A DNA stretch of 64,000 nt. Source: Candidatus Yanofskybacteria bacterium CG10_big_fil_rev_8_21_14_0_10_46_23. GTDB lineage: Bacteria > Patescibacteriota > Minisyncoccia > 2-02-FULL-40-12 > IGHO2-12-FULL-4. Within the stretch, counting starts at the first letter, position 1; every line of letters begins with the position of its first letter. Below, one piece after another: positions 1-64,000 of the stretch. Position numbers and translations under genes: made by a program. Location of the stretch: NCBI GenBank assembly GCA_002771135.1, contig PCXO01000005.1, positions 38,061 through 102,060 on the forward strand. Reading direction: 5' to 3'. Under the pieces are notes generated by a model. That model had not been told where the DNA came from, did no database searches, and saw only the letters and a list, made by a program, of their open reading frames with translations.

Positions 1-209
1 CGGCGCTTATCTCGGTAAACCTGGCGGTTCTTAATATAATCCCTTTCCCGGCCCTAGATGGCGGTCGGCTCCTGTTTATTATTATCGAGAAGATTCGACG
101 TCGAGCTATTCCTCAGAAAGTTGAAGGGTTGGTAAACGCGGCCGGTTTTTCTCTTCTGCTGTTATTGATGGTTTATATTACCGTTAAAGATGTTCTCCAT
201 TTTTTGTAA
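1..209 (+). CDS. rseP: RseP-family site-2 zinc metalloprotease, C-terminal fragment (5' end outside window)
   Basis: Frame 3 reads ...NLAVLNIIPFPALDGGRLLFIIIEKIRRRAIPQKVEGLV...; the PFPxLDGG motif is typical of the RseP C-terminus; stop TAA 207-209. Confidence 0.6.
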   Translation, partial: ALISVNLAVLNIIPFPALDGGRLLFIIIEKIRRRAIPQKVEGLVNAAGFSLLLLLMVYITVKDVLHFL

Positions 210-426
210 TCGCAAAATAAATAGAAAGAGCTAATTTTTATTCAGAAAAATATGTTTAATCAAGAAACCGTATCGCCTGTGGATTGCATGGTCCGACCAG
301 CTTGGGGGGGCGGAATCCATAGGCGATGCGGAATGAACAAAACTCGCTGGGTTTTGGAATGTTTTCGGATTAAATATATTTTTTACATTTGTTAAGTCAT
401 CTCCATTCGGCCATAATAAAGACAAT

Positions 427-1665
427 ATGAAAATTTCCGAATCTCTGATAAAAACCCAAAAACATACCGCTAAAGACGAGACCAGTCGAAATGCCCAACT
501 TTTGACTCAAGGGGGCTTTATTTATAAAAATATGGCTGGCGTTTATAGCTATACCCCAATCGGTCTTCGGGTTCTAAACAAAATCATGGGGATAATTCGG
601 GAAGAGATGGACAGGATCGGGGCTCAGGAATTATTTTTAGCCTCGCTTCAGGATCCTCAGATTTGGGAGAAAACAGAGCGTTGGTCCGATGAAGCGATCG
701 ATGTCTGGTTTAAGACCAGACTTAAAAATGAGACGGAGATCGGCTTAGCCACAACTCACGAGGAGCCACTGACGGAAATGCTTAGCCACTTTATCGGATC
801 CTATAAAGATTTACCCCGCTATCTTTATCAATTTCAAACAAAATTTCGGAATGAACTTCGGGCCAAAAGTGGTTTGATGCGCTCTCGGGAGTTTATCATG
901 AAGGACCTCTATTCTTTCAGTCGATCCGAGGCCGAACTTCAAGAATTTTATGATCAAGTGATTCTGGCCTATTCAACGATCTTTCAGCGTCTCGGTCTCG
1001 GGGAAAAAACGATCATTACTTATGCCAGTGGTGGAAGTTTTTCTGATTTTAGTCACGAATTTCAAACTTTAACTGAAGCGGGCGAGGACACAATTTATTT
1101 GGACGAAGAAAAGGGGTTGGCGATCAATAAGGAGGTTTATTCCGATGAAGTCATCACCAAATTAGGGTTGAATAAGAGCCGTCTCGTGGAGCGAAAATCA
1201 GTTGAGGTGGGGAACATCTTTAAATTGGGGACGCGATTTTCCGAGACCTTGGGCCTTGGCTTTACCGATGAAGATGGCCGGAAAAAACCGGTTGTTATGG
1301 GTTCTTACGGAATCGGTCCCGGGCGGGTCATGGGGACAATTGCCGAGCTACACAACGATGATCAGGGTTTAATTTGGCCCGAAGCGGTTACGCCTTTTCA
1401 GGTTTATCTCATTGGTCTAGATACCGGTTCGATTGAGGCGGAAAAAATTTATCGGCAACTGCTGGAGTCCGGGGTGGAGGTTTTATTTGATGACCGGGAC
1501 TCGGCCAGCCCGGGGGAGAAATTCGCTGATGCCGACCTTCTGGGGATTCCGTATCGGGTCGTCGTTAGCCCAAAGACGATCAAAGAGAACTCCATCGAGT
1601 TGAAATCACGTCAATCAAGTGAGACGGAACTAATTAAATTTAGTGAACTTTTGGAAAGGATCTAG
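427..1665 (+). CDS. proS: prolyl-tRNA synthetase (class II, short archaeal/eukaryote-like type)
   Basis: 412 aa; class II motifs (YSYTPIGLRVL..., REFIMKDLYSF, GSYGIGPGRVMG) and a C-terminal anticodon-binding domain. Confidence 0.85.
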   Translation: MKISESLIKTQKHTAKDETSRNAQLLTQGGFIYKNMAGVYSYTPIGLRVLNKIMGIIREEMDRIGAQELFLASLQDPQIWEKTERWSDEAIDVWFKTRLKNETEIGLATTHEEPLTEMLSHFIGSYKDLPRYLYQFQTKFRNELRAKSGLMRSREFIMKDLYSFSRSEAELQEFYDQVILAYSTIFQRLGLGEKTIITYASGGSFSDFSHEFQTLTEAGEDTIYLDEEKGLAINKEVYSDEVITKLGLNKSRLVERKSVEVGNIFKLGTRFSETLGLGFTDEDGRKKPVVMGSYGIGPGRVMGTIAELHNDDQGLIWPEAVTPFQVYLIGLDTGSIEAEKIYRQLLESGVEVLFDDRDSASPGEKFADADLLGIPYRVVVSPKTIKENSIELKSRQSSETELIKFSELLERI

Positions 1666-1745
1666 GCCTCTTTATTGACATAATTTATTTTTTATCTTAA
1701 TATCACTCGAGTTCTTTCAACTTACAAGGAGAGAAAAAATGATTA

Positions 1746-2117
1746 TTGGCTCGGCGGCCCATTTCAAGATCTGTGATTGTCCCTGCCCGCCCCCCCATGG
1801 AGAGGTTATCCTCTCCTAATGGCCGAATTTCTCCGGTTATTTTCTCGAAGGCCTTGGCTTTGCGGGTTATTGATTTAGCCGCGGCGGCCGGCTTGATAAC
1901 CAATTGGGAGATACCCGAGGTGAGGCGCCAAATCAAGGCGTCCTCTCTTCTGGATTTTGTGTCTGATTCAGATCGAGAGGCGACCCTCGCCGATCTTGAA
2001 ACACTTCACCCTCAGACCGGGAGGACAAAAGAGCTGAATCGGGTCGAGGATATTTTCCGGGAATCGTGGGTGAAAAATTACCACGACCCTCAAGAGGGCT
2101 GGTCCTGGATCAATTAA
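1746..2117 (+). CDS. hypothetical protein (start uncertain; see poly-C frame junction finding)
   Basis: 123-aa ORF followed immediately by a strong intrinsic terminator; its 5' end overlaps a short RBS-led ORF in another frame. Confidence 0.35.
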   Translation: MARRPISRSVIVPARPPMERLSSPNGRISPVIFSKALALRVIDLAAAAGLITNWEIPEVRRQIKASSLLDFVSDSDREATLADLETLHPQTGRTKELNRVEDIFRESWVKNYHDPQEGWSWIN

Positions 2118-2120
2118 ACC

Positions 2121-2144
2121 GCCCACCTAACGGTGGGTTTTTGT
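2121..2144 (+). terminator. rho-independent terminator
   Basis: GCCCACC-TAAC-GGTGGGTTTTTGTTT hairpin plus T-run directly after the stop at 2117. Confidence 0.6.
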
Positions 2145-2175
2145 TTGCTTTGCCTTTAGTGGTCAGTTTGATAGA

Positions 2176-3237
2176 GTGGGAATGCTTATGTTGGGACGAT
2201 TTTTCGGCTTATTTTCAAAAGATATTGGAATTGATTTAGGGACGGCAAACACCCTTGTTTATGTGCGAGGTCGGGGGATTGTTATCAATGAGCCCTCAGT
2301 TGTGGCGGTTAACCAAAAAACCGGGCGAGTGCTGGCCATCGGAGAGGAGGCGCGAAAAATGGTTGGCCGGACTCCCGGCTATATTTCGGTCTATAAGCCG
2401 TTGGTTAACGGCGTAGTTTCAGATTTTGAAGTGACCGAGCAGATGCTCAAATATTTTATCGATAAAGTTCATGAGGGTAATTTCCTATTTCCCCCGCGAC
2501 CCCGGGTGGTGGTGGGCCTTCCCTCGGGAGTGACGGAAGTGGAGCGTCGCGCGGTGGAGGATGCCACTTATAATGCTGGCGCTCGGGCTGTCTTTTTGAT
2601 TGAAGAACCGATGGCGGCGGCAATCGGGGCCCGCCTACCTATTCAAGATGCTTCGGCCAACGTTATCGTTGACATTGGGGGTGGGACGACCGAAGTGGCG
2701 GTAATTTCGATGGGGGGAATGGTTACCTCGCGGTCGCTTCGAATAGCCGGAGATGCTCTAACTAAAAATATTATTCAATACTTGCGAGAAGAGCACAATC
2801 TTTTTATCGGTGATGCGACCGCCGAACGCTTGAAAATTGAACTCGGCTCTGCCTTCCCTCTGGAAGAAGAACTGGAATCGACGGTTCGCGGTCGAGATTT
2901 GGTTACGGGACTACCCAAAGAAATAAAAATTACCTCTCAACAGGTTCGGGTTGCTTTAGCTCCTTCCGTCCAAAGAATTGTTGCCTCGGTTCGAAGCGCG
3001 ATTGAAGAGACCCCGCCGGAACTCATTGCCGATTTGTTGAATCGTTATATCTACATTTCCGGTGGCGGAAGTTTGCTCCGAGGACTGGATGAACTAATCG
3101 CCAAAGACACTAATTTACCGGTGCGAGTCGTTGACGACCCGCTAACCTCGGTGGTTCGAGGCTGTGGCTTGGTGCTAGAGAATATCGACGAGTTACAAGA
3201 TATTTTAGTTTCGACTCAAAAGGAGGGCTATGTTTAA
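2176..3237 (+). CDS. mreB: rod shape-determining protein MreB (actin-like ATPase)
   Basis: GIDLGTANTLVYVRGRGIVINEPSVVAV N-terminal phosphate-1 motif; 353 aa; GTG start at 2176, alternative ATGs at 2182 and 2188. Confidence 0.9.
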   Translation: MGMLMLGRFFGLFSKDIGIDLGTANTLVYVRGRGIVINEPSVVAVNQKTGRVLAIGEEARKMVGRTPGYISVYKPLVNGVVSDFEVTEQMLKYFIDKVHEGNFLFPPRPRVVVGLPSGVTEVERRAVEDATYNAGARAVFLIEEPMAAAIGARLPIQDASANVIVDIGGGTTEVAVISMGGMVTSRSLRIAGDALTKNIIQYLREEHNLFIGDATAERLKIELGSAFPLEEELESTVRGRDLVTGLPKEIKITSQQVRVALAPSVQRIVASVRSAIEETPPELIADLLNRYIYISGGGSLLRGLDELIAKDTNLPVRVVDDPLTSVVRGCGLVLENIDELQDILVSTQKEGYV

Positions 3238-4009
3238 TTCCTCACAAATTATCGCTCGATTTTTATTTTTTTTCAGTATCTTTTTAATTGGGGTTATCAC
3301 GGCCGGGGGGTTTCTCCGGGGGGCTCCTTTCTATTTCTTTTCTCGGCCGGTCGCGGGAGCCACCGAAATTAGCTTAGAGCTAAGATACTTTTGGCAATCC
3401 CTAACAAATTATAGAGAAATTTTTGAAGAAAATATTTTTCTGCGTCAAAAATATTCCGAACGACTCTCGCAGGAAGCCCGTGTGGCACAACTGGAGGCGG
3501 AGAATAAGCAACTTCGAGACCAATTGAAAATTGGGCCGGTTCCTCAAAACAAACTATTGCCGGTGCGGATTATTTTGAGTAAAGATGGTTTAGTCCAGTC
3601 CGGGGTTTTGATTGATTCTGGCACCTCGAGCGGTATTGAGGTGGGCGATGTTTTAATTTATGGCGGGAATGCCTTTATCGGGGTTGTCCAAGAGGTTTTT
3701 GACACAACGGCTCGAGTCACTCGACTTGGAGATCCCAGTTTGGAGATAAGTTTAGAGACAAATCGGGGCGTCCTTGCTTCAACTGAGGGAAAGATTGATA
3801 ACAATATTGAACTCAATCTGGTTTCGATTGACGAACAGGTCTCTATTGGAGATCTAGTCTTCACCAGTGGGCTTGACGGTTTGGCCCGAGGGGTTATTGT
3901 CGGGGTTGTCGTTCGTTCCGAATCTCCAAGTGGGGAATTATTCCAAAAAGTGGAGGTGGAACCGATTGTTAAAGTAATCGACTCCAATCAAGCTTTTGTC
4001 TTAAAATAA
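3230..4009 (+). CDS. mreC: rod shape-determining protein MreC
   Basis: Directly downstream of mreB, overlapping its stop; N-terminal TM, a coiled coil (QLEAENKQLRDQLK) and a beta-rich C-terminus. Confidence 0.65.
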   Translation: MFNSSQIIARFLFFFSIFLIGVITAGGFLRGAPFYFFSRPVAGATEISLELRYFWQSLTNYREIFEENIFLRQKYSERLSQEARVAQLEAENKQLRDQLKIGPVPQNKLLPVRIILSKDGLVQSGVLIDSGTSSGIEVGDVLIYGGNAFIGVVQEVFDTTARVTRLGDPSLEISLETNRGVLASTEGKIDNNIELNLVSIDEQVSIGDLVFTSGLDGLARGVIVGVVVRSESPSGELFQKVEVEPIVKVIDSNQAFVLK

Positions 4010-4010
4010 T

Positions 4011-4379
4011 TTGATGAAGTATTTATTCGGAATTATTTTTGGTTTATTTTATGATTTTGTTTTATCCGCTGGCTTTGGCTTACCTTCGGTAAACATTTTG
4101 CCGATTGTCTTGGTGTTACTTTTAATTAGCTCGGGGCGTCTTAATCGGCAGAGGTTATTCTTTGTTGGTTTGGGCGTTTTGGTCTATGATGCTTTCCAGC
4201 CCCACCACTTTGGTCTGGTTGCTTTCGCCTTTGCCTTATCCCTCGGCTTAGTTACGCTCATTAAAGAGCGGTTAATCCGTTTTGAGGCCCGCCCCCTATC
4301 GATCTTGTCTTTTGGCTTGATAATTGGCGCGATTCAATTTATGGCTCTTTCGGCTCTTGTCCGCATCTGGCCGGTTTAA
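4011..4379 (+). CDS. mreD: rod shape-determining protein MreD (polytopic membrane protein)
   Basis: 122-aa highly hydrophobic protein between mreC and the PBP2 gene; canonical gene order. Confidence 0.5.
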   Translation: MMKYLFGIIFGLFYDFVLSAGFGLPSVNILPIVLVLLLISSGRLNRQRLFFVGLGVLVYDAFQPHHFGLVAFAFALSLGLVTLIKERLIRFEARPLSILSFGLIIGAIQFMALSALVRIWPV

Positions 4380-4389
4380 TTTAGAGGTG

Positions 4390-6267
4390 ATGAATAAAAA
4401 ATATCGTATTTCTCCAAATGAAGATTTTGTTGATCCCGAGGAAACTTTGGCGGGTTCGCGGGGGCATGTTTCAACGATGGAGCATCCGGTTTCCGGGTCT
4501 ATTTTCCAAATTATTTTATTGGGGATAGTTTTTGTCTTAGTTTTCTATTTCATTTTTATTCTTCGCCTCTCTGTCGTCTCGGGGGGCGATCTTCGGTCGG
4601 CGGCAATTAGAAATGCCTCACTCAGTTATATTGTTTCGCCACCTCGAGGAACAATTTTTGATCGAAATGGTCAGACTCTGGCCTTTAATCTTCCCAATTT
4701 TAAACTGTTGCTAATCTCTCGACATGCTTCGATAAAATCACTTGAGAATGGAGCGGGACTCAGAATTGCCCAGATTTTAGATATTAGTGAAGCTGAAGTT
4801 GAGGCTGATTTTAATAGAATTAGTCGGGAGTCAGTCGTAGAGATAAAGAAGGATATTTCCAAAGAGCAGGCGGTTCAATTGGGCCAACTGGATATTCCGG
4901 GCTTAGTCGTGGTCTCCGAACCAGAGCGGGTCTATCCGCACGGTTCATATTTCTCGCATATCATTGGCTATATTAATAATGTTTCCGAAAAAGATCTTAA
5001 CCGAGATAGTTACTATTATCTTCGAGACAAAATTGGCCGAACCGGGATTGAGGCGACTTACGAAGCAATTTTACGGGGCGAGCATGGGGTCATCAATTTT
5101 TCTCAAGAGCATGTTGATCCGCAGAAAATTGTTGAGGAGGAATCCGGGAATAGTTTGGTTTTAAATATTGATTCCACTATCCAACAAGATCTCTTTGACA
5201 GCCTTGAAAAGGCGCTGAGATCGGCGGGGTTACATCGAGGGGCAGCGGTTATCCAAAATCCGAATAGTGGAGCGGTACTGGGGTTGGTCAGTTTCCCGAC
5301 CTACGACAATAATGAACTCCAAGATTCCTTAACCCAAGATCAAGTGACGCGTTTGTTTCAGGATTCGAATCGGCCTCTTTTTAATCGGGCTATCGGGGGT
5401 CTCTATAGCCCCGGTTCAACCATAAAGCCTCTTTACGCCCTAGCCGGCCTAAACGAAAAGACGATCACCCCCCAGACTTCGATAACCGACCTAGTCGGCT
5501 TTATTACCATTCCAAATCAGTTTGACCCCAATATTGTCTATACTTATCGAGATTGGAAGATCCAAGGCACGGTTGATCTTCGAAAAGCGATTGCCCAATC
5601 ATCAGACATCTTCTTTTATTCCGTCGGTGGGGGCTATGGAAACATCAAGGGGTTGGGTATTGATCGAATCACAAAATATTTAAGAGATTTTTTGGCGGAT
5701 AAAGCTTTAGGGATTGATTTGGCGGGGGAACAATCCGGATTTGTTCCGGACCCGACTTGGAAACTAGCTACGAAGGGGGAGCCTTGGTTTACCGGGGATA
5801 CCTATAATATCTCAATTGGTCAAGGAGATCTCTTGGTAACCCCGCTCTGGCTCAGTACTTACACCGCCGCGATTGCCAACGAGGGGATAATTTACCGACC
5901 TGAAGTTGTAAATAAAATTGTGAACAAGGAAAATGAAACTTTAGAGCTGTTTGAAAAAGAGATTATCGGTCAAGTTGATTTTGATCTTGCCGACCTTAGG
6001 GCGGTTCAGGAAGGTATGCGTCAAACGGCGACTACCGGAACGTCTCGATTATTGGCAAATTTGCCCGTGCCGGTGGCGGCAAAAAGCGGAACGGCCGAGG
6101 TGCTAAAGGGGAAGAGTTCCAACTCATTAATCACTGTCTACGGCCCCTATCAAGATCCTAATTTTGTTTTATCGGTTGTGATTGAGGGAATCAATCAAAA
6201 CCAGCAGGGTTTGGCGACGCAGGTAGCCTATGATTTCCTCACCAAATATTTTGCTAAAAATTTATAA
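4390..6267 (+). CDS. mrdA: penicillin-binding protein 2 (peptidoglycan D,D-transpeptidase)
   Basis: GAGGTG RBS then ATG at 4390; PPRGTIFDRNGQTLAFN dimerisation-domain signature; SxxK as STIKP, KTG-like as KSGTAE. Confidence 0.85.
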   Translation: MNKKYRISPNEDFVDPEETLAGSRGHVSTMEHPVSGSIFQIILLGIVFVLVFYFIFILRLSVVSGGDLRSAAIRNASLSYIVSPPRGTIFDRNGQTLAFNLPNFKLLLISRHASIKSLENGAGLRIAQILDISEAEVEADFNRISRESVVEIKKDISKEQAVQLGQLDIPGLVVVSEPERVYPHGSYFSHIIGYINNVSEKDLNRDSYYYLRDKIGRTGIEATYEAILRGEHGVINFSQEHVDPQKIVEEESGNSLVLNIDSTIQQDLFDSLEKALRSAGLHRGAAVIQNPNSGAVLGLVSFPTYDNNELQDSLTQDQVTRLFQDSNRPLFNRAIGGLYSPGSTIKPLYALAGLNEKTITPQTSITDLVGFITIPNQFDPNIVYTYRDWKIQGTVDLRKAIAQSSDIFFYSVGGGYGNIKGLGIDRITKYLRDFLADKALGIDLAGEQSGFVPDPTWKLATKGEPWFTGDTYNISIGQGDLLVTPLWLSTYTAAIANEGIIYRPEVVNKIVNKENETLELFEKEIIGQVDFDLADLRAVQEGMRQTATTGTSRLLANLPVPVAAKSGTAEVLKGKSSNSLITVYGPYQDPNFVLSVVIEGINQNQQGLATQVAYDFLTKYFAKNL

Positions 6268-6380
6268 CTGTGATATTCTCCGAAGCTGGAATTATCGAAC
6301 TTGTCCGGTTCCCTATTTTATCAACAGTGACGAAAGTCGGTTTTGCTGATACTTTTAGTTGTTAGATTCCTCAAAAAATT

Positions 6381-6845
6381 ATGGATAACCCACACTATAT
6401 AAGCAAGGAAGGCCTCGAGAAGCTCAAGCTTGAGCTCGAAGAAAGGAAGAATAGAATTCGGCCGGAGATTGCCAAACGTATCTTGGAGGCGACCGGTTTT
6501 GGCGACTTGTCTGAAAACGCGGAGTATACGGAAGCTAAAGAGATGCAGGCCTTCAACCAAGGCCGGATTGAGGAGCTTGAAGATATAATCCGCAATGCTT
6601 CAATAATTGATAACGGCGGGAAGAAGCCGACGCTGGTTTCCGTTGGGACAACCGTCGCGGTCCAATTCCGAGGCAAGAAACAAGAATTTACTATTGTCGG
6701 AGCCTCCGAATCAGCCCCGGCCCAAGGTCTAATTTCGAACGAATCCCCGCTGGGGAAAGCTTTTGTCGGCAAAAAAAAGGGCGAAGAAGTGAAGGTCACT
6801 ATCCCCAAGGGAACCGTTACCTATAAGATTATAAATATATCGTAG
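6381..6845 (+). CDS. greA: transcription elongation factor GreA
   Basis: YISKEGLEKLKLELEERKNRIRPEIAKRILEATGFGDLSENAEYTEAKE coiled-coil N-domain plus FKBP-like C-domain; 154 aa. Confidence 0.9.
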   Translation: MDNPHYISKEGLEKLKLELEERKNRIRPEIAKRILEATGFGDLSENAEYTEAKEMQAFNQGRIEELEDIIRNASIIDNGGKKPTLVSVGTTVAVQFRGKKQEFTIVGASESAPAQGLISNESPLGKAFVGKKKGEEVKVTIPKGTVTYKIINIS

Positions 6846-6867
6846 GTCTCAAAAATAGTTTTCTCTT

Positions 6868-6895
6868 AAAGGGTGTGGTGACACACCCTTTAAAT
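6868..6895. terminator. bidirectional intrinsic terminator (palindromic)
   Basis: AAAGGGTGTG-GTGA-CACACCCTTTAAA perfect 10-bp stem after greA. Confidence 0.6.
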
Positions 6896-6926
6896 TAGTC
6901 TAAAATGTAATAAATTAAATGAATCT

Positions 6927-8399
6927 ATGGCCCTTGAAGAAATTCGAAAAATAAAAATAAATAAGGTTGAGCGACTTCGAAAAAACGGGGCGGAACCCTA
7001 CCCGGCTTTAGTTGAGAGAACCCACACCATCGCCGAGGCGAAAGATGACTTTGAAAATTTACAAAACTCAGGCGAAACAATTACAATTGTCGGTCGGGTG
7101 GTCTCTCGTCGAGAACACGGCGGGTCGATCTTCATAAATTTGATCGATGGTGGGGGCGAGTTTCAGACATATTTGAAAAAAGACATTGTCGGCGAGGCGG
7201 TTTTCCAATCATTTATAGATTTTGCCGATGTCGGAGATTTTCTAGAGGTTTCCGGGAAACCTTTTACCACTAAAAAAGGTGAACCGACTCTAGAGATAAA
7301 TAGCCTTCGGATTATCTCTAAGGCTATCCTGCCGATGCCGGAGAAGTGGCACGGTTTAAAGGATGTTGAGGAGCGTTTTCGAAAACGTTATCTGGATTTG
7401 ATTTTCAATAAAGACGTTCGAACCAGTTTTGAGTTGCGGACAAAAATAATTGTGGCGGTCCGAAATTATTTTATCGATCACGGCTTCATGGAGGTTGAAA
7501 CCCCGATTCTCCAACCATTGGCGGGCGGGGCTTTGGCTCGACCCTTCAAAACGCATATGAACGACCTAGATTTGGATCTTTATCTCCGCGTTGCCCCCGA
7601 ACTCTATCTGAAGCGTCTTCTGGTCGGAGGGTTTGAACGAGTTTTCGAGATCGGAAAAGATTTTCGCAATGAGGGCATGGATCGAGAGCATAACCCGGAA
7701 TTCACGATGTTGGAGGCTTATGCGGCCTATCGCGACTACAACTGGATGATGGATTTTATCGAGAGCTTATTTAGAAAAGTTGTTAAAGAGGTTTTTGATA
7801 CGGAGAAAATTGAGACCGAAAAGGGGGAAATTAATTTTGGCCAACCCTTCCCGCGGCGGACTTTTAATGATTTATTGAAAGAACACGCTGGGGTGGATTA
7901 TGACGAAATTAGTGAGGCGGATTTAAAGATCAAAGCGGCGGATCTCGGGATCAAAGTCGAAGATAAAATGTCCAAAGGTCTTGTGGCTGATGAGATTTAT
8001 AAAAAGGTGGCTCGACCGGGGATCATTCAGCCAACCTTTATTATCAATCATCCCCTTGATATTTCTCCTTTGGCTAAAAAGATGCCGACGAATCCCAGTC
8101 ATGTTGAGCGATTCCAGCTCCTTTTGGGGGCGATGGAGGTGGCCAATGCTTTTTCCGAGCTGAATGATCCGATTGATCAGCGGGAACGCTTTGCCACCCA
8201 AGAAAAGAATCGAGATCGGGGTGATGAGGAGGCGCATCGGATGGACAATGATTTTATCGAAGCTTTAGAATATGGAATGCCCCCGGCCGCTGGCGTGGGG
8301 ATTGGGATAGACCGACTCGTTACGCTCTTGACGGGAGCCCATACGCTAAGAGAGATAATTTTATTCCCAACCATGAAGCCGGTTAAGATCGAAGAATAA
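6927..8399 (+). CDS. lysS: lysyl-tRNA synthetase, class II
   Basis: OB-fold N-domain (GRVVSRREHGGSIFINL) and class II core (FRNEGMDREHNPEFTMLEAY, GIGIDRLV). Confidence 0.9.
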   Translation: MALEEIRKIKINKVERLRKNGAEPYPALVERTHTIAEAKDDFENLQNSGETITIVGRVVSRREHGGSIFINLIDGGGEFQTYLKKDIVGEAVFQSFIDFADVGDFLEVSGKPFTTKKGEPTLEINSLRIISKAILPMPEKWHGLKDVEERFRKRYLDLIFNKDVRTSFELRTKIIVAVRNYFIDHGFMEVETPILQPLAGGALARPFKTHMNDLDLDLYLRVAPELYLKRLLVGGFERVFEIGKDFRNEGMDREHNPEFTMLEAYAAYRDYNWMMDFIESLFRKVVKEVFDTEKIETEKGEINFGQPFPRRTFNDLLKEHAGVDYDEISEADLKIKAADLGIKVEDKMSKGLVADEIYKKVARPGIIQPTFIINHPLDISPLAKKMPTNPSHVERFQLLLGAMEVANAFSELNDPIDQRERFATQEKNRDRGDEEAHRMDNDFIEALEYGMPPAAGVGIGIDRLVTLLTGAHTLREIILFPTMKPVKIEE

Positions 8400-8400
8400 C

Positions 8401-9708
8401 ATGTTAGATATTAAATTCATTCGAGAAAACTTTGAGTTTGTAAAAAAAGCCGCTCATGATAAGGGCTGTAAGCTTGATTTTGATAAACTTCTAAAGCTGG
8501 ATAAGGAACGGCGAGATTTATTGGGTGAGCTGGAAAAACTTCGGGCTAATCAAAACAAAGGTTCGAAAGCTAAACCGACCCCGGAGGAGCAGGGGGCCCT
8601 AAAAAACAATAAGCAAAGGATCCAAGCCCAAGAAAAAGAGCTCGAGGGGGTTACAACTGAATTTGACGCGCTCATGCTTAAAATCCCCAATCCGGCGATG
8701 GCCGATGTCCCCGTCGGTAAAGATGAGGCTGATAACCAAGTCATTCGAAAGTGGGGTGAGCCTCGGGAATTTAAGTTCCGAGTTCGAGATCATGTTGAGC
8801 TGGGGGAGATTTTAGATGTTATTGATATTGATCGCGCGACCAAGGTTTCGGGCGCGCGCTCGGCTTATTTAAAGGGTGGCGCGGTTAAAATTCAATTTGC
8901 CTTAGTTCAGTTTGTTTTTGAGGCGCTGACTAATGAGAAAACTCTGGCCAAAATTATAAAATCAATGGGAGAGAAAATCAATCCAAAACCGTTTGTTCCG
9001 GTTGTTCCCCCGGTTATTATCAAGCCCGAACCCTTCCGCCGGATGGCTCGACTCTCCGAGGCTGACAAAGACGAACGCTATTACCTTCAACAAGATGATA
9101 AGTACTTGGTTGGGAGTGCCGAACACACTCTCGGTTCAATGTTTATGGACGAGATTATTGATGAACGCGATCTCCCAATCCGCTTCTTAGGCTATTCGAC
9201 TAGCTTTCGACGCGAGGCCGGTTCCTATGGGAAGGATACCCGAGGGATTCTTCGAGTGCATCAATTTGATAAGTTAGAGATGGAGTCATTTACGGTTGGC
9301 GAAGATTCGCTTAAAGAACACAACTTTTTTGTCGCGATTCAGGAATACTTGATGCAACAACTCGACATCCCATATCAGGTCATTTTAGTCTCTACCGGCG
9401 ACATGGGTGGCCCGGATGCTCACCAAGTGGACATTGAGGCTTGGATCCCGGGTCAAAATAAATATCGAGAAACTCATACTGCTGACTTAATGACCGATTA
9501 TCAGGCTCGTCGACTTCAAACCCGAGTCCGACGGCTCAATGGTCAAATTGAAGTTGCTCACACCAACGATGCGACCGCTTTTGCTATCGGCCGAATTCTT
9601 ATTGCCATCTTAGAGAATAATCAAGAAGAAGACGGGTCAGTTAGAATCCCCAAGATTTTACAAAAGTATCTTGGTCAAAAGGTAATTAGGCCCCCGGAAA
9701 ACAAATGA
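8401..9708 (+). CDS. serS: seryl-tRNA synthetase
   Basis: MLDIKFIRENFEFV start, N-terminal coiled-coil arm, class II motifs; 435 aa. Confidence 0.9.
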   Translation: MLDIKFIRENFEFVKKAAHDKGCKLDFDKLLKLDKERRDLLGELEKLRANQNKGSKAKPTPEEQGALKNNKQRIQAQEKELEGVTTEFDALMLKIPNPAMADVPVGKDEADNQVIRKWGEPREFKFRVRDHVELGEILDVIDIDRATKVSGARSAYLKGGAVKIQFALVQFVFEALTNEKTLAKIIKSMGEKINPKPFVPVVPPVIIKPEPFRRMARLSEADKDERYYLQQDDKYLVGSAEHTLGSMFMDEIIDERDLPIRFLGYSTSFRREAGSYGKDTRGILRVHQFDKLEMESFTVGEDSLKEHNFFVAIQEYLMQQLDIPYQVILVSTGDMGGPDAHQVDIEAWIPGQNKYRETHTADLMTDYQARRLQTRVRRLNGQIEVAHTNDATAFAIGRILIAILENNQEEDGSVRIPKILQKYLGQKVIRPPENK

Positions 9709-10565
9709 ACAAATTAATTTGTTTTCTAAACGGCCAATTTCTCCCGATCACCGAGGCCAAGATTTCGGTCCAAGATCTGGGGCTCTCCCGAGCTTTTGGA
9801 GTTTTTGACAGTATCCGGCTTTATCGGGGCCAACCCCTCCATCTCGAAGATCACCTAAATCGATTCCGGGAATCGGCCAACGTGATCAACTTAGAACTGC
9901 CCGATAATTTTGAAGAAATGCCCGCCGTGATTAAGGCCCTTTTTGAAAAGAATAACGCTAATTTCAAAACGGACGCCTTTGTCAAAATTATTCTTACCGG
10001 GGGGCCTTCTCCTGATAGTTTCAGCTACAGTAGAGACCACTCAACCCTGATGGCCTTAATGTTTGGACTTTCGGATAATCTTGCGATTGAACAGACGGAG
10101 GGTGTAAAGGCGATTACCCAAGAGTACAAAAGAATTTTTCCCGAGGCCAAAACTTTAAATTATACGGTTCGGTTCGCTCTTCAAGATAAAATTAAATCAG
10201 CCGGAGCCAAAGAGTTGGTTTATATTCATGATGGAAAAATTCTAGAGGGTTCGATGAGCAATTTTTTCCTAATAAAAGATAACCTTTTAGTCACCCCGGA
10301 CTCCGGAATTTTAAAAGGCGTTACCCGAAAAGTTGCTCTACATCTGGCTCAAGAGGCTAATTTTGAAATTCAAGAACGTCCGGTCCTACTGTCGGAGCTA
10401 GCTTCTGCTCAAGAGGCCTTTATCACTTCAACGGCCCGGGAAATAACGCCATTGGTGCAACTGGATGAGACGGTCATTGGCGGTGGTCAGCCCGGAGTCA
10501 AAACGAAACAGTTGATCGAGACCTTCAAGCGCTATGTTCAGGATTACTCGCCGCCGGCCCTATAA
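9705..10565 (+). CDS. class IV (fold-type IV PLP) aminotransferase; D-amino-acid / branched-chain aminotransferase / ADC lyase family
   Basis: GVFDSIRLYRGQPLHLEDHLNRFRESA N-terminal signature of the IlvE/Dat/PabC family; 286 aa. Confidence 0.65.
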   Translation: MNKLICFLNGQFLPITEAKISVQDLGLSRAFGVFDSIRLYRGQPLHLEDHLNRFRESANVINLELPDNFEEMPAVIKALFEKNNANFKTDAFVKIILTGGPSPDSFSYSRDHSTLMALMFGLSDNLAIEQTEGVKAITQEYKRIFPEAKTLNYTVRFALQDKIKSAGAKELVYIHDGKILEGSMSNFFLIKDNLLVTPDSGILKGVTRKVALHLAQEANFEIQERPVLLSELASAQEAFITSTAREITPLVQLDETVIGGGQPGVKTKQLIETFKRYVQDYSPPAL

Positions 10566-10587
10566 AGATCGACTCCATTCTCGAAAA

Positions 10588-11352
10588 ATGAAACATCAGC
10601 GTCTAAGATGGGCCTTTTTGGCGTTGGGGCTATTGGTAGTTTTGGGAGTGGGGATTTATGGTTTGTTTTTTGCCGACCTTTTTAATGTTGAAGCGATTGA
10701 GATTTCTGGAAACAGCGCCATCAATCACAATTTAATTTTAGATTCGGTTAACCAATATCTCGAAAACCGTCGCTTTAATATCCCCCGACGACTGAATATA
10801 TTTTTGGTCAATAAGGATAGCCTTGCCGAAGCGATTCGGGGCGTTTCCTCCCGGATTGAAACGGTTAAGATAAAGAAGGGTTTATTCCATGAAATCAAGG
10901 TCGAGATAACGGAATTTAAAACTTTTGGGGTTTGGTGCCAATTAAAAATTGACCAATGTTTTTCGATTGATAAGGCCGGGCGTGCTTTTGAAGAAGCGCC
11001 CGCTTCTTCGGGCTTGATTCTTCTCCATGTTGATGACCATCGAGATAAAACGCTTGAAATTGGCCAGACGGTCCTTGAGAAAGATTGGTTAGAGCAACTG
11101 ATCTTGGCGCGAGAACTTCTTGATCAAAAATTGGAGTTAAAGACCCTGAACATAGTTTTAGTCGAAGATGGTTTTGGTGAGTATCAAATTGAGACTAACG
11201 AAGGTTGGCGCCTTCTTTTGAAGAGAGATTTGTCGACGCAAAATCAGATCGACGCCCTGAGTATATTCTTGGAGAAAGAACTTACAAAATCGGAACGAGC
11301 AAATTTAACCTATGTTGACGCGCGGATAAAAAACCGCTTTTATTATCAGTAG
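10588..11352 (+). CDS. ftsQ: cell division protein FtsQ/DivIB-like (POTRA domain)
   Basis: ATG at 10588 gives MKHQRLRWAFLALGLLVVLG... (N-terminal TM) then a POTRA-like region (NVEAIEISGNSAINHNLI). Confidence 0.5.
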   Translation: MKHQRLRWAFLALGLLVVLGVGIYGLFFADLFNVEAIEISGNSAINHNLILDSVNQYLENRRFNIPRRLNIFLVNKDSLAEAIRGVSSRIETVKIKKGLFHEIKVEITEFKTFGVWCQLKIDQCFSIDKAGRAFEEAPASSGLILLHVDDHRDKTLEIGQTVLEKDWLEQLILARELLDQKLELKTLNIVLVEDGFGEYQIETNEGWRLLLKRDLSTQNQIDALSIFLEKELTKSERANLTYVDARIKNRFYYQ

Positions 11353-11371
11353 TTTTTAAGGGAGGTTTCTA

Positions 11372-11584
11372 ATGTATCAGCGATGCTGCTTCTGTGGTCG
11401 GGGCAGAGTTGTCCTGAAAAGAGTGCGATGCGAGGTGGGCCAGAGACCTGCTTTCGCCTGCGTAGATTGCCTTGAGAGAGGGGAAACTCAGTGCTCCCGT
11501 CATCCCCGTCGGAGATTGATCCGGGGCGAATCCCTGAATTGCTCCGGCTGTAAGAAAAATTTTGTCCCCACTTTACAGGGCTGA
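11372..11584 (+). CDS. small Cys/Arg-rich protein (9 Cys, 12 Arg in 70 aa; three CxxC pairs), putative zinc-ribbon protein
   Basis: AGGGAGGT RBS 7 nt upstream of the ATG; CCFC...CVDC...CSGC spacing; GC content clearly above surroundings. Confidence 0.4.
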   Translation: MYQRCCFCGRGRVVLKRVRCEVGQRPAFACVDCLERGETQCSRHPRRRLIRGESLNCSGCKKNFVPTLQG

Positions 11585-11621
11585 CCTCGTTTCTTTAGGA
11601 GAGGGACGGGGTTTTTGTTTA

Positions 11622-13397
11622 CTAAAATTTATAAATGAAGATAGAGTTTCCGATTCGTTCGACGGGCTCTTGGTTTAAGAGCCAACCATAGTTTTGCTCC
11701 GGATCGGCCAGACTATTTACTAAAAAAGTAGCGGAGACGCCGATCCAACCCTCCGATTGATTATGATTTTTAAAATCAACCAAGTTTCGATAAGTTCCGG
11801 AGTTTATCCAGATTCTACGGCCGGGTAAATAGTATTCGGGATCGGCCCAGCCGAAGTAATCCAGATCAATTTTTTTAATATCATTCTCGATCAGCCAATC
11901 GCCTAAGCGTTTTAAATCCTGCCCCCAGTCTAGGTTGGAATCAACCACGATCTCGTGCGCGTTTTCCTGAGGCACGGTTTCATTAAAATAGGTTAAGTAA
12001 TAGGGGTAGATTGAGTGGTTCTCGTAGAAATACCAACCTAATAATCCCACAATAAAGAGACTAAATCCGGCTAATCCCTTTTTATAATGATATTGTTTTA
12101 GATGCTTAAAAATTTTATCAATCTGTCCGGCGACTAAGATAATGGTGAAGGGGTAAATTGGCAGAATGTGTCGAAGGCCGATATTAAGGTTACTTCGAAT
12201 ACTGATAAACCAATACAGGGCCAACCAAAGAAGCATAAAAAACTCTAAAAAGTTCTCCCGAATCAGTTTAAGGGGTCGGCGATAATTGGCGCGATCAGCC
12301 CGGAGACCGATAAAGATGAGGGCGGAAATAACTAAAGCCCACCAAGCCAGCGGTTCTTTAACAAGATAAACGATGGGGAAATAACTTTTTCGGCCATCTT
12401 GGGTTATATCTCCCAAAAAGAAAGCCGTGTTCCCGCCCTCTGATCGCTGTAGGGTTAGACCCAGACCAAGAGCATAGTGTCCGAGGGCCCGGAGCCCCGA
12501 TTTATCACTGGCCCAGCGAAGGATATTTTTAGGGGCATTGTCTGGGAAAGATTGAGTTAAGCTCGTTGTGTCGCTAACTTGGCGCTCAAGAGGATAATTT
12601 TTTGTCAGGACTAAGTAAGTTGGCCAGATTATTATCAAAAAGGTGACAAAAATAATTAAGATGGTTTTGCCGGTAAGGTTAGCTCCCCGAATAATTTTTT
12701 GTTTAAGAAGCAAACCGCTCTGTGTTAGGCCAAAAATAAAGGCGCTAATGATAAAGAAGGGGATTAATAGAATAGTTGAGAATTTAGCAAGGAGGGCGAA
12801 ACCGAGTCCGAGAATCAGCCCTAAAGCATTCTTTCTCGTTTGGTGATGAAGAAATCTTAAAAATAGAAATGAGGCCAAAGTTACTCCGAACATAGCCAAA
12901 AAATCAGTTGCCACGAATCGACTGTGAGCGATAATTGTCGGCGAGAAGGCGAAAATAATTAGAGCAATAAATCCCCCGATTGTTCCGTAATGATTTTTTG
13001 TCCAGCTAAAGATTAGGAGGCTGGCCAGAGCGAAGATGCCAACAAAGGGAAATTTTACGCTCCGGGTAGCCTGCTGAGAGTCCGTGATGGTTCCAAATAA
13101 AAGTTGCCGACCAAATTCCCATTGACCATTCAGGGCTTCAGTCCAACTTGCCGATTGAAATAGGCCGGCGTCATCAAAGTTCAGAAATAACAGCGGAGTC
13201 GCTCCGATAAGCTTTGCTAGGGGTGGGTGCTCGGGGTTAAGGCGATAATCTAACTTGGTCAAATACGAATAACCGGCCCCGATATGCGGGACCTCGTCGA
13301 CGATAAGAGAATCTTGCCAGAAACTGCCAATTGACAAGATTAGAGATAGGATGATAATGGCAGAGGCGATTAAAGCTCTCTGAATCTGAGTCTTCAT
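11622..13397 (-). CDS. lipid-carrier-dependent glycosyltransferase, GT39/GT83 (PMT/ArnT-like) family, polytopic membrane protein
   Basis: 591 aa, about 12 TM; N-terminal loop with DEVPH and NPEHPPLAK motifs characteristic of PMT/ArnT-type C-type glycosyltransferases. Confidence 0.6.
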   Translation of the reverse strand: MKTQIQRALIASAIIILSLILSIGSFWQDSLIVDEVPHIGAGYSYLTKLDYRLNPEHPPLAKLIGATPLLFLNFDDAGLFQSASWTEALNGQWEFGRQLLFGTITDSQQATRSVKFPFVGIFALASLLIFSWTKNHYGTIGGFIALIIFAFSPTIIAHSRFVATDFLAMFGVTLASFLFLRFLHHQTRKNALGLILGLGFALLAKFSTILLIPFFIISAFIFGLTQSGLLLKQKIIRGANLTGKTILIIFVTFLIIIWPTYLVLTKNYPLERQVSDTTSLTQSFPDNAPKNILRWASDKSGLRALGHYALGLGLTLQRSEGGNTAFFLGDITQDGRKSYFPIVYLVKEPLAWWALVISALIFIGLRADRANYRRPLKLIRENFLEFFMLLWLALYWFISIRSNLNIGLRHILPIYPFTIILVAGQIDKIFKHLKQYHYKKGLAGFSLFIVGLLGWYFYENHSIYPYYLTYFNETVPQENAHEIVVDSNLDWGQDLKRLGDWLIENDIKKIDLDYFGWADPEYYLPGRRIWINSGTYRNLVDFKNHNQSEGWIGVSATFLVNSLADPEQNYGWLLNQEPVERIGNSIFIYKF

Positions 13398-13414
13398 GGG
13401 GAGGGAAGGAGATT

Positions 13415-13678
13415 ATGCCCTCAGTCTTTCTTATTTTATTTCTAGGAATTATTACCCTGCTGATTTGTTTTTTAACTTTGGCAGGGGTGTTCCTTCTGGG
13501 TTACTGTCTCGCTAAGGTCGCTTGGGTCTTGTTTCTAAAAAATGATGCGGAGTTTAAAGATGTCGCTGAATTCTTCGTCATTTCTTTGTTTGGCGGGTTG
13601 ATCTTAGCTCTCGGTAGCTTTCTTAGTTTCCTAGTTCATCTATTTTCACTCATCGCTACCTTGGCGGCAAATTCATGA
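13415..13678 (+). CDS. small hydrophobic membrane protein (hypothetical)
   Basis: AAGGAGA RBS; 87 aa with 2-3 TM segments. Confidence 0.3.
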   Translation: MPSVFLILFLGIITLLICFLTLAGVFLLGYCLAKVAWVLFLKNDAEFKDVAEFFVISLFGGLILALGSFLSFLVHLFSLIATLAANS

Positions 13679-13701
13679 TGGCCGCCTTTTTATTACCCTA
13701 A

Positions 13702-14817
13702 TCAGAGGCTATTTTCAAGGTCTTGGCTTTCGAGTAGCCTTGCCGGGCTAGCCCATTGATTGAAATAGCGGTCGTATTGATAAAGGCCAATAGCGACAAG
13801 AAGGAGAATGAGCGTGGCGGTAACGGCGAAAACCGCTTGGTGCGGGCCCTTTCGGATATCAATCCAGCGATAAAGACTGAGGAATGCCCACCAGAACCCC
13901 TTGGCGGCCATCAAATAGGCCACAGGAGCGATGATAACGGCTAAGCGCGCGTTAACCCCGCTCCCGAAGAAAGATACTCCCAAAAGCCCTCCGATAAGCC
14001 AAATTATGGACAAAAGGGGAACGAGGGCTAAGTGGTGATGGTTTTGCCAATATTTGAATAAATCGCGGGCAATATTTATAAGGCCGATTAGGAAGAAAAG
14101 TCCAACCAGCCAAAACAATTGCGGTGAGCCGGGAATATTTTGGTCCGGATTTATGTCCCCCTGAAAATTGAACATGGCTAAATTCAGCCCCAGATTCTTT
14201 AGCAGGTTTGTGAAGGGAGTTGGAGTTTGGAAGACGGAGTTGTTAAAATTTTCATTTAAAAACTGGCTCGACTGAAAGTAAAGGTTAAGGCCAATCGGGA
14301 ATCCGGCTAGAAGGGTGAATAATATCAGCACCCCAAGGCCCCGCGCCAGAGCGTTTCGGAGGTATTCATATTTATTTTGGGGATAATCTCGTTTTATTTT
14401 TTGTCGATGCGCAACCAGAACAACTATGACAACGAAAAAACCGACTAGGGCCAGGGGGCTCAGATACAGAGTGCTTCCCAGAAGAAGACCGCAGATGATG
14501 AAGGGCAGGACATCGGAGGTGCGCAACCCGCGCCAGAGGAAATAGAATAAAAAGACCAAAATTGTTGAAACTAAAATTTCTACTGTCCCCAAACGAGAAA
14601 CTAAGATGTGCCAGAAAGAGAAGCTGACTAAAGAGGCGGTGATTAGGGCGATTCGACGATTATAGAGCTCCCGGGCTAAGAGATAAAGGCCGAAAACGCC
14701 AATTACCCCCGATAGCGCCATTATAGCTTCAATCTGCCCGGCAAGAAGCCAAAATCTTGAGAAAAAACCAACGAGGACAATCAAGCTGACTGATAGAAAT
14801 TCCAATTTCCTGCTCAT
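13702..14817 (-). CDS. membrane glycosyltransferase, GT39/ArnT-like (second copy), hypothetical
   Basis: Start trimmed to ATG 14817 (MSRKLEF...); multi-TM with the loop pattern of the ArnT/PMT N-terminal region. Confidence 0.5.
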   Translation of the reverse strand: MSRKLEFLSVSLIVLVGFFSRFWLLAGQIEAIMALSGVIGVFGLYLLARELYNRRIALITASLVSFSFWHILVSRLGTVEILVSTILVFLFYFLWRGLRTSDVLPFIICGLLLGSTLYLSPLALVGFFVVIVVLVAHRQKIKRDYPQNKYEYLRNALARGLGVLILFTLLAGFPIGLNLYFQSSQFLNENFNNSVFQTPTPFTNLLKNLGLNLAMFNFQGDINPDQNIPGSPQLFWLVGLFFLIGLINIARDLFKYWQNHHHLALVPLLSIIWLIGGLLGVSFFGSGVNARLAVIIAPVAYLMAAKGFWWAFLSLYRWIDIRKGPHQAVFAVTATLILLLVAIGLYQYDRYFNQWASPARLLESQDLENSL

Positions 14818-14902
14818 GGTTATTTTATTATACCACGCCCCCGATTTTATTGAGGGGCTTATACACACAAAATTGATTTAAGAACTGCTAGAATGAGTCC
14901 AG

Positions 14903-15769
14903 ATGGCGCTCGATTTTATCTCATTTTTTTGGTTTATTTTAGGCTTCGGATTAATTTTAATCGCGACCATTTTTGTTGTTCATGGCCGGGGATTTAAATT
15001 AAAGCCAAGCCCGAGACCAAATCTGCTTCACTTAAAGATAGCGACGGGGCAAATATCCGCGGGGACAGAAATTGAAAAAATGACTAACTTTCTCGAGACC
15101 CTAAGCGATCTTCATCGGCACGCGCAAGGTTGGAATGTCTTCCTTTTGGGCCAACCCTATTTAATTTTAAATTTAATCGTTCAAAAAAATGACTTAGCCT
15201 TTATCGTCTCTTTTCCTCCGGCTCAAAAGAGGTATCTCCAAAATAAATTAGAGCAAGCCTTCCCAAGAATCCGGTGGACAGAAACTGATTTGAGTTGGGA
15301 TGACCCCCCTGCCCAAGGAGCGGTTTTGACTCTCGCTCAAAACTCAAGCAAGACAAATGAGGATAAGGAAGCCCTGCCAGCGCCGGGCAGTCTTTTCGTT
15401 GTCCAAGAATTGCAAGTTATTCAGCAGAGTTTTGTCGATCATGAAAGACTATACCTTCAACTTTTGATTCGGCCGTCCCATCATAAAAAGGGGGCTCATC
15501 TCTATCAAACCAACTTTCGAATCCTTACTTTTCAAACAACTCCGGAGCGCGGTCGAGATCTGATCGGCAAAGTCGAACGGCTCTTGGAGAGAATCGTTTT
15601 TGCTCGAAAAATTCACTTTAAATTAAATTTTCCGTCGATGTCAAATTCTAATTCGCTTCAAGAAAATTGTCGAGATTATCGCTTTGATTTTAAAAATAGT
15701 TTTTATTTGACTGCCTCCGAGTTGGCCGCGGTTTATCATTTTTTTGACTCGGGGATAAAGCATGACTAA
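14903..15769 (+). CDS. hypothetical protein with an N-terminal TM anchor
   Basis: 288-aa ORF with no recognisable motif; overlaps the start of the next gene, so probably co-transcribed. Confidence 0.4.
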   Translation: MALDFISFFWFILGFGLILIATIFVVHGRGFKLKPSPRPNLLHLKIATGQISAGTEIEKMTNFLETLSDLHRHAQGWNVFLLGQPYLILNLIVQKNDLAFIVSFPPAQKRYLQNKLEQAFPRIRWTETDLSWDDPPAQGAVLTLAQNSSKTNEDKEALPAPGSLFVVQELQVIQQSFVDHERLYLQLLIRPSHHKKGAHLYQTNFRILTFQTTPERGRDLIGKVERLLERIVFARKIHFKLNFPSMSNSNSLQENCRDYRFDFKNSFYLTASELAAVYHFFDSGIKHD

Positions 15770-16364
15770 ACGCGATTTTATCTTTGCCATTATCACGGGA
15801 CTTTTAACAGGGCTGGTCGCCGGGTTTATCTTTAGGCACTTTCAAATAGCCTTTCCCTTTGATTTTCCTTATTTTGGTCTTGTTATCTTCGTCCCGATCC
15901 TTTGGATTCTGGGGGTTTGGCTGGGCAATTTTTTAGGCCGTTGGGTCCCATTCTTTAGCGAGTTTGGTCGTTTTGTCGCCATTGGCTTTACCAACGCGGC
16001 CGTGGATTTCGGGATTCTTAATCTTTTGATTAATCTCTCCGGCCTTGCCCAAGGGACAGCCTTTTCTGTTTTTAAAAGCCTATCTTTTCTGGTCGCACTT
16101 ACCCATAGTTATTTTTGGAATCGTTTCTGGGTTTTCCATGCCCGGGAACAAACCGAAAAACAATTTACCCGATTTTTTGGAGTTAATCTTGTCGCTCTAG
16201 TCATTAACGTTTCGGTCGCTTCAGCGATTGTTAATCTCATCCCGCCTCTGGCGGGGTTAAGCGCTCCGGCTTGGGCTAATCTGGGGGCGGTCGCCGGCTC
16301 CGGGGTTGCTTTGATTTTTAGCTTTGTCGGTTTTCGAACTTTTGTCTTCAAGAAGAACCCCTAA
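15762..16364 (+). CDS. GtrA-family membrane protein (polysaccharide synthesis / flippase-associated)
   Basis: C-terminal half FGRFVAIGFTNAAVDFGILNLLI...THSYFWNRFWVF matches the GtrA-like domain pattern; 4-5 TM. Confidence 0.55.
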   Translation: MTKRDFIFAIITGLLTGLVAGFIFRHFQIAFPFDFPYFGLVIFVPILWILGVWLGNFLGRWVPFFSEFGRFVAIGFTNAAVDFGILNLLINLSGLAQGTAFSVFKSLSFLVALTHSYFWNRFWVFHAREQTEKQFTRFFGVNLVALVINVSVASAIVNLIPPLAGLSAPAWANLGAVAGSGVALIFSFVGFRTFVFKKNP

Positions 16365-16413
16365 AGACAGACCGGCTCCATTCTGTTATAAAACTAGATA
16401 AGAAGCTTTTATT

Positions 16414-17499
16414 ATGGCGGAAACACTTTATCGAAAATATCGCCCCGCTAGATTCAAGGATATTCGGGGCCAAGAGCACGTTACCCGGACGCTTAGGGGC
16501 GCGTTGATGTTGGATCGAGTCGCCCACGCCTATCTTTTCGCCGGTCCTCGGGGAACGGGGAAGACCACGATCGCCCGTATTTTCGCCAAGGCCTTGAACT
16601 GCGAGAATCTCAAAGAGGGAGAACCCTGTGACAAATGTTCCACTTGTCAGGCCATTAATGAATCGCGAAGTGTCGACATTATTGAAATTGATGGCGCCTC
16701 GAATCGAGGCATTGATGAAATTCGGAATATCAAAGAGATTGCCCGAGTCGCTTCCAGCCAGAATCGTTTTAAAGTCTTTATTATCGACGAGGTTCATTCG
16801 CTAACCAAGGATGCCTTTAACGCTTTACTAAAAACCTTGGAAGAGCCCCCCGCTCATGTAAAATTTATTTTGGCGACAACGGAGCCCCATAAACTTTTGC
16901 CCACGGTTTTGTCCCGAGTCCAACGTTTTGATTTTAAAAAATTAAGTTTGGCCGAAATTATTGATAAGTTAAAACACATCGTTCGTTCTGAAAAAATTTC
17001 GGCTGAAACGGATATTTTCCATATTATTGCGACCAACGCGGAGGGGTCCCTTCGAGATGCGGAAAGCAGTCTGGCCAAGTTAATTTCTGTCAGTGGGACA
17101 GCTATTACGCTTGATCAGGCCAAGGATATATTGGGCTTTATTCCCACCGATCAGTATGCTAAGGCGCTTGACCTGATTTTAGCTAAAGATCAATCCGGGG
17201 GAATAAAAATGATTAACGACCTCTACGTCTCGGGGGTAGACCTCAGTCTTTTTACCGACGGCCTGATAAACTTTTCTCGAAAAATAATTATTGCCAAGGC
17301 GGTGGATTCCCCGAAAGAAAGTCTGGGTGATGAATTTTTAGATGATCACCTCCAATATGTTGAAAAAATTGCCAATACCGTCGAATCGGCCGACTTAATC
17401 AAAATCATCAATCGGCTTATTCAAGTTCGTCACGATCTCAAAACCTCACCTATTCCCCAACTTCCACTGGAGCTGGCGATTATGGACTTAGCCATTTAG
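16414..17499 (+). CDS. dnaX: DNA polymerase III subunit gamma/tau (short form, AAA+ clamp-loader)
   Basis: YRPARFKDIRGQEHVTRTLRGAL...AYLFAGPRGTGKTTIARIFAKALNCE; Walker A; zinc module CDKCSTCQ; DEVH; SRVQRF sensor. Confidence 0.9.
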   Translation: MAETLYRKYRPARFKDIRGQEHVTRTLRGALMLDRVAHAYLFAGPRGTGKTTIARIFAKALNCENLKEGEPCDKCSTCQAINESRSVDIIEIDGASNRGIDEIRNIKEIARVASSQNRFKVFIIDEVHSLTKDAFNALLKTLEEPPAHVKFILATTEPHKLLPTVLSRVQRFDFKKLSLAEIIDKLKHIVRSEKISAETDIFHIIATNAEGSLRDAESSLAKLISVSGTAITLDQAKDILGFIPTDQYAKALDLILAKDQSGGIKMINDLYVSGVDLSLFTDGLINFSRKIIIAKAVDSPKESLGDEFLDDHLQYVEKIANTVESADLIKIINRLIQVRHDLKTSPIPQLPLELAIMDLAI

Positions 17500-17551
17500 A
17501 TTCCCCTAAACAAAAGCCCCCGCCTAAGGAGGCGAGGGGGCAAGAAAAAAG

Positions 17552-17869
17552 TTAGATCGCAGACAACAAAAACACTAGAAACCCAACCACAACGATGATG
17601 ATCCCGATCCCCATCGTGCGGGGGCAGTCTTTCTCAAAAAACCCATGGAACAGGGCCGTAAACCCTGCCAGAATCAATACGATTCCCAAAGTTCCGAAGG
17701 ATCCCCTCGGGGTTCCGTAAAGGGTTGTCTGGAAAATTAATCCGCCCGATATAATCCCTATATACCACAACCTAGAGCCGTTACTTTTTGGCCGGGAGAA
17801 TTCGGCTATTGTGAAAAGAACGAGATTGATACCCAGAATAAAAAAACCCTCACTTATGGCCTCACTCAT
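17552..17869 (-). CDS. small membrane protein (hypothetical)
   Basis: AAGGAGACC RBS before ATG 17869 (MSEAISEGFFILG...); 3 TM helices. Confidence 0.4.
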   Translation of the reverse strand: MSEAISEGFFILGINLVLFTIAEFSRPKSNGSRLWYIGIISGGLIFQTTLYGTPRGSFGTLGIVLILAGFTALFHGFFEKDCPRTMGIGIIIVVVGFLVFLLSAI

Positions 17870-17965
17870 TTCAAGGTCTCCTTTCCTCACTATAAAATAT
17901 TAATTTAGATTTCTTGTCAAGTAGGGGGTGGGAGACAAAAGCCCCGTTTGCGGGGCGTGGGGAGT

Positions 17966-18144
17966 CAGAAGCCGTGGAAGAGAAAGTGAAGGCTTGCTCC
18001 AAAAATAATGGAGAGCTTTGAAATTTTCTGGCCAATTTTAAATCCCTCAGCGTCACCCCACCTTTTGGATTTTATCATCGTCACAAAACCGGCACTCATC
18101 CATAACACCAGCAGGACTTCTAAGGCCCTGACTAGTTCATACAC
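17966..18144 (-). CDS. small protein (about 59 aa), hypothetical; coordinates +/-1
   Basis: GGAGGT RBS 6 nt before a GTG start; reads VYELVRALEVLLVLWMSAGFVTMIKSKRWGDAEGFKIGQKISKLSIIFGASLHFLFHGF; downstream hairpin GCCCCGCAAACGGGGCTTTTG. Confidence 0.3.
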
Positions 18145-18266
18145 GGGTTACCTCCTCTGGAAAGTTCTAAGGTTATAAAAACATTATCTTTAAATTAAGT
18201 CAAGTAGAGCTTCTTGGCTTTGTAAAAAGTCAACTTTCGTGGTATTATTTTTCGAGAATTTAGTAT

Positions 18267-18337
18267 TGCCGGGTCGTCTAAAGGTAAGACTACGGTTTTT
18301 GGGACCGTCTATCGGGGTTCGAATCCCTGCCCGGCAG
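18267..18337 (+). tRNA. tRNA-Gln (anticodon TTG)
   Basis: Manual fold: acceptor TGCCGGG/CCCGGCA, D-stem GTCT/AGAC, anticodon stem ACGGT/ACCGT with loop TTTTGGG, T-arm CGGGG-TTCGAAT-CCCTG; no encoded CCA. Confidence 0.75.
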
Positions 18338-18374
18338 CTATCCTTCGCCAAGGCTTCGGAATAGCCTTGCTAAT

Positions 18375-18668
18375 ATGTATTATGTATATATTTTATACAG
18401 TTCAAAATCTAAAAACTTTTATTTTGGCTATACCGAGAATCTAAAGAAAAGATTTGGGGAACATAATAAAGGACTATCAAAAGCTACGGCTCCATATATA
18501 CCCTGGAAATTAGTATTCTATAGTGCTTTTGATACCATTAAAAAAGCCAAAGATTTTGAACTGTATTTAAAAACAGGATCGGGTAAAGCTTTTGCTTATA
18601 AAAGATTATTAAATTCCGAAGCCTTGAAGAAGGATTTGGGCCGAGGTGTTCCGAAACTCGGAGAGTGA
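18375..18668 (+). CDS. GIY-YIG nuclease family protein (small stand-alone)
   Basis: MYYVYILYSSKSKNFYFGYTENLKKRFGEHN - canonical GIY...YIG and R...E...N motifs; immediately downstream of tRNA-Gln. Confidence 0.75.
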   Translation: MYYVYILYSSKSKNFYFGYTENLKKRFGEHNKGLSKATAPYIPWKLVFYSAFDTIKKAKDFELYLKTGSGKAFAYKRLLNSEALKKDLGRGVPKLGE

Positions 18669-18900
18669 AGGACATCCCGGCAGCACTTCGACTCGCTTGC
18701 TTCAACAAGTTCAGCACAAGTCGCTCGCTCAGTGCGAGCACTGTGAGGCTTAGTTTTGCTCAGGAGGGACAGCCGACGAACGTAGGCGAGGAGGTACTGA
18801 GCCCAGCAGGGCGAATGTGCCACATTGTATGAATCGGAAAGGTTGCCTCATAAAAAGTGGAAAGGACGCAAATGAATCAAAGAGCTATAAACTTACAAAT

Positions 18901-19413
18901 ATGATCGATCTATATCACGGCAGTCCGGGCAAGATCGAAGGACCGCTAACACCAGTACTCCGGCATTCAACTTTGGATCATATTCACGACAAACCGGCGG
19001 TCTTTGCCACTGCGAGAATCGATTTGGCGAGCTTATTCATGTTTTCCTTTGACGATGTACTGGCCAGTATAGGTTTTGAGCAGGATATTGCTTATATTTG
19101 CATATGGGGAAGGCCAGAACAATTTCAGCCAAAGGACAGGGGCGGTTATATTTATGTCTTTTCCAGTGATAATTTCCAGAAAGTTGGGAAAGATTATGAG
19201 TGGCAAAGTTTCGAACCAACTCTTCCAAAGAAAATAAGAAGGCACGACTCGATTGTTGCGGGTGTGATAGATTGCTCGGCGCAGGCATATTTTATCGACG
19301 ATGATAAGATTATGGATGATGTCGTTAATAATAAAAACAATCGATCAGTAATTTTAAAAAACTTAGTATCCGAAAATCAGAAGATCAGCAAAAATATCAG
19401 GCAGTTTAGTTAA
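18901..19413 (+). CDS. hypothetical protein; possible ART-fold (LYHGS motif) protein
   Basis: ATG 18901 (MIDLYHGSPGKIEGPL...); AT-rich; the HG[ST] motif resembles H-Y-E ADP-ribosyltransferase / Tpt1-like folds, but the similarity is weak. Confidence 0.35.
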   Translation: MIDLYHGSPGKIEGPLTPVLRHSTLDHIHDKPAVFATARIDLASLFMFSFDDVLASIGFEQDIAYICIWGRPEQFQPKDRGGYIYVFSSDNFQKVGKDYEWQSFEPTLPKKIRRHDSIVAGVIDCSAQAYFIDDDKIMDDVVNNKNNRSVILKNLVSENQKISKNIRQFS

Positions 19414-19511
19414 CCTCAAAAAGATAGCCTCTAGATTATTTTCATTTTTAGTTTCTACAGGAATATAACCATTAATTCATCTTCGTTCAGGGAGGAGCAA
19501 AATCTAATTTT

Positions 19512-20042
19512 ATGAAAAATCTTAAAATATATTTAATAACCGGTGTGTGTGGCTCAGGGAAAACCAGCGTCATCAAGCCCCTTAATAAGTTATTGCCAAC
19601 TGGGAAATATGACATTCACGATCTTGATGAGAGAGGCGTTCCCAACAATGCTGGCAGAACTTGGAGATTCAACGAAACCCGATATTTTATTGACTTAGGC
19701 AACAAAAATCTAGAAAAAGGAATATCGACCATTATTTGTGGCTTTTCCCGGCCAAGCGAAGTGGCAGAGCTTATGCCGGGTCAGACAAATATTTCTTTTA
19801 TTCTTCTCGATGCCCAGCCGGAAACTATTAGAAAAAGAATTTTAGGCAGATATCCAACCAAGGAAAGCGAAGAAAAGTTTACCAAGCAGACGGGGGAGAC
19901 CATCTCAGAATTTATCGATAAAAATTGTAATTTCTTGCCTGTGCTAAGAAAAGAATGTCAGGAATATAAATGCGAGATAGTTGTCACGGATGATAAATCA
20001 AGTGAAGCTGTTGCGGGAGAGGTGGCTAAAGTTGTTGCTTAA
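19512..20042 (+). CDS. P-loop NTPase / kinase-like protein (hypothetical)
   Basis: Walker A YLITGVCGSGKTS at the N-terminus; 176 aa; AT-rich. Confidence 0.5.
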   Translation: MKNLKIYLITGVCGSGKTSVIKPLNKLLPTGKYDIHDLDERGVPNNAGRTWRFNETRYFIDLGNKNLEKGISTIICGFSRPSEVAELMPGQTNISFILLDAQPETIRKRILGRYPTKESEEKFTKQTGETISEFIDKNCNFLPVLRKECQEYKCEIVVTDDKSSEAVAGEVAKVVA

Positions 20043-20261
20043 TGGAAATCCAAATTCTTTGGCGGTACCCGCGTAGGCCTTTACAGAAAGGGTCGGCGAT
20101 GGTATTTTGTTGTTTGTTAGTTAAACAGAATCTTGAACTGGATTTTCAAATTTTGAAATTCATGAACCTTTGGCCCCAAATGACGAAACGCCGTGGCTCA
20201 GCGAAAAAGAATTTCCTCCATTGAACGGTTTCCGCTAGTGTCAAAACTCAATTTGCGAGCC

Positions 20262-20290
20262 GACTAACCCTCGGCTTTTTGTTTACTAAA
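20262..20290 (+). terminator. rho-independent terminator
   Basis: AGCCGA-CTAACCC-TCGGCT followed by TTTTTGTTT. Confidence 0.5.
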
Positions 20291-20375
20291 ATTTTAATAG
20301 ACAAAGATTGGACTAAATTCAAAAAGGATGAACTGTGTTACTATTGATGTAACAATATAGAAAATATTTTTTTCC

Positions 20376-20897
20376 ATGGACTTCCCCGAGGCTAGGGCAA
20401 TCTACTTAATTTTACATATAATCGGTTTGGCGATCGGCGCCGGCGGGGCTTTTTTAAGTGACGGAATATTCTTTCAATCGGCAAAAGATCGATCCTTTTC
20501 TAAAACAGAGGTGGGGTTCCTGAAGTTGGGCAGTCGTTTTATTTGGGTGGGTCTATTAATTCTTACTATAAGTGGCTTACTCCTTTTTTATATGAATCCA
20601 GATCGTTATTTGGCCTCAGATAAATTTTTGGCGAAGATGACTATAGTCGCGGTCATCGCCTTGAACGGTTTAATATTCCAGCGAGTTCACATAAAAAATA
20701 TTGAAAAAAATAAAGTTTCCGTTTCCTTGTTTATTAGTGGCGGGATATCGGCCGTATCTTGGCTCTCGGCAATAATTCTTGGCTCCCTCAGGTCCGTTTC
20801 CTATGACTATTGGACGATAATCGGTTTTTATCTGATCGTTTTGATTATTTCCGTCTTAGTTGGCCTCTGGATTAAAAAAACCGTGTTTCGTCTATAG
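20376..20897 (+). CDS. hypothetical membrane protein (4-5 TM)
   Basis: 173 aa with hydrophobic segments; no recognisable motif. Confidence 0.4.
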   Translation: MDFPEARAIYLILHIIGLAIGAGGAFLSDGIFFQSAKDRSFSKTEVGFLKLGSRFIWVGLLILTISGLLLFYMNPDRYLASDKFLAKMTIVAVIALNGLIFQRVHIKNIEKNKVSVSLFISGGISAVSWLSAIILGSLRSVSYDYWTIIGFYLIVLIISVLVGLWIKKTVFRL

Positions 20898-20909
20898 GTA
20901 AAAAATAAT

Positions 20910-21866
20910 ATGTGGAGCTTGGCCTTTTTTATCTTTGGCTTCGTCGCTCTCGTAAAGGGGTCGGATTTTTTAATTGATGGTAGCCGATCTATCGCCAAGC
21001 GTTTTAAAATATCCGATTGGATAATAGGGATAACAATTGTCGGGATCGGGACATCTATACCAGAGTTTAGTATCACGCTTCTCTCGGCCCTAAAAAACGA
21101 AGTTGACATTGGCTTGGGCACAATTATCGGCAGTAATACCTTCAATGCCTTATTTATTTTGGGGCTAGTGGCGCTGGTTTATCCGATAAGCGCAAAGCCG
21201 AGATGGATAAACCAAGATTTAACAATCAATATACTGGCCGTTATTATTACAGGGATCTTCATTTTATTTCCTATTTTTGGGGGTAATTTTTTTGAACTTT
21301 CCAGTGGTGAAGGGCGTCTCCTTTTAATTTTATTTCTTATGTGGATATTTCGAGAATTGTCCAAGAACGGGATAGACAAAGCTACTGATAAAAATGATCC
21401 GGCTTTAAAAATATTTTCTGTCCTAAGTTCTTTTCTTATGATCGGCGGGGGCCTTGCGGGGGTTCTTATTGGCGCCCAATGGGTAATTGATGGGGCCTTG
21501 ATAATAGCAAACTATCTGGGGACGAGTCAGGCCGTCATTGGGCTTACGATCGTTGGTATTGGCACGTCATTACCGGAGATCACGGTTTCCCTACGGGCTG
21601 CTCGCAGAAAAGATTTCGGAATATCTTTAGGCAATATAATCGGCTCTAATATTTTTGATTTTTTGGGCATATTGGGAATCGCCGCGTTATTCGGGGCAAT
21701 ATCTGTGCCCAAAGAGCTTTTTATTGATTTCGGGGTTACTCTAGGAGCTATGCTTATCTTAATGGCGATGATTCTCTCGGGCAAAAAGTATGTTTTACAA
21801 AGATGGCAGGGAGGCGTCATGGTTTTGGTATATCTTTCATATCTATTTTTTACATTTCAATTTTAG
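20910..21866 (+). CDS. Ca2+/cation antiporter, CaCA family (YrbG-like Na+/Ca2+ exchanger)
   Basis: Two alpha-repeats with GTSIPE / GTSLPE motifs (IVGIGTSIPEFSITL and TIVGIGTSLPEITVSL); 10 TM. Confidence 0.8.
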   Translation: MWSLAFFIFGFVALVKGSDFLIDGSRSIAKRFKISDWIIGITIVGIGTSIPEFSITLLSALKNEVDIGLGTIIGSNTFNALFILGLVALVYPISAKPRWINQDLTINILAVIITGIFILFPIFGGNFFELSSGEGRLLLILFLMWIFRELSKNGIDKATDKNDPALKIFSVLSSFLMIGGGLAGVLIGAQWVIDGALIIANYLGTSQAVIGLTIVGIGTSLPEITVSLRAARRKDFGISLGNIIGSNIFDFLGILGIAALFGAISVPKELFIDFGVTLGAMLILMAMILSGKKYVLQRWQGGVMVLVYLSYLFFTFQF

Positions 21867-21931
21867 ATACTTAATGGCGTTCCTTGCATTCCGCACGCTG
21901 TCTGTGATAATTAAAGGATAAAATCTTTCAA

Positions 21932-22483
21932 ATGTTTACCGCTGTCCAAGCTATCGATCTAAAATTATTTCATCTGCTCAATGGTCTTGCGGGCCAGTCT
22001 TTTTTTATGGATTGGCTTATTATATTTTTTGCTTCCCACTTGGAGTACGGGTTGGGGATTGCTTTCTTGGTTTTTGCTTGGCTCCACGGCGCTACTTTCA
22101 AACAAAGAATTTATGTCTTTGGGGTGACGGTGGTCTCCGTTATCGTTGCTAATTTTGGAATTACAAAAGTTATTCGCACTTTTTATCATCGCCCCCGACC
22201 GCTCGAGGCCTTGTCGATTACCCATCTGCTGACTCGGACGGATGCTTCTTTCCCATCAGGCCACGCCACGGTTTTTTTCGCCCTGGCGATGGCGATCTAT
22301 CTTCATAATCGAAAATGGGGGGTCTGGTTTTTCGTTGGGGCAATCTTAATTAGTCTGGGTCGAGTGACGGCGGGGATTCATTACCCCCTGGATATCTTAG
22401 GGGGAGCCGTTATCGGCATGGCCGTGGCCGCTTTTATTTTCCACCTTGCTAAAAGAAAAAAGTTGCTTTTAGTTAATTTTTAA
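21932..22483 (+). CDS. PAP2-family phosphatase (undecaprenyl-diphosphate / lipid phosphate phosphatase-like)
   Basis: KxxxxxxRP (RPRP), PSGH (SFPSGHATV) and SRxxxxxHxxxD (GRVTAGIHYPLD) motifs. Confidence 0.75.
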   Translation: MFTAVQAIDLKLFHLLNGLAGQSFFMDWLIIFFASHLEYGLGIAFLVFAWLHGATFKQRIYVFGVTVVSVIVANFGITKVIRTFYHRPRPLEALSITHLLTRTDASFPSGHATVFFALAMAIYLHNRKWGVWFFVGAILISLGRVTAGIHYPLDILGGAVIGMAVAAFIFHLAKRKKLLLVNF

Positions 22484-22573
22484 GGTATTATGAATTACCA
22501 CTAAATAGAGAAGGGCTCGCAAATTTGTCTTTTGGACAAGTCGCGTCATATTGGGCGGGCTTATTTTTTTGAT

Positions 22574-24373
22574 ATGGAAATTAGAAATATCGCCATTATT
22601 GCTCATGTTGACCACGGTAAAACCACGCTTACCGATGCTTTAATGCGCCAAACGGGGGCCAGTCAAGGCGATGTTTCAATGGATTCCAACGATTTAGAAC
22701 AGGAACGGGGGATTACAATTTACGCTAAAAACGCCTCTCTGGTCTATCCCGCCAGTGGCTCGGGACGAGAGTCGACAAAAATAAATATCGTTGATACTCC
22801 CGGCCACGCTGACTTTGGGAGTGAGGTTGAGCGAGTACTTCGTTCGATTGATTCGGTCTTGTTGGTGGTAGATGCTCAAGAAGGACCGATGCCCCAGACT
22901 CGCTTTGTTTTAAAAAAATCTTTAGAGCTGGGTCTAAAGCCAATGGTCGTCATTAATAAAATTGATAAACCGGCCGCTGATCCGGGCCGAGTCGAAGAGC
23001 AAGTTTTAGAGTTGTTTTGGGAGCTAGGGGCTACGGACGAACAATCTAACTTCCCGGTTATCTATGCTATCGGCCGAGATGGGATAGCGAAAAAGAAATT
23101 GACTGACGACTCGAAAGATTTAACCCCGCTCTTGGAGATGATCTTAGCGCATGTCCCGCCGGCTTCTTCTTCGGCGTTAACGCAGAAGCCCCTGCGAGCC
23201 CAGCCCTTCAATTTGGGTTACGATAATTTTTTGGGTCGCTTGGCGATCGTTCGAATTTACGAAGGAGTTATAAAGGTTGGCGATAAAGTTTATATAAAGA
23301 ACGCGGAGAAAGAGGACCGTCAGGCTCGCATTACAAAACTTTTTTCATTCAAGGGGCTTGAGCGTGTTGAAGTCGCTCAAGCTTCGACGGGTGACATTGT
23401 CTTAGTAGCCGGGCTAGAAGATATTGATATCGGCGAAACGATCAGTAGTGAAGAAGTTGCCGAACTATTGCCCCACATTGCGGTTGATGAGCCGACTATT
23501 GCTTTAAATTTCTTAGTTAACAATTCGCCCTTTGCCGGCCGAGAGGGTAAATTTGTGACCTCTCGACAAATTCGCGATCGCTTGAAGCGCGAGTTGGAAG
23601 TTAATGTTGGTCTAGATGTTGATTTTTCGCAAGCCGAGATATTTAAAGTCTCCGGGCGGGGAGAATTGCACGTAGCAATTTTACTCGAGAATCTTCGCCG
23701 AGAAGGTTTCGAACTCCAAGTTTCGCAACCCCAAGTTATTTTCCATGTTGATAAGCAGGGAAACAAATCGGAGCCATTCGAAGAAGTTGTTGTTGATACG
23801 CCCCAGATTTATCAAGGTACGATTATCGAACGTCTGGGCCAGCGAAAGATGTTTTTGAAAGATATCAAAACCCACAGCCAATCGGTTCGACTTATTTTTG
23901 AAGGACCGACCCGAGGCCTTTTCGGTTATCACAGCCAATTTGTTCTCGACACCAAAGGCGAAGGAATTATCGCCTCGCGATTCATTGAATTTCGACCCTT
24001 TGCCGGCGAGATTCAAAAAAGGATTGAGGGCTCGATGATCTCCATGATTGGGGGGAAAGCTCTGGGTTTCGCTTTGGATAATCTCCAAGATCGAGGCACC
24101 CTTTATATCAAGCCGGGGGTGGAAGTCTATGAAGGCATGGTCATCGGCAACACGGCTAAGGGTGAGGAAATGTATGTTAATCCGACAAAAGGTAAGCAAT
24201 TAACCAACATGCGGGCCTCCGGTTCCGATGAGGCCATTAATTTGACACCGCCTTTTGAACTAACGATTGAGCATGGACTGGAGGTTATGAGCGAAGACGA
24301 GTATTTGGAAATTACTCCAAAGTCAGTCCGACTTCGAAAACAGACTTTAGCTAAAAATATGCGCAACAAATAA
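22574..24373 (+). CDS. typA: translational GTPase TypA/BipA
   Basis: IAIIAHVDHGKTTLTDALMRQTG G1 motif, DTPGHADF, NKIDK; EF-G-like multi-domain of about 600 aa. Confidence 0.9.
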   Translation: MEIRNIAIIAHVDHGKTTLTDALMRQTGASQGDVSMDSNDLEQERGITIYAKNASLVYPASGSGRESTKINIVDTPGHADFGSEVERVLRSIDSVLLVVDAQEGPMPQTRFVLKKSLELGLKPMVVINKIDKPAADPGRVEEQVLELFWELGATDEQSNFPVIYAIGRDGIAKKKLTDDSKDLTPLLEMILAHVPPASSSALTQKPLRAQPFNLGYDNFLGRLAIVRIYEGVIKVGDKVYIKNAEKEDRQARITKLFSFKGLERVEVAQASTGDIVLVAGLEDIDIGETISSEEVAELLPHIAVDEPTIALNFLVNNSPFAGREGKFVTSRQIRDRLKRELEVNVGLDVDFSQAEIFKVSGRGELHVAILLENLRREGFELQVSQPQVIFHVDKQGNKSEPFEEVVVDTPQIYQGTIIERLGQRKMFLKDIKTHSQSVRLIFEGPTRGLFGYHSQFVLDTKGEGIIASRFIEFRPFAGEIQKRIEGSMISMIGGKALGFALDNLQDRGTLYIKPGVEVYEGMVIGNTAKGEEMYVNPTKGKQLTNMRASGSDEAINLTPPFELTIEHGLEVMSEDEYLEITPKSVRLRKQTLAKNMRNK

Positions 24374-24383
24374 GTTTAATTTT

Positions 24384-25577
24384 ATGTATCAAAAAAGATT
24401 TTCCGGTAAGCGATCTCGAAGTATTTATCCCAAACGGGCTAGCTTCCGTTATCCAAAACAGACCAAGAAAAGCGTCTCAATCGATCCGACTCGATTTGTC
24501 CATAAAGCAATAGTTACTCAAGAAAGTGACAATTTTATCCCCGAACATCGTTTTGAGGATTTAGTGATCTCACCGATTTTAAAACGTAATGTGGGGGCAA
24601 AGGGCTATAAGGTCCCCACTCCGATCCAAGATCGAACTATCCCGCATGTTTTACGGGGGCAAGATGTGGTGGGAATTGCCAATACGGGGACGGGGAAGAC
24701 GGCGGCGTTTCTTCTGCCCCTGATTGATAAAATTCTCATAAATCCGACCGAGAAGGTTTTAATCATTGTTCCGACTCGAGAGTTAGCGCTTCAAATTGAA
24801 AAAGAACTGCGGGATTTAATTCGAGGGTTAAACTTATGTCCAGTTTGTGTTGTCGGTGGTGCGGCTATCGGAGCCCAACTTAAAGCCTTGCGAACGAAAA
24901 ATCATTTTATCATTGGCACTCCCGGTCGACTCAGGGATTTAATAAAACGGGGGAATATCAAGCTAATTCAATTTTCGACGCTGGTTTTAGACGAAGCCGA
25001 TCGGATGTTGGATATGGGCTTTATTGAAGACATGCGCTTTGTCGCCAAAGGGATGCCTTCGGCCCGACACACTTTATTTTTCTCGGCCACAATTTCTCGC
25101 GAGATTGAGAGTCTGATTAATGAGTTTTTGAAACAACCCGTTCGAATCTCCGTTAAAACCGGCGAGACGGCTAAAAATGTCGAGCAGGATGTTGTTAAGG
25201 TAGGCTCCGGAAAGAATAAGGTCGATGTTCTCCACGACCTTTTGAATCAAAAAGAATTTCGAAAAGTTCTTGTTTTCGGCCGGACCAAACATGGCGTAGA
25301 AAAACTTTACCGACTTTTAATTGATCGCGGTTTTAAAGCGGAATCAATTCATGGCAATAAGAGCCACTCTCAGCGTCAGCGCGCCCTAAAAAGATTTAAA
25401 GAAAACAGTGTCCAAATTTTAGTCGCGACGGACGTCGCCGCTCGAGGTTTGGATATTGACGACGTCTCTCACGTTTTAAACTACGATTTACCGACAACCT
25501 ATGATGACTATGTCCATCGAATCGGCCGAACCGGCCGAGGCTCAAAACTGGGCAAAGCCCTCACCTTCATCGACTAG
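24384..25577 (+). CDS. DEAD-box ATP-dependent RNA helicase with a basic N-terminal extension
   Basis: Q-motif (GYKVPTPIQ), motif I (ANTGTGKTAAF), motif II (DEAD in LVLDEADRML), SAT, HRIGRTGR. Confidence 0.85.
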   Translation: MYQKRFSGKRSRSIYPKRASFRYPKQTKKSVSIDPTRFVHKAIVTQESDNFIPEHRFEDLVISPILKRNVGAKGYKVPTPIQDRTIPHVLRGQDVVGIANTGTGKTAAFLLPLIDKILINPTEKVLIIVPTRELALQIEKELRDLIRGLNLCPVCVVGGAAIGAQLKALRTKNHFIIGTPGRLRDLIKRGNIKLIQFSTLVLDEADRMLDMGFIEDMRFVAKGMPSARHTLFFSATISREIESLINEFLKQPVRISVKTGETAKNVEQDVVKVGSGKNKVDVLHDLLNQKEFRKVLVFGRTKHGVEKLYRLLIDRGFKAESIHGNKSHSQRQRALKRFKENSVQILVATDVAARGLDIDDVSHVLNYDLPTTYDDYVHRIGRTGRGSKLGKALTFID

Positions 25578-25603
25578 GCGGGTTCTCCCGAGGAAGGGTT
25601 AAT

Positions 25604-25632
25604 TTGACCTTAATCAGATTCTACTATATAAT
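25604..25632 (+). promoter_or_regulatory. sigma70-like promoter (TTGACC - 17 nt - TATAAT)
   Basis: Near-consensus -35 and -10 boxes with 17-nt spacing about 70 nt upstream of the ABC transporter ATG; then an AAGGAGGAGG RBS. Confidence 0.45.
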
Positions 25633-25699
25633 ATTAATTCGCAAATTGCTCGTTAACATAATAGTTTAAGGTCGTCCTAATAAGGAGGAGGTTGAAAGA

Positions 25700-26542
25700 A
25701 TGAAAACTAGGGAGCTGGTTCGAAAGGTCTACGAGACCTACTATGCTTTTCGGTGGGCCGTGTTGGGAGTTTTTGGCTTTATCACGGTAAGCCAAATTTT
25801 AAATCTTATTTCGCCCTATCTGCGGGGTAAAGTCGTCGACGGCTTCGTCAACAAGATACCGATCGGTGAGATTTACGCCATCATCGGCTTGGCCATTTTG
25901 GCCAACTTTACTCAGGTTGTTCTAGTGCGGTATTTTCGAGAAGTCTATGAATCTCATTACATTGACTTCTCGGTTCGCCGACACATTAGTCGAAGAATGA
26001 TTGGGAGACTGCTCCAGTTTTCGATTAGTCAACACGCTAACGAAAACTCGGGCGTGAAGATGGAGGTTATCAAGAAAGGGGAGCATGCCTTGACGGCTTT
26101 GGCTTTCCAAATCCTCTATCGGATTATTCCGACCATCGTGGAGGTAGCCTTTCTGACGAGCGTCTTATTTTATTTTAGCCCATTTTTAGGGGCCCTGGCC
26201 CTTGGGGGCGTTGTTGCCTACGTCCTCTTTGTCGTTTTTGTGAACACCCACTTTCGGGGTGATTACGAACGGATTGAGGGCCTCTACAATGACAGCTCAA
26301 AATTTCAAGGAGAAGTCTTGCGAAATATCGAGTCGGTCATCGCCAACGCCCAGGAAGCGCGGATTGCCCGCGAGGCCGATATCAACTTTGGTCGGGCTCT
26401 CGGGGTTCATCAAGAGATGACGATTCGATTCGATCGTTTCGCCCTAATCCGAAATTCGATCATTGTTCTTTTCGGAGGCGGATTTCTCGGAATTGGGGCA
26501 CCTTGGTCAATCAGGGCGTCCATACTCTTGGAGAGTTGGTAA
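25700..26542 (+). CDS. ABC exporter, transmembrane domain portion (type I exporter fold); frame-interrupted relative to the downstream NBD
   Basis: Six TM helices with ABC_membrane-type spacing; ends in ...VLFGGGFLGIGAPW, then a frame change. Confidence 0.65.
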   Translation: MKTRELVRKVYETYYAFRWAVLGVFGFITVSQILNLISPYLRGKVVDGFVNKIPIGEIYAIIGLAILANFTQVVLVRYFREVYESHYIDFSVRRHISRRMIGRLLQFSISQHANENSGVKMEVIKKGEHALTALAFQILYRIIPTIVEVAFLTSVLFYFSPFLGALALGGVVAYVLFVVFVNTHFRGDYERIEGLYNDSSKFQGEVLRNIESVIANAQEARIAREADINFGRALGVHQEMTIRFDRFALIRNSIIVLFGGGFLGIGAPWSIRASILLESW

Positions 26543-27462
26543 TGCTCTTGTCTTGGGCCGGCCAGATTTCCACTCGAATTTCCGGAGTTGGCTCAATTCA
26601 TCGTCAGATGGTTGAAATGATGGCCTCGGTTCGAAAATACTTCCAAATGCTCGCCATCGAGCCGGAAGTGCGGGAGCCTCAAAATCCGATCCGGCCCTTG
26701 AGATTTCGGGGCAATATCGAGTTCCGAAATATTCATTTCTCCTATCGAAATCGGTCTGGGGGTGATCGAGTTGAACTTTCAAACTTAGCCTTGCAGGATG
26801 TCAGTTTCTCGATAAAATCTGGCGAGCGGGTCGCCTTTGTTGGCGAATCGGGCGCCGGAAAGAGCACCATCGTTCTTGCTCTTTTGCGCGGCCAAGACCC
26901 CGATCAGGGGCGAATTTTGATCGATAATAACGACTTGCGGTCTCTCGATCTCAAGCGTTTTCGCGGAGCTATCGGGCTCGTCGAACAATCGGTCTTTCTT
27001 TTCGACAACACCCTCCGGTATAACCTTACCTTTGGGTTGGATGGTCGATCTGTCCAAGACGAGGAGCTAGATCGCGTGGCCAAAATGGCCTGTATTGATC
27101 GATTTTTCCCCAAGCTAGAGCGGGGTTATGACACACTTATCGGGGAAAGGGGCATTCGGCTTTCTGGCGGGGAACGCCAGCGGGTCGGGATCGCCCGAGC
27201 CTTAATGAAGAATCCGGATTTCCTCATCTTTGATGAGGCCACGAGTAATCTGGATCCCGTTAATGAGGGGCTCATTCGGGAGGCCATTCAAACCGCTTCC
27301 CAAGGTCGAACAACAATCATTATCGCGCATCGTTTCAGCACGATTCGAGGCGTCGATCGGGTGATTGTTTTTGATCAAGGCCAGGTCGCCGGTCAAGGGA
27401 CACATGAAGAACTGGTTCAGTCATGTGAGCCCTACCAGCGCTTAGTCGAGAGCCAATTATAG
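26503..27462 (+). CDS. ABC exporter, ATP-binding domain portion (continues the upstream TMD after a frame shift)
   Basis: Walker A GESGAGKST, signature LSGGERQRVGIARAL, Walker B IFDEATSNLD, H-loop IIAHR; the 5' part ...QGVHTLGELVMLL is the TM6 continuation. Confidence 0.75.
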   Translation: MVNQGVHTLGELVMLLSWAGQISTRISGVGSIHRQMVEMMASVRKYFQMLAIEPEVREPQNPIRPLRFRGNIEFRNIHFSYRNRSGGDRVELSNLALQDVSFSIKSGERVAFVGESGAGKSTIVLALLRGQDPDQGRILIDNNDLRSLDLKRFRGAIGLVEQSVFLFDNTLRYNLTFGLDGRSVQDEELDRVAKMACIDRFFPKLERGYDTLIGERGIRLSGGERQRVGIARALMKNPDFLIFDEATSNLDPVNEGLIREAIQTASQGRTTIIIAHRFSTIRGVDRVIVFDQGQVAGQGTHEELVQSCEPYQRLVESQL

Positions 27463-27617
27463 AAAGTCCCAAAGAGCCGATCGGGCTCTTTTTTGTTCCG
27501 ATTCTATGTTGGCAACCTATCCTTTATTTTGTAAGATAGGGCAGTTATCTTCATTGGATCTAGTTCTGGCTGTTCCAATCACTACGGCCATTGCCGTGAT
27601 CTTGGGGAAATTAAGAT

Positions 27618-27866
27618 ATGCTCGATAAGTTAAAACAATTAAAACAGATCCGCGATCTCCAAAAAGAGATCGGTAAAGAATCGATTGAAATTCAACGCCA
27701 AGGCATAAAAGTAACAATCGGAGGCGATATGAAAGTTTTAGATTTAAGCCTAAATCCTCAGCTCTCCAATACCGATAATGGCCGAATCGCTCAAGATTTA
27801 ATTAATGAAGGGCTTGATAAAATCCAAAGGAAAATCGCGGGGCTAATGGGTAACTTTAATTTTTAA
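27618..27866 (+). CDS. YbaB/EbfC-family nucleoid-associated DNA-binding protein (short)
   Basis: KVTIGGDMKVLDLSLNPQL...DLINEGLDKI pattern matches YbaB; 82 aa. Confidence 0.55.
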   Translation: MLDKLKQLKQIRDLQKEIGKESIEIQRQGIKVTIGGDMKVLDLSLNPQLSNTDNGRIAQDLINEGLDKIQRKIAGLMGNFNF

Positions 27867-27868
27867 TT

Positions 27869-28933
27869 ATGCGCCAACGTCTAATAATTTTTGGCACTAT
27901 AATTTTAGTTAGTCTGGTAATTTATTTTGGTTTTTTCAGAGAGTCGCGTGACGAAACCATCAATGAGATTACTTCGGCTGAAAACTACTTTATTAGCGAA
28001 GTTCAAAAAGGCGTTGTTGCCGAGCTCGGCCAACCCTTTGAAGGTTTCGAGTCGGCGATGTTTTTAGCGGTCTATCCCGGCTTAGTCGCCGATGATTTTA
28101 ATAATGTTGAAATCTATGGCGACTTAAACAATTTTTTTGTCTCCAGCTCGGCTGATAACTCGATCACGCCCATCGGAATGATAACTTTTTTGAATAATGT
28201 CGCCGGAAGATTGAACTTGGCGAAAGAGACGGAGTCGGACATTGATTTTATTTTAGATTTTATTAAGAGAACCCCGGGTCCCAGTCCCAATCCGATAACC
28301 ACCCCTACGCCGATTTTTAGCCCGGCCATAACCTCGACCCCTCGAGCAACAATAATCAAACAATCCGTCCCCTTCACCGCCCAAGCCCCATTTGGGGATT
28401 GGGCCGATCAACGTCAACAAGATGCGTGTGAGGAGGCCTCCGCCTTGATGGCGGTCTACTGGGCCAGAGGAATCACCGCCCTAACCCCGCAGAAAGCCCT
28501 AGGGGAGATTATTACGGCTTCTGATTGGCAAGAGGCTCAATATGGCACTTATAATGACACCTCGGCCCAAGATACCGTTTCAAGGATAATAATGCGCTAT
28601 TTTCAATATGCTGAAGCTCGGGTTGAATTGCCTAACTCGCCTCAAGACATCCTGGCCGAAATAGAGGCTGGGAGCCTAGTTCTTGTTCCGGCTGTTGGCC
28701 AGCTCTTAGGCAACCCCTATTTTACGCCCCCCGGCCCGGAGCGCCACATGTTAGTCATTATTGGCTACGACTATGAAACTAAAGAATTTATCACCAATGA
28801 TCCCGGAACAAAGCGGGGGAAAGATTATCGTTACAATCAAAATGTTTTATTCGAGGCGATTCGCGACTATCCCACCGGTAATCACCGCCCCAGCACGGAG
28901 AATCAAAAGAGGATGATCATTATCTCTAAATAA
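27869..28933 (+). CDS. membrane-anchored C39-like (papain-fold) peptidase domain protein with a Pro/Thr-rich linker
   Basis: N-terminal TM; low-complexity PGPSPNPITTPTPIFSPAITSTP linker; C-terminal domain with candidate catalytic Cys (QQDACEEASALMAV) and His (HMLVIIGYDYE...TNDPG), typical of Peptidase_C39_2. Confidence 0.5.
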   Translation: MRQRLIIFGTIILVSLVIYFGFFRESRDETINEITSAENYFISEVQKGVVAELGQPFEGFESAMFLAVYPGLVADDFNNVEIYGDLNNFFVSSSADNSITPIGMITFLNNVAGRLNLAKETESDIDFILDFIKRTPGPSPNPITTPTPIFSPAITSTPRATIIKQSVPFTAQAPFGDWADQRQQDACEEASALMAVYWARGITALTPQKALGEIITASDWQEAQYGTYNDTSAQDTVSRIIMRYFQYAEARVELPNSPQDILAEIEAGSLVLVPAVGQLLGNPYFTPPGPERHMLVIIGYDYETKEFITNDPGTKRGKDYRYNQNVLFEAIRDYPTGNHRPSTENQKRMIIISK

Positions 28934-28974
28934 GGTCTTTATTTTTGGCTTAATTCTGTTAGGATAGCCTCATT

Positions 28975-29619
28975 ATGAAAAAAATCGGACTAATCTTGGT
29001 CGTCATTGCTATTCTTATTTTGGCCTTTATTTTCTTTAGAAACAGTGGGCCGACCAATAACCTTGATCAATTTGAGCAAAGCGCTGAGAATCTTCCGGTT
29101 ATCCCGGAGGGCCAATACAAAGTTGATAGCGAATTAACTCGACTGCGTTGGCAGGGCTCGCGAATTGACGGAAGTACGCACTTTGGCTTCGTTACCGTTA
29201 GCGGGGGAGAAGTTGAAGTTAAGGAGGGCAAAGCCGAAGGGGAATTTAACATTGATATGACGACAATTTCTGAAAGCAAGAACACGGAAATGTTTTTGCT
29301 AGATATTCGCGGTGAAGATTTCTTTGCCGTCGATCGCTTCCCAACGGCTAAAATTAAAATCAACATTGACTCCGAAATGGACCGGGGGCCGGAGGCTTAC
29401 ACGGTTCGAGGCGAACTGACGATTCGAGATAAAACCAACCCCATTTCTTTTCCGGCAAGAATCCATCGCGACGGCAATAATCTGGTAGCGGACGCTTCCT
29501 TCCTTATTGACCGAACTGAGTGGGATATTATTTTTGACTCGGGCAGTTTCTTCACTAATCTTGGCGATCGAGCCATCCACGACAACATTCAGTTTGAACT
29601 TCACCTTATTTTAAATTAG
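28975..29619 (+). CDS. YceI-like periplasmic/lipid-binding protein
   Basis: N-terminal TM/signal, then an 8-strand barrel pattern (LRWQGSRIDGSTHFGFV...FNIDMTTISE...DRFPTAKIKI...ADASFLIDRTEWDI). Confidence 0.65.
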   Translation: MKKIGLILVVIAILILAFIFFRNSGPTNNLDQFEQSAENLPVIPEGQYKVDSELTRLRWQGSRIDGSTHFGFVTVSGGEVEVKEGKAEGEFNIDMTTISESKNTEMFLLDIRGEDFFAVDRFPTAKIKINIDSEMDRGPEAYTVRGELTIRDKTNPISFPARIHRDGNNLVADASFLIDRTEWDIIFDSGSFFTNLGDRAIHDNIQFELHLILN

Positions 29620-29657
29620 TCTCGGGGACATCTTGACGGAGATGCTATAATTAATTT

Positions 29658-30149
29658 ATGGAAAACAAAAATAAAGCAACCCAAGAGGCGGCTTTTGCGG
29701 CCGGCTGTTTTTGGGGGATAGAAGATGCTTTTCGCCAATTAGAGGGCGTTACCTTCACGGAAGTTGGCTATATGGGTGGCCATCAAGATGACCCTAGCTA
29801 TGAAGGAGTCTGCGGAGGACAGACCGGTCACGCCGAGACGGTTCACTTGGAATTTGATCCCGATAAAATCTCTTACCAAAAATTATTAAAAACTTTTTGG
29901 GAAATTCATGATCCAACCACGCTAAATCGACAGGGGCCCGATGTCGGCTCGCAATACCGTTCGGTAATTTTTTACTATAATGATGACCAGAGAAAACAAG
30001 CCGAGGAGTCAAAGACGGCCTTGGAAGATTCTGAGAAATACGACGACGAGGTCGTTACCGAGATAGTCCCGGCTCCGGAGTTTTATCGGGCGGAAGAATA
30101 TCATCAGCAATACTTTGAGAAAACCGGCCGGCGGGTTTGTCACGTTTAA
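29658..30149 (+). CDS. msrA: peptide methionine sulfoxide reductase MsrA
   Basis: AAFAAGCFWGIEDAF active-site GCFWG motif; 163 aa. Confidence 0.9.
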   Translation: MENKNKATQEAAFAAGCFWGIEDAFRQLEGVTFTEVGYMGGHQDDPSYEGVCGGQTGHAETVHLEFDPDKISYQKLLKTFWEIHDPTTLNRQGPDVGSQYRSVIFYYNDDQRKQAEESKTALEDSEKYDDEVVTEIVPAPEFYRAEEYHQQYFEKTGRRVCHV

Positions 30150-30163
30150 CTTCAAAAAGAAAA

Positions 30164-30192
30164 GACTCCCCGTTTCGGCGGGGAGTCAGTTT
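30164..30192. terminator. bidirectional intrinsic terminator between convergent genes
   Basis: GACTCCCCG-TTTC-GGCGGGGAGTC perfect hairpin flanked by A-run / T-run. Confidence 0.65.
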
Positions 30193-30608
30193 TGGAATCG
30201 ACGGGCGATCTTTTGGGCTAAGCCCTCTAGATCGTCCAATTCCGACTGGTGTACTACCAAGTCGGCCTTGGTCCCGTCTTTCTCGGGGTTGATGGTCAGG
30301 TCAATTGTGACCCTCTTTCCCCGAAAGACAAAGAACCCGTCGATTCCGTGCCACTGATCCAGTGGCGATCCTAGTGCGGTGTAGAACCGCAATTCCGACC
30401 AATCCTCGATTTCCAGCGCGATAGCGATCAGCGCGTGGAGATCGTTCATGGTCGGCGATTCGGGATCGCTCGGATCACCCGACTGGCCCTTTTCGACCAG
30501 TCGGAGGCTCTCACGGAATGGGGTATAATCCCCATTCCAAGAGAGCCGGCACGGGCCCAGCACCTCTTGTTCAAAGAGGTGCCCAGTGTAACTACTAGGT
30601 GTGGCCAT
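30186..30608 (-). CDS. hypothetical protein (141 aa), relatively GC-rich
   Basis: AAGGAGG RBS then ATG at 30608 (MATPSSYTGHLFEQEVLGP...); acidic; no recognisable motif. Confidence 0.45.
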   Translation of the reverse strand: MATPSSYTGHLFEQEVLGPCRLSWNGDYTPFRESLRLVEKGQSGDPSDPESPTMNDLHALIAIALEIEDWSELRFYTALGSPLDQWHGIDGFFVFRGKRVTIDLTINPEKDGTKADLVVHQSELDDLEGLAQKIARRFQN

Positions 30609-30758
30609 TTCCAACCTCCTTGAAAGGTACTGGCGAGCGGAGACCCATTCTCCGCTCTCAATATCTATATTATCCCATATATTATATAAGTATGTCAAAT
30701 AAAGTAAAAACCCCAACTTTTGGGGCATTTCTCTTTTTTTCCGTCTTTTTTAGGAGTT

Positions 30759-31514
30759 TTATTCGAAAATCGATAAGGCTTGCATAATCCCCATGCCCAA
30801 AACTAGACCTATTAGTTGGAAAGTGGCTAATTTAATCCCATTTTTCCGGCCTTGGTTGAGCTCCGGGATCAAATCGGTTAAGCCAATATAGATAAAACTT
30901 CCAGCGGCCAGGGGGACAACATATTCAGCAAAGGCGGTAACCTCTTGGCCAATCAGAACTGTCAAAATTAAACCGGCAACGGCCACAAGGCCGGAAATAA
31001 AATTCCAGAATAAGGCCTGTCGACGCGTATAGCCGGAGTGAATCAAAACCCCAAAATCACCAACTTCTTGAGGAATTTCGTGAAGAAAGACGGCGATGGT
31101 CGTTGCAACCCCCAAAGGAATACTGACCAGATAAGAAGCCCCGATTAAAATACCGTCGATTAAGTTATGTAAGCCATCACCGATTAAATTCATCTGACCG
31201 ATTCGATGATCGCAATGTTCGTGGCTCGTGTGATGATCGTGATGCCAAAGCAATATTTTTTCCAGAATAAAGAAAAAAACTATGCCCCCTAGGACCAAAA
31301 GCGCCGTTTGGTTAGCGCCCAACACTTCTGTCGCTTCGGGGATTAAGTGAATGAAGGCATCGCCGACAAGAGTTCCGGCCGCTAAACTTACCAGAAAAAA
31401 GGTAATTCGCTTTAACCGAGACTTACTTATGGATAAGAAAACCAGCGCTATTAAGGAAATTAAACTGACGGCCACGACACTTATCAATGAATAAAGAAAA
31501 ATGTTTGACTCCAT
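30759..31514 (-). CDS. zupT: ZIP-family divalent metal (zinc) transporter, ZupT/GufA-like
   Basis: His-rich loop HDHHTSHEHCDH; conserved HEIPQEVGDFGVL motif in TM. Confidence 0.8.
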   Translation of the reverse strand: MESNIFLYSLISVVAVSLISLIALVFLSISKSRLKRITFFLVSLAAGTLVGDAFIHLIPEATEVLGANQTALLVLGGIVFFFILEKILLWHHDHHTSHEHCDHRIGQMNLIGDGLHNLIDGILIGASYLVSIPLGVATTIAVFLHEIPQEVGDFGVLIHSGYTRRQALFWNFISGLVAVAGLILTVLIGQEVTAFAEYVVPLAAGSFIYIGLTDLIPELNQGRKNGIKLATFQLIGLVLGMGIMQALSIFE

Positions 31515-31552
31515 GATTTAGATTTAGTTTAGATTCTGTTAGAATAATAGCA

Positions 31553-31984
31553 GTGAGATCAAAAATCACAAAATTTATTGCCTTAATCAGCGGACTAGGG
31601 ATTATCGATACAGCCTATCTTTCTTGGCAACATTTTAATTATAACCCGCTCCAGTGCAGTTTCTTCAGTGGCTGTGACATTGTTACCACCAGTCGATTCG
31701 CCGTGATCGGGGGCATCCCCTTGGCTCTGATAGGTCTTTTGTTTTATGCGATTGTTTTTATTTTAAATCTAATTTCCGAAAAACATCGATCGGCTCAAAA
31801 GATTTTATTGATTTTAGCTACGATCGGTTTTGGCGTCTCTGTTGTTTTACTCTATCTTCAAATTTTTGTGATTAAAGCTTTATGTATCTATTGTTTAACC
31901 TCATTTGCAACCTCAACGCTGATTTTTATCGCTCTCCTTTCTTCTCTTCGAAAAAACAAAAACCCCATCGCCTCGACTAGATAG
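31553..31984 (+). CDS. vitamin K epoxide reductase (VKOR) family membrane protein
   Basis: 4 TM; loop cysteines CSFFSGC and active-site CxxC (CIYC) in the last TM. Confidence 0.6.
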   Translation: MRSKITKFIALISGLGIIDTAYLSWQHFNYNPLQCSFFSGCDIVTTSRFAVIGGIPLALIGLLFYAIVFILNLISEKHRSAQKILLILATIGFGVSVVLLYLQIFVIKALCIYCLTSFATSTLIFIALLSSLRKNKNPIASTR

Positions 31985-33008
31985 TCAATTGAATGGGGTA
32001 GAATTTTCTAAGGAAGCTCTTGACGCGTTCACCAAGAACTTCAAAGACCACATGATCCGGGTGGATTTTTTTCACGCGGATGGCCAACCCGGCGATCCGC
32101 TCTTCCGCCCCTGGGAGGGCCGTGGCCGCTAAAGCCAGAATCGGGTCCGCTTTAGGATCACAGTCGAAAATTCGACAAAAGTCCGACCACTTTTGGGAAT
32201 CCTCTTCCACGAATTTTCGGATCATATAAGCCAAGAGGTGTCGAGCAATATCGACCCTCCCGTTTTCCAGCCGAAGGTAGCTATAGCGAGCCACGCTTTC
32301 GGCTAGCTTTCTTAAATTAATGTACCGGAGGGGATCGGAAAATTTGCTCCCTCGATTCATTCCATAAACCTTGTCGGAGAATAGGAAGAATTTATGGAGC
32401 TGATAGTTCAAGATAGGGTTTTTAAGTTCCCCCCTTAAAATATCCGCCAGAAGAAGCGGGTCTTCCTTTAGGACTGAAAATCGCTTTCCGGAATAAATCG
32501 GGTAGCGTTTCGGCCAGCTTTCGATTACACGCCCCTTGCTTCGAGCGGTTACTTGGAATCTGGATTGCTCAATATCCAAACCGGGCCGGGCCCAGTTTTC
32601 GGCTTGGATATCGGCTTCGTACTGAAGCATCGCCAGAATATGCGGGCGAACAAGGCGGTACTGGTCCGGGGTAAGCCAAGATACTTTTTTCCTTGACGGG
32701 ACCCAGACCTTCCCCTCTGGCCCCTGCATATTGTTTGGGTGGTTGGCCCGTGTGGCCCCAATCCCAATTTCGCAGAGGTCAACAACTTTAGGAATAGCCA
32801 CCCCGTACCTTTTAGAGACCTTGATAAAATCAGGGGCGAGTTTTTGGGGTCTCCCGATGATGGTCATCAGGGCCAGGCGAGGCCCAGAGGAGTCTGCGAT
32901 CTTTATCTCAACCCCGTCGGGATCAGTGATCGTGATTAGATATCGACTTAAGTGGGAGACGAGCTCCAAGTCGCGTCTAACCTTTTGAAGCGTTTTTTGG
33001 GTTATCAT
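31977..33008 (-). CDS. hypothetical protein (343 aa), second gene downstream of the reverse transcriptase; candidate effector
   Basis: No recognisable motif; start is 12 nt after the stop of the 437-aa gene, so likely translationally coupled. Confidence 0.45.
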   Translation of the reverse strand: MITQKTLQKVRRDLELVSHLSRYLITITDPDGVEIKIADSSGPRLALMTIIGRPQKLAPDFIKVSKRYGVAIPKVVDLCEIGIGATRANHPNNMQGPEGKVWVPSRKKVSWLTPDQYRLVRPHILAMLQYEADIQAENWARPGLDIEQSRFQVTARSKGRVIESWPKRYPIYSGKRFSVLKEDPLLLADILRGELKNPILNYQLHKFFLFSDKVYGMNRGSKFSDPLRYINLRKLAESVARYSYLRLENGRVDIARHLLAYMIRKFVEEDSQKWSDFCRIFDCDPKADPILALAATALPGAEERIAGLAIRVKKIHPDHVVFEVLGERVKSFLRKFYPIQLTI

Positions 33009-33020
33009 TTCTGGCCCTCC

Positions 33021-34334
33021 TTAGAACATCCCAAACTGTTGTTTAGTTTCCAAAGCCTTTCCTTGGCTTTGGCCGAGAGCTCTAAGCTCGTCAGGCGCCA
33101 AGGCAAGAATTTGCCGATGTCGCTCTAACTTTTCTAGGGTCGCTTTTCCCGTTCGACGGCCCGGAAACGGAGAAATTCCTCGAAATGTTTGTTGACCAAA
33201 AGATGGCTTTCTTTTTATCGGAACGATAAACCCCAGCCGGTAATACGGGAAGGCGGGGACAACACTCCGACAAAGGTCAGCTTGAAAGACACAATCCGCG
33301 CAAGGTTCCCAATAGTTTTTTGGGATTAAACCCGGCTGGGCCAAAGCCTCCTCGGTGAAAAACATCCTCTGGCCATTGGGCCCGTTCCTACTTTGAGATT
33401 GAATATGAGCCGAGCAATCTGTTCGACTCTTAAACCAAATTGAGTAGGAAAGGCTGTAAATCGGCAGATCTAGCTTAGTGATCATCCCCATCGTCCAAAG
33501 CGCGATGGAATTGGTGATCTGCTCCGTGACCCGAAAAGCGGGTCTTCCTCGCAGAGCCTTGAATATAGCCCCGTTATCGACCCGATTTTTTTCTGAACCA
33601 ATCTGACCCGGCTGAAATTTTTGCCAGACCTTTTTGTTGATTTTAATTAACCCCAGCCCCAGAAAGAGCCGGATCATGTGAAAATCAACTGGCAACGGAC
33701 AGGGCATTTTCGGAATCAACTCCTGTTCCATATACCAAATCGCGAGCAAGGAGAAGATTTTTAGGCGCATGCCCCCAAACCGATCATGGCGATCAACAGT
33801 ATTATTGAACGCGGAGACAACGTTGTCTTGGCCCTGAAATATTTTCCGGGGGTCGCCCTCCCAATACTCCGACAAGCATCGGGCGTTGTTCCGCCAATTT
33901 TGAGTATGCTCTCGGATATTCATCGCCAGAGAGCCGTGGTTTGACTCGCCTTGAGTCGCTCCGCCAAGAGCGATAAGGCTGGCTTCTTCCAACTTCTGAC
34001 CGATCTCCGGCGAGCTCATCCGGATAATTTCTTCCGGCTCGAACATCTCCGGATAAATTTTACAAAGTATCCCCAGGGAGAAAAAGGGGTCATCACTGTT
34101 TATCCCGCCTCGCATAAAGAGCGCCACGAAAAAATAAAACAGCACCATTTTCCGAGGATCTCCTCTTAGCTCCGTTAGCGAATTGAGATAGAAAATTTCG
34201 GGAGGGACGGTAAGGCCGTAGCGACCTTCCCCCTCGCGATACTGTTTCTCCAAAACCCCAAAAACATAACTCGCCCGTTGGCGATTAAAGAACACCAACC
34301 CCGCGCGAGCTTGCGCCTTCATTTTATTGCCCAT
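33021..34334 (-). CDS. hypothetical protein (437 aa), first gene downstream of the reverse transcriptase; candidate effector
   Basis: No recognisable motif (MGNKMKAQARAGLVFFNRQRASYVF...). Confidence 0.45.
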   Translation of the reverse strand: MGNKMKAQARAGLVFFNRQRASYVFGVLEKQYREGEGRYGLTVPPEIFYLNSLTELRGDPRKMVLFYFFVALFMRGGINSDDPFFSLGILCKIYPEMFEPEEIIRMSSPEIGQKLEEASLIALGGATQGESNHGSLAMNIREHTQNWRNNARCLSEYWEGDPRKIFQGQDNVVSAFNNTVDRHDRFGGMRLKIFSLLAIWYMEQELIPKMPCPLPVDFHMIRLFLGLGLIKINKKVWQKFQPGQIGSEKNRVDNGAIFKALRGRPAFRVTEQITNSIALWTMGMITKLDLPIYSLSYSIWFKSRTDCSAHIQSQSRNGPNGQRMFFTEEALAQPGLIPKNYWEPCADCVFQADLCRSVVPAFPYYRLGFIVPIKRKPSFGQQTFRGISPFPGRRTGKATLEKLERHRQILALAPDELRALGQSQGKALETKQQFGMF

Positions 34335-34436
34335 GTGGTTATTATCCCTTCTGATTTTTTTAATGAACGGAAAAGTACACTGAGCTTAGCCTAACAGAAT
34401 AGACCCACTAGGCAAACAAAAAACCGCTTCTTGATT

Positions 34437-35423
34437 TTAGCGGTTATTTTCTGGATCATCTTGCAACTTTCGAAAAGAACGGAGAAGTTTTTCCTCGTGT
34501 TGGTTGGGGACCTGCCGCGCGACCTTAAGGGTGTGTAAGACGAGTCCAACCATTCCCCGAGCTCGAGCGATCTCGTGGGGATCTCGCGTTTCCAGAGCTC
34601 GATGGACCAGCCCCGCGATTTTACGGGTGTAATTTCGGGGGATGAACATCCGGCCCCCGTATTCAAGGCCGATCCCGGTTATTACAATCGGCCCCTTTTT
34701 TAAATCTTTGAACTGACACTTGCCGTGGTTAATCGGCAATCGCCACTGTTTCAAGGTTTCTCTAATTTCGCGACGCTTCTTTCGAGAAGGCCGAGATCGA
34801 AAAGAGAATACGAGATCATCAAGATAATGGGTGTAATGACCCGCGGAAATCATTTTAGAAATCCGCCAATTAACAAGGGTGCCAATATAGGCGTTGAAAA
34901 GATCGGGGGAGGCGGGGAGACCGACGGGCAACCCGGGAATCTCCGGCAAAAGAAAATACCTCTCCAGAAATATCGTCACCCCGGCTTCATCTTCTTCCGA
35001 AAAAGCTTCGAAGTGGGGGATTGCCCGAAGAAATTCGATCACAATCTTGATCATCAGACTGTGGTCAACTTGACTGTAGGCATCTTTCAGATCCACAACA
35101 TAGAAAAACCGGTTCCCCCGATGTTCAGATACCAGTCTCTGATGGGAAAACCCGGGGCGGGCGCCTCGGGCGTAATGTAAAGCCGAACTCGCTTTCTTGG
35201 AGACCCGCAAAAGATAAATGAGCCCTTTGTGGAGAAACCGGAGGGCCTCATTCGGAACGGTTAGCATTCTGACCTTCTTTTGGCCACTGAGGGGGTTTAT
35301 ATCTCGGATCGCCCATCTTTCCCATTTGGGAGGCTCTGAAAATGTCGGTCGGAGGCTAAGCTCTCCCGGCTTCGTGTAAGCCGATCGCTCTAATTCCGCC
35401 AGAAAATCGCTTATTTTATACAC
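34437..35423 (-). CDS. reverse transcriptase (compact, retron/DGR/defence-RT type; no maturase or endonuclease domain)
   Basis: AAGGAGAG RBS then GTG start; RT motifs YVVDLKDAYSQVDH, GLPVGLPASPDLFNAYIG, YTHYLDDLVF (YxDD); ITG triplet (PIVITGIGL) in the thumb, reminiscent of the retron VTG motif; 328 aa. Confidence 0.8.
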   Translation of the reverse strand: MYKISDFLAELERSAYTKPGELSLRPTFSEPPKWERWAIRDINPLSGQKKVRMLTVPNEALRFLHKGLIYLLRVSKKASSALHYARGARPGFSHQRLVSEHRGNRFFYVVDLKDAYSQVDHSLMIKIVIEFLRAIPHFEAFSEEDEAGVTIFLERYFLLPEIPGLPVGLPASPDLFNAYIGTLVNWRISKMISAGHYTHYLDDLVFSFRSRPSRKKRREIRETLKQWRLPINHGKCQFKDLKKGPIVITGIGLEYGGRMFIPRNYTRKIAGLVHRALETRDPHEIARARGMVGLVLHTLKVARQVPNQHEEKLLRSFRKLQDDPENNR

Positions 35424-35459
35424 TGCGATCTCTCCTTCTTTATTGTTTTTTTAAAAATC

Positions 35460-35650
35460 AGCAGGGGGAGTCTCGAACCCGAAACCGATTTTTGCTGAGG
35501 TTGCTAGGAAGCTCGGTGCGAAAAAACACCTTACTCTCCTTTTTGGATTCTAGCCGAACCCTACGCGCTATGTGAATAGCGCGCACCCGCTCTGAGCGGA
35601 TCGGCCCTCACTTAGATGGTTAAGGTTCTTCCGCGACTCCCCCCTGTCCT
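35460..35650 (-). ncRNA. structured non-coding region immediately upstream of the RT, bounded by inverted repeats; candidate retron msr/msd-like ncRNA
   Basis: CAGGGGGAGTC (35462-35472) is the reverse complement of GACTCCCCCCTG (35635-35646), one nt apart; internal hairpins (CGCGCTAT-TCAC-ATAGCGCG; CCGCTC-TG-AGCGG); GC-rich; no ORF. Confidence 0.45.
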
Positions 35651-35714
35651 TCCTAGACCGCTGAGGTGCTAGGAGGCTGATTTTATATTCGCACAATGGG
35701 GTAAATTTACAATA

Positions 35715-36086
35715 TTAGTTTGGATCGACACATTGAGCGCTGTCTTTAAACGGGGGGATTGTTTTTATGATATTACTCAGGGTACTGGTTAGGTCGGCCC
35801 GCTCATTTGATTGGATCAGCTCGTCGATGTGACCCTTGGAAGAATCAATGACATTTTTTAAAGTATCCGCTTGTTCTTCTAGGCTGAGATTGGCAAATTT
35901 CCCCTCATGGATAAGATTTTCAAAATCATTAATTTCGTTTTTAAAATCGGAAAGAATCGTCTTCTCTTTGGCGGCCGGATTTATGATGGTAATAGTTTTT
36001 TCTTTAGCCGCTTGGATAAAGTCGGGTTTTACAAAACCGATTACCAAACCAAGGGCGGCGAGACCAACTAAAAAGCGAATAATCAT
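35715..36086 (-). CDS. small secreted/membrane-anchored protein with an AAKEKTI tandem repeat (hypothetical)
   Basis: N-terminal signal/TM; AAKEKTITIINPAAKEKTIL repeat. Confidence 0.4.
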   Translation of the reverse strand: MIIRFLVGLAALGLVIGFVKPDFIQAAKEKTITIINPAAKEKTILSDFKNEINDFENLIHEGKFANLSLEEQADTLKNVIDSSKGHIDELIQSNERADLTSTLSNIIKTIPPFKDSAQCVDPN

Positions 36087-36167
36087 GGTTTTTATATATT
36101 ATCATTATTTGGGTGCAACGTCCTCTAAATTATAGTATAATGGTCGTGGTAAACGAGCCAAATTTTT

Positions 36168-37508
36168 ATGAAGAAACGGCCACAAAAAATTATCCTGACC
36201 GTCCTTTTTGTCTTGGGGCTAATCTTTTCGGGGCTAACCCCCGGATTTTCTTTGGCTGACGAGAGTCTCGACGCGATCAAGGCGCGCGAAGCGGAGATTC
36301 AAAGACTCCAAGAACAAATACAAGCCCTCCAGGGCCAGATCGACGCCAAGCAGGGTGTAGCTCGAACACTAGAAAATGAGATCTCCAGATTAAACGCTCA
36401 AATTTCCAAGGTTCAGCTGGGGATTCAACAAATTCAACTCTCGATTGACGGAGTTAACGGTGACATTGTCGGGATTAATCGAAAGATTCAAGATGGCCAA
36501 ACCACCATGGCGACGCACAAGGAAGCCCTCTCCGAAATAATCCGGGTTATTAACCAGCAAGATTCAGAAAATTTAACGGAGATAGTCCTGAAAAATGATT
36601 CTATTTCCGACTTCTTCTCAAACCTCCACGCCATTAAAACGACGCAGAACTCGCTCAAGATTTCAATTGATCGGATTCGCCAAATCCAAGCCGAACTGGA
36701 AGAAGACCAAGCGATTCTTCAAGACAGACGTGGTGAACTTGAACAACTGCAAACCTTTCAGGAAATAGAGCGCCAAGCCATCGCTTCGGCTCGGGGCACC
36801 AAAGATAAAATTTTAAGCCAAACCCGAGGCGAAGAGGCGCGTTTTCAAGATCTGGTTCAGCAATCGAAGCGAAATATCGAGGCCCTAAGAGCCGAGATCC
36901 AGTTCTTGGTCCAAAGTGGTATTACGGCGGAGGACGCGGTCAAATATGCCGAATTAGCGGCATTGCGAGTTGGCATTCGGCCGGCCTTCCTTTTGGCTCT
37001 TCTGGATACCGAATCTCGTCTGGGAGCAAACGTCGGAAAGTGTGTCATCGTTGACCAGACAAGCGGAACAACTCGACATGTCACTACCGGACAAATATCG
37101 CAAAGGGGGATACATCCGACCAGAGATTTGCCGGTCTTTCTCCAGATAACCAACGAGCTTGGTCTTGATCCCGGGCAAACGCCCGTATCTTGCAACCCCT
37201 ACGGCACCGCCGGTTGGGGCGGAGCGATGGGCCCGGCCCAGTTCATTCCCTCGACTTGGCTGGGCTATCGAGAAGCGGTATCAAAAATAACCGGCCGAAC
37301 CCCGGCAAACCCTTGGAATTTTGAGGATGCCTTCATCGCCTCGGCTTTATATTTAGCGCGTCGCGGAGCCGCCGCTCAAACCAGAGAAACCGAGATCGCC
37401 GCCGCTAAGGCTTACATCAGTGGTAGCCCAACTTGTAGTAGCTCAATTTGTAACTATTACGCCAACGCCATTCTCCAAAAAGCGGCCCAAATTGAACCGA
37501 CGTTGTGA
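36168..37508 (+). CDS. secreted coiled-coil protein with a C-terminal lytic transglycosylase (SLT/MltB-like) domain
   Basis: Signal peptide, about 250 aa of coiled coil, then ALLDTESRLG...GAMGPAQFIPSTW, typical of the SLT_2 / MltB lytic transglycosylase family. Confidence 0.65.
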   Translation: MKKRPQKIILTVLFVLGLIFSGLTPGFSLADESLDAIKAREAEIQRLQEQIQALQGQIDAKQGVARTLENEISRLNAQISKVQLGIQQIQLSIDGVNGDIVGINRKIQDGQTTMATHKEALSEIIRVINQQDSENLTEIVLKNDSISDFFSNLHAIKTTQNSLKISIDRIRQIQAELEEDQAILQDRRGELEQLQTFQEIERQAIASARGTKDKILSQTRGEEARFQDLVQQSKRNIEALRAEIQFLVQSGITAEDAVKYAELAALRVGIRPAFLLALLDTESRLGANVGKCVIVDQTSGTTRHVTTGQISQRGIHPTRDLPVFLQITNELGLDPGQTPVSCNPYGTAGWGGAMGPAQFIPSTWLGYREAVSKITGRTPANPWNFEDAFIASALYLARRGAAAQTRETEIAAAKAYISGSPTCSSSICNYYANAILQKAAQIEPTL

Positions 37509-38800
37509 AGCATAAAATTAAAATAATTATTTTAGCCTTACTCTTACCCGTCGCTTTGGTCGCTTTTGGGAGCACCACGAATCGAGAAGTCTTCGTCACC
37601 AATGTCAACGATTCGATAGCCTCTCAAGCCGGCGGATTTTTTGGAACCAGCGCCTCGATAACGGAAAATCTTTCCGAGCAGATAAAAACGGCCGTTGATC
37701 TTCTCAAGAATTCCGAACCGTTAGATATTGTCTACGCGAACACCTCCCAAATAAGAGCCAGTCAAATTCAAGAAGAGCCTCTTCGGCAACAAATCGCGCT
37801 GGCCATTTTAGAGGTCCCGACCGGCAAAATTTTTGAAGAACGTTACTGGCTTGATCGAGCCGAGATAATCGAGGCGAACGAGCTGAGAAAAAAATATCAA
37901 AATGACCCCAATCTCCCCGAATTTTTGCCGGCCAATCCGGACAACCGCTTAACTGTTACCAATAACTGGTGGAACAGTTTTAACTCGGATTTAAAGATTT
38001 CCAATCCGGACAAACCCAATCGAAACTACATTGTCTTGGCCAATAAATATATCTGGGAAAATGAAAATATTGTTTTTGAGTCCGATATCACACACGCCGG
38101 TCGTTTTTCTGACATTATCTACGTCCCATATTCAGCAAGTATTCACACCCCGGAGATAGTCGCCCTCGGGCGGGAAGCTCTTGATACCCACGTCAAAAAA
38201 GCTTTTCAATATTTAAGCGAGCGTCAAGTTCAATCACTCGCTTTTCCGGGAAAGCCGGTCGCCGAAACGCTCACGCCCGAATTTATAAAAACTATAATTA
38301 CGATTGAACATACCGACCCATTGTTGTTTTTCTCGGCTTCGGAAACGGGCCGAAGCCAACTGGCCCAACGCGTTTTAATTCGATTGGGCACAAATGGGCC
38401 CGACGCCTTCCGCTTCACGGTCTCAAAAACCGGCGCCGCCGGAATTGCCCAGATTCAACCCACGACTTATGACGCTATCGTCCAGACTTACCCCCAAGCC
38501 GAATTGGAGGAAGACACGGATAGCGGTCGAGCCAATCTCCTCAATAGCATCATCGCCTCTATTTTGGTTTTTGATGACCACCTCGCGACTGTTTTCCGGG
38601 GTATGGACGCGACCGAACGGCAACTCTTTGATCAGAAAGTGGTTGAAAATACCGAGTTTATCGAACTGGTTCGAGCGGCGATCTATAACGGCGGACCCAG
38701 TAAAATTGATCGCCCCACGGCGACGATAAAAACTTCGAATAACGAAACCTTCGGCTTCATCCAAAAATATCAGGCCATCAAAGCCTTGGATCTACTCTAA
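37505..38800 (+). CDS. secreted protein with a lytic transglycosylase (SLT family 1-like) domain
   Basis: Signal peptide; FFSASETGRSQLAQRVLIRLGTNGPDAFRFTVSKTGAAGIAQIQPTTY matches the ES...GAxGLMQ..P.T pattern. Confidence 0.5.
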   Translation: MKHKIKIIILALLLPVALVAFGSTTNREVFVTNVNDSIASQAGGFFGTSASITENLSEQIKTAVDLLKNSEPLDIVYANTSQIRASQIQEEPLRQQIALAILEVPTGKIFEERYWLDRAEIIEANELRKKYQNDPNLPEFLPANPDNRLTVTNNWWNSFNSDLKISNPDKPNRNYIVLANKYIWENENIVFESDITHAGRFSDIIYVPYSASIHTPEIVALGREALDTHVKKAFQYLSERQVQSLAFPGKPVAETLTPEFIKTIITIEHTDPLLFFSASETGRSQLAQRVLIRLGTNGPDAFRFTVSKTGAAGIAQIQPTTYDAIVQTYPQAELEEDTDSGRANLLNSIIASILVFDDHLATVFRGMDATERQLFDQKVVENTEFIELVRAAIYNGGPSKIDRPTATIKTSNNETFGFIQKYQAIKALDLL

Positions 38801-38857
38801 GATCAAGCCCCCCATCTTTTCTAAAAGCAAAAAAGCTGGTATTCAAGAAGTAAATTT

Positions 38858-39799
38858 ATGAAGAAAAAAGAAAAAATTGACTTGCCGGAGAGTATTGCCA
38901 ATATAAATAATGATCAACCTATTTACTTTGAAAAAAATAGCTCCTCCCTAAAAGTTTTTGAAGTTGTAAATAATATTCTCGGACCATATGGCTACGAAGA
39001 AGTTTCCGCTGGTCAATTCAAACGTATTGCCGGTAGTTCGGCAAATTCATCTAACAAGATAGAAAATTTTGCGATCGGGAGGGGCTCAATTGCTCATGGA
39101 TTCACCCACCTACCAAATATTATTGAGTATTGCCAATCAATTATTGATAATTCTATTTTGGTTCCCTTAGAAGAAGTTATCAAGGAATTCAATTGGGCAA
39201 AAAAAGCAATCAATGAAAATTTTATAACACTCCATTCGAATGGAAAAATGAGATATGACATAGAGGCAATTATGGATATAACAAAAGGAATGTTAAACGA
39301 AGTCGCGTTTAAAATGGACTGCGAATCCTATGGGATCGATATAGAGCTAAATAGAGATTTTTATAAAGGAACTTCCAATACTGATGAGGGGCAGGATGTA
39401 AAAAGAGTAAGGTTTAACAAAAATAAGTTTGCTGAACCTAAAGTTAAAGTCCAAATAAAAGATGTCCAGTACTTTTTGTTGATTCCGAAAAATGAGTTTG
39501 GAGGAGATAGGCAGGCCGGTCTTTTTGTTGGGTATAGGGTTCATTGGAAAAAAGCGAATACAGGGCAAAGATTTTTTAGAAGTTTAGGCGGTCGTGGCGA
39601 AGAAATATTTTCAGATTTTCCTGTTTTGGGCGGTATCAGGGTAGAAAGAAGAGGTTGGGCGCTAAGAAGCGATTTTCAAAGCTTACCAGCTGGCACAGCA
39701 TCAAAAGGCATGAAATTTAATAACGACAATATGTTTGTTTATTGGGATAATTTAAGAAATATGGAAGAATTATTCCCAAAACTTTCAGATCTAATCTAA
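38858..39799 (+). CDS. hypothetical protein; candidate Type II restriction endonuclease partner of the convergent methyltransferase
   Basis: Very AT-rich; 3' end overlaps the 3' end of the C5-MTase gene by 9 nt in convergent orientation (classic R-M layout); no recognisable motif. Confidence 0.3.
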   Translation: MKKKEKIDLPESIANINNDQPIYFEKNSSSLKVFEVVNNILGPYGYEEVSAGQFKRIAGSSANSSNKIENFAIGRGSIAHGFTHLPNIIEYCQSIIDNSILVPLEEVIKEFNWAKKAINENFITLHSNGKMRYDIEAIMDITKGMLNEVAFKMDCESYGIDIELNRDFYKGTSNTDEGQDVKRVRFNKNKFAEPKVKVQIKDVQYFLLIPKNEFGGDRQAGLFVGYRVHWKKANTGQRFFRSLGGRGEEIFSDFPVLGGIRVERRGWALRSDFQSLPAGTASKGMKFNNDNMFVYWDNLRNMEELFPKLSDLI

Positions 39800-41350
39800 G
39801 CGCATTGCTTTTATTATTTGTCTTGCGACAGCCTTAACTACCGGGACTGTAACGGAATTGCCGATTTGTTTGTAGAGTGCCGAATCTGCAATTGCGGGTA
39901 ATTTATAATTGCTAGGGAAACCTTGAACACGTGCACACTCAAGTGGCGTTAGTTTTCTAATACCTTTTTCGTCTTTAATAATTGGCACATTGTGTCCGCC
40001 AGTCCCCATGTTGGCCGTAAGGGTGGGACAGACGCCTTTTTTATTTTCTCGAACATACTGTCGGCGCCATTGATAAACTCGCCCCTTGTCTTTTACAAAT
40101 TCTGCTAATTTCGGGAAAAGGGGCTTGTTGTTGTAGTAATATTTACTCCCAACATTTTTCTCAAGAATATCAGACATCGAAGTGGTGAGTGGCACGGGAT
40201 CGGGAAACTCAAAACAATCAGCATGTTTTTTGTTTTTAAATCCGACAATATATATCCTCTCTCTATTTTGGGGCACGTTGCCATACTCCATGCTATTGAG
40301 TACTTTTGCTTTTACATAGTAGCCGAGATTCACAAGTGTTTCCTTAATAATTTTAAAAGTCCTGCCATCGTCGTGACTTTTTAGATTCTTTACATTTTCT
40401 AGTAGAAATCCCCTCGGCTTTCTTGCCTCAATAATTCTGGCAATGTCAAAGAATAGGTTGCCACGATCTTTTTTGTCCCCAAAGCCTTCTCGGTAGCCAG
40501 CGATAGAAAAAGCCTGACAGGGGAAGCCACCCAGAAGAAAATCGAATTCTGGCAAATCATCAATGCCAATTTTTCGCACATCTTCCACAATAAGTTTTGA
40601 AGTTGGAAAATTGAGATCGTAAGTATATTTGCATTTAGGTTCAAAGTCATTTGCAAATACCGTATCAAACCCGGCGCTCTCAAAGCCGAGTCGGAGTCCG
40701 CCAATACCAGCAAACAAGTCTATTGTTTTGAATCCATTTTTTTCAATAACCGGGATTGTTTTAGGTTGTTTGTGGATTATTTTAATCAGTATCCCTCGAA
40801 TTTCTACTTCGCTCCGATAAATAGGTAAGTGGCTTTGGTTTGACGGTTGCAATCTAACGCGATCTTTTTCACGATATATTTTTTTTAGTGTAGCCTCATT
40901 GTTATCGATGATCGCTACCACAGTCTGTCCATTTTCTGCGACGGCTTGTTTTTTGATTACCACCGTGTCGCCATCGAAGATACCCTCGTCAACCATACTA
41001 TCTCCTGCAACTCGCAAAGCGTAATAGTAGGAATCTTTGTTGAGAAGACTGTTACTAACCGCCACGGTCGCATCAAAATTTTCAATTGCTTCGATAGGCT
41101 GGCCGGCAGCAATTATACCAACAATTGGAATTTCTGTTGTTTGCCGAATATTTAATCCTCTCGTAGAGTAATCATCCCTTGCGAGTAGTTTTTTTTCAAT
41201 TAAACCACCGATATGTTCATGGACAGTTGCCGGAGATTTAAGCCCAAACTTCTTTTGAATTTCATTGATTGTAGGGGATATGCCATTTTCTCGGATATAC
41301 CCTTCGATAAATGTATAAAGTTCTTGTTGTCGTTTTGTGAGAGTAGCCAT
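39791..41350 (-). CDS. LexA (S24 autoprotease repressor) - DNA cytosine-5 methyltransferase fusion protein
   Basis: N-terminus is a full LexA: wHTH (MATLTKRQQELYTFIEGYIRENGISPTINEIQKKF), Ala-Gly cleavage site (IIAAGQP), Ser (AGDSM) and Lys (ATLKK). C-terminus is a C5-MTase: motif I DLFAGIGGLRLGF, motif IV GGFPCQAFSIAG, motif VI ENV, motif X QIGNSV. Continuous ORF with no internal start. Confidence 0.8.
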   Translation of the reverse strand: MATLTKRQQELYTFIEGYIRENGISPTINEIQKKFGLKSPATVHEHIGGLIEKKLLARDDYSTRGLNIRQTTEIPIVGIIAAGQPIEAIENFDATVAVSNSLLNKDSYYYALRVAGDSMVDEGIFDGDTVVIKKQAVAENGQTVVAIIDNNEATLKKIYREKDRVRLQPSNQSHLPIYRSEVEIRGILIKIIHKQPKTIPVIEKNGFKTIDLFAGIGGLRLGFESAGFDTVFANDFEPKCKYTYDLNFPTSKLIVEDVRKIGIDDLPEFDFLLGGFPCQAFSIAGYREGFGDKKDRGNLFFDIARIIEARKPRGFLLENVKNLKSHDDGRTFKIIKETLVNLGYYVKAKVLNSMEYGNVPQNRERIYIVGFKNKKHADCFEFPDPVPLTTSMSDILEKNVGSKYYYNNKPLFPKLAEFVKDKGRVYQWRRQYVRENKKGVCPTLTANMGTGGHNVPIIKDEKGIRKLTPLECARVQGFPSNYKLPAIADSALYKQIGNSVTVPVVKAVARQIIKAMRLD

Positions 41351-41671
41351 ATATAAATATTTTATCCCGAAAACTACCCGAAAACTACAGCGAGTTGTCC
41401 ACACTCTATTCGACATCTTGTCTTTATTTAGTTAAAAAACAGGAGTAGTGTGGGCATAGAATACCTCGACATTCGATCTTAAAACTAGTAATAAAACTAA
41501 CGAGAGCGCTAGAGATTTTGCGGATTTGAGTACCGCTGATCAAAAGAAATTTCTGATTGAGTATTTGGATAAAAATCAGCTTTATGCAAATTTAAGCAAG
41601 ATTGAGGGTAGGGGATATCTGGTGAGCAAAGAGGGTATTAAATTAAACAAAGAATTCTATGAAGATTAATT

Positions 41672-42556
41672 ATGTGGGATAAAGTCGCAACTTTTTTAAG
41701 TTTTTCTGGTATTGAGGATAAAACGGTATGGCAAGATGTTATCCTTAGTTCTTTTTTGATACCACTAGTAATTTTTTTAGGGGTAAAACTTTCGAAATGG
41801 TGTAATAGTATTAGACCGTCAAGGTTAATTTTTAAAGATTATTTATCTAAAAATTCTTTTATTTATATATTTCATTCTCAGATGTCTGGCGCAGATGACG
41901 ATTGGAACTTTAATAAAAACCAAAAGTATATTGCGAGATATCCCGACCCAACTCCTACAGATTATGCTCATCTTGGGATCCAGAAAAAGCTAAATATTGA
42001 TCCGGTATCATCAGGGGCTGATAGTGAATGTGTTGCGGACATTTTTAATATTTTGGGGTTAATTCAAAAAACAAAAAATATTATTATTGGAGATCTGATA
42101 AATGATTGGAGCATTTGGTCAAAACCAATATTTTCAGTAGGTTTTAATCCAAAAACTAATAAACTTATCGAAAAATGCGACCCGATTTTTTTTGAATTAA
42201 GCGGAACTTCCTTAAAAGTAAAGAATACGAATATTAGTTATGGGTCTAATTTACCAGATGACGCCGGAGTAATACAAAAAACGATTGATAAAGATTCGGG
42301 GAACCCAGTTTTTATATTAGCGGGTATAGGTACTCTCGGAACAAGCGAGGCTGGCTTTATCTTGAAGAACAATTTTATTAAACTTGGGAAGCTTTTTGGG
42401 AATGATCCATTTTGCGTATTTTTAACAGTAAAAACTAATGAAGGCAAAAATTCAGCTTTAATAAGAAAAATTGTTCCCAGTCCCAAATGGTATCGAATTT
42501 TTATGTTTCCAATATTATATTTCAACTTTAAAAATAAAGATTTTTTTAAATACTGA
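41672..42556 (+). CDS. hypothetical protein with an N-terminal TM (AT-rich, island-associated)
   Basis: 294-aa ORF; no motif recognised. Confidence 0.4.
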   Translation: MWDKVATFLSFSGIEDKTVWQDVILSSFLIPLVIFLGVKLSKWCNSIRPSRLIFKDYLSKNSFIYIFHSQMSGADDDWNFNKNQKYIARYPDPTPTDYAHLGIQKKLNIDPVSSGADSECVADIFNILGLIQKTKNIIIGDLINDWSIWSKPIFSVGFNPKTNKLIEKCDPIFFELSGTSLKVKNTNISYGSNLPDDAGVIQKTIDKDSGNPVFILAGIGTLGTSEAGFILKNNFIKLGKLFGNDPFCVFLTVKTNEGKNSALIRKIVPSPKWYRIFMFPILYFNFKNKDFFKY

Positions 42557-42558
42557 TT

Positions 42559-42897
42559 ATGCTATACGACGAATTCAATTCATACAAAAACTTTGTCGGC
42601 GCTGATGTTTTCAAAAACAAGGCCACAGAAAAAACGGATATTTTGAAAAATCTTAATCCGGCTTTTCCGGTGCGCGAATATCAGAAAGAAGCGCTGGGAC
42701 GATTTTATTATTATGTTGAAGAATACCACCAGAAACAAAAGCCGATTCATTTGATGTTTAATATGGCGACCGGTTCGGGCAAGACGCTCATAATGGTCGC
42801 CAATCTTTTGTATTTTTATCAAAAGGGATACCGTAATTTCATTTTTTTACTCGCCTTGGCAACATTATCCAAAATAGAGGGGGGCGGGCAAATTTAG
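42559..42897 (+). pseudogene. truncated N-terminal fragment of an SF2 helicase / Type III (or Type I) restriction res-subunit-like protein
   Basis: REYQKEALGRF...PIHLMFNMATGSGKTLIMVANLLYF (helicase motif I and Q-like region), but the ORF ends after 112 aa. Confidence 0.5.
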
Positions 42898-42918
42898 AAC
42901 ATCGAGTAAAATAAACAT

Positions 42919-43203
42919 ATGCTCAAAGAATACATAAAATACTTAAAAGACAATCCGCGGGGGTATTGGTTCAAAGCTCGGCTCTACGGTTGGGGCTGGG
43001 TTCCTGCCCGATGGCAGGGCTGGCTTGTGGTGGCTATTGGCCTAGCCATTTTCATTCTCGGGATTTACGTCGGGGAGGCTGATGACGCGCCCGGGGCGGC
43101 CCTCTTGGGCTTTCTGCTGATGCTTGCCCTGATATCCACCTTCGGTTATTGGAAGGGCGAAAAGCCTCGTTGGCAATGGGGACCGCCAAAGGAAAGAAAA
43201 TAG
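42919..43203 (+). CDS. small membrane protein (hypothetical), GC-rich
   Basis: 94 aa, 2 TM, Trp-rich. Confidence 0.35.
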   Translation: MLKEYIKYLKDNPRGYWFKARLYGWGWVPARWQGWLVVAIGLAIFILGIYVGEADDAPGAALLGFLLMLALISTFGYWKGEKPRWQWGPPKERK

Positions 43204-43225
43204 TTTATACTGTAAAACATAATAT

Positions 43226-44284
43226 ATGCGGACAAAAAACATTCTTGTTATCGTAATCAGTAGCACCATTATCGTCGTGGCATTATTGTTTGGTTTTCGG
43301 TCCTTGGCCCCTAATGGTGATCAACCCAGCCCGGTGAACTTTACCCAAGAGGGAAACGTGGTAAGAGATAACCCGGGGTTTAAACCCGGAGTCTGGTACT
43401 TGGTCTACGAACAGTCGGGATCATCGGCCCTAACCAAGGAATTAGACTTGGCTGATATTGCCCCTCTCCCTTTACAAAACGGGGAGCAGGTGCACGTAGA
43501 AGGGCGTGAGCGCGCCGGCGTGGTAAAGGTAACAAGTCTGCAAATTCTTAACGGATATTATGACGACCTGATTTGGGTTGAGGCGCCCTTGCCGGATCAA
43601 ATCGTGGCCAGCCCACTTCTTATCACGGGGCAGGCGCGCGGGAACTGGTATTTTGAGGCCTCCTTTCCGGTAACATTACTGGACGCGAATGGTAAAGTCT
43701 TGGTCCAAAAGCCCGCTCAAGCACAGGGTGACTGGATGACGGCTGAATATGTGCCATTTTCGATCACACTTGATTTTATTAACCCGGCCACCGATACCGG
43801 CACGCTGATATTACATAATGATAATCCATCGGGATTGCCTGAAAACGATAAAGAATTGCGCCTCCCGGTTCGCTTTACCGTTGCAAGTCAAACGGTCAGC
43901 CTTTATTACTATAACGCCGAAAACGACAAGGACGCTTCGGGCAATATATTGTGTTCAAGCCAAGGGTTGGTACCGGCGCAAAGGCAGATTCCCGTTTCGC
44001 AAACCCCGATACAAGATACGATAAATCTATTATTACAGGGGCAATTAACCGCTACGGAAAGATCCGCGGGGGTTACCACGGAATATCCTCTGTCTGGATT
44101 TACATTACAGGGAGCAAATCTCCGAAACGGAGATTTGACTTTGGATTTTTCTGATCCCGAGAATAAAACCGGCGGGGGATCGTGCCGGGTAGGAATTTTA
44201 TGGAAACAGATTGAAGCCACCGCCCAGCAATTCCCGGGAGTCAATCAAGTTAAGTTTATTCCGGAATTCCTTTTCCAACCCTAA
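43226..44284 (+). CDS. GerMN / Gmad2 (Ig-like) domain-containing secreted protein
   Basis: N-terminal TM; C-terminal LYYYN...ILCSS...LQGQLTATERSAG...GFTLQGANLRNGDLTLDFSD pattern of the GerM N-domain. Confidence 0.55.
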   Translation: MRTKNILVIVISSTIIVVALLFGFRSLAPNGDQPSPVNFTQEGNVVRDNPGFKPGVWYLVYEQSGSSALTKELDLADIAPLPLQNGEQVHVEGRERAGVVKVTSLQILNGYYDDLIWVEAPLPDQIVASPLLITGQARGNWYFEASFPVTLLDANGKVLVQKPAQAQGDWMTAEYVPFSITLDFINPATDTGTLILHNDNPSGLPENDKELRLPVRFTVASQTVSLYYYNAENDKDASGNILCSSQGLVPAQRQIPVSQTPIQDTINLLLQGQLTATERSAGVTTEYPLSGFTLQGANLRNGDLTLDFSDPENKTGGGSCRVGILWKQIEATAQQFPGVNQVKFIPEFLFQP

Positions 44285-44303
44285 ATTTACGCTAAGCAAG
44301 CTC

Positions 44304-45362
44304 ATGGTAAGTGAACCCAAACAACCATCTTTAGGAAAGGTCTTCGTCGCGCTGTCGGGTGGAGTTGACTCGGCCGTCAGCGCCGGACTTTTAAAGCAGG
44401 CTGGCTACGAGGTCACCGGGATTTATTTTAAGCCTTGGCAACCCGAGCACAATCTCGCCCATTGTCGCTGGCAAGAAGATCGTCGTGACGCCCTGCGTGT
44501 CGCCGTTAAGTTGGGGATTCGATTTGAAACTTGGGATTTCTCCGCGGATTACCATGACCGCGTGGTTAACTATATGATCTCGGCCTATAAAAAGGGGCAG
44601 ACGCCCAACCCGGACATAATCTGCAATGATGAGATAAAATTTGGTTTGTTTCTGGAAAAATCTCGCCAAGCCGGAGCTGATTTTATCGCGACCGGCCATT
44701 ACGCCCAGATAAAAAAATCCCCTTCGGGTAAATTCCAACTTCTCATGGGCGCCGATCCCGAGAAAGACCAGTCTTATTTTCTATACAAATTAACCCAAGC
44801 CGAGTTGGCAATGACTCTTTTCCCCGTCGGTCACTTGAAAAAAACGGCCGTCCGGAAACTGGCGGAGAAGCTGAAGCTTCCCGTGGCAACCAAAAAGGAC
44901 AGCCAAGGCGTTTGTTTTGTCGGTGATTTGAGCATGCGCGAATTTTTAAAAGAATATATCCAACCCCGGCCCGGCGATATTAAGAATACTCAAGGCGAAG
45001 TCATTGGTCGGCACGAGGGGATTGCTTTTTACACAATTGGCCAGAGACACGGCTTTACCACCAAAAATAACCGCCCCTATTATGTTGTCGGAAAGAAGGC
45101 TACCGAAAATGTTTTGATCGTCGGGTTGAGTCCCGTTATTCAAAAGGAGATAAAAATTCGGGATTTAACTCTGATTGATCCGGAGGAAAAAATTTCCGAG
45201 CTTGTTAAAACCCGCTCCCGCTATCGCCAAAAGCTAGTCGCGAGCCGGCTAAAAAACGATCAGGTTATCTTTTTGGAGAACCAAGAATCCCCCTCGCCGG
45301 GGCAATCAATTGTTTTCTATCAAGAGAATCGAGTTTTGGGCGGAGCCATTATTAACGACTGA
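44304..45362 (+). CDS. mnmA: tRNA-specific 2-thiouridylase MnmA
   Basis: PP-loop VFVALSGGVDSAVSAGLLKQAGYEVTGIYFKPW; catalytic Cys region; about 350 aa. Confidence 0.85.
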   Translation: MVSEPKQPSLGKVFVALSGGVDSAVSAGLLKQAGYEVTGIYFKPWQPEHNLAHCRWQEDRRDALRVAVKLGIRFETWDFSADYHDRVVNYMISAYKKGQTPNPDIICNDEIKFGLFLEKSRQAGADFIATGHYAQIKKSPSGKFQLLMGADPEKDQSYFLYKLTQAELAMTLFPVGHLKKTAVRKLAEKLKLPVATKKDSQGVCFVGDLSMREFLKEYIQPRPGDIKNTQGEVIGRHEGIAFYTIGQRHGFTTKNNRPYYVVGKKATENVLIVGLSPVIQKEIKIRDLTLIDPEEKISELVKTRSRYRQKLVASRLKNDQVIFLENQESPSPGQSIVFYQENRVLGGAIIND

Positions 45363-46875
45363 GCAGAGGCAGGAGACTTTGACCGGTCATCGTTTTGGGC
45401 TTGGGAATCCCCAAAAGTTCCAAGATTGTCGGCGCAATGTCCGATAAAATCCCGCTTATTTGTTCGGGCTGACCTTTTTTGTACTTTAGAGTTTCCGTGG
45501 CCAGAATGAAGGGGACGGGATTGTCACTGTGGCGGGTTTCCCGTTCACCCGAATTGTAGGTCATGACCTCAACGTTGCCGTGGTCGGCGGTGATAATCAG
45601 CGTCCCCTGCGTTTCCAAAATAATTTGGTGGAGTTGCTGAATTGATTTGTCGACAAATTCCACCCCGGCCACAGTCGCCTTAAAATTACCCGTGTGGGCC
45701 AAAAGATCGGCATTGGCATAATTAGCCACAAAAAAATCAAAGTGGTTTCGGCCGATCTCTCGGACAAGATGCTGGGTAATCTCGGAAGCCCCCATTTCCG
45801 GCCGGGCCTCGATATCGCTTGTCGAGTTAATGAAAATATCGGTCTCGCCATCAAGGGGCTGATCCTTCAGGCCGTTGAAAAAATAGGTAACGTGGGCGTA
45901 TTTTTCACTTTCGGCGATGTGATATTGATTTTTGTTACTATCGGCCAAAATCTGGGCTAGCGTATCCGGAACATCCGGGGGTAAAAACAGAGGATCGATC
46001 TGATTGTTTTCAAAATACCGCGTCATCGTGACAATCATTAGCCCGGCCGGCAACCGTCGCGAGAAAAAGTTGAAATCCGGGTCAATAAAAGCGTGAGCAA
46101 TTTGACGCATGCTATCCTCTCGAAAGTTGAAAAATAATAAGCCATCGCCGGACTTAACCTGACCATCGGCGACTAGACTATTGGTCAGAGGCGGGATGTC
46201 CGCGTCAGTGACCCCTTGGGCGTGAAACTCGGCTATTGTTTTTTGAAAGTCGTCCGTCTTCTGGCCGATGCCCAGCGTCATCAACTCAAGGGCTATTTTT
46301 GTTTTATGCCAGTCCCGGTTCCGATCCATCGCGGTATTGCGACCAACGATCGAACTGATTTTAACCTGTGGCCGGTCCTTTAACTGAAGGGTCAACTTTT
46401 CCAAAAGAAGTCGGGATTCTTTCAAGCCGGAATCCTTGCCATCGGTAAAAAGGTGGAGAAAAACTTCATTATCCAAAGAAAGAACGTCTATCAAATATAA
46501 AAGATGCCTGAATGAGGCGTGAACTTTTCCGGAGGTCAACAGTCCCGCCAAATGGATCCGCTTATTATGGAGTTTAATTTTTTTTATTTGGGGATAATTT
46601 TTGAGCTCCCCCGAATCAATGGCCAAGTCAATTTGGGTGTCATACGGGGGGATGATTCGACCCGAACCAATTGAGAAGTGGCCCACTTCCGAATTGCCCG
46701 CCTCCCCCCAATTTAGGCCGACGGCCGGACCGGAAGCCTGAAGAAGCGTTTGGGGATAGTGAGTCTTTAAAAAATTCAGATATTTCAAGTCAGCAACTTG
46801 AAGGGGATTGCCGTTGATTTGTTTGGAATGCCCCCAGCCATCAAGGATGACCAGAAGGAGAGGCCCTTTATTCAT
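45352..46875 (-). CDS. gpmI: 2,3-bisphosphoglycerate-independent phosphoglycerate mutase (iPGM)
   Basis: MNKGPLLLVILDGWGHSKQ... N-terminus plus phosphatase and transferase domains; 507 aa. Confidence 0.9.
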   Translation of the reverse strand: MNKGPLLLVILDGWGHSKQINGNPLQVADLKYLNFLKTHYPQTLLQASGPAVGLNWGEAGNSEVGHFSIGSGRIIPPYDTQIDLAIDSGELKNYPQIKKIKLHNKRIHLAGLLTSGKVHASFRHLLYLIDVLSLDNEVFLHLFTDGKDSGLKESRLLLEKLTLQLKDRPQVKISSIVGRNTAMDRNRDWHKTKIALELMTLGIGQKTDDFQKTIAEFHAQGVTDADIPPLTNSLVADGQVKSGDGLLFFNFREDSMRQIAHAFIDPDFNFFSRRLPAGLMIVTMTRYFENNQIDPLFLPPDVPDTLAQILADSNKNQYHIAESEKYAHVTYFFNGLKDQPLDGETDIFINSTSDIEARPEMGASEITQHLVREIGRNHFDFFVANYANADLLAHTGNFKATVAGVEFVDKSIQQLHQIILETQGTLIITADHGNVEVMTYNSGERETRHSDNPVPFILATETLKYKKGQPEQISGILSDIAPTILELLGIPKPKTMTGQSLLPLLSR

Positions 46876-47058
46876 ATCATTTTCATTATAAGGGATAGTC
46901 TGAAATGAACCTAATAGTCTACTTTGACACCCCCACCCGGACCTGTTAGGATTAAATCGTTAAATAAATTAAATCTTAAAGCATCCGTCATGTAGCTAAT
47001 CGGTTTGGATTACACATGCTGGAGAAAGTTCTTATACTGATGGTGCTTTACAAAAACT

Positions 47059-48594
47059 ATGTTTTTTGGATCAATTCATCCACTTTTTGTGGCTATTTTT
47101 GGCGTGGCGATCGGAGTTGCTCTGGGTTATATAATCCGGAGATTTCTAGCCGATCATCGAATAAAATCAGCGGAAACTAAAGCTCAGACCATCTTAGGTG
47201 AGTCAAAATCGAAAGCCCAAGACATCCTCTTAGAGGCAAAAAATAAGGCGCTGAGAATTCTTGATGATGCCAAAAAAGAAGGGAAAGAGCGTCAAACTCA
47301 ATTAATCCGAATTGAGCGTCTCCTGACTAAAAAAGAAGTCGAGCTGGAAGAAAAAGGCAAAATAATTACCCGCGATCAAAAAAGTATTGAAGAGAAGGAG
47401 GGAGCCGTTACGAAAACCCGAGAAGAATTAGAGGATCTCAGAGTTCAACATACTCAAAAATTAGAGGCGTTATCCAAAATATCTCGAGAAGATGCTCGCG
47501 TTCAACTATTCCAAAAAATAGAGGACGAGAACCGCGAAGAGATTCAAGAACGGATAAAAAAACTTGAGCGGGACAAGCGGGATGAGCTTGAGCAAAGAGC
47601 CAAAGATATCCTCACGGTGATTATCCAACGCTACGCCGGCTCTCACGTAACCGACGTTTCCACGACGGTGGTTTCTTTGCCCTCGGATGAAATTAAGGGG
47701 AAAATTATCGGCAAGGAGGGGCGGAACATCAAGACGATTGAGCGCCTAACCGGAGTTGATGTTATTATCGACGATACTCCGGAAACTTTAATTTTATCCG
47801 GCTTTGATCCGGTTCGGCGTCAGATTGCCCGATTGGCCTTAGAAAAATTAATAAGTGACGGGCGAATCCACCCGGCTAAAATTGAAGAGATGGTTTCCAA
47901 GGCTACGGACGAGATTGATAAAAAAATAAAGGAAGCCGGGGAGGCCAGTTTATATGAGCTGGGCATCGGCCCCGTTGATGAAAAGCTGGTCTATCTTTTG
48001 GGTCGCTTGGCCTTTCGAACCAGTTTCGGCCAAAATGTCTTACTCCACTCGATTGAAGTGGGTCACATCTCCGGAATGTTGGCGCAGGAACTCGGAGCCG
48101 ATCCTGTTATCGCCAAAAAGGCGGGCCTCTTTCACGATATCGGCAAAGCGGTCGACCATGAAGTTCAGGGCAGTCATGTTCAAATTGGCCGAAAAATACT
48201 GGAAAAGTTTGGGGTTGATCAGGAAGTTATCCGCGCCATGGAGGCCCACCATGAAGAATACCCCTATACCAGCCTAGAATCCCGAATTGTTCAAACCGCA
48301 GATGCGATCTCCGGAGCTCGTCCGGGCGCTCGGCGGGACACGGTTGAGATTTACCTCAGGCGCCTCGAGGATCTCGAGCGAATCGCCAATTCTTTCGGGG
48401 GCGTAGAGAAAACCTACGCCGTTCAAGCGGGTCGAGAGCTTCGAGTTTTCGTTTCCCCCAGTGAAATGGACGATTTAACCGCCATGAAATTAGCCAAGGA
48501 TATTGCCAAAAAAATTGAAGAAGAGGTTCGATATCCGGGAGAAATAAAGGTAAACGTTATCCGAGAAACTCGAGCAATTGAGTACGCTCGATAA
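47059..48594 (+). CDS. rny: ribonuclease Y
   Basis: N-terminal TM, long coiled coil, KH domain (GKIIGKEGRNIKTIERLTGV), HD domain (HSIEVGHISGMLAQELG...GLFHDIGKA). Confidence 0.85.
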   Translation: MFFGSIHPLFVAIFGVAIGVALGYIIRRFLADHRIKSAETKAQTILGESKSKAQDILLEAKNKALRILDDAKKEGKERQTQLIRIERLLTKKEVELEEKGKIITRDQKSIEEKEGAVTKTREELEDLRVQHTQKLEALSKISREDARVQLFQKIEDENREEIQERIKKLERDKRDELEQRAKDILTVIIQRYAGSHVTDVSTTVVSLPSDEIKGKIIGKEGRNIKTIERLTGVDVIIDDTPETLILSGFDPVRRQIARLALEKLISDGRIHPAKIEEMVSKATDEIDKKIKEAGEASLYELGIGPVDEKLVYLLGRLAFRTSFGQNVLLHSIEVGHISGMLAQELGADPVIAKKAGLFHDIGKAVDHEVQGSHVQIGRKILEKFGVDQEVIRAMEAHHEEYPYTSLESRIVQTADAISGARPGARRDTVEIYLRRLEDLERIANSFGGVEKTYAVQAGRELRVFVSPSEMDDLTAMKLAKDIAKKIEEEVRYPGEIKVNVIRETRAIEYAR

Positions 48595-48730
48595 TCTGTT
48601 TAAAAGTCGAAAAGTTGCAGTTATCTACAGATAGTGCTAGAAATACAGTATAATTACACAATAAAAGTAATTTAACGTTATCTTCTCTCGCCGAGGTCAA
48701 AACCAAGATGAGGAAGGTAGGTACGTATTT

Positions 48731-49015
48731 ATGGACAAGACAGTTACAAAAGCAAAATTTGTTCAGAGACTGGCTGATAAGATGAACGCCAGCAAGAAAG
48801 ACGCTCAGGATTGGCTCGATGTTATTTTTGATGAGATTGTTGCCGTTATGAAAGAAGGCGACAAGGTCAACATCACCGGCTTTGGAATTTTCCGAATTTA
48901 TGATCGAAAAGCCCGCATGGGTCGAAACCCTGCGACCGGTGAACCTGTTCAGATTGCCGCCAAGCGAATGCCTAAATTCCGACCGGGCAAAGTTTTGAAA
49001 GAAGCGATCGAGTAA
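48731..49015 (+). CDS. hup: DNA-binding protein HU
   Basis: KAKFVQRLADKMNASKKDAQDWLDVIFDEIVAVMKEGDKVNITGFGIFRIYDRKARMGRNPATGEPVQI - canonical HU/IHF fold. Confidence 0.85.
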   Translation: MDKTVTKAKFVQRLADKMNASKKDAQDWLDVIFDEIVAVMKEGDKVNITGFGIFRIYDRKARMGRNPATGEPVQIAAKRMPKFRPGKVLKEAIE

Positions 49016-49043
49016 AGACTCACAGCGGTTAGATAGATCAAAA

Positions 49044-49071
49044 AACCTCCGTATCAAACGGAGGTTTTTTG
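49044..49071 (+). terminator. rho-independent terminator
   Basis: AACCTCCG-TATCAAA-CGGAGGTTTTTTG. Confidence 0.65.
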
Positions 49072-49125
49072 ATTAGAATAAATAAAATCCCCACTCAATC
49101 AGTGGGGTGGACGGACTTAAAAAAA

Positions 49126-49674
49126 TTATCTTTGCTTCGGCCAGTAGCCGTGAGCTAGTTTTGATTTCAAAATTTCTTTTTCTGATAGAACCTTCTCACC
49201 TGGCTCAAAGATAAGTTTTTTTACTTTAGATTTCTTAAGTCTCGATTTTCTACAAACTAATCGAGACATCCAAGAACTATCACGATCAAGTTCTCGAATA
49301 TAATGCTTTAAATCCCCGATATTTAGACCTCGAGTTGTCCCGGTTGTTATCGGGTGAAACAACATTCTTGCTCCTGGCGATATCCAACGCCTCTGGCCAG
49401 AAAGGAAGATGATAACCCCGCAAGATTCAGCCGAACCGGTTATCACGGTCTGAATGGGAGATTTTATAACTGTTGTTAAAGTTTCAAAAATCGCCCTGCT
49501 TGAGCGAACTATCCCGCCATTGAGATCAATCAAAATTGTTATTGGATCATTATTCTCCTGATCGAGTTGACGCGCTTTTTCAAGGAACTCGCCCGCCGTT
49601 TCGAAATTAATCTCACCAAAATAAGAAATAATTCGCCTCGGAACGCAAGGAAATGCACTTAACTTCTTACTCAA
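49126..49674 (-). CDS. ClpP-family serine protease (stand-alone, possibly phage-derived)
   Basis: ITILIDLNGGIVRSS...TVITGSAESCGVIIFLSG...RMLFHPI matches the ClpP Ser/His catalytic segments; 182 aa; no clpX adjacent. Confidence 0.55.
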   Translation of the reverse strand: MSKKLSAFPCVPRRIISYFGEINFETAGEFLEKARQLDQENNDPITILIDLNGGIVRSSRAIFETLTTVIKSPIQTVITGSAESCGVIIFLSGQRRWISPGARMLFHPITTGTTRGLNIGDLKHYIRELDRDSSWMSRLVCRKSRLKKSKVKKLIFEPGEKVLSEKEILKSKLAHGYWPKQR

Positions 49675-49781
49675 CTTATTCTCCTTTCAAAAAATAAACT
49701 ACCAAGATTTAACTATTAAAGTTCTAAAAATAATTTTTGTCAAACGTTCCCTCTCTCTTTTAAAAACCAAAACGTCTAATT

Positions 49782-49857
49782 TTGGAGCCGATGGTCGGAT
49801 TCGAACCGACGACCTCTACTTTACGAAAGTATTGCTCTACCAACTGAGCTACATCGG
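49782..49857 (-). tRNA. tRNA-Thr (anticodon CGT), CCA encoded
   Basis: Reverse complement folds: acceptor GCCGATG/CATCGGC, D-arm GCTC-AGTTGGTA-GAGC, anticodon loop TTCGTAA, T-arm GTCGG-TTCGAAT-CCGAC. Confidence 0.8.
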
Positions 49858-50094
49858 CACCATCTCGCTTTGATTAAGATCAAAGCTTCCTCCTTCGCCG
49901 GAGGCTTCGGAGGACAAGTCGGAAATAAGATAACCTTGCTTGTCATGCGAAGCCTCGGGCGAAGTCTGACCCGCCGAAGCTTGGGGATTAGTTCAATCGG
50001 AGGTGGGAGCTACCTCGGCCCTTTTTCGATCTTACCACATAAAATCTGATTTTCTTTTTAAACAATGGCTATTATGAGTATTTTTTCCCATAGG

Positions 50095-50340
50095 TTAAAT
50101 TGTCCGTAAGATTTGTTTGAGCTTTCTTCGCCCACCTCCATTTTTCCAGTATAGTTCTCTTTTTCTTGCCTCTATTGATGTATTAAACTCTTCAGAAAAC
50201 AATAGATCTAATGGGCGCCTGAATTTAGTAGATTTTACTTGTCCCGAATTATGTTTCTTTAACCTCTCCTCCAGATTATTTGTATAGCCGACATAAGTTT
50301 TGTTATCCTTATTGCTTTTTAGGATATAAATATAAAACAC
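50095..50340 (-). CDS. GIY-YIG nuclease family protein (small stand-alone)
   Basis: MFYIYILKSNKDNKTYVGYTNNLEERLKKHNSGQ...; lies between tRNA-Gly and tRNA-Thr. Confidence 0.75.
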   Translation of the reverse strand: MFYIYILKSNKDNKTYVGYTNNLEERLKKHNSGQVKSTKFRRPLDLLFSEEFNTSIEARKRELYWKNGGGRRKLKQILRTI

Positions 50341-50548
50341 TAATCTGTTGAGAGCGGGTCGCCCGTTTGGGGCGGACCTCGCTCAAAATTTGGAACAAAT
50401 TTTGAGCGGGTGAAGGGAATCGGTCACGAATAATCTTTCACTTCCGTTCAAGATTTTCTCGACCCCAGCTCGCTTGTTCCACCCTTTGACGGAACATCGC
50501 TCCGCTTTTCGATTCCTTTAACAACCAATAAATTGGTTGTTAACCCGG

Positions 50549-50619
50549 AGCGGGTGAAGGGAATCGAACCCTCATCACTAGCTTGGAAGGCTAGAGCTCT
50601 GCCATTAAGCTACACCCGC
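50549..50619 (-). tRNA. tRNA-Gly (anticodon TCC)
   Basis: Reverse complement: acceptor GCGGGTG/CACCCGC, anticodon stem CTAGC/GCTAG with loop CTTCCAA, T-arm with TTCGATT loop; no encoded CCA. Confidence 0.8.
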
Positions 50620-50808
50620 CTGCGCCCCATAAAAATCTCGAGGCTTCGGCGAGGCAGGCCCGTTAATTTTGGGCCCGCCAAATAATATCTTGAAATTATG
50701 CTATGAAAACTTTTATTTATCAACAGTGGGGCGAGCAGAACTACCGATTTCTGACAACTTGCACCCGCGCCTGGTGGCGCGAGTACTGCGCTCCCCTTCG
50801 GTCGCTTG

Positions 50809-50881
50809 TATCCCGGGCAGGACTCGAACCTGCAACCGACAGCTTAGAAGGCTGTTGCTCTTCCGATTGAGCTACCGGGAC
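50809..50881 (-). tRNA. tRNA-Arg (anticodon TCT)
   Basis: Reverse complement: acceptor GTCCCGG/CCGGGAT, D-arm GCTC-AATCGGAA-GAGC, anticodon stem ACAGC/GCTGT with loop CTTCTAA, T-arm GCAGG-TTCGAGT-CCTGC. Confidence 0.8.
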
Positions 50882-51098
50882 ATATATTTTTTGAATAACA
50901 TGACTCCCATTTAAAGTATATAAATTGTTAATAATCAAAACGCTTGCCCCCCGAATCCGCCGACTGGCGGAGAAGGGGGAAGCTACCGGGACATGTTCGG
51001 ATATTATACCACGAAAGACATTGCCGGTAAATGGAAAGCGTGGTAAAATAATTTAGATTTAGTTATACTAAATTCCGCTTAAATTTAAATAGTTCCCT

Positions 51099-51172
51099 CG
51101 GGCTGTAGCGTAGCGGTTTAGCGCGCCTGCTTTGGGAGCAGGAGGTCGTCGGTTCGAATCCGACCAGCCCGA
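51099..51172 (+). tRNA. tRNA-Pro (anticodon TGG)
   Basis: Acceptor CGGGCTG/CAGCCCG, D-arm GCGT-AGCGGTTTA-GCGC, anticodon stem CCTGC/GCAGG with loop TTTGGGA, T-arm GTCGG-TTCGAAT-CCGAC. Confidence 0.8.
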
Positions 51173-51190
51173 CAGGTCGAAAATCAAAAT

Positions 51191-51266
51191 GGTGGTCGTA
51201 GCTCAATGGTAGAGCACCGCTCTGTGGCAGCGGTGGTTGTGGGTTCGAATCCCATCGATCACCCCA
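51191..51266 (+). tRNA. tRNA-His (anticodon GTG) with encoded G-1 and 3' CCA
   Basis: G-1 pairs with discriminator C73; acceptor GTGGTCG/CGATCAC; anticodon stem CCGCT/AGCGG with loop CTGTGGC; T-arm GTGGG-TTCGAAT-CCCAT. Confidence 0.85.
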
Positions 51267-51517
51267 TGAAGCCTGTAAACTTGAATAAAAAAAATATTAT
51301 CCGGATATTAATCACTTTAGTAGTTACGCTTTTTATTTTACCTAGAATTATGGTGACAGAACACTTCGCTTGCAGTGATTATTGCCCCGGGCCTGAGGAG
51401 CAATATCTTGTAAAAGTTTATCCTATAGTTTTTAATTCAGCCTGGTGTCGTTTAATTGGGGGTGATCCGGGCAGTTATAATGGTTGGGGTGAATTTAATA
51501 TTTGTCGAGTGAAGTAA
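51266..51517 (+). CDS. small secreted/membrane-anchored Cys-containing protein (hypothetical, 83 aa)
   Basis: ATG overlaps the last base of the tRNA-His CCA; hydrophobic signal/TM IIRILITLVVTLFILP; four Cys (CSDYCPGP...WCRL...NICRVK). The longer ORF-track start at 51206 overlaps the tRNA and was trimmed. Confidence 0.3.
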   Translation: MKPVNLNKKNIIRILITLVVTLFILPRIMVTEHFACSDYCPGPEEQYLVKVYPIVFNSAWCRLIGGDPGSYNGWGEFNICRVK

Positions 51518-51724
51518 TATTGCAGTTGCAACATCCCACACCAAGCAAACCCCCAGACAAAAATTTTTGCAAACAAAAATCCCAACCTCCTTTTGCCGAA
51601 AACATCTCTAAAAATTATAAAGAGAGAATCATCGAGAGCTTCTTTGACTCTTTTGGATAAAAGGGGTATTTTATTTTTGGAACTTTCAAACATTTAACAA
51701 CTTTTAGAGTGGGGGGATACGCAG

Positions 51725-52072
51725 ATGGAGAATAGATCCTCAGTTACAATGCACGGTGATGTGGCCGTCTTTCATCTGGACAAAAGAATAACTATTTCTG
51801 AAGGTGGATCGACTAAGTTCAAAAATAGAGTTCTGAACCTCTTGATAAATAAGAAGAAAAAAATCTTGCTCGATATGAGTAGGGTGGAATGTGTTGATTC
51901 CGGTGGAATTGGGGAGTTTGTACGGGCCTTTGTAACCACAACAAACAACGGTGGTCAGATTAAAATATATGCCATGTCTCGGGAGAAGGTTGACAGCCTT
52001 ACTTTTACAAAATTGGCGATGACTTTTGATACTTTTGAAGGCCTAGATGACGCCCTCGCGAGTTTAAACTAG
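51725..52072 (+). CDS. STAS-domain protein (anti-sigma-factor antagonist, SpoIIAA-like)
   Basis: LDMSRVECVDSGGIGEFVRAF...GGQIKIYAMSREKVDSLTFTKLAMTFDTFEGLDDA pattern of anti-anti-sigma STAS domains. Confidence 0.55.
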   Translation: MENRSSVTMHGDVAVFHLDKRITISEGGSTKFKNRVLNLLINKKKKILLDMSRVECVDSGGIGEFVRAFVTTTNNGGQIKIYAMSREKVDSLTFTKLAMTFDTFEGLDDALASLN

Positions 52073-52097
52073 CCCCCCCCGACTTAGATCAGAATAA

Positions 52098-52126
52098 TGA
52101 GTTGCAAGGCCGTTTGCGAAACGGCC
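52098..52126 (+). terminator. rho-independent terminator
   Basis: AAGGCCGTTTGCGAAACGGCCTTTTTTATTTTT. Confidence 0.65.
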
Positions 52127-52167
52127 TTTTTTATTTTTATTGAACCATTTGATAAAGTAGAAGAGAA

Positions 52168-52368
52168 ATGAAAATTGAGTTCAGTAAAAAACTTTGGGAC
52201 TTACCCAAGAAGATTCGCCAAAAGATAAGGAAGGAAGAACGCCTAGAGGCAATTCAGCGCTTAAAACGAATTCGGAAATTTCAGAAAATATTCTTTTGGC
52301 TAATCTCCACTATTATCGCCGGGGGCACCTTAATTGCTCTTTTGGCCGCCTTCGGCTATTATCACTAA
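52168..52368 (+). CDS. small basic protein with a C-terminal TM (hypothetical)
   Basis: 66 aa; KR-rich N-terminus and a single TM. Confidence 0.3.
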   Translation: MKIEFSKKLWDLPKKIRQKIRKEERLEAIQRLKRIRKFQKIFFWLISTIIAGGTLIALLAAFGYYH

Positions 52369-52419
52369 GTGGCATAAGTTTAAACCTCTGAAAGTTATCC
52401 GAGGCTAGGCCAAGAAAAT

Positions 52420-52791
52420 ATGGAAATTTTTAATATCTCGGCACAATTCAGCAGGTACGCCTTTCCTCTAATTCAATTAGGAGTTGGGATCATTTTTATT
52501 TATCACGGCTTACCCAAAATTATTAAGCTAGGCCAAACTAGCAAAATGATGCAAATGCCCTTAACGGCCGTACTAATCTTAGGTTTAGTCGAGACTCTCG
52601 GAGGAATCGGCCTAATCTTTGGGTCAACTTTCTTCATTCGTTTTTCCGCCCTTTTATTGGCCATTGTAATGATCGGCGCAATTTTCTTTAAAATTCGAAA
52701 ATTTAAGACCCCCTTCTCTAGCGGGCAAACTACCGGCTGGGAATTTGATTTCATCCTTTTGATCGCCAATATTGCCATTCTGATCAAATAA
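52420..52791 (+). CDS. DoxX-family membrane protein
   Basis: YAFPLIQLGVGIIFIYHGLPKI start; 4 TM; 123 aa. Confidence 0.55.
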   Translation: MEIFNISAQFSRYAFPLIQLGVGIIFIYHGLPKIIKLGQTSKMMQMPLTAVLILGLVETLGGIGLIFGSTFFIRFSALLLAIVMIGAIFFKIRKFKTPFSSGQTTGWEFDFILLIANIAILIK

Positions 52792-52846
52792 AAAAGGCCC
52801 GTCTTTCTTTTTTGCAATAAAAAGACAATTTCTCTATACTGGCTTT

Positions 52847-54691
52847 GTGAAAAGTGCTCAAATTCGCCAGAAATTTCTCGACTTCTTCGAGGCAAAAGGC
52901 CACACCATCGTGCCCTCGTTTTCGCTTGTGCCGGACAATGACCCCACAACGTTATTTACCTCTTCGGGAATGCAACCCATGGTGCCCTATCTTCTGGGGC
53001 AAGAACACCCCCTTGGGAGGCGCATCGTTGATTCTCAGCGATGTTTCCGGGCAGTTGATATTGAGGAGGTAGGCGATAGTCGTCATACAACTTTCTTTGA
53101 AATGCTGGGGAATTGGTCTTTCGGTGACTATTTCAAAAAAGAACAACTGACTTGGTTGTACGAATTTTTGACTAAGGAATTACAGATCGATTCGGACAAA
53201 CTTTATGTTACGTGTTTTGGAGGCGATAATCAGTTTAAACTTCCTAAGGACACTGAATCTTACGCGATTTGGAAAGAATTAGGCGTCCCGGAAGAACGCA
53301 TCTCATTTTACGGAGGTGAAAAGAACTGGTGGAACAGGGGTAAAACCGGTCCGGCGACAACCCCGATCGGCGACCCCTGCGGTCCGGACAGCGAAGTATT
53401 CTACGAGTTTAGCGACATTGCGCATAATCCAAAATTTGGCGAGGAGTGTCATGTCAATTGTGATTGTGGCCGATACGTTGAAATTGCGAACAGCGTCTTC
53501 ATGGAATATTTGAAACAGGATGAAACAACGTTTGTTCCGCTCGCCCAAAAAAATGTCGATTTTGGAGGAGGATTAGAGCGTATCGCCATGGCTGTTAACA
53601 ACGAGGCTGATATTTTCAAGGCGGTTGAAGTATTGGAAGCAATTATCAAAGAGCTGGAACGGCTCGGGGCTAATGCTTCCGTAGACTATCTGGCCAATAA
53701 TTTTCCTTTACGAATTATTGCCGATCATATACGGGCGGCTGTCTTCATGATTCAAGATGGCATTGTGCCTTCGAACAAAGAGGCGGGATATGTTCTCCGA
53801 CGACTCATCCGACGTTCAGCGCTACAGTTACATCAATTGCAGATAAAGGATCTCGTTGTCTGGAAAAATCTGGTTGGAATTATCGCCGAACATTATGGCG
53901 ATCTCTATCCAGAGTTAATCTCAAATAGAAATGGCAACCTAGAAATACTTCTCGCGGAAGTCAACAAGTTCAATGAAACTCTGGAAAAGGGCTTGAAGGA
54001 AATCACCAAAGTAGAACAACTGGACGGAAAGCTCGCGTTCAAGCTCTACGAGACCTACGGCTTCCCATTTGAATTGACCGAGGAAATCGCCCGAGAGCGA
54101 GGACAAGCGGTTGAATACGGGGTTTTTAGGGCTGAATTTAAAAAACACCAGACACTTTCTCGCCAGAACTCAAAAAGTAAGTTCGGCGGACATGGTTTGA
54201 TTCTAGACACCGGCGAGCTGAAAGCCGGCGATGAGATCGAATTAAAGAAAGCAACGCGACTCCACACGGCAACTCATTTACTCCAAGCCAGCCTTCGAAA
54301 AGTATTGGGGGAGAACATCCAACAACGAGGCTCCGACATAAACGCGGACCGACTTCGGTTCGATTTTTCGTTTGAGCGTAAACTAACTGATGAAGAAAAG
54401 GAGCGCGTCGAGATGAATGTTAACCATTTTATAAAAGAAGGACTCAAAGTAACCAAACAAGAGATGAGCTATGACGAGGCCATAAAAAGCGGAGCCTTGG
54501 CCTTTTTTAAACAAAAATATCCCGAACGGGTGACGGTTTATACTATTGCAACCAACTCGGGAGAGATTATCTCCAAAGAGCTGTGCGGGGGGCCCCACAT
54601 TGACAACTCTTCGAAACTAGGTAGTTTTGAGATAAAGAAAGAAGAATCGGTGGGCGCGGGTGTCCGCCGGATCAAAGCTGTTTTACAATAA
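52847..54691 (+). CDS. alaS: alanyl-tRNA synthetase (short form lacking the C-Ala domain)
   Basis: N-terminal catalytic core (FTSSGMQPMVPYLLG, RCFRAVDIEEVGDSRHTTFFEMLGNWSFGDYFK) and editing domain (HTATHLL...CGGPHI); only 614 aa. Confidence 0.9.
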   Translation: MKSAQIRQKFLDFFEAKGHTIVPSFSLVPDNDPTTLFTSSGMQPMVPYLLGQEHPLGRRIVDSQRCFRAVDIEEVGDSRHTTFFEMLGNWSFGDYFKKEQLTWLYEFLTKELQIDSDKLYVTCFGGDNQFKLPKDTESYAIWKELGVPEERISFYGGEKNWWNRGKTGPATTPIGDPCGPDSEVFYEFSDIAHNPKFGEECHVNCDCGRYVEIANSVFMEYLKQDETTFVPLAQKNVDFGGGLERIAMAVNNEADIFKAVEVLEAIIKELERLGANASVDYLANNFPLRIIADHIRAAVFMIQDGIVPSNKEAGYVLRRLIRRSALQLHQLQIKDLVVWKNLVGIIAEHYGDLYPELISNRNGNLEILLAEVNKFNETLEKGLKEITKVEQLDGKLAFKLYETYGFPFELTEEIARERGQAVEYGVFRAEFKKHQTLSRQNSKSKFGGHGLILDTGELKAGDEIELKKATRLHTATHLLQASLRKVLGENIQQRGSDINADRLRFDFSFERKLTDEEKERVEMNVNHFIKEGLKVTKQEMSYDEAIKSGALAFFKQKYPERVTVYTIATNSGEIISKELCGGPHIDNSSKLGSFEIKKEESVGAGVRRIKAVLQ

Positions 54692-54783
54692 AGAAAGGGA
54701 GTAGACGGCTTCGGCCGTTTTTTGTTTGGGGATAAGCTTTTGATTGGTTTTCAAGAGCCCATGCTATAATTTAAAGGTAAATT

Positions 54784-56670
54784 ATGGCCACCAAGATTAT
54801 CCACGTTCTAAAGAGTGATACCTTTGAAGAGGTAATGGCAGAACTAAAGGGCGCCGAGGCGGATGAAGTTATTTTTATATTCCCGAAATCAAGTAAATTT
54901 GAAGCCGAAGAGACTAATTTTGAAGAATTAAAATCGCTCGCTGACAAGAAGAAAAAAAATGTGACCATAATGGGCGGTCACCATCTAGAAACAGTCGCGA
55001 CTGAGTTCGGATTTCATTTTGTCCCCTCTCAAGTTAACGAAAAAACTGTCGAGTCAAAATCGGAGATAGAAGAGACCCTTGAGGCGATCGACGATGAGGT
55101 CGAAGAGCAACAGGAAGAAGACACCGAGGTTAGTTTTGAGGTTGAAAAGGAATTGGAGGAAGAATTTGGCGAAGATACACCTATTGAAGAAACTGACTTT
55201 GATGATCCGCAAAGTATCAGTGAGCCCGCGGTTATTGACTCGCCTGAAAATGAATCCGAGGCGGTTGCCCAATTGGCGGCTTCTCGGGCCGGGATGACCG
55301 ACATTATTCCGCCCAATCAGGGGGATCGGTCGCTAAAAATCAAGAAGGAGGGGGTAGCTAAAAGAGAGTCTGTCCCTCTAGCCGTGTTACCGCAACCGGG
55401 AGAAAAATACTCGCCGAAGGCGCTGATCGAAACTGAGCGCGACAAGATGTCAAAGGCATGGCTGGGACGGTTTTATAAAAAAAGCAACGGAGATGACAAT
55501 TTAAGATCAAAATCCAAAAAAGTCTCGCCCCCTAAAAAGAAACGGGGCATTCTATGGTTTGTTATCGGGGCCTTAATCGTTTTAGCTTTAATAATCTACA
55601 GCACCTTTGGCGAGGCCAAGGTTATCGTTACTCCCAAAACCCAACAACTTGATTTTCAAATCGATGCCAGCACCTCAAGTCGATTTAGCCGGGTGGACAC
55701 TTCTTTTAACACAATTCCCGGAGAATTCTTCAGTATTGAAAAATCGGGACAAGAGACAATCAAGGCAAGTGGTCAAAAAGAGGTTTCTCAAAAAGCCCGC
55801 GGGAAAATAACCGTATTTAACGAGTCGGGGACGGAGCCTCAAAGGCTGGTCGCGACGACTCGCTTTGAGACCACCGACGGCTTAATTTTTAGAACGCCCG
55901 AGGCGATAACCGTCCCCGGCGCAAAAGTTTCTGACGGGAAAATAGTTGAACCGGGGAAAATTGAGATCGAAGTAATCGCGGATCAGCCCGGAGAAAATTA
56001 TAACGTCGCTTCAGGCCGTCTGACCATTCCGGGATTCAAGGGGAGCGACAAATTCGATAAGTTCTATGCCACCCCAAATGGTTCCTTCTCGGGGGGGATT
56101 GTCGGTCTTGCCAACATCGTCACACAAAGTGATTTAGATAAAATTGAAACCACTCTTTCATCGAAATTAAAGAGTGAAGTTGCCCAAGCCGTCACCGGGC
56201 AATCCCGTGAACTAACGGTCATTGACTCTGTTGAGCCCGAGATAATTGAAAAAACATTCAGTCACAAAGTCGGAGAAGCAACCGATGAAGTTAGTCTCAC
56301 TTTAACTTTGCGAGTCGCCACAATTGCCTTTAGAGAAAACGACGCCATCGCCTTGGTTGATCAGTTTATTCAAAAAACCGGCGATCTTGAGCTGGTCAAA
56401 TCCGCCTTAAATATTGACTATCAAAATCCAAAAATTGACAAGGAGAATGAAACCCTGGACTTCACCATGAAGGTAACGGGGAGAGCCGGAGTCCGGATAG
56501 ATACCGAAATCCTCACTCAGAAATTAATCGGTTTAAGGGAAGCCGCGATCCGCGAAGTCATTAATCAAATCCAAGAGATTGAATCCGCTCGAATTATCTT
56601 GTCGCCTTTCTGGGTCAAGCGAATCCCCGAGGACCCCAATAAAGTAAAAGTAGAAATATCCTACGAATAA
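54784..56670 (+). CDS. hypothetical membrane-anchored protein: cytoplasmic N-domain, acidic low-complexity region, single TM, large extracytoplasmic C-domain
   Basis: 628 aa; acidic tract EETLEAIDDEVEEQQEEDTEVSFEVEKELEEEFGED; TM ILWFVIGALIVLALIIY. Confidence 0.45.
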   Translation: MATKIIHVLKSDTFEEVMAELKGAEADEVIFIFPKSSKFEAEETNFEELKSLADKKKKNVTIMGGHHLETVATEFGFHFVPSQVNEKTVESKSEIEETLEAIDDEVEEQQEEDTEVSFEVEKELEEEFGEDTPIEETDFDDPQSISEPAVIDSPENESEAVAQLAASRAGMTDIIPPNQGDRSLKIKKEGVAKRESVPLAVLPQPGEKYSPKALIETERDKMSKAWLGRFYKKSNGDDNLRSKSKKVSPPKKKRGILWFVIGALIVLALIIYSTFGEAKVIVTPKTQQLDFQIDASTSSRFSRVDTSFNTIPGEFFSIEKSGQETIKASGQKEVSQKARGKITVFNESGTEPQRLVATTRFETTDGLIFRTPEAITVPGAKVSDGKIVEPGKIEIEVIADQPGENYNVASGRLTIPGFKGSDKFDKFYATPNGSFSGGIVGLANIVTQSDLDKIETTLSSKLKSEVAQAVTGQSRELTVIDSVEPEIIEKTFSHKVGEATDEVSLTLTLRVATIAFRENDAIALVDQFIQKTGDLELVKSALNIDYQNPKIDKENETLDFTMKVTGRAGVRIDTEILTQKLIGLREAAIREVINQIQEIESARIILSPFWVKRIPEDPNKVKVEISYE

Positions 56671-56739
56671 CCCGATCTCCCAAAAAGATTGACGTCGGGC
56701 GCTTTAACTGCTAGGATACTTCGGTAATTATTTAATAAA

Positions 56740-56955
56740 TTGTCTGAGAAAAACAACAAGGAACGAGTCGAGGGGGTCGTTACAAAAACCCTGCCAGATA
56801 CAAAATTTATAGTCGAATTAGAGGGTGGCAAAGAAATCCTCGCGTACTTGTCCGGCAAGATGCGCCTCAACTATATCAAAGTTTTGACGGGGGATACGGT
56901 TCAACTAGAACTAAGTCCCGATCAGACAAAAGGGAGGATCGTTTATCGAAAATAA
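56740..56955 (+). CDS. infA: translation initiation factor IF-1
   Basis: S1-like fold [61 protein letters not shown]; TTG start. Confidence 0.85.
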
Positions 56956-57011
56956 CGATTTAATTGTGTTAACCACTTCTGACTATTCGGGTCGTCGTGG
57001 ATTTTTGTTTC

Positions 57012-57125
57012 ATGAAAGTACGGACTTCCGTTAAAAAGATGTGTAAGCAATGCAAAATCGTCCGCCGAAACGGGAAGGTTTACTGTATTTGTAAAAATCC
57101 GAAACATAAACAACGTCAAGGCTAA
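57012..57125 (+). CDS. rpmJ: 50S ribosomal protein L36
   Basis: [37 protein letters not shown] (37 aa, zinc-ribbon C-x2-C-x12-C-x-C); not in the ORF track (<60 aa). Confidence 0.85.
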
Positions 57126-57133
57126 ATTAATTT

Positions 57134-57523
57134 ATGGCCGTAAGAATTTCCGGGGTTAATATCCCCGAAGAAAAAAGAATAGAGATTGCCCTGACTTATG
57201 TCTTTGGCATTGGCAATGTCACCAGCAATATAATACTGAAAACGGCCAAAATCGACCCCAATAAACGCACTAAAGATTTAACCGCCGATGAGGTCAGCGC
57301 GATCCAAGGGGTGATTGATAGAAATTATACGATTGAGGGAGACTTGCGACGGGAAATTACAAATAGTATAAAACGACTTCGCGATATCAATACTTGGCGC
57401 GGCTCCCGACACACGAAAAAATTACCCATTCATGGCCGAAGCAAAACCAATTCGCGAACCATTCGAGGTAACGTTCGTCGCTCCGCCGGTTCGGGTAGAA
57501 AACCGACCGCTCAGAAAACATAA
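57134..57523 (+). CDS. rpsM: 30S ribosomal protein S13
   Basis: [27 protein letters not shown]... Confidence 0.9.
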
Positions 57524-57525
57524 TC

Positions 57526-57957
57526 ATGGGTAAAAAAAGAATTGTCACAAAAGAAGGAGGCTCCGTCTCAAAACAAAATGTTCGAGTCTCCAAAAAAGCC
57601 CGCAAGCGAAAAGTTACTCGCGGGATTGTTCATGTCTCGTCATCTTTTAATAACACCATCGTCTCTATCGCCGACCCAAATGGCGAAGTTTTTGCCTGGT
57701 CTTCGTCCGGCAATCTAGGTTTTCGGGGCGCTCGAAAATCAACCCCCTACGCGGCAACCCTCGTCGCCCAGAACGCTGCCGAGAAAGCAAAAGTTTCTGG
57801 ATTAATGGAGGTGGCCGTTCGAGTTCGCGGAGTTGGCCCCGGTCGAGAAGCCGCTATCCGGGGGTTGATTAGCGCCGGCTTAGAAGTTACGGAAATTAGC
57901 GACGAGACCCCTTTGCCCCACAACGGCGCCCGCCCCCGAAAGGCTCGCCGAGTTTAA
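57526..57957 (+). CDS. rpsK: 30S ribosomal protein S11
   Basis: [45 protein letters not shown]. Confidence 0.9.
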
Positions 57958-57972
57958 GATTTAATAAATATT

Positions 57973-58608
57973 ATGGCACGCTATCGAGGACCCAAAGAAA
58001 AATTAGAACGCCGAATCGGTGTGAAACTCTCCCTAAAAGGCGAGCGTTCTCTTTCGCCTAAAGCGGCAATGGTTCGCCGACCCTATCCTCCCGGAATGCA
58101 CGGGAACAAGCGCCTGCGAAGACTTTCTGAATATGGAACCCAGCTTAAGACAAAACAAAAAGTCCGGTACATTTATCGCCTCATGGAAAAGAAATTCCGA
58201 CGCTATGTTGATGAAGCCATGAAATCTCGATCGGAAACGGCTGAATTACTGGTAAGGTCTTTGGAACAACGGCTCGACAACATTATTTATCGATCCGGCA
58301 TCGCTCAGTCCCGAGATCAAGCTCGACAGATTGTAAACCACGGCCATATTTTAGTTAATGGGAAAAAGGTCTCAATTCCTTCCTACCAAGTAAAGAAAGG
58401 GGATATTATTTCTATTCGACCGGGGAGCCAGAAGACTAAGTTCTTTTCTACCTTAGTCCCTGATTGGATTGAAAAGATAAGTTGCCCGTCGTGGATGAAT
58501 GTCGATACAAAATCTCAAAAAGCAACGATCACCGGCGTTCCAAATTTAGAAGAAAGTGGATTAGAACAGAATGATTTAAAGACTATCGTTGAGTTCTATT
58601 CTCGATAG
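57973..58608 (+). CDS. rpsD: 30S ribosomal protein S4
   Basis: MARYRGPKEKLERRIGVKL...; S4 RNA-binding domain. Confidence 0.9.
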   Translation: MARYRGPKEKLERRIGVKLSLKGERSLSPKAAMVRRPYPPGMHGNKRLRRLSEYGTQLKTKQKVRYIYRLMEKKFRRYVDEAMKSRSETAELLVRSLEQRLDNIIYRSGIAQSRDQARQIVNHGHILVNGKKVSIPSYQVKKGDIISIRPGSQKTKFFSTLVPDWIEKISCPSWMNVDTKSQKATITGVPNLEESGLEQNDLKTIVEFYSR

Positions 58609-58630
58609 ACTCCGATAGCAAAAAATAATT

Positions 58631-59386
58631 ATGATCCAGCTACCAGAAAAATTTAAGAAAATCTCCGAAAGTGGCCATACGGCCAGTTTCGAAATTTCGC
58701 CCCTTTACCCGGGCTATGGCGTGACCATCGGAAACGCGATTCGTCGAGTTCTTTTGTCATCCCTAGATGGCTCGGCGATAACCTCCGTCAAAATTAAGGG
58801 CGTTGACCATGAATTTTCAAACTTGGCTGGATCAATGGAAGACGTTATCGAGATAATCATCAATCTAAAGCAAATTCGATTGAATTTATTTACGGAAGGA
58901 CCGATTACCCTCAAGGTTAAAGCTAAGGGAGAAAAGAAAGTCACCGCCAAAGATATCGAAACCACTGCCGATGTCGAGATCGCTAACCCGGACCAAATTA
59001 TTGCCACCCTTACCGACAAAAAAGCGGAATTAGATATGGAAATAACCGTTGAGCGGGGAGTGGGCTACGTCCCGGCAGAGTTACAGCAGAAAGAAAAATT
59101 GAGTGTTGGGGTCATTATGGTTGACGCAATTTTTTCTCCGGTCCAATTCGCTAATTTCAAAGTTGAAAATATTCGAGTCGGTGATCGGACCGATTACAAC
59201 AAACTGATGCTCGATATCCAGACAGACGGGACGATCTCTCCACAAGAAGCGCTTCAACGGGCAAGCTATCTTTTGATAAATGGATTTCAATCTATCGTAG
59301 GAGAAGAACTCAGCACCGCCAAAGTTGTCGAGGCGGAAGAAAAGCCGAAAAAGACCCCCAAAACAAAGAAGCCCGCGAAGAAATAA
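58631..59386 (+). CDS. rpoA: DNA-directed RNA polymerase subunit alpha, N-terminal domain only with a Lys-rich C-terminal tail
   Basis: Alpha-NTD dimerisation/assembly fold (ISPLYPGYGVTIGNAIRRVLLSS...); 251 aa, ending in EEKPKKTPKTKKPAKK in place of an alpha-CTD. Confidence 0.8.
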   Translation: MIQLPEKFKKISESGHTASFEISPLYPGYGVTIGNAIRRVLLSSLDGSAITSVKIKGVDHEFSNLAGSMEDVIEIIINLKQIRLNLFTEGPITLKVKAKGEKKVTAKDIETTADVEIANPDQIIATLTDKKAELDMEITVERGVGYVPAELQQKEKLSVGVIMVDAIFSPVQFANFKVENIRVGDRTDYNKLMLDIQTDGTISPQEALQRASYLLINGFQSIVGEELSTAKVVEAEEKPKKTPKTKKPAKK

Positions 59387-59388
59387 CC

Positions 59389-59739
59389 ATGAATAAGTTT
59401 AAGAAAGGTCGAAAATTCGGGAGAGTTAGGAACCAAAGAATTGCCCTGATCCGAAACTTGGCCGGTGATTTTATAATGCAAGAAAAAATTGAGACCAGCC
59501 TTGCCAAGGCTAAGAGCTTGCGACCTTTCGTGGAAAAATTAATTACTAAGGGAAAAATGCAAACCTTAGCCAACCGCAAACAATTAGCTACCCAGCTACC
59601 CGAAAAAGCCGCTAAAAAAGTCTACGACGACCTAGGCCAAAGATTTAAAGATCGAGCCGGGGGCTACACCCGAATCACAAAGTTACCCCCGCGACGAGGT
59701 GATGGTTCGGAACGAGCCATAATTGAATTCGTCTCCTAA
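59389..59739 (+). CDS. rplQ: 50S ribosomal protein L17
   Basis: GRKFGRVRNQRIALIRNLAGDFIMQEKIETSLAKAKSLRPFVEKLITKGK. Confidence 0.9.
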   Translation: MNKFKKGRKFGRVRNQRIALIRNLAGDFIMQEKIETSLAKAKSLRPFVEKLITKGKMQTLANRKQLATQLPEKAAKKVYDDLGQRFKDRAGGYTRITKLPPRRGDGSERAIIEFVS

Positions 59740-59743
59740 GATT

Positions 59744-60085
59744 ATGAATGTGACTAACATTGACGCAACAAACCAAAGCTTTGGAAGGTTAGCCAGCCAG
59801 GTGGCCAAGATTTTAATTGGTAAAACTCGGCCGACCTATCAGCCCCACATAATGCCCAAAGAGCAGGTTGTCGTTGAGAATATCGACAAAATAAAATTTA
59901 CCGGAAATAAATTTACCTCCAAAAAATATTATCGCTATTCGGGTTATCATGGTGGGATTACCAAAGAAATCCTAGATGAAAAATGGTCTAAAAACTCTAG
60001 AAAAGTTCTGACCAAGACTATCTTCGATATGTTGCCCAAGAATAAACTCCGGAGCGAAATTATTAAAAACTTAATTATAAAATAA
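59744..60085 (+). CDS. rplM: 50S ribosomal protein L13
   Basis: ATG 59744: MNVTNIDATNQSFGRLASQVAKILIGKTRPTYQPH... Confidence 0.85.
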   Translation: MNVTNIDATNQSFGRLASQVAKILIGKTRPTYQPHIMPKEQVVVENIDKIKFTGNKFTSKKYYRYSGYHGGITKEILDEKWSKNSRKVLTKTIFDMLPKNKLRSEIIKNLIIK

Positions 60086-60087
60086 AC

Positions 60088-60558
60088 ATGGCTGAAGAAA
60101 AGACAAAAACAAAAAAGGAGAAAGGGGCGACCCCCGAAGTCGATGAACAATACTATGAAGCTGTCGGCCGACGGAAGGAATCGGTGGCGCGAGTTCGAAT
60201 TATCACCCAAAAGGTCACTGACGCCCAAAAGGAGGGGCAGGCGCAAATAACGATAAACGGCAAGCCCCACACGGAATATATTCCCCAGGCGGAACTTCAG
60301 CAAATTGTAGAATCGCCTCTCCAAAGGCTCAAATCAATTGATCGATTTAAAGCCATCATTAAAGTCTCTGGCGGGGGAATCCGAGGACAGGCCGATGCGA
60401 TTAGGCACGGCATCTCTCGAGCCTTAGTTAAATTTGATGACAATTTTGGGAAGAAAATGCGCCGGGCCGGTTTTCTAACACGGGACTCTCGAATTAAAGA
60501 GCGGAAGAAATATGGCCTTAAAAAAGCTCGCCGAGCGCCGCAGTGGAGCAAGCGATAA
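60088..60558 (+). CDS. rpsI: 30S ribosomal protein S9
   Basis: YYEAVGRRKESVARVRII...GGGIRGQADAIRHGISRAL...KARRAPQWSKR. Confidence 0.9.
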   Translation: MAEEKTKTKKEKGATPEVDEQYYEAVGRRKESVARVRIITQKVTDAQKEGQAQITINGKPHTEYIPQAELQQIVESPLQRLKSIDRFKAIIKVSGGGIRGQADAIRHGISRALVKFDDNFGKKMRRAGFLTRDSRIKERKKYGLKKARRAPQWSKR

Positions 60559-60563
60559 GGCTT

Positions 60564-61496
60564 TTAGATTTCTAAGTAGATATATTTATCCGAGAATTTA
60601 ATCAGGAGGCGACCATCCGATTGAGACTTAATTTCGTCTATGTTGGCCTCAGTAAATACAGTATAAACATTCCGGTTACTTCGACCGTCAAGCTCTACGA
60701 AAAAAATATTGTTCCTGGCTTTCACAAAAAGATGGTCATCCGTCTTGAACCAATCAAGCGCGTCTATTTCCGAAGAGGTTTCCAAAATTATTTCTTCATC
60801 TCCAGCCAAGTGAATCGGCTGATAAGAAGTATCCTTCAACCAGATGACCCCTACCTGATCGGCGCTTCGCCAAGCAATTCGATCCCTTCGTTTATTGATA
60901 ACAAAATCATCCACGCCGGATTCCATAACTTCAAGATTGTCTCCGGTTAGTTTGTATAAAATGCCTCCCCGGGCGGTTTTAATCAGAACAATATCGACTC
61001 CCCCCAGACGCTCCACCTTCTTTACGGCCTTTGGCTCAACAGCCAAAGTTTGGCTAATCGTTTCAAAAGTCCCGGAATTTGGGTCAATGACCTCCGCTAA
61101 AGATTCCAACTCGTCCGAGACGGAAGCTATTTCAATCTTTGGAGTTTTTGTGACCAAATAAACCGAGGGAAAATTGGTTAATTCGCCGGCCCGAACCGTA
61201 GCCGTTTTCCCCCAGTCATAAAAACCATCCTTAGTTATTTTTATTTGATAATCCCGCGGACGTAAACGTCCCTTTTCAAAAACATCACTCAGCCCGGAGA
61301 GGGAGCTCTGAGTTTTATTGTCAAACAAAACTTTGCCGGAAGTTTGGGCACTGACTCGAATTGACCCGGTCTTAACAATCTTTCCCTCGGCGAAACTGTA
61401 AACATAGCCCTGAGCATATAGAGTAACGCCGATACTGATGAGGATAAAGGCCCCTAGAGACAAATAAAATAGGATGTTTCGACTTCTTTTCTCCAT
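60564..61496 (-). CDS. hypothetical secreted/membrane-anchored protein (possible beta-propeller-like repeats)
   Basis: 310 aa; N-terminal TM; beta-rich; no recognisable motif. Confidence 0.4.
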   Translation of the reverse strand: MEKRSRNILFYLSLGAFILISIGVTLYAQGYVYSFAEGKIVKTGSIRVSAQTSGKVLFDNKTQSSLSGLSDVFEKGRLRPRDYQIKITKDGFYDWGKTATVRAGELTNFPSVYLVTKTPKIEIASVSDELESLAEVIDPNSGTFETISQTLAVEPKAVKKVERLGGVDIVLIKTARGGILYKLTGDNLEVMESGVDDFVINKRRDRIAWRSADQVGVIWLKDTSYQPIHLAGDEEIILETSSEIDALDWFKTDDHLFVKARNNIFFVELDGRSNRNVYTVFTEANIDEIKSQSDGRLLIKFSDKYIYLEI

Positions 61497-61606
61497 GACT
61501 TTATTATGCCATAAATTTATGCATATTTCAAATAAAGGCCTCTGGATATAATTTGATTCGTTAGGGTCGAAATGATAGGGTGGAGACGCAATAAGACCTC
61601 CAATTT

Positions 61607-62614
61607 ATGTTTAACCGAAAAATCGGCATTGATTTAGGGACGACCAACACTCTGGTTTTTTTACCTAATAAGGGTATCGTTATCCGCGAACCCTCCGCGG
61701 TTGCCATTTCTGTTTTGGATAATTCGATAATGGCCGTGGGGGATCAAGCCAAGGAGATGGTTGGTCGGACCCCGGACAGTATTATTGTTTCTCGACCCCT
61801 GAAAGAGGGCGTCATCGCTGATTATCGAGTAACCGAAGCAATGCTTCGCTACTTCATAAAAAAAGCCAGTAGCAGTTTTAACATTTTCAAACCCGAGGTC
61901 CTTGTCTCCATCCCGGCCGGGATTACCTCCACCGAAAGACGGGCCGTCATTGAAGCAACCATAAATGCCGGCGCTCGATCGGTCTATCTCGTTAAGGAGC
62001 CGGTCTTGGCAGCCATCGGGGCCGGGATATCAATCAACAGTCCTTCGGGCAACATGATTTTAAATATTGGGGGCGGGACAACGGAGATTGCCGTTGTCAG
62101 CCTCGGCGGGATTGTGACTTCGTCTTCGGCCAGAATCGGCGGGAATAGAATTGATCAAGCTATTGTTGATTATATTAAGAAGCATCATGGCCTCGCGATT
62201 GGGGATCGGACGGCCGAATTAATAAAGATCGCCATTGGGAGCGCCGTTAAACAAACACAGGAAGAACGAATAAATATCCGGGGGCGAGATTTAACCTCCG
62301 GCTATCCAAAGATTGTTGAAATTACCTCCAATGAAATAACCGAGGCGATTCAGGAGCAACTTCAGGAGATAATCCAGACCGTAAAAAATGTTCTTCAGGA
62401 CACCCCCCCCGAACTCTGCTCGGACATTATGGATAAGGGGATTATGATTTCCGGCGGGGGCGCCCTGATTAAAAATATCGACACCCTCGTCACTCGAGTT
62501 ACGGGCGTACCGGCCCAGATTGCCGATGAACCACTTCTTTGTGTCGCCAAGGGGACCGGAGTCGTCTTGGATAGCCTCGATGTCTATAAACGTAATATCG
62601 TCTCGAAAAAATAA
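61607..62614 (+). CDS. MreB-like actin-family ATPase (second paralog)
   Basis: MFNRKIGIDLGTTNTLVFLPNKGIVIREPSAVAI; 335 aa; not followed by mreCD. Confidence 0.8.
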   Translation: MFNRKIGIDLGTTNTLVFLPNKGIVIREPSAVAISVLDNSIMAVGDQAKEMVGRTPDSIIVSRPLKEGVIADYRVTEAMLRYFIKKASSSFNIFKPEVLVSIPAGITSTERRAVIEATINAGARSVYLVKEPVLAAIGAGISINSPSGNMILNIGGGTTEIAVVSLGGIVTSSSARIGGNRIDQAIVDYIKKHHGLAIGDRTAELIKIAIGSAVKQTQEERINIRGRDLTSGYPKIVEITSNEITEAIQEQLQEIIQTVKNVLQDTPPELCSDIMDKGIMISGGGALIKNIDTLVTRVTGVPAQIADEPLLCVAKGTGVVLDSLDVYKRNIVSKK

Positions 62615-62615
62615 T

Positions 62616-63716
62616 ATGGCCTCTAAGCTCAAAATTGCACTTGTCCATGACTGGCTAATGGCTCTGGGCGGAGCAGAAAAAACCCTGCGAGAAATGCATC
62701 GGTTATTTCCGGAAGCCCCGATTTTTACACTTTTTCGAAGTGAAAAATTTACCAACGCATTTCTCCCTCAAGCTAAAATAAAGACGACGTTCCTGCAAAA
62801 ATCAGTTCAGCGAGGGCGCCGTTACAGAACTCTTCTACCCCTAATGGGCACCGCGGTTGAATCAATTGATTTAAGCGGATATGACATTGTCATCTCTTCA
62901 AGCGCCTCCTTTACAAAGGGGGTCATTACCGACCCCCAGACAAAACACATTTGTTACTGCTACAGCCCGACTCGTTTTCTATGGGATTGGCACGCCGAAT
63001 ATAAGAGACAAAACCGTTACGGGTTGATTAGCGCGTTGGCCCAGCACACTATTCGGTTTTGGGACCAGCAGGCCGCTCAGCGACCCGACTACATGGTGGC
63101 CATCTCAAAAACTGTCCAAGCCAGAATAAAAAAATATTACCGACGAGATTCCGAGGTTATTTATCCTCCGGTTGATTTTATCCCGCCGACCCAAAATCAA
63201 CATCCGCAACAACAACCCTTCTATCTGATTGTCAGCCGCCTTTACGCTCACAAAAACATTGACATCGCGATTCAAGCTTTTAATAAACTTGGGCATAATT
63301 TGGTTATAATTGGTGATGGCCCGGAGCGCAAAAACCTGGAGAAGCAATCCGGAGCCAATATAACTTTTCTGGGCTTCCTTGATGACTCCGCCGTTCACGA
63401 TTATTATAGTAAGTGTTTAGCCTTTATCATGCCTCAAGAAGAAGATTTCGGTCTGACCCCGATCGAGGCCATGTTTCATGGCCGACCGGTCTTAGCCTTG
63501 AATCGGGGAGGCGCCAAAGAATATATCCTAGAGAATATTAACGGCGAGTTTTTCCAAAGCCCCACCCCGGAAGTTCTGGCCGATGGCGTTCGAAGACTCA
63601 GTGAAAATCTTGCCACTTATAGCCCCGAGCTGATCAAGAAAACAGCCAATCGCTTTACCGTAAAAAGGTTTCACTCTGAATTTAAGGCTTTGGTTGATAA
63701 AATTGCTCGTGAATAA
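62616..63716 (+). CDS. glycosyltransferase family 4 (GT-B, retaining)
   Basis: ATG 62616 (MASKLKIALVHDWLMALGGAEKTL); C-terminal EDFGLTPIEAMFHGRPVLALNRGGAKEYI E-x7-E motif. Confidence 0.75.
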   Translation: MASKLKIALVHDWLMALGGAEKTLREMHRLFPEAPIFTLFRSEKFTNAFLPQAKIKTTFLQKSVQRGRRYRTLLPLMGTAVESIDLSGYDIVISSSASFTKGVITDPQTKHICYCYSPTRFLWDWHAEYKRQNRYGLISALAQHTIRFWDQQAAQRPDYMVAISKTVQARIKKYYRRDSEVIYPPVDFIPPTQNQHPQQQPFYLIVSRLYAHKNIDIAIQAFNKLGHNLVIIGDGPERKNLEKQSGANITFLGFLDDSAVHDYYSKCLAFIMPQEEDFGLTPIEAMFHGRPVLALNRGGAKEYILENINGEFFQSPTPEVLADGVRRLSENLATYSPELIKKTANRFTVKRFHSEFKALVDKIARE

Positions 63717-63720
63717 AATA

Positions 63721-64000
63721 AAATCGATTCAAAAAGTTGCCGTCATTGTTTTGCAATTCAATAACTCCGAAAGCACAAAAGCCTGTTTGGCTTCGATTCT
63801 TGAGAGTTTAATTCGACCCGATTTAATTATCGTCGTTGATAATGCCTCCAACCCCGAGCATCTGGGTAACCTGAAAAGTTTCATCTCGGATAAGCCGGAA
63901 ATTGAATTGATCGAGAGCTCGGGGAATAGTGGCTACTCGGGGGGCAACAATCTGGGCATAAAGAGAGCCCTGTCTCAAGGAGTCGAGGCTGTCTTTATTT
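63721..64000 (+). CDS. glycosyltransferase family 2, N-terminal fragment (3' end outside window; start codon uncertain)
   Basis: KVAVIVLQFNNSESTKACLASILESLIRPDLIIVVDNASNP - typical GT2 N-terminal DxD-region; no canonical ATG, so possibly a rare start. Confidence 0.45.

Follow-up and report, generated by a model that had tools for sequence, protein, structure and literature searches.

What is a small GIY-YIG nuclease gene doing between two tRNA genes, and did its arrival produce the fragments of tRNA ends found near it? The question arises in a 64,000-nt stretch of DNA (the window) from Candidatus Yanofskybacteria bacterium CG10_big_fil_rev_8_21_14_0_10_46_23, where a minus-strand GIY-YIG gene lies between tRNA-Gly(TCC) and tRNA-Thr(CGT) (Table 1). 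Genomes of CPR/Patescibacteria, though tiny, accommodate many insertions in their structural RNA genes. An earlier note on this DNA proposed that a mobile GIY-YIG element had inserted into, or recombined within, a tRNA array, and that the fragments bracket it. Here, we arrive at a different arrangement, one we hold to be reasonably probable: the ORF and its leader are one copy of a CPR-wide cassette, probably selfish and spreading, that resides at tRNA-Gly 3' ends, and in the window this cassette belongs to a block joined to an older duplication.

Table 1. Features of the window in the vicinity of the GIY-YIG gene.
Feature	Position	Strand	Basis
tRNA-Thr(CGT), intact	49783-49858	-	ARAGORN + Rfam
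GC-rich structured leader between Y and tRNA-Thr	49859-50006	-	26-nt inverted repeat I2
Y, 12/13 copy of tRNA-Thr 5' end	50007-50019	-	repeat search
GIY-YIG nuclease ORF, 81 aa, GTG start	50095-50340	-	Pfam PF01541
Conserved cassette leader, HP1 + HP2	50345-50420	-	covariance model R1, 21-locus alignment
X, 19-nt exact copy of tRNA-Gly 3' end, T-loop to C74	50404-50422	-	repeat search
125-nt spacer ("mini-insert")	50423-50546	-	inverted repeats I18, I24
tRNA-Gly(TCC), intact	50547-50619	-	ARAGORN; Rfam tRNA 72.5 bits
tRNA-Arg(TCT), intact, first gene of minus-strand tRNA run	50808-50881	-	ARAGORN + Rfam
tRNA-Arg 5'-end copy, 14 nt exact (AT+GTCCCGGTAGCT)	50981-50994	-	repeat D10

The ORF, called a GIY-YIG gene in the earlier note, matched PF01541 over residues 1-71 far above the cut-off (E = 1e-19; 71 bits versus 22.6). 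Profile and PDB comparison revealed the catalytic domain alone, with no DNA-binding module. Near full-length matches were obtained to the UPF0213 structures 1YWL (E = 7.8e-8) and 1ZG2 (E = 1.2e-7), and a match at E = 0.009 to Slx1. Judged by its sequence, the protein resembles the stand-alone UPF0213 GIY-YIG type, sharing both size and single-domain architecture with UPF0213/YhbQ-type proteins and the Slx1 URI nuclease domain. We know of no reported function, tRNA linkage or leader for these comparison proteins, and unlike the UPF0213/YhbQ-type among them, GIY genes of CPR bacteria are multi-copy and tRNA-adjacent. Across 78 homologues, the motifs Y..Y.L, Y.G, R, HN.G and A..RE..K were at least 90% conserved; catalytic-type residues (two Tyr motifs, Arg, His/Asn, Glu) are thus retained, and the product is predicted to act as a nuclease. 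The protein was 100% identical to one from Candidatus Yanofskybacteria CG10_big_fil_rev_8_21_14_0_10_46_23; an exact-protein look-up gave no match, and the gene caller left the GTG-start ORF uncalled in two related loci (L001 and L002). These and L003 represent a single strain (99.3-100% identical) and offer no informative comparison. No NCBIfam family scored above its cut-off, and Rfam gave no intron match up to E = 1 in positions 49000-52000. An intron-encoded nuclease of the I-TevI type was also considered and rejected, given the lack of an intron and a TIGR01453 score of 24 bits against a cut-off of 56. A paralogue with 42% identity adjoins tRNA-Gln, so that both paralogues in the 64 kb lie beside tRNAs.

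GIY ORFs of this family were nearly always intact, with dN/dS of about 0.1 and saturated dS (1.2-2.5). Such values fit long-term retention at least as well as recent spread, and depart from the textbook sequence in which an element invades, decays and is lost.

Linkage to tRNA-Gly was assessed with 28 distinct GIY proteins that share 63% identity or more with the window protein, 25 of which had enough upstream DNA. In 24 of the 25 loci the gene lay 17-275 nt after a same-strand tRNA-Gly (5 TCC, 6 CCC, 13 GCC), and in 24 of the 25 informative loci the cassette began directly after the ...CCCGCUC of tRNA-Gly, be its anticodon TCC, CCC or GCC. The 25th locus retained a 9-nt tRNA stub and the leader. 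Anticodons were intermixed when proteins were ranked by identity; this GIY clade follows three different tRNA-Gly genes set in unrelated neighborhoods (DivIC, HU and tRNA-Trp). Many sister clades adjoin other tRNAs, each clade keeping to one tRNA type. The closest relative of the window protein (88% identity; P0005 in L084) also resides at a tRNA-Gly, tRNA-Gly(CCC).

The earlier note had called for comparison with relatives that lack the gene, and empty sites proved abundant. GTDB representative genomes offered 43 RNase Y-linked tRNA-Gly(TCC) sites, the majority located downstream of RNase Y-HU; the cassette was absent from 42 and present in L009 alone. DivIC-tRNA-Gly(CCC) sites were filled in two cases (L084, L088) and empty in five (L176-L180). 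These contrasts between filled and empty sites are between species, not within one population. Among the RNase Y-linked sites, L011, L027 and L083 carried leader-only footprints with no recognizable ORF. Fragments of a tRNA-Gly 3' end directly followed the stop codon in L105 (17/17 identical) and L084 (19/20); the L088 fragment deviates from the tRNA found there, indicating that it travelled with the cassette. Of about 27 loci, only about 5 retain a tRNA fragment after the ORF. L105 and L110 contain a second, incomplete GIY-like ORF farther downstream than that of the cassette, the one in L105 belonging to another subfamily. Mobility of the cassette is suggested by this distribution. Thus, one part of the mobile-element proposal, insertion-cassette behavior, is supported and is tied to tRNA genes far more narrowly than the note supposed, but the tRNA-end fragments do not bracket a single insertion. 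Searchable literature, of incomplete coverage, yielded no description of tRNA-linked GIY-YIG genes in CPR bacteria.

The cassette opens with a conserved 60-nt leader of two covarying hairpins. In HP1 (arms 50408-50396 and 50392-50380), the tRNA-end bases CGCUC begin the 5' arm and, together with an A/U-rich trailer, pair with a downstream inverted copy that ends in GAGCG. Because the last 5 nt of fragment X form part of this arm, X is the canonical left junction of the cassette. HP2 (50378-50357) reproduces the acceptor stem of tRNA-Gly (GCG.GGU/ACCCGC, then U and C) and its discriminator, and can be extended by pairing of GAGCG (50384-50380) with a second CGCUC (50356-50352). GAGCG can therefore switch, serving either as HP1 partner or with the CGCUC that closes HP2. 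The GTG start lies 11 nt after extended HP2, and across cassettes HP2 ends 8-12 nt before the start codon. In the alignment of 21 loci, 99.3% of cells in the 21 pairs were paired and nine pairs had compensatory changes on both sides; the observed score was reached in 0 of 500 shuffles. One pair is U.G in nine sequences, which indicates folding of the sense strand. The same design, fitted to other tRNA ends, precedes other GIY clades at tRNA-Trp (L151) and at tRNA-Phe and tRNA-Arg (L137, L145, L152). Covariance model R1 scored 85.6 bits at the window leader and found no other copy in the window; a search of the 64 kb for more leaders or cassettes likewise gave one copy, with only the 42% paralogue besides. 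No near-identical cassette pair was found at different sites of one genome. Rfam searches of the spacer, cassette leader and tRNA-Thr leader (window, L096, L121, L124, L150) detected no known RNA family in these elements, the matches being tRNAs and one group I intron (L121). The cassette has neither a Shine-Dalgarno sequence nor an evident promoter.

Both fragments noted earlier are real, and both are co-oriented with the intact genes, as had been claimed. X is an exact direct repeat (GAGCGGGTGAAGGGAATCG; blastn E = 3.7e-4 versus the whole window) whose gene copy lies at 50548-50566, one base from the position first given (50549-50567). Y (GAGCTACCTCGGC), which spans the acceptor 5' strand, U8, A9 and the D-stem 5' strand, matches the tRNA-Thr gene at 12 of 13 positions, here too with a one-base correction of the gene copy (49846-49858 rather than 49845-49857). 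In 200 tRNAs of related loci, a tRNA 3' end recurred within 300 nt downstream of 17 tRNAs versus 1 in the upstream control, and a 5' end within 300 nt upstream of 10 tRNAs versus 1 in the downstream control. Copies of tRNA ends near tRNAs far exceed chance.

X is the right-hand repeat of a 144-nt duplication consisting of the spacer and X. Reading along the spacer, a hairpin (GTTAACAACCAAT..ATTGGTTGTTAA) is followed by an inverted partial T-arm copy (AAGGAATCGAA) and two more hairpins. When the preceding C is counted, X and the 3' terminus of the tRNA-Gly(CCC) in L084 agree at 20 of 20 positions. A Yanofskybacteria relative, L023, has a homologue of the window spacer at its orthologous tRNA-Gly (z = 8.2; 0 of 300 shuffles). 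There, an exact 19-nt copy of the resident tRNA-Gly 3' end is followed by a terminator, with no GIY gene. On the Gly side this is the outcome that the earlier note had named as refuting its proposal: homologous spacer and repeat occur without the nuclease. Similar GIY-less duplications are found in L015, L049, L056, L079 and L180, and inserts analogous to the spacer in these five loci and L124. The tRNA-end repeat measures 28 nt in L180 and 17 nt in L105. MAFFT alignment of the mini-inserts was poor: only those of the window and L023 are clearly homologous, the rest sharing architecture and not sequence. As duplication-inserts without GIY exist, the duplication mechanism may be independent of the nuclease. 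Two other identities of the spacer were rejected. A decayed GIY ORF is contradicted by the lack of an open frame and a weak likeness confined to the last codons, and homology to L023 is the better explanation; a hidden tRNA or tmRNA was detected on neither strand by ARAGORN or Rfam.

On the other side of the ORF, Y makes up the opening 13 nt of a tRNA-Thr leader unit that is structured and conserved. The part between Y and tRNA-Thr carries the motifs GCUUCGG, GGCAAG..CUUGC and GCGA..GU, the last abutting the tRNA. The unit recurs in L150, there even tandemly repeated, and exact Y copies in the same arrangement lie upstream of tRNA-Thr(TGT) and tRNA-Thr(GGT). The window leader is 80% identical to the L150 leaders over 46 nt (E = 3e-5), and the consensus fold of their alignment carries compensatory changes. 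Y therefore does not serve as a bracket of GIY insertion, belonging as it does to a unit present at other tRNA-Thr genes. tRNA-Gly(CCC) neighbors tRNA-Thr(CGT) in L177 (58 nt apart), L176, L119 and L084, and in L119 the cassette lies between them. By the gene order of these relatives, the adjacency of tRNA-Gly(CCC) and tRNA-Thr(CGT) is ancestral. The gene pair lepA-divIC, sought in the window as a marker of the reciprocal breakpoint, was absent.

A history of the locus that accommodates these observations has two steps. The tRNA-Gly(TCC) gene already bore the older 144-nt duplication-insert, as homology to L023 shows. The block extending from HP1-HP2-GIY to tRNA-Thr(CGT) probably derives from an ancestral tRNA-Gly(CCC)-GIY-tRNA-Thr(CGT) locus, given that the two tRNAs are ancestral neighbors, and was probably joined to the insert at the shared 19-20-nt tRNA-Gly end. 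Joining of insert and block at this end would explain why the cassette follows a 19-nt stub rather than the intact tRNA-Gly. Transcription would most likely occur by read-through from the tRNA promoter, with the cassette RNA freed or regulated by tRNA-processing enzymes. The nuclease would most likely promote spread or retention of the cassette at tRNA-Gly 3' ends, much as a homing endonuclease does, a role that the distribution of the cassette suggests.

An unlikely explanation, though the strongest of the alternatives, is that the gene encodes a host repair or RNA-processing nuclease co-inherited with tRNA-Gly operons since early Paceibacteria. Its patchiness would then stem from loss on many occasions, and the leader would have an ordinary role in regulation or processing. 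Ordinary bacteria commonly carry stand-alone UPF0213 GIY-YIG genes in single copy, and intact ORFs with dN/dS near 0.1 and saturated dS would be expected of a host gene, as would a conserved, covarying leader. Harder to accommodate are the presence of the same clade behind three tRNA-Gly genes in unrelated neighborhoods, protein similarity that is unsorted by anticodon, the two tRNA-adjacent paralogues in 64 kb, and the many sister clades at other tRNAs. Orphan leaders and second incomplete GIY-like ORFs also argue against it, as do the tRNA 3' fragments, displaced or foreign, that follow the ORF.

A bolder reading, which we consider rather improbable, takes the cassette to be a minimal mobile element, about 0.33 kb long, of a new class, in which a tRNA-end-mimicking leader and an 81-aa nuclease home to the 3' end of one tRNA species while borrowing its promoter and processing. 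Since the nuclease has no DNA-binding domain, the target would be recognized with the help of the leader instead of by the protein reading DNA; the leader would act either as RNA or as a hairpin of the sense strand that complements the end of the tRNA gene. ORF-less inserts with duplicated tRNA ends would then be non-autonomous relatives.

The tRNA-end repeats might also be att scars of integrase-mediated (Campbell-type) integration of small circles, with GIY a cargo or slot resident mobilized in trans, which appears quite improbable. Direct repeats of 13-28 nt at tRNA ends and a rebuilt tRNA are the classic signature of integrative elements such as tyrosine-integrase islands, their integrase-less derivatives and archaeal integrated plasmids, and many tRNAs show it around inserts of 110-190 nt that have no ORF and in places occur in tandem. 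Unlike those elements, the inserts here are 0.11-0.33 kb, lie at both 5' and 3' ends and have no integrase in or beside them, the examined 125-330-bp segments between repeats holding no recombinase or other ORF; moreover, most GIY cassettes lack the second repeat. Confinement of each GIY clade to one tRNA type, with a leader tailored to its end, is hard to reconcile with passive cargo.

Finally, insertion of a single mobile GIY cassette between adjacent tRNA-Gly and tRNA-Thr, with both fragments as its footprints, is very improbable despite the co-oriented fragments, the adjacency of tRNA-Gly(CCC) and tRNA-Thr(CGT) in relatives and the L119 arrangement, for the Gly-side repeat and spacer occur without GIY in L023 and others, the Thr fragment is part of a leader unit, and the end of canonical cassettes is formed by the stop codon or by a piece of a Gly 3' end, and in no case by a Thr 5' fragment.

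The favored reading, a tRNA-Gly 3'-end cassette, has partial counterparts among known systems. Like the free-standing T4 SegB-type homing genes of phages, the cassette encodes a GIY-YIG domain, is intergenic and lies outside any intron or intein; SegB also resides among tRNA genes, in the T4 tRNA gene cluster (PMC2988022, PMC13096335), and varies among relatives in its presence at a given site. The cassette likewise shows filled and empty alleles of one site across related genomes; no DNA-binding module was found. Seg proteins exceed about 200 aa and carry DNA-binding domains, whereas the window protein is an 81-aa catalytic domain. Also unlike Seg genes, the cassette starts with a conserved leader that mimics a tRNA, and its junction is fixed to the last base of a single tRNA type; it is chromosomal in CPR bacteria, with ORFs maintained long-term. 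A bare catalytic domain with no DNA-binding domain sets the protein apart from characterized GIY-YIG homing endonucleases and speaks against homing. Within the same phylum, GIY-YIG ORFs in insertion sequences of CPR rRNA genes (PMC11270868) are described as sparse and show no site preference; like the cassette they occur within or beside structural RNA genes, outside recognizable introns, but they interrupt rRNA genes, whereas cassettes sit strictly site-specifically outside the mature tRNA. HP2 is also reminiscent of tRNA-like punctuation and minihelix signals (mitochondrial tRNA punctuation; RNase P and RNase Z acting on acceptor/T-arm minihelices) in copying acceptor pairs and discriminator before an ORF without Shine-Dalgarno sequence. 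In contrast to those signals, a processing role of HP2 is a supposition from this likeness.

A nuclease cassette fused to the last base of tRNA-Gly would offer a small-scale model of how selfish genes exploit tRNA transcription units while sparing the tRNA, and would give the widespread, uncharacterized UPF0213 GIY-YIG proteins a first genomic clue to their target. It also helps explain why CPR tRNA loci hold so many duplicated tRNA ends and serve as rearrangement breakpoints, both of which affect tRNA annotation and MAG assembly.

One more duplicated end, absent from the earlier note, lies upstream of tRNA-Arg, where a 14-nt copy equals positions 50870-50883, the tRNA-Arg 5' end plus two leader bases. 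The tRNA-Thr and tRNA-Arg 5' fragments are separate leader duplications. Eight nucleotides before the tRNA-Arg copy is a promoter-like TTTACC-17-TATAAT with an upstream TG (51031-51003; 10/12 match).

The GIY-YIG gene of the window sits in a cassette, comprising a leader of two hairpins (HP1 and HP2) and an 81-aa ORF, 3' of tRNA-Gly. The surrounding features are listed in the table, where X and Y denote displaced copies of tRNA-Gly and tRNA-Thr ends, respectively. All repeats of the earlier note were present, although its positions for the gene copies were off by one base.

Layout of the tRNA-Gly/GIY-YIG locus in the window, in order of transcription
Feature	Position	Strand	Details
Promoter-like site	51031-51003	minus	TTTACC-17-TATAAT with upstream TG; best promoter-like site of the region
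tRNA-Arg 5'-end copy	50994-50981	minus	14 nt, exact, including 2 leader bases
tRNA-Arg(TCT)	50881-50808	minus	
tRNA-Gly(TCC)	50619-50547	minus	
Spacer	between tRNA-Gly(TCC) and X	minus	125 nt
X, tRNA-Gly 3'-end copy	50422-50404	minus	19 nt, exact
Leader hairpins HP1 and HP2	between X and GIY-YIG ORF	minus	
GIY-YIG ORF	50340-50095	minus	81 aa
Intervening sequence	GIY-YIG ORF to Y	minus	75 nt
Y, tRNA-Thr 5'-end copy	50019-50007	minus	12/13 match
Structured leader	Y to tRNA-Thr	minus	148 nt, GC-rich
tRNA-Thr(CGT)	49858-49783	minus	
Clp-protease-like gene	after tRNA-Thr(CGT)	minus	

Comparison loci (L numbers) came from three sources: RNase Y neighbourhoods of GTDB representative genomes, metagenomic neighbourhoods of GIY homologues, and the surroundings of chosen proteins. 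Distinct proteins with at least 63% identity to that of the window numbered 28; 25 of them had enough upstream DNA, and in 24 of these a same-strand tRNA-Gly lay 17-275 nt upstream (anticodon TCC in 5, CCC in 6, GCC in 13). The sole exception, L102, kept a tRNA-Gly stub of 9 nt. Across cassette loci, the junction is identical, starting at the tRNA end ...CCCGCT/C (slash, junction). HP1 is an A/T-rich palindrome whose 5' arm opens with the tRNA's own CGCTC; HP2 consists of GAGCGAGGYTCGYCC, an inner hairpin and GGGCGRCCCGCTC, and ends 8-12 nt before the start codon. The window has precisely this unit after X. The sequences show a cassette junction fixed at the tRNA end. Other GIY clades carry the leader design rebuilt for their own tRNA, namely tRNA-Trp (L151) or tRNA-Phe and tRNA-Arg (L137, L145, L152), and a tRNA lies no more than 300 nt away from 28 of 50 more distantly related GIY genes, either just upstream, starting 1-5 nt past the stop codon, or overlapping it. 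These comparisons show specificity of GIY clade to tRNA.

Across 21 aligned leader units, 21 base pairs were paired in 99.3% of cells, versus 34-49% in slid controls. Compensatory changes occurred in 9 pairs, with the observed score reached by none of 500 shuffles, and the alignment shows that the leader covaries. Nine sequences have U.G at one HP2 pair, which favours folding on the sense strand, as RNA or ssDNA. By direct sequence reading, HP2 reproduces tRNA-Gly acceptor pairs G1:C72, C2:G71 and G3:C70 and the U73 discriminator. A GAGCG segment can pair with either the tRNA end (HP1) or the CGCUC closing HP2; the two helices are therefore mutually exclusive. Since neither a Shine-Dalgarno sequence nor a convincing promoter of its own was found at the window locus, the cassette would be expressed by tRNA read-through and tRNA-type processing.

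Both filled and empty orthologous tRNA-Gly sites, with and without the cassette, are shown by genome comparison. Among 43 representative genomes, which do not include that of the window, only L009 carried the cassette at tRNA-Gly(TCC) downstream of RNase Y-HU; L011, L027 and L083 had a leader without a recognizable ORF, and the remaining 39 had ordinary trailers. At a second site, DivIC-tRNA-Gly(CCC), L084 and L088 were filled and five relatives (L176-L180; DivIC identity 59-69%) were empty. Several filled loci display a displaced tRNA-Gly 3' fragment directly past the stop codon (L105, 17/17 exact; L084, 19/20), decayed in L009 and L113. The L088 fragment mismatches the local tRNA, with whose 5' half it is unable to pair, and therefore arrived with the cassette. 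A second, incomplete GIY-like ORF lies 3' of the cassette ORF in L105 (different subfamily) and L110, leader units are multiplied in L009, L097, L111, L115 and L120, and an orphan degenerate leader persists in L050. By comparison of loci, the overall pattern is that of an element that acts repeatedly and at a specific site; its nuclease would drive the cassette's spread, or its retention, at the ends of tRNA-Gly genes.

The window's GIY protein is 100% identical to the 'endonuclease' of the source MAG, Candidatus Yanofskybacteria CG10_big_fil_rev_8_21_14_0_10_46_23, and matches Pfam GIY-YIG (E = 1e-19), with no second domain found. Among solved structures, the stand-alone UPF0213 proteins 1YWL and 1ZG2 are closest; the Slx1 match is weak. 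Among 78 distinct homologues, conservation of catalytic-type residues is at least 90%. In the close clade, median dN/dS is 0.10 with dS saturated, showing purifying selection on the ORF; these nucleases are maintained and presumably active. The GTG-start ORF is missing from stored gene calls of identical contigs L001 and L002 from the same strain; MAG annotations may therefore underreport small GIY genes linked to tRNAs.

The cassette behaves like a free-standing homing-endonuclease gene, the nearest analogue being SegB of the phage T4 tRNA cluster, but differs from such genes in lacking a DNA-binding module and from intron-encoded GIY-YIG genes in not being intron-borne. GIY-YIG ORFs within CPR rRNA insertions are known (PMC11270868); searchable literature yielded no description of tRNA-linked GIY-YIG cassettes or their leader.

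The earlier proposal that X and Y bracket a single GIY-YIG insertion was not borne out: spacer and X form an entity of their own, and Y with its leader is a unit also present in L150. Another Yanofskybacteria genome, L023 (RNase Y 66% identical), lacks a GIY gene at tRNA-Gly(TCC) and has there a homologous spacer (local score 105 versus 59.9 +/- 5.5 shuffled, z = 8.2), an exact 19-nt copy of its own tRNA end, and a terminator. The same architecture, running from a hairpin through an inverted partial copy of the T-arm and more hairpins to an exact direct repeat of the tRNA end, is seen in inserts at tRNA-Gly genes that lack GIY (L015, L049, L056, L079 and L180) as well as at other tRNAs; L124 matches the window in layout, with a spacer of unrelated sequence. 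tRNA 3' ends recur downstream in 17/200 tRNAs (control, 1/200) and 5' ends upstream in 10/200 (control, 1/200). In L150, two tandem copies of the Y-leader unit (116-nt period) precede tRNA-Thr(TGT) and a single copy precedes intron-containing tRNA-Thr(GGT), Y matching the cognate tRNA each time. Flanking duplications thus appear independent of the GIY gene. They resemble att scars of integrative elements but are without a recombinase.

Tandem repeats of 67-116 nt precede tRNA-Thr(TGT), tRNA-Pro and tRNA-Met (L150 1160-1400; L134 490-645; L163 1130-1275), and the first 13-25 nt of the tRNA are copied exactly at the start of each unit. The tRNA-Arg 5' copy, absent from the earlier note, lies 111 nt upstream of its gene; its position 8 nt past the promoter-like site suggests that an insert carrying a replacement 5' end displaced the original promoter and 5' end upstream. 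In many relatives (L015, L023, L039, L042, L057 and L079), an inverted copy of the last 11-20 nt of tRNA-Gly(TCC) directly follows the terminator hairpin, and the long palindrome thus created takes in the 3' end of the tRNA; a weaker form is present in the window spacer (50508-50522 versus 50554-50568). A subset of ORF-less inserts between duplicated 3' ends (L121 after tRNA-Val, L124, L096, L057, L038) shares a conserved core, GGGGTCGGGAG..CTCCCGT.TAGGAA..AAACC..GGTTT..AGCG.AGCGA.GGGTTCTAG..GCCTGCC..GGCAGGC, found at tRNA-Val, -Gly and -Thr. The core had no Rfam match and may be a small mobile or structured RNA element.

Between X and the HU terminator, the window is ~1.28 kb longer than L023; the additional sequence comprises leader, GIY, Y-leader, tRNA-Thr and Clp-like gene. 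The Clp-like ORF (49126-49674, 182 aa; Pfam CLP_protease, E = 1e-17), between tRNA-Thr and HU, was absent from this position in all 80 RNase Y-HU loci of relatives and is therefore part of a lineage-specific block. In relatives, tRNA-Gly(CCC) and tRNA-Thr(CGT) are neighbours (58 nt apart in L177, 405 nt in L176), separated by a GIY cassette in L119 and by cassette plus 1.6 kb in L084. The closest GIY relative, P0005 of L084 (88% identity), lies at tRNA-Gly(CCC), whose 3' end equals X plus the preceding C (20/20). We infer a recombinational origin, in which a tRNA-Gly(CCC)-GIY-tRNA-Thr(CGT) locus would have joined tRNA-Gly(TCC) plus spacer at the common tRNA-Gly end; cassette insertion directly after X is a possible alternative to this joining of loci.

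Judged from metagenomic locus L096, the neighbourhood is still rearranging. L096 (region of interest, 860-1290), a strain variant of window 49833-50722, is 98.4% identical over 890 nt, with tRNA-Gly, spacer, X, GIY and Y-leader all as in the window. Identity stops after the first 26 nt of tRNA-Thr, placing the breakpoint inside this gene. Beyond it lie tRNA-Thr(GGT) with a ~230-nt insert near the anticodon loop, another tRNA-Thr 3'-end duplication, rpmG (L33-like) and tRNA-Trp. This insert agrees with a divergent group I intron already known from tRNA-Thr(GGU) of Patescibacteria (PMC13011429). Window tRNA-Thr(CGT) (49792-49816) and tRNA-Pro(TGG) (51142-51166) share, on opposite strands, an identical 25-nt stretch of variable loop and T-arm; such identical 3' modules may be recombination substrates. 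Relatives have Gly-Pro-Arg-His on one strand, versus inverted Pro and His in the window.

A second GIY-YIG paralogue (18375-18668, plus strand, 97 aa, 42% identical by tblastn) begins 36 nt past tRNA-Gln(TTG) (18267-18338), with a small hairpin, CAAGGCT..AGCCTTG, between them. Its stop codon is shortly followed by CCCGGCAGC, which matches the tRNA-Gln 3' end over 9 nt, and then by a GC-rich stretch of ~150 nt (paralogue region, 18267-18690).
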